A DNA stretch of 10,418 nt from the IMG/VR virus record IMGVR_UViG_3300047409_000308, positions 64,001-74,418 of that record, one strand, 5' to 3'. Made by a program: the position numbers and the translations under genes. Below, one piece after another: positions 1 to 10,418 of this stretch. Source of the DNA: a virus (lineage: Duplodnaviria; Heunggongvirae; Uroviricota; Caudoviricetes). The notes beneath the pieces are model-generated. The model had not been told where the DNA came from. It worked only from the letters and a program-made list of their open reading frames with translations, and ran no database searches. The first letter of the stretch is position 1; each line of letters opens with the position of its first letter.

Positions 1-34
1 TTGGCCCAAACATCATCTCATTCGCAAACGGCAT
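1..34 (-). CDS. Possible N-terminus of the gene after portal (MPFANEMMFGP..., runs off the window)
   Basis: ATG at 34, 5 nt after the portal TGA, with GGAGAG upstream; only 11 codons are visible. Confidence 0.3.
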   Translation of the reverse strand, partial: MPFANEMMFGP

Positions 35-39
35 TGTAT

Positions 40-2433
40 TCACTCTCCACGCCTCCCCTGCATCCTTGCCATCTCCACATCGGCATCGATCTGCCGGTGC
101 CCGAGGATCGCATCGTTCACCACCTGTGTTGCCTTCAAGCCCTGCTCCGCCGCCTCGCCTTTGCTGCCCACCAGGATTTGCAGGAGCTTCAGGATGCCGT
201 CCATCTTGTCCTTTGCCTCCTTCCTGTCCACCTCCGCCTGCTTCGTCGCCTGCTCCTGAAGCTGAAGCTGGAGCACCGGGTCCTGCTGCTCCTGGGCGAT
301 CTTCGCGGCCTTGGCTTCTGCCAGGTCCTTGCCGAGCAGTTTTTGACCCGCTTGCGCGATCAGGGGTGAGAGCTTCGCTTCCATGTCAGGCGGCATGGGC
401 TGATCCTCTGGCGGCAAGGATGTGCCTAGCTGCTGCTCCAGGCGCTGCCGGTAGGCATAGCCGACGTGCTCCAGGACGTGTGCGGCAAAGGCTCCCTTGA
501 TGGCCGAAGCCTGTGGAGACTGCCCCACCAACTCCATGATCTTCGGGTCCTGGGCAAAAGCAAGGTGCGTCTGGATGTGGGATTCATGGTCCTGCGTGAG
601 GAAGGCTTTGATCGGCGTCATCTTTATCATCGCCTGGTTTTCCGTCACCGGGTCCCACGGCTTCTTGTCATCTTCGGACGGCACCAGCCGCGCCACGTTC
701 TTGAAGCCCAAGACACCGAGCATGTCGCGGTGCAGGTCAGGCAGGCTGTACAACTGCGGAGCCATCTGCGCCAACTGGATCGCCGACTGGTACTGCACGA
801 TGCGCTGCGCCATCGTCGTGGAGTTGGGGTCCGACACGGGCAAGACATCGATCACATCGGAGTAATCGGCCTTCTTGATTTCACGGCCCCCGCCGTCCAC
901 ATCGTACTCATACTGCTCCGGGGTATTGTCGCGGATAATGGCTCGAAGCAGCGTGAACTCCTCGCGCATCGCCGCATGCACGCGCGATTGGATCGCGGTG
1001 ATGACCTTCAGCGACTTCTCCAGAACTGCCAAGGTCGTGCCCACCGGGGCCTCGGTGTTCATGTCGCCGATCTTCATGTCGGTGATGTTGGCAAGCCGCC
1101 TGCCCTCCTCCACGATGCCCTGTAGCAACTGTAGCAGCGTGGCTGAGGGCTCCTTGTAGGGGAGCGCCATCACGTTGTCCTGTATCCTCCCGCCGGGCAC
1201 ATCCACGTCGCGCCACTCCCCAGGAGAGATCGGCGTGTCCTCCGACTTGATCCTAAGCCCGCGCGTCTTCAGCCCGCCTGGCAGGTTGGACAAAGTGCCT
1301 GCATCGACAAGCTGCCGGAGCAGCGATGTCGCGGTCTTGGCCGAACCGCCGATCAAGTGCAGCCAGCCGTAGCAGTAGAACCCGAATCCGGGCACGAAGG
1401 GGTAATGCACGAAATGCATGCGCTTGCCCATCGTCTTGTCTTCTTCCAGCCAGTTCCTGTAGATCGAGAGCACTTTGCGGTTCGTCTTGTTGATGGTGAC
1501 GCAGTAGGGCCGCTCGATGCCGTCCGCGTCCTCGAAACCGGGCAGGTCGCATTCGACATGCATTTCGTACAGCGGATAGCGGTCATCCTTGATTGGAGAC
1601 TGCTGCGCCACCTTGTTCCGCTTTTTCTCCAAGCTCGTTTCTTCCTGCGTGGGCTCGCCGATTTCGATGTCGCGGTAGAACCCCGCCACCTGGAGTTTCC
1701 TGATTTCGTTCTTGGTCTTTTTCATGACATGGGTATAGCGCGGCGATGAACCGAGGTCAGACACGCCAAAGGGCACCACGAAGTCCTCCGCCGGGACAAA
1801 CATCGCCTTCGGCATGCCGTTCGTGGGATCAACATAGATTTTCTTGAACGCGGACCCGGCAAGGGACAAGCTCCAAAGCAGGCGCTCATGCTCCGAGCGG
1901 TAGTCCTTCATTTTGGCGGTCAACCAGTAGTTCATGTCCTCCTTGACCCTGGCAGCCTGTTCTTCCTTCTGCGGCGTCACCTTGCCCACGATCTGCGTCT
2001 TTACCGGCCCCGCTGCGGGGAAGGTTTCGGTCATCGCCTCCGATTGGAACCGGACTACCGCCTCGGTCAGGATCGGGTGGAACGCGCCACAAGCACCGTC
2101 CCAGGGCTCGGTGCGCTCCTCGATCTTGAGGCCCAGGAGGTCGAGGCCGTCCTTGTACGTTTTCTCCCAGTCCTTGCGCGAGTGCAGGTCGTTGTCGAAG
2201 TCATCCAGCAAGCCAGTCACCAGGGAGTTTAAATCGGCTTCATCCATGGATTCGGCCAAGTTGGCGTAGAAGTCCTCCTGCTCGTTTGCCGCTGGCTTCT
2301 CGCCAAAGTCGAATGTGGTCAGTTCAGGATCGGGCGGTGGAAGAATGTCGATGTCCATCTCGCCATCAGACTCGATGCCGCCTACATCGCCCACGTTGAA
2401 AGGTTGTGCCGCGCGCTCGATTGCCATTGTCAT
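40..2433 (-). CDS. Phage portal protein, P22 gp1-like, with long Q/E/A-rich C-terminal extension
   Basis: 797-aa ORF directly downstream of terL. Segments typical of this portal family include RKDWEKTYKDGLDLLG, EPWDGACGAFHPILTEAVVRFQSEAM, FYCYGWLHLIGG, LRQLVDAGTLSNLPGG and PYKEPSATL. True start is probably the ATG at 2427 (MAIER), which has AGGA 7 nt upstream. Confidence 0.9.
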   Translation of the reverse strand: MTMAIERAAQPFNVGDVGGIESDGEMDIDILPPPDPELTTFDFGEKPAANEQEDFYANLAESMDEADLNSLVTGLLDDFDNDLHSRKDWEKTYKDGLDLLGLKIEERTEPWDGACGAFHPILTEAVVRFQSEAMTETFPAAGPVKTQIVGKVTPQKEEQAARVKEDMNYWLTAKMKDYRSEHERLLWSLSLAGSAFKKIYVDPTNGMPKAMFVPAEDFVVPFGVSDLGSSPRYTHVMKKTKNEIRKLQVAGFYRDIEIGEPTQEETSLEKKRNKVAQQSPIKDDRYPLYEMHVECDLPGFEDADGIERPYCVTINKTNRKVLSIYRNWLEEDKTMGKRMHFVHYPFVPGFGFYCYGWLHLIGGSAKTATSLLRQLVDAGTLSNLPGGLKTRGLRIKSEDTPISPGEWRDVDVPGGRIQDNVMALPYKEPSATLLQLLQGIVEEGRRLANITDMKIGDMNTEAPVGTTLAVLEKSLKVITAIQSRVHAAMREEFTLLRAIIRDNTPEQYEYDVDGGGREIKKADYSDVIDVLPVSDPNSTTMAQRIVQYQSAIQLAQMAPQLYSLPDLHRDMLGVLGFKNVARLVPSEDDKKPWDPVTENQAMIKMTPIKAFLTQDHESHIQTHLAFAQDPKIMELVGQSPQASAIKGAFAAHVLEHVGYAYRQRLEQQLGTSLPPEDQPMPPDMEAKLSPLIAQAGQKLLGKDLAEAKAAKIAQEQQDPVLQLQLQEQATKQAEVDRKEAKDKMDGILKLLQILVGSKGEAAEQGLKATQVVNDAILGHRQIDADVEMARMQGRRGE

Positions 2434-2436
2434 GTC

Positions 2437-4014
2437 CTAATAGTAAGACCGCTTGCGACGGTGGGGGAACTGCTCACGGTCGGCTTCGTCCTCGTCGTTA
2501 TCCAAGCGCAGGAAGCCCCCTTGCCTATATCTGGCAAGGGCTAAAACCGTGGAGTCAACAAGATCGTCATAGTCGCCTGCCGGGAAGGAAGCTACTTCCT
2601 CCACGACTTCTTCGGCCCATTTGCGATCCGGTGCCCAGACAAGTCCACTTCTGAATATATCACTCACCCCATTTAAACGGGCTATCTTGTCGTTCGGGGC
2701 GGATTTACTCCCGCGCACCGGGGTGAAATCGGACACCGGGATGCCCATCTGCCGCAACTCGAAGATCAACGGCTGTCCGCTCGCCTTGGCCTCCACGATG
2801 AAGGCATCGGGCTTCCAGTATTTGTACTGACGGAGCGCCTCCGATTTCAACTCCGGGAAGTCCATGCGTTTGCGGAAGGCGTCGAGCAGGATGATGTTCG
2901 ACTGCGTGAGCGTCTTGCCGCCTTCGTCGAATTCGCGCTGGAAGATGCCCCAGGTGGTGCAGGCGGAGTAATTGGCGTTGGTCTTTTGCGTAAATGCGGT
3001 GTCCCAGGTCTGGATGATGAATTCGATGTTCTCGGGCGGGTCGTTCGATTGCCACACCTTCCACCATTCGCGCTTGACGATGGCTCCTTCCTCGGCGGTT
3101 GGGGTTTGCTGGTACTGCGCATTCCACTTTGCCAGGGGAATGTCCGCTTTAATCGCCAGAAGCTGATCCAGGGGCCAGAATTCGGGCCACAGGGCGTTGC
3201 CAGAGGGCAGGATGGCCGGAAGCTCGATCACTTCCCATTGCCCGTCCAGGCCGTTATTTTCAGGAGTCCAGCCAGCCGCCTTGAGGACTTGCCCACAAAG
3301 GTCTCTTTTTCCCCAGCGGGTAGCCACTATTACCAGGCTCCCATTGGGCTGAAGACGTTGACGCGGGCCAGAGGTGTACCACTCGTAGGTCTGATCGAAA
3401 ATCTCTGGCTTATGCAAGGCCAGTTTGGCCTCTTGCTCAGAGTTCGCGTCATCCAGGATGCACAGGTCGGCCCCGATGCCACTTACTGCGCCGCCCACGC
3501 CGATGGCGTAGTAGGTGCCGCCACGGTTGGTATTCCAGCGCCCTGCGGCCTTGTTGTCGGCTGCGAGGTTGACCCCAGGGAACACCTTCTGGAACTCGTC
3601 CGAGCCGATGAGGTTCCTCACCTTGCGCCCAAAGGACACGGCGAGGTCGGCGGTGTGCGAGGCTTGGATGATTTTCTTGCCAGGATACTTGCCCATAAAC
3701 CACGCGGGCAGGAGATAGGAGGCCATCTCTGACTTCGACATCCGGGGCGCGAGGTTCACAACGAGGCGCTTCAGCTTGCCCTGCGCCACCCGCTCGAACG
3801 CATCGGCCATGACCTTGTGATGCGCGCCCTCGATAAACCCCGGCCACATCTTGCGCACGAACGGCAGGAACTCGGTCCTCGCCTTCTGCTGCTCGGTGGT
3901 CTGCTCGATTTTGTCCAGCAACGCCAGCACCTCCCGCTGCTGGTGCGAGGACAGCAAATGGATATTCTGGAGGTAGGACGCAATCTCCGGAGACTGCTGC
4001 GCCGTGGATTCCAT
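2437..4014 (-). CDS. terL: Terminase large subunit (N-terminal ATPase plus C-terminal RNase H-like nuclease)
   Basis: Walker A-like NLAPRMSKSE, Walker B LCILDD, ATRW coupling-motif region, nuclease acidic motifs IIQTWDTAF, IVEAKASG and DDLVDS; position immediately upstream of portal. Confidence 0.95.
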   Translation of the reverse strand: MESTAQQSPEIASYLQNIHLLSSHQQREVLALLDKIEQTTEQQKARTEFLPFVRKMWPGFIEGAHHKVMADAFERVAQGKLKRLVVNLAPRMSKSEMASYLLPAWFMGKYPGKKIIQASHTADLAVSFGRKVRNLIGSDEFQKVFPGVNLAADNKAAGRWNTNRGGTYYAIGVGGAVSGIGADLCILDDANSEQEAKLALHKPEIFDQTYEWYTSGPRQRLQPNGSLVIVATRWGKRDLCGQVLKAAGWTPENNGLDGQWEVIELPAILPSGNALWPEFWPLDQLLAIKADIPLAKWNAQYQQTPTAEEGAIVKREWWKVWQSNDPPENIEFIIQTWDTAFTQKTNANYSACTTWGIFQREFDEGGKTLTQSNIILLDAFRKRMDFPELKSEALRQYKYWKPDAFIVEAKASGQPLIFELRQMGIPVSDFTPVRGSKSAPNDKIARLNGVSDIFRSGLVWAPDRKWAEEVVEEVASFPAGDYDDLVDSTVLALARYRQGGFLRLDNDEDEADREQFPHRRKRSYY

Positions 4015-4015
4015 G

Positions 4016-4041
4016 ACCGCCTGTGTATGGGAACAGGCGGT
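4016..4041. promoter_or_regulatory. Perfect 9-bp inverted repeat ACCGCCTGT-N8-ACAGGCGGT containing a CTGT-N8-ACAG SOS-box core (4021-4036)
   Basis: Read directly: accgcctgt (4016-4024), gtatggga, acaggcggt (4033-4041). It lies between the predicted -10 element and the terL ATG. Confidence 0.6.
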
Positions 4042-4042
4042 T

Positions 4043-4071
4043 AAATTACGCTGTTATATGTTTTGCGTCAA
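4043..4071 (-). promoter_or_regulatory. Predicted sigma70-type promoter for terL and portal
   Basis: Minus strand TTGACG (4071-4066), 17-nt spacer, TAATTT (4048-4043) in the 61-nt intergenic gap. Confidence 0.55.
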
Positions 4072-4075
4072 TGAG

Positions 4076-4471
4076 TTATATTTTTGAATGCAACACCGCC
4101 CAATCACGCCAAGCAGCCAACAGCGTTCTCAATCCCACCATGTCCATGGGTTTCCAGTCGCCTTCATCCCCGTCAACAAACTCTTTTACCGCATGAACCT
4201 CCATTGTTTCAGCATCGCCCGCCACGCACACCACCGTCAGCACCCGGCCTCGGGTAAGACGCTTGAACATAATCTGCTGTCCTTGCGGCAACTCCATGTC
4301 GCGCTTCCACTCCAGCAATAAACCATTGCCATGCAATTCCACAATGCCATCGACATCACTCATGCCAATCTTTCCTGGCCAGATGTCATCGAATATACCC
4401 AGCTTCAACCGGCATTTGATATTGAAACAGCCGTCAATATCACAGTTCCACCGCATCGAGCGCATGCTCAT
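4076..4471 (-). CDS. Small PD-(D/E)xK (restriction-endonuclease-like fold) protein, 131 aa
   Basis: Motif MSDVDGIVELHGNGLLLEWK gives D..D...E-x-K with alternating hydrophobic strands; its start overlaps the MTase stop (ATGA at 4471-4468). Confidence 0.6.
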   Translation of the reverse strand: MSMRSMRWNCDIDGCFNIKCRLKLGIFDDIWPGKIGMSDVDGIVELHGNGLLLEWKRDMELPQGQQIMFKRLTRGRVLTVVCVAGDAETMEVHAVKEFVDGDEGDWKPMDMVGLRTLLAAWRDWAVLHSKI

Positions 4472-5379
4472 GCCGGAACAAACACCAAGCCGAATTGCTG
4501 AAATTGTTTTTGAAACGTCGCTAGACGCTTGCCGAAATACAGCACAGCCTGCCCCTGCAACGGACTTTTGCTTGCATCGCCATTTGCATCATTAAACTTT
4601 ATGCGCCCCTTAATAAAACAGACGCAAGCACATGATGCCAGCATATCCTGAAACCACACGGTTTCAGTTGCGTTGTTCACCAACACGCACGCCTGCTCAA
4701 TCTCCTTTGCATTATATTTTTCCACCAGCGCAGCGCAAAACTGTTGGCACAACGGCTGGGCATAAGGCGGATTCATCCAAACCCTGCCCTCCCATGGCTG
4801 AAGCAATCCGTCATCTTCCAGGGTAAATATCAGCGCTGCCCGAATTGCCTTGTTAGCCTGCCTGCTTGATGCCGGATCGCAATCGATCCCACCCATGGCA
4901 ATCCTCGCCGCTTCTACATACTGCGACGGTGTGTACCACTCATTTTCTCCGCTATTGTTGGTGACATGCGGACGCAGCATACCAACGGTCGTTACCTTTC
5001 CCACCGAATGTTTTGTCTCCTGTAATGTTTTTTCAAACCTCGCTTCCGGCAATGCCGCCAGTTTCTGCCAGCGCGATGATTGCGTTTTCGTGACCCCTAT
5101 ATCGGCCAATTTCACGGTAGGCGTGTGCGACCGTGATTTTCTGTCTCCGCCACGTCCAGTATCCAACGCACCATTCTTCTTTCCTTGCTCCAACATTTCA
5201 CCGGCGCGGCGCTCGGCTCGCAACCTGATTTCAGTAGCCTGTTCCACAAGCTCCGTATCCTTGGCTTGTTTTGCGTATGCTTCCAACGCCACCGCCTTGT
5301 CCCTGATGTCTTTCACTTCATCAAAGCTATTGGCGGCGCGCAGTGCAGAACGCGCTGCTTCATATCGCACAAGTTCCAT
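4468..5379 (-). CDS. Phage N6-adenine DNA methyltransferase (phage Dam-like family) with helical N-terminal extension
   Basis: NEWYTP, IDCDPAS, VWMNPPY (catalytic motif IV) and FIKGRIKF. Start placed at 5379 (MELVRY) because GGAGG (5391-5387) lies 7 nt upstream; the ORF track start at 5400 has no room for an RBS after the tRNA. Confidence 0.88.
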   Translation of the reverse strand: MELVRYEAARSALRAANSFDEVKDIRDKAVALEAYAKQAKDTELVEQATEIRLRAERRAGEMLEQGKKNGALDTGRGGDRKSRSHTPTVKLADIGVTKTQSSRWQKLAALPEARFEKTLQETKHSVGKVTTVGMLRPHVTNNSGENEWYTPSQYVEAARIAMGGIDCDPASSRQANKAIRAALIFTLEDDGLLQPWEGRVWMNPPYAQPLCQQFCAALVEKYNAKEIEQACVLVNNATETVWFQDMLASCACVCFIKGRIKFNDANGDASKSPLQGQAVLYFGKRLATFQKQFQQFGLVFVPA

Positions 5380-5404
5380 TGTGTTGCCTCCGACCATCAT
5401 GATT

Positions 5405-5480
5405 TGGTGCTACAGGATGGCATCGAACCACCATCGTCTTTCTTACGAGGAAAGCGCTCTACCCATTAAGCTACTGTAGC
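5405..5480 (-). tRNA. trnT: tRNA-Thr(CGT), 76 nt, with encoded CCA
   Basis: Minus strand folds as acceptor GCTACAG/CTGTAGC, D-arm GCTT..GAGC, anticodon stem CTTTC/GAAAG with loop CT-CGT-AA, T-arm GGTGG-TTCGATG-CCATC, then A73 and CCA. G1-C72, C2-G71 and G35/U36 fit Thr identity, and the A15-U48 pair is consistent. Confidence 0.95.
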
Positions 5481-5483
5481 CAT

Positions 5484-5822
5484 TTATTGCATTTTTCCGA
5501 ATCCAAGCCCGTGTTCCGCCTTGAACGCATCGACGAACTTGCGCAGTTCCTTGTCGATCAGGTCCATCCGATGCAGGTCCTTCATGGTGGGCTCCGCGCC
5601 TGGCTCCAGGATGCTCATGATGCTGGCGAATAGATGATGCGCGCCAGCGAAGAATGCAATCCGCATGTCATCGAGTTGAACCTGCGACGCACCTTTTGGC
5701 ACTGCGGCCATGCGCAAGGCGACCCATCCGGCTTCGATCAGCATGCCTTCATCGGTGAGCTTGCGCGCCAGTTGTTCCAGCATCTCCTTCCCCAATTCAG
5801 CGCTATTTGCGTTTGCGTTCAT
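5484..5822 (-). CDS. Hypothetical alpha-helical phage protein, 112 aa
   Basis: AGGAG 7 nt upstream of ATG; in operon register; stop lies 3 nt before the tRNA. Confidence 0.75.
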   Translation of the reverse strand: MNANANSAELGKEMLEQLARKLTDEGMLIEAGWVALRMAAVPKGASQVQLDDMRIAFFAGAHHLFASIMSILEPGAEPTMKDLHRMDLIDKELRKFVDAFKAEHGLGFGKMQ

Positions 5823-6123
5823 CTGCCTTCTCCTGCAACGCCGCTTTTTCTTCCTTCAGCCATTTCTCGATGACGGACACCGAGGTCGCTGCAATCTCGC
5901 TGCCCTTGACGGCCTTCGCCGCTTCAATCACACCTGCACCACCAGCGATGAACATGGCATCCTTCCTGGTCGGGGTGCAGGCTGTGCCTATCATGCCGAC
6001 CGCAAAACAGACTGCCCATAGCGCACGGTAAGGTTTGTATTTCGGCAGCATGTCCTCATCGCCCCACATTACCATTGCCACAAACAGCGCAATCAACAGC
6101 ACAATAAAGCAAAGCACAATCAT
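5803..6123 (-). CDS. Hypothetical membrane protein (two hydrophobic segments); frame stays open upstream to an ACG at 6189
   Basis: Hydrophobic runs IVLCFIVLLIALFVAMVMW and ALWAVCFAVGMIG. The in-frame upstream extension (T)DYIFWLYPATRLDAIHGLFVA is bounded by a TGA at 6201-6199. Confidence 0.75.
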   Translation of the reverse strand: MIVLCFIVLLIALFVAMVMWGDEDMLPKYKPYRALWAVCFAVGMIGTACTPTRKDAMFIAGGAGVIEAAKAVKGSEIAATSVSVIEKWLKEEKAALQEKADERKRK

Positions 6124-6176
6124 GGCAACGAACAGGCCATGGATCGCATCGAGCCTCGTTGCCGGGTACAGCCAGA

Positions 6177-6204
6177 AAATGTAGTCCGTCAGCCTCCTTC
6201 AGTC
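6177..6204. repeat. 28-bp direct repeat, copy A (AAATGTAGTCCGTCAGCCTCCTTCAGTC)
   Basis: 26 of 28 bases identical to 6548-6575, compared by eye. Confidence 0.9.
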
Positions 6205-6482
6205 AGCAGTTTTATTGTCCAGGCAAGTAGTTTCGTATCGTCGATGTTGTAGAGGGCGTAGAACGGCTTGCGGTGCATCGTGTGCAACAGGCTGTGGCAC
6301 GCCTTGCACAGCGGCACCGTAGCCCATGCCGAATGCTCGCCACGATACGCTTCAAGGTGGTGAGCCTCGGCTGCGTTCACACGCTCGCCCTTGCAGTTAA
6401 GACAAATGACACATGGCAAGGCATGAATCCGTGCCAGATGCCGCTCGGCTGGCTTGGGCCAGATTTGATATTTAAGCGCCAC
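6189..6482 (-). CDS. Small Zn-binding HNH-family nuclease, P1 Ref/DUF968-like
   Basis: LPCVIC (CxxC), EAHH and VPLCKACH motifs; GTG start with GGTGA 9 nt upstream. Confidence 0.72.
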   Translation of the reverse strand: MALKYQIWPKPAERHLARIHALPCVICLNCKGERVNAAEAHHLEAYRGEHSAWATVPLCKACHSLLHTMHRKPFYALYNIDDTKLLAWTIKLLTEGG

Positions 6483-6491
6483 GCCTGCTTT

Positions 6492-6560
6492 TCACCGTTC
6501 AGACAGGACTTCGCTGCGGGCCTGCTCATAGGCTGCCTGCACCGAATAAATGTAGTCCAT
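6492..6560 (-). CDS. 22-aa sORF MDYIYSVQAAYEQARSEVLSER, in frame with the HNH gene
   Basis: AAGGAG-ACTG-ATG inside repeat copy B; TGA at 6494-6492; too short for the ORF track. Confidence 0.4.
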   Translation of the reverse strand: MDYIYSVQAAYEQARSEVLSER

Positions 6561-6575
6561 CAGTCTCCTTCAGTC
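6548..6575. repeat. 28-bp direct repeat, copy B (AAATGTAGTCCATCAGTCTCCTTCAGTC)
   Basis: Starts right after the TAA of the HTH gene on the minus strand and contains RBS, ATG and the first codons. Confidence 0.9.
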
Positions 6576-6779
6576 TTAGGGAAGCAATTCATACTCCACC
6601 ACGCGGCGCAAACCCAGGCGGCGCAGCTTGTCCTTATCCGGGTTCACTTTTTCCCCTGAGCGCAGGCGCGATAAATAGCCCGCATCGATTTGCGTTACGC
6701 GGGCCACGGCACGCAGACTGCCATGCTCGGCGACAAGATGATCGATGCGCTTTGCCAGGGTCAATCGGGCGCTCATCAC
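6576..6779 (-). CDS. XRE/Cro-like helix-turn-helix protein, 67 aa
   Basis: SLRAVARVTQIDAGYLSRLRSGEKVNP fits the XRE HTH pattern. Confidence 0.8.
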   Translation of the reverse strand: MMSARLTLAKRIDHLVAEHGSLRAVARVTQIDAGYLSRLRSGEKVNPDKDKLRRLGLRRVVEYELLP

Positions 6780-7214
6780 CTACAGCCAATCTCCCTTGAG
6801 TCCTATTACGGTGGGCTGGGTGGTCTGCCCATAGGTCTTGAGCAGTGTCTCCAATCGATTACACAGGTACAGATACGTCTTGGGGCATTGCCGCCCCATG
6901 CGTCCCAGGCCAGCGCCAAGCCCTGATGCCGGGATCACCACCGCCCCACCCATCGCCAGATGACGCTCCACCGGCCAGAAATCCCCGTCGATCTTGGCTT
7001 CATTCTGCTCATACTCGCGGTCGGTCCAGAAGGCGTCCGGACTCATGGCGGGCAGCTTTTTCACGCGGATACCGCGTGCATTGAGTTCACCTCTCATGGC
7101 CTTCGCCTGACCACCAAGACCTATCCTTGCGTCGTTATCACCGAAGAGGAACAGCACCGCCGGGTTGGCCCGGACAATGCCGCGCGTGATGTTTTCCATG
7201 CGCAGGATTTTCAC
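6780..7214 (-). CDS. Phage protein with probable macrodomain-like fold, 144 aa
   Basis: LFLFGDN..IGLGGQAKAMRG and VVIPASGLGAGLG resemble the two Gly-rich ADP-ribose-binding loops of macrodomains. The fold assignment is inference. Confidence 0.5.
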   Translation of the reverse strand: MKILRMENITRGIVRANPAVLFLFGDNDARIGLGGQAKAMRGELNARGIRVKKLPAMSPDAFWTDREYEQNEAKIDGDFWPVERHLAMGGAVVIPASGLGAGLGRMGRQCPKTYLYLCNRLETLLKTYGQTTQPTVIGLKGDWL

Positions 7215-7217
7215 ATC

Positions 7218-7493
7218 TCATCTACCAGCCCACTTGTGATTCCTCCTCGCTTTGCCAAAGGCAAGGTTCAATTTGCCAGAGGCAAGGTTCAATATTCTGT
7301 CGCCTATCCTGATTCCGGGCGCGCAGCCACACAGGACGATATGGCCCCGCCGGTTGTCCCCCAGGTGATAGTTTTTACCAGTGCGTGCAATCGCGTATTT
7401 GTAACCCGCACATTGGCTTGCCCGATACCATCCACAATCCATGTACATCACACCCCCTTTTTCAATAAAAGCATGGTTGGCAGATTTCCCCAT
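7218..7493 (-). CDS. Hypothetical basic Cys-containing protein (start uncertain, possibly MYMDC)
   Basis: Fills the gap in operon register; stop lies 3 nt before the next GTG; no recognisable domain. Confidence 0.45.
   Translation of the reverse strand: MGKSANHAFIEKGGVMYMDCGWYRASQCAGYKYAIARTGKNYHLGDNRRGHIVLCGCAPGIRIGDRILNLASGKLNLAFGKARRNHKWAGR
7251..7292. repeat. Tandem 21-bp duplication (TTTGCCA[A/G]AGGCAAGGTTCAA x2)
   Basis: 20 of 21 bases identical; encodes LNLASGK-LNLAFGK in frame. Confidence 0.9.
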
Positions 7494-7631
7494 GCGCTTT
7501 GTCCCCCATGCGGGAGGCGCATTGCCTGATAGGAGAAAAGCATGAAGTTATGTCAGCCTCACACTTTCCACCGGCCTCGGTGACACATCTGCCATGCAAT
7601 TCATCAACGCCGGTCTACCGCCAGATCAAAC

Positions 7632-8267
7632 TCATCCTTTGCTGACCACACCCATCAACTTCGCCCATTCCTCGTCTTGCTCGCGTTTAGGCTTGGCAGC
7701 CATTGCCCGCATCGCTCCTACCGCACTCGATGACACCGCATAGGCCGTGGCGGTGCCAGCGGCATTGGCCGCGTAGTTGGCGCTGGCAGCGTGCTGTAGG
7801 CCCAGGTTAAGGGCCTCGCTGAAGGCGTCCTGGTTTGCGCCGATGTACACGAAGCGCCAGCCAGAGACCTCCTTTTCCGCCGTCAATTTCACGATGTCCT
7901 GACGCCTATAGTCTTGCGATGCATTCTCCCCGCCGTCGGTGATGATGACGAACACCACCTGCGCGCCCGATTTTGCAGCCACCTCGCCCACCGTCTCGAT
8001 GGTATGGCCCAGGGCGTCGTACAGCGCGGTGCCACCGCCAGGGCGATAGCTCGCATCGGTCAGGGGGGCAATGTTGGCCAATGGCTCGGCCAGGTATTTG
8101 CGCTCCCACGCATTGTTGAATGTCACCAGGGTCATCGAACAGGACCCAGGCTGCTGTCTTTGTTCCTCCACCAAATCGTTGAAGCCATTGATTGCACTCG
8201 CTTTTGTCGATTCCATCGAGCCTGATGCATCCAGCACACAGACTATTTCTACATGCCCATTTTTCAT
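7632..8267 (-). CDS. Stand-alone von Willebrand factor A (vWA) domain protein
   Basis: MIDAS motifs VLDASGSM (DxSxS), GGTALYDA and IITDGGEN; AAGGAG RBS upstream. Confidence 0.9.
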   Translation of the reverse strand: MKNGHVEIVCVLDASGSMESTKASAINGFNDLVEEQRQQPGSCSMTLVTFNNAWERKYLAEPLANIAPLTDASYRPGGGTALYDALGHTIETVGEVAAKSGAQVVFVIITDGGENASQDYRRQDIVKLTAEKEVSGWRFVYIGANQDAFSEALNLGLQHAASANYAANAAGTATAYAVSSSAVGAMRAMAAKPKREQDEEWAKLMGVVSKG

Positions 8268-8330
8268 ATATTCTCCTTTTGCCCACTCTGGGGCATCAGT
8301 GATTCTCCTGAAAAAACCTTACGTTACTTC

Positions 8331-8358
8331 ATTTTCGCCTGAACAGGGGTTCAGTCTA
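8331..8358 (-). promoter_or_regulatory. Weak candidate promoter with a palindromic operator CTGAAC-N4-GTTCAG (8339-8354) in its spacer
   Basis: Minus strand TAGACT (8358-8353), 16 nt, GAAAAT (8336-8331). The 6+4+6 palindrome is perfect; the promoter match is only 4/6 plus 4/6. Confidence 0.45.
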
Positions 8359-8365
8359 TTGCCCC

Positions 8366-8395
8366 AAAAAAGGGCTGGTTTTAAGGCCAGCCCTT
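8366..8395 (-). terminator. Rho-independent terminator downstream of the LexA-like gene
   Basis: Minus strand AAGGGCTGG-ccttaaaa-CCAGCCC-TTTTTT. Confidence 0.8.
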
Positions 8396-8486
8396 GAAGG
8401 AGCCTCGCCGTATAGGGATACATGGCAGGCATAGGAGGGTCAAGGCATGACGGAAAGGGAGGAGAATCACCATGCCAAGGCCAGCA

Positions 8487-8717
8487 TCAGACTACACCCT
8501 TTGACTTGCCTTGCGCAACCAGTCTCACTGTCCTTGCCATGTTGTCCCTGACCTCAATCTTGCCCTCGTCCCGTAAACGGCCCAGGAGGTTGAAGATACT
8601 GCCCTTGGACCTCAAGCCTACCCCATGGCACATCTCGGCGTAGGAGGGGCTATAGCCGTGCCTTGCGATGAATCTGCGAACATATTCAAGCAACTCCACA
8701 TCCCGGTTCCTACGCAT
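8487..8717 (-). CDS. LexA-type winged-HTH DNA-binding domain only (no S24 peptidase domain), 76 aa
   Basis: LLEYVRRFIARHGYSPSYAEMCHGVGLRSKGSIFNLLGRLRDEGKI...ARTVRL follows the LexA N-terminal pattern; it ends before any Ala-Gly cleavage site or catalytic domain. Confidence 0.82.
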   Translation of the reverse strand: MRRNRDVELLEYVRRFIARHGYSPSYAEMCHGVGLRSKGSIFNLLGRLRDEGKIEVRDNMARTVRLVAQGKSKGVV

Positions 8718-8745
8718 TGACTCACCCTCTCACCTGCTCCACCCA

Positions 8746-9021
8746 CTACGGGTGCTTCGCCACCCAAGCCCCCACTACCGTCTGTGCCTTACCCATGACC
8801 CCCTTCAGCGCAGAGGGCAAACCATCAAACTCCGCATCGGTCATCAAGCGCAGGCCCAAATACTCAGCCGACTGCCGATAGAACACCAACTTGGCATGGC
8901 AATACAGGCACAGCGAGGCATCCCCCACCTCTGGCACCGCTTCACCACCCACCCAGGTTGCCGCATCGAGCTTGGCCTTGCATACCGGGCAAATGCAATG
9001 TTCAAGCCGCTCTTGTTTCAT
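8746..9021 (-). CDS. Hypothetical Zn-finger protein, 91 aa
   Basis: CPVC...CLYC pair. Confidence 0.75.
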   Translation of the reverse strand: MKQERLEHCICPVCKAKLDAATWVGGEAVPEVGDASLCLYCHAKLVFYRQSAEYLGLRLMTDAEFDGLPSALKGVMGKAQTVVGAWVAKHP

Positions 9022-9706
9022 GATTTTTCCATCGGTTCTTACCTCGATTCAACCACTTATCCTTAGTACTCTCATCTTTGTCCCCACTCGCCTGCGGCTC
9101 AGAGGATCGCTCCTTCGGGCGAAATACTCTCTCCGCCAGCGCATTCTCACTCGCCGTCCGCACCACCACATTGCCCTTGATGAATCCCTTGGCCCGGTCA
9201 ATGCGCCCCATCACGTAGCAGCCATTGCTGACCCCAATCTCATCGTAATGCCCTGAAATCCACCACAATTCCAGCCATTCCACCCGGTTCAACTCCAGCG
9301 CCACGCGGGCTACCTTGGCTGCCGTCCTGAACTGCATATACCGCCTCTGCGCCGTCCTCCCCTCCACCACCCCTCGCGCCTTCTCCAGTCGGTACAACTT
9401 CCGCCATAACCTCCAGTCCTCCACACTCAACCCAGCCTTGCGCGCCAATACTTCCACCCGCTTCGCCCGGTACTCAACCAACCACCCCTCCCGCCGCCTC
9501 TTGCCAGCCAAGTACAGCGGAGAATCTTTCCCGGTAATCCCCTCCCCTTTCAATATCTGCCTCACACGCTCCCTCGTCACCCCAAGCTTTTCACCTATCT
9601 GCCTTAAATTCATGCATTTACCAGCATAGTCTCCTCTTCCAGTGTACATCGCAACCATGCTGTCAGCTAGGTTCTTTCGCGCTAACTGTTTGATTAGACT
9701 TATCAT
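9002..9706 (-). CDS. Sigma70-region-4-like HTH fused to a degenerate HNH-like endonuclease domain (start may be ATG 9658)
   Basis: MNLRQIGEKLGVTRERVRQIL HTH; the C-terminal WLELW..SGH....YVMGRIDRAKGFIKGNVVVRTASEN resembles the DRID..KGY..GN motif of phage HNH-like homing endonucleases. Confidence 0.6.
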   Translation of the reverse strand: MISLIKQLARKNLADSMVAMYTGRGDYAGKCMNLRQIGEKLGVTRERVRQILKGEGITGKDSPLYLAGKRRREGWLVEYRAKRVEVLARKAGLSVEDWRLWRKLYRLEKARGVVEGRTAQRRYMQFRTAAKVARVALELNRVEWLELWWISGHYDEIGVSNGCYVMGRIDRAKGFIKGNVVVRTASENALAERVFRPKERSSEPQASGDKDESTKDKWLNRGKNRWKNHETRAA

Positions 9707-9914
9707 TTACTTTCCATCTGCTTGGATTGAAATGACACCCCCACACCACACTGCACAGTTCATACCCCCTCATGTATTCACAATGCACCCAGTCTCCAGC
9801 CATCATGATCTTGGCCTCATCACCAAATACCGGCTCGCTGTGCTTACAATTACCGCAAACCTCCATTCGGGCGAGGTCAGCGCTTTGCCTGACTTCAAGT
9901 TCTTGTTTTTCCAC
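9663..9914 (-). CDS. Hypothetical Cys-rich protein, 83 aa
   Basis: CGNC...C...C...C; first ORF after the consensus promoter; GTG start with no visible SD. Confidence 0.6.
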   Translation of the reverse strand: MEKQELEVRQSADLARMEVCGNCKHSEPVFGDEAKIMMAGDWVHCEYMRGYELCSVVWGCHFNPSRWKVNDKSNQTVSAKEPS

Positions 9915-9925
9915 GATTATAGACG

Positions 9926-9955
9926 ATTATATACTGAACATCAGTTCGTTGTCAA
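9926..9955 (-). promoter_or_regulatory. Perfect-consensus sigma70 promoter with a GAAC-N4-GTTC operator (9936-9947) in the spacer
   Basis: Minus strand TTGACA (9955-9950), ACGAACTGATGTTCAGTA (18 nt), TATAAT (9931-9926). Confidence 0.85.
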
Positions 9956-9959
9956 CTAG

Positions 9960-10418
9960 AGCGCAATGTTAAGCAAAAATCATACCCGACGAGGATTTTT
10001 CTGAAGTTGTTTTCAACAACTTTGCGCCCGAACCAAAACTGACTGTTGCCATCTGTAGCGTAGCGAGGACCGTAGCGCAGCGAAGGTCGGCGAGCGGAGC
10101 GGCAAATCAATACTGCATCCAATTAACTTATGGTTATATAGTATATATAAGTTGTTGTTAACATAGATATATCTTAACACTGTCCTATGCTAAGAATAGT
10201 GAGCACTTACATAAGTTGTTGTTTCGTATATAAATTTATGAAAAATGAATATCGTTCGTGTGAGTTAGCATTCGTCGCGCGGCAGGAGCCATCGCGCGGT
10301 GCAAGCGGGGGTGCCGGGTACGTGGGGTCTGTAGGGCCAGGGATGGCCCGTAGCACGCGCTACAGCGTGCATCAAGGCACGGTTGGCACCGTGCTATCAC
10401 CCGCTGCATCGGCCTCGC
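9960..10418. other. Gene-free cis-acting region (AT-rich repeat/palindrome block followed by GC-rich hairpin block); candidate origin, packaging or terminal region
   Basis: No ORF in the track; four AAGTTGTT motifs, several short palindromes, three GCGNAGC units and nested GC-rich stems. Confidence 0.55.

Follow-up and report, generated by a model that had tools for sequence, protein, structure and literature searches.

Genes and transcription units

The window, by which we mean the whole 10,418-nt stretch of DNA analyzed, forms part of a 74-kb phage genome from a soil metagenome. One sequencing run with the phage was listed, a DNA run from soil that is probably the source sample; no RNA run was listed. 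The features of the locus are collected in Table 1. Four genes form an operon behind the sigma-70 promoter P_C, the last of them encoding a stand-alone LexA-type protein that we call mini-LexA. The promoter scan (threshold, 9/12 consensus positions) retrieved P_C with a perfect score, and a second TATAAT lies close by at positions 9921 to 9916. The upstream context of P_C, CTAGTTGACAA, is shared with the genome's other strong promoter, at 2084. Within the operon, the Cys-rich first ORF gave no match in a family search, and the 234-aa protein led in the atlas to NUMOD/HTH homing-endonuclease-like phage proteins (scores under 0.9, to be read as leads only). Elsewhere, the phage encodes an endolysin that is a single-domain GH24 lysozyme, and an Rfam scan of the window returned a tRNA alone above threshold.

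Table 1. Features of the locus (window positions unless marked as genome positions)
Feature	Position	Strand	Remarks
O_A, candidate operator	genome 16741-16754		divergent region between RusA/primase-helicase operon and rightward genes
vWA-domain protein, 211 aa	7632-8267	-	first gene downstream of O_B; syntenic in all relatives
P_B, weak candidate promoter of the vWA ... terL-portal string	8331-8358	-	TAGACT (8358-8353), 16 nt, GAAAAT (8336-8331); read by eye, 8/12
O_B, candidate operator	8339-8354	.	perfect 6+6 dyad CTGAAC-N4-GTTCAG, 12 nt past terminator
Intrinsic terminator of P_C operon	8366-8395	-	strong; 7- to 9-bp GC stem, then T6 run
Mini-LexA, 76-aa stand-alone LexA-type winged-helix domain, proposed repressor	8487-8717	-	PF01726
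Zn-ribbon protein, 91 aa	8746-9021	-
234-aa protein	9002-9706	-	N-terminal HTH, sigma-70 region-4-like
Cys-rich ORF, up to 83 aa, first of P_C operon	9663-9914	-	start uncertain; ATG at 9866 gives 67 aa
P_C, sigma-70 promoter	9926-9955	-	TTGACA (9955-9950), 18 nt, TATAAT (9931-9926); 12/12 consensus in promoter scan
O_C, candidate operator	9934-9949	.	GAAC-N4-GTTC dyad within P_C spacer

A stand-alone LexA-type winged helix

The initial annotation had the first operon end in a LexA DNA-binding domain without a peptidase, and profile searches bear this out. Mini-LexA scores above the cutoff of PF01726, LexA_DNA_bind (E = 1.2e-11; 44.6 bits against 23.7), and matches LexA chains in the PDB (E = 1.8e-4 to 4e-3). 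TIGR00498 aligns with it over positions 7 to 74 of 203 only (44.9 bits against a cutoff of 110.95). The ORF ends at 76 aa, and the C-terminal S24 peptidase/dimerization domain of LexA proper, with its Ser-Lys dyad and Ala-Gly cleavage site, is absent; a search of the whole genome for Peptidase_S24 (PF00717) gave 0 matches. The AF2 model (pLDDT 89.9) has helices at 5 to 20, 26 to 33, and 38 to 50 plus two strands, and its top 10 Foldseek hits are all LexA, the best being the N-domains of 1jhh and 3jso (TMq 0.80 to 0.81). Judged by this model, mini-LexA is a genuine LexA-type winged helix that can be superposed on the LexA N-domain.

The closest relatives of mini-LexA are stand-alone 66- to 130-aa proteins and not cellular LexA, a description that fits almost all of the 150 best among 1,925 representative clusters. 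The recognition-helix motif RSKGS-x-x-N is common to the clade; two further proteins (P0150 and P0012) carry the same motif on short contigs that hold neither promoters nor dyads. Run against metagenome and genome contigs, the clade alignment retrieved mainly cellular LexA of Acidobacteriaceae and Saccharibacteria, and single-protein scans of viral contigs for close relatives retrieved none. In the literature, we found no described function or operator for peptidase-less phage LexA heads.

Dyads in intergenic DNA at one consensus and two candidate promoters

GAAC-N4-GTTC occurs exactly twice in the window (8341 to 8352 and 9936 to 9947), against an expectation of 0.16, and at least two copies arose in 0/200 shuffles. 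The count thus confirms the initial claim that these are the only two copies there and that both are intergenic. A genome-wide count, which the initial annotation had set as a possible refutation of its proposal, found a third copy 47 kb away (genome positions 16742 to 16753) and none in the coding DNA of the 74-kb genome (0.9 expected). The genomic total of three is only mildly above the approximately one expected (reached in 21/300 shuffles). However, all three lie in intergenic DNA, which makes up 13% of the genome (expected, 0.14; at least three in 1/2,000 shuffles). No other site in the genome comes closer than three mismatches to the 15-base extended pattern.

In each dyad, the GTTCAG half is followed after 2 nt by a -10-like hexamer facing the downstream genes (TATGGT at O_A, GAAAAT at O_B, and TATAAT at O_C). 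The dyad at O_C lies between -35 and -10 hexamers within the 16- to 18-nt spacing looked for, just where it had been placed at the outset. For O_B, the equivalent position had been claimed within the next promoter; the dyad does fill the 16-nt spacer of P_B, but that promoter-like site is weak and falls under the scan threshold. The candidate promoter at O_A, P_A (TTGATT-16-TATGGT, 8/12 by eye), is likewise weak. A tyrosine integrase is encoded approximately 8.5 kb beyond O_A on the same genome arm.

Other signals proposed for the same circuit fared less well. The CTG-N10-CAG geometry of the 8339 copy, read as an Escherichia coli-type signal, carries no weight, given 30 matches to that pattern in the genome. 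CTGT-N8-ACAG occurs twice in the genome (about one expected), and its copy at terL, once counted as a third LexA-like site of the regulon, is the core of an inverted repeat with an 8-bp stem directly before the terL start codon. Its inclusion would also be inconsistent because one LexA cannot read both Gram-positive-type and E. coli-type boxes. The Ref-like nuclease gene, thought to fit an SOS theme, scores below the PF16786 cutoff (20.4 versus 26.9 bits). Neither the terL site nor the Ref-like gene belongs to the circuit.

Conservation of dyads and gene order

Mini-LexA proteins of relatives are 47 to 89% identical to that of this phage, and the layout is kept: a promoter with a dyad is followed by an operon whose last gene is mini-LexA, then by a terminator and a second dyad before vWA-terL-portal. 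In L086, a block of approximately 44 nt at O_B (comprising the dyad, GAAAAT, and the first part of the leader) is 100% identical, while its flanks have diverged (6/11 nt differ before it and a 32-nt indel follows it); the -10 of P_B is kept in this relative and the -35 is not. The terminator of the P_C operon is conserved in L086 and has equivalents in L096, L097, and L099. A dyad equivalent to O_B stands in the same place in L097/L098 (50% identity) and L099 (47%), whose operons hold the Zn-ribbon gene together with mini-LexA, as is also the case in L087. In the compared parts of these L097/L098/L099 loci, only mini-LexA, Zn-ribbon, vWA, terL, and portal genes are common. L097 carries three perfect copies of TGAAC-N4-GTTCA within 10.8 kb, each of them between genes. 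L099 has four one-mismatch sites in promoter-like contexts, three of them intergenic and the fourth (3050) under a called ORF that we suspect to be spurious. L096 (62% identity) has a degenerate dyad in a promoter spacer past its terminator. L087 (65% identity) has 0 exact GAAC-N4-GTTC sites in its 2.4 kb, a contig that stops 150 nt past the gene.

Farther away, loci collected by terL contained 15 GAAC-N4-GTTC matches, mostly in apparently coding conserved sequence (read by eye), and no conserved intergenic dyads were seen among them. No mini-LexA gene lies near terL in the cultured relatives HTVC027P, MinM2, and 023Pt_psg01.

The position of the dyad relative to -35, -10, and +1 varies among relatives, yet the core promoter is always overlapped. 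Repressor operators overlap the core promoter. Taken together, these findings support the view that the dyads are operator-like: they lie over promoters, are conserved, and are absent from coding DNA. Two other explanations of the dyads were dropped. Hairpin promoters of the N4 type, suspected from a 3,390-aa gene, do not suit a dyad whose position varies against the promoter elements. The idea that the dyad is a new promoter element used by the 234-aa sigma-r4-like protein was rejected: depending on the relative, the dyad falls on the spacer, the -35, or the +1, and the protein is not conserved in the compared parts of those loci.

A candidate autoregulatory circuit

LexA-family domains most commonly read GTTC-type half-sites (PMC3323433, PMC8565304), and the comparisons among relatives suggest that the protein cognate to the dyads is mini-LexA of the phage itself. 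O_C lies in the promoter of mini-LexA's own operon, an autoregulatory layout that also occurs ahead of two full-length lexA genes on scaffolds of the phage collection, each with several GAAC-N4-GTTC-like boxes. In two Bacillaceae phages, too, stand-alone LexA heads follow one-mismatch Cheo-like boxes that overlap their promoters. On balance, we consider it probable, from sequence comparison, that TGAAC-N4-GTTCA is the operator of mini-LexA, which would autoregulate its operon and repress two other promoters. The initial annotation had given a repressor role to mini-LexA only in second place, and it is this role that the comparisons appear to favor.

In the proposed circuit, host sigma-70 RNA polymerase would fire P_C and transcribe the four-gene operon with mini-LexA last. 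Mini-LexA would then occupy O_C in the P_C spacer, giving negative autoregulation, as well as O_B, at the weak candidate promoter that would serve the vWA-to-terL-portal genes, and O_A, between the RusA/primase-helicase operon and the rightward genes. We infer that mini-LexA binds the dyads, that it does so as a dimer, and that binding represses. Such a repressor could not be removed by RecA-stimulated self-cleavage because it has no S24 domain; release might come from dilution, an antirepressor, or another signal. Several points speak against this circuit. The protein has no LexA dimerization domain, yet the operator is palindromic, and an early-promoter repressor that shuts a morphogenesis operon needs a release mechanism, of which no sign was found. 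The short L087 contig has no exact dyad, and in many distant relatives mini-LexA stands next to terL with no such dyads.

Alternatively, host LexA could be the main binder, with the three promoters SOS gated in a lysogen or carrier state and mini-LexA serving as a RecA-insensitive feedback repressor or competitor of the same specificity. We regard this as unlikely, although several observations are consistent with it. Firmicutes and Actinobacteria have GAAC-N4-GTTC as their LexA box (PMC3323433). Compared by eye, the minus strand of O_B agrees at 16/17 positions with CTRHAMRYBYGTTCAGS, the SOS box of Myxococcus xanthus (PMC9705874); against this, the clade consensus in L097, TGAAC-N4-GTTCA, lacks the outer C/G of that box. 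A tyrosine integrase without an S24 repressor is in keeping with a phage that relies directly on host LexA, as GIL01 does (PMC4551915). In the two Bacillaceae phages with Cheo-like boxes ahead of stand-alone LexA heads, host LexA and mini-LexA may share these sites, and in L088 (GC content, 68%) GGAAC-N4-GTTCT lies 45 nt before the mini-LexA gene. The co-occurrence of gene and dyad would also be expected if related hosts share a LexA of such specificity.

Other observations argue the other way. Cultured relatives (by terL or portal) all grow on Gram-negative hosts (Pelagibacter, Roseobacter, Caulobacter, Alcaligenes, a gammaproteobacterium, and cyanobacteria), and the LexA boxes published for those groups are GTTC-N7-GTTC or CTGT-N8-ACAG, not GAAC-N4-GTTC (PMC3323433, PMC8565304). 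The GH24 endolysin is typical of phages of Gram-negative hosts, which suggests such a host here. The nearest cellular homologues of mini-LexA are only 35 to 45% identical; those in Acidobacteriaceae are 201-aa LexA proteins, two of whose genes lie behind GTTC-N7-GTTC. The portal protein gave matches of only 26 to 30% identity in 401 Acidobacteriaceae genomes, with no related portal or prophage among them.

A broader form of the LexA idea, which we also hold to be improbable, is that phages widely use stand-alone LexA heads to read host-LexA boxes, which would make these heads a damage-triggered but damage-insensitive LexA mimic recurring in phages of several phyla. Cleavage of host LexA would switch on the boxed head gene, and its uncleavable product would close the phage promoters again and possibly host SOS genes as well. 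Leads for this view are the Bacillaceae phage boxes, the L088 box, the three dyads described here, and a GTTC-N7-GTTC repeat over the -10 before the stand-alone LexA head of the low-GC relatives L005, L009, and L053.

Less probable still is that another regulator acts on the dyads, be it the 234-aa HTH protein, the 67-aa XRE protein, or an unrelated host factor, with mini-LexA employed elsewhere, e.g., in packaging. At least two further HTH proteins, these two included, are encoded in the window, and in >10 distant relatives the mini-LexA gene is immediately upstream of terL without such dyads, a position which suggests that the family may have another role, for instance one linked to packaging. 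Against this, the compared parts of the dyad-bearing L097/L098/L099 loci contain no homologue of either the 234-aa or the XRE protein, a 76-aa bare winged helix lacks an oligomerization domain of the small-terminase kind, and the dyads lie on promoters outside any packaging region. That the dyads are RNA hairpins (belonging to a terminator or to a processing site) or palindromes that arose by chance is very improbable: although O_B, just past the terminator, could fold into a 6-bp stem with a 4-nt loop, O_C pairs at only 4 to 5 positions, dyads are found on both sides of divergent promoters, about a dozen sites across four lineages retain the half-site sequence itself without compensatory changes, and the intergenic enrichment argues against chance.

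The most likely reading of the locus is a self-regulating repressor circuit of the ordinary phage kind, whose repressor belongs to an uncharacterized protein family. Phages carry peptidase-less LexA heads in abundance; what appears to be new here is a candidate operator set and layout conserved across lineages for such a head. The pairing is cheap to test, with one 76-aa protein and three 14-bp sites, and the natural variants of relatives can serve as specificity controls. If it is true, it would define how the regulon works in a clade of soil podoviruses that are uncultured, and it would offer a way into the question of how a LexA domain recognizes a palindrome when its dimerization domain is missing. 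If host LexA also binds, the phage would hold a copy of the SOS repressor that escapes RecA control.

Comparison with known systems

Regulators of the lambda CI/Cro type (PHROG 362, "transcriptional repressor") are, as proposed for mini-LexA, small phage DNA-binding proteins with few palindromic operators over promoters, their own included. They have the HTH_3/Cro fold, whereas mini-LexA is a LexA-type winged helix. Unlike in lambda, there is no divergent repressor/cro pair, and the proposed repressor gene stands last in the operon of the consensus promoter.

Phage promoters gated by host LexA include tum of 186, P1 of GIL01, and that of CTXphi. Like this phage, GIL01 has no S24 repressor and carries GAAC-N4-GTTC-type promoter boxes, and small phage proteins tune its repression. 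One of these, gp7, is a LexA cofactor that binds LexA and not DNA (PMC4551915); another, gp1, is a 58-aa MerR-like winged-helix protein that polymerizes on direct repeats (PMC11511902). In contrast to mini-LexA, the two are not LexA domains; gp1 was considered as a LexA-like protein and set aside for its MerR-like nature.

LexA itself (E. coli, PDB entries 3JSO and 1LEA; Bacillus subtilis-type box, GAAC-N4-GTTC) has the same winged-helix fold as mini-LexA and belongs to the same Pfam family. Mini-LexA differs in being phage encoded and in having no S24 self-cleavage/dimerization domain, hence no RecA-dependent inactivation. The candidate operators share with LexA SOS boxes a palindrome with GTTC-type half-sites, overlap with the core promoter, and a box at the promoter of the presumed regulator's own gene; the candidate boxes lie at three promoters, that of the mini-LexA operon among them.

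Three promoter-overlapping dyads in the phage genome

The initial annotation had placed two GAAC-N4-GTTC dyads in promoter spacers, and both positions were confirmed (O_B and O_C), with no other match in the window. O_C lies between the -35 and -10 hexamers of P_C, which matches the consensus perfectly (TTGACA-18-TATAAT). O_B, a perfect CTGAAC-N4-GTTCAG beginning 12 nt past a strong intrinsic terminator, takes up all 16 nt between the two hexamers of a weak candidate promoter, TAGACT/GAAAAT (P_B). A third site (O_A), 47.2 kb left of the window, falls in a 180-bp divergent region between a leftward (minus) operon encoding RusA and a Toprim/DnaB-type primase-helicase and rightward genes. All three dyads fit a 15-base extended pattern without mismatch, while every other genome match has at least three mismatches. 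At each site the GTTCAG half is followed, after exactly 2 nt, by a -10-like hexamer reading toward the downstream genes; P_B and the O_A promoter (P_A) are weak consensus matches.

The genome-wide count, restricted to this phage because its relatives are short contigs, is three against ~1 expected and by itself unremarkable. All three sites nevertheless fall within intergenic DNA, which makes up 13% of the genome (0.14 expected; three or more in 1 of 2,000 shuffles). Coding DNA, where an equal motif frequency would have spoken against the annotated circuit, contains none (0.9 expected).

On the minus strand at O_A, an extended -10 (TGCATAAT) lies 6 nt ahead of the start codon (ATG) of RusA, pointing to an mRNA with a very short leader or none. 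P_C carries two TATAAT hexamers in tandem, 4 nt apart. Because the annotated GTG of the first P_C ORF (9914) would fall at or before the transcript start, the ATG at 9866 may be the true start. The O_A flank shares 15 identical nt (CAACAGTTCAATCAA), perhaps by chance, with the 3' end of a coding sequence that directly precedes the mini-LexA gene in an unrelated viral contig.

The virus record (74,418 bp; 57% GC), of which the window is the final 10.4 kb, is present in one soil metagenome run. Its ends share an identical 127 bp, probably from circular assembly. All credible window genes are on the minus strand; a 3390-aa protein is encoded elsewhere. The podovirus is otherwise lytic-looking despite a tyrosine integrase; neither an attP nor a CI-type repressor was identified in the genome, and nothing in it matched S24 peptidase.

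Features of the phage genome and compared contigs (window positions unless marked genome or prefixed by a contig)
Feature	Position	Strand	Description
O_A	genome 16742-16753		TGAAC-N4-GTTCA extent 16741-16754 (L082:16741-16754)
O_B	8339-8354		P_B 8331-8358
O_C	9934-9949		P_C 9926-9955
Tandem TATAAT hexamers	9916-9931
P_C operon		minus	P_C, ORF up to 83 aa, 234-aa HTH protein, 91-aa Zn-ribbon protein, 76-aa LexA_DNA_bind protein (mini-LexA, 8487-8717), terminator (8366-8395)
Genes past terminator		minus	vWA, DUF7831, small XRE protein, weak Ref/HNH-like ORF, tRNA-Thr, Dam methylase, terL, portal
CTGT-N8-ACAG site	4013-4036	minus	core of 8-bp-stem inverted repeat (CCGCCTGT ... ACAGGCGG); ends 6 nt before terL ATG
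tRNA-Thr(CGT)	5405-5480
tRNA-Glu(TTC)	genome 30662-30738
Tyrosine integrase, 289 aa	genome 25474-26343 (L083:5474-6343)		PF00589, E 6e-29
L097 dyad 1			spacer of TTGCGC-18-TACAAT
L097 dyad 2			-35 position of extended -10 promoter, ahead of mini-LexA-containing operon
L097 dyad 3			directly 3' of TATAAT, before ribosome site of first gene past terminator
CCUCC-rich stretch	8396-8486	minus	anti-Shine-Dalgarno-like; mini-LexA stop codon to terminator
Equivalent CCUCC-rich stretches	L097:4845-5010; L099:7040-7270; L096:340-500
AT-rich, iteron-like repeats	10004-10223		upstream of P_C; inverted partner 10004-10022
CAACAGTTCAATCAA identity	genome 16745-16760; L089:3930-3960
L053 palindromes	L053:182-8800		six copies

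Conservation of the dyads in relatives

In the closest compared contig (L086; mini-LexA 89% identical), the terminator is retained and a ~44-nt block comprising the dyad, GAAAAT, and leader start is unchanged, with 6 of the 11 preceding nt differing and a 32-nt indel following. The vWA-side -10 is conserved there, unlike the alternative hexamer of the other strand; thus, P_B is likely directed toward vWA. Contigs L097 and L098 (mini-LexA identity 50%) and L099 (47%) share the phage's synteny of Zn-ribbon gene, mini-LexA, terminator, and vWA, followed by tRNA-Thr, terL, and portal; the compared part of L099 stops short of terL and portal, and the tRNA-Thr was seen in L097, as a tRNA-Thr-like gene (anticodon UGU, read by eye from the sequence) in the syntenic place before terL.

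L097 contains three exact TGAAC-N4-GTTCA dyads in 10.8 kb, all intergenic. L099 contains four one-mismatch dyads in equivalent promoter contexts, one (at 3050) under a called ORF that is possibly spurious, and L096 (62% identity) has a degenerate dyad in a TTGCGT-17-TATACT spacer past the terminator. As read from these contigs, the layout of dyad promoter, mini-LexA operon, terminator, and second dyad is kept across lineages at half identity. Half-sites are kept among relatives with no compensatory changes, and dyad placement relative to -35, -10, and +1 shifts while overlapping the core promoter every time. The pattern is what a repressor operator would show, and it speaks against an RNA hairpin or a new promoter element.

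Elements outside the proposed circuit, and other features

The terL-proximal CTGT-N8-ACAG site and a Ref-like nuclease had also been assigned to an SOS theme. Neither assignment held: no single LexA could recognise the two kinds of box, and the Ref-like match is under threshold. CTGT-N8-ACAG matches only twice in the whole genome. No obvious ribosome site is visible ahead of the terL ATG, and L097 has a 6-bp-stem inverted repeat at the same place; the repeat may control translation or packaging.

The CCUCC-rich stretch may be a small RNA, as its counterparts in L087, L096, L097, and L099 have their own promoter-like site ahead of them. In a predicted fold, the window copy can pair with the GGAGAAUC repeat of the vWA leader; it had no Rfam match at threshold. 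The AT-rich repeats, possibly an origin or second operator set, include a 16-mer present twice, 64 nt apart, whose last bases are AAGTTGTTGTT. Around genome 190 and 260 there are further, similar ATTGTTGTTC words.

Many distant terL relatives (L006, L046, L049-L054, L060, L074, and L080) have a mini-LexA-like gene directly upstream of terL. That of L046 is preceded by three tandem ~58-bp units, and in every unit a TGTAAC-N5-GTTACA palindrome has a CATAAT hexamer at its centre. The low-GC L053 has six copies, 1.4-2.2 kb apart, of a 16-bp palindrome (TATTAAC-N2-GTTAATA; inner TTAAC-N2-GTTAA core exact in 3/6), probably phage-specific promoters or terminators.

Candidate binder of the dyads

By sequence and predicted structure, the 76-aa ORF encodes a bona fide LexA-type winged helix. 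It matches PF01726 (E 1.2e-11), its best PDB sequence matches are LexA chains, and the top ten structural matches of its confident AF2 model (pLDDT 89.9) are all LexA N-domains, including DNA complex 3JSO (TM up to 0.81). It is not a LexA proper; the LexA equivalog model covers positions 7-74 only and scores far under cut-off. The great majority of its nearest relatives (best 150 of 1,925 clusters; 1.8 billion representatives searched) stand alone and are 66-130 aa long, which marks it as a member of an established small-protein family rather than a fresh truncation.

The only window proteins with homologues in the compared parts of the dyad-bearing L097, L098, and L099 are mini-LexA, Zn-ribbon, vWA, terL, and portal. 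Neither the 234-aa HTH protein, whose Atlas leads are homing-endonuclease-like phage proteins, nor the XRE protein has a homologue there. The recognition-helix motif RSKGS-x-x-N is common to the mini-LexA clade, and autoregulatory boxes, placed in the regulator's own promoter, are a LexA-family hallmark. Full-length lexA genes served as positive control: two of them, on phage-collection scaffolds, are each preceded by four to five GAAC-N4-GTTC-like boxes. Stand-alone LexA heads are encoded by Bacillus phage BMBtp15 and Psychrobacillus phage PVJ1 behind one-mismatch Cheo-like boxes overlapping their promoters, and most described LexA domains read a GTTC half-site as an inverted or direct repeat (PMC3323433, PMC8565304). 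Together, these points place the phage's own mini-LexA first as cognate binder, a reading we hold slightly more probable than all others combined. It would occupy O_A, O_B, and O_C as a repressor and autoregulate its operon through the dyad in its promoter; the Zn-ribbon protein of that operon is, speculatively, a partner. A repressor that escapes self-cleavage and acts on the late operon as well would need a way to be released, and none was identified.

Host LexA, which one model in the initial annotation had gating the operons, is an unlikely principal binder. In its favour, O_B matches the Myxococcus xanthus SOS box at 16/17 positions (PMC9705874), and the phage has an integrase but lacks a cleavable repressor. 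Three lines stand against a host with a GAAC-N4-GTTC-type LexA: cultured relatives (by terL or portal) all infect alpha-, beta-, or gammaproteobacteria or cyanobacteria; the endolysin, encoded elsewhere in the genome, is a single-domain GH24 lysozyme without a wall-binding module, which we read as typical of phages with Gram-negative hosts; and the nearest cellular mini-LexA homologues are just 35-45% identical. Those from Acidobacteriaceae are 201-aa LexA proteins, two with GTTC-N7-GTTC upstream. Also in favour of host LexA, the boxes in the two Bacillaceae phages are possibly common to host LexA and mini-LexA; that the dyads here are likewise recognised by both is a less probable reading.

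The conserved three-site arrangement is real, and the circuit is most likely run by the phage-encoded LexA-type winged helix. GIL01 gp1 is MerR-like rather than LexA-like. Autoregulated phage repressors whose palindromes overlap promoters are a known kind of system; the mini-LexA family is common but uncharacterised, and what is new is a candidate operator set for it.
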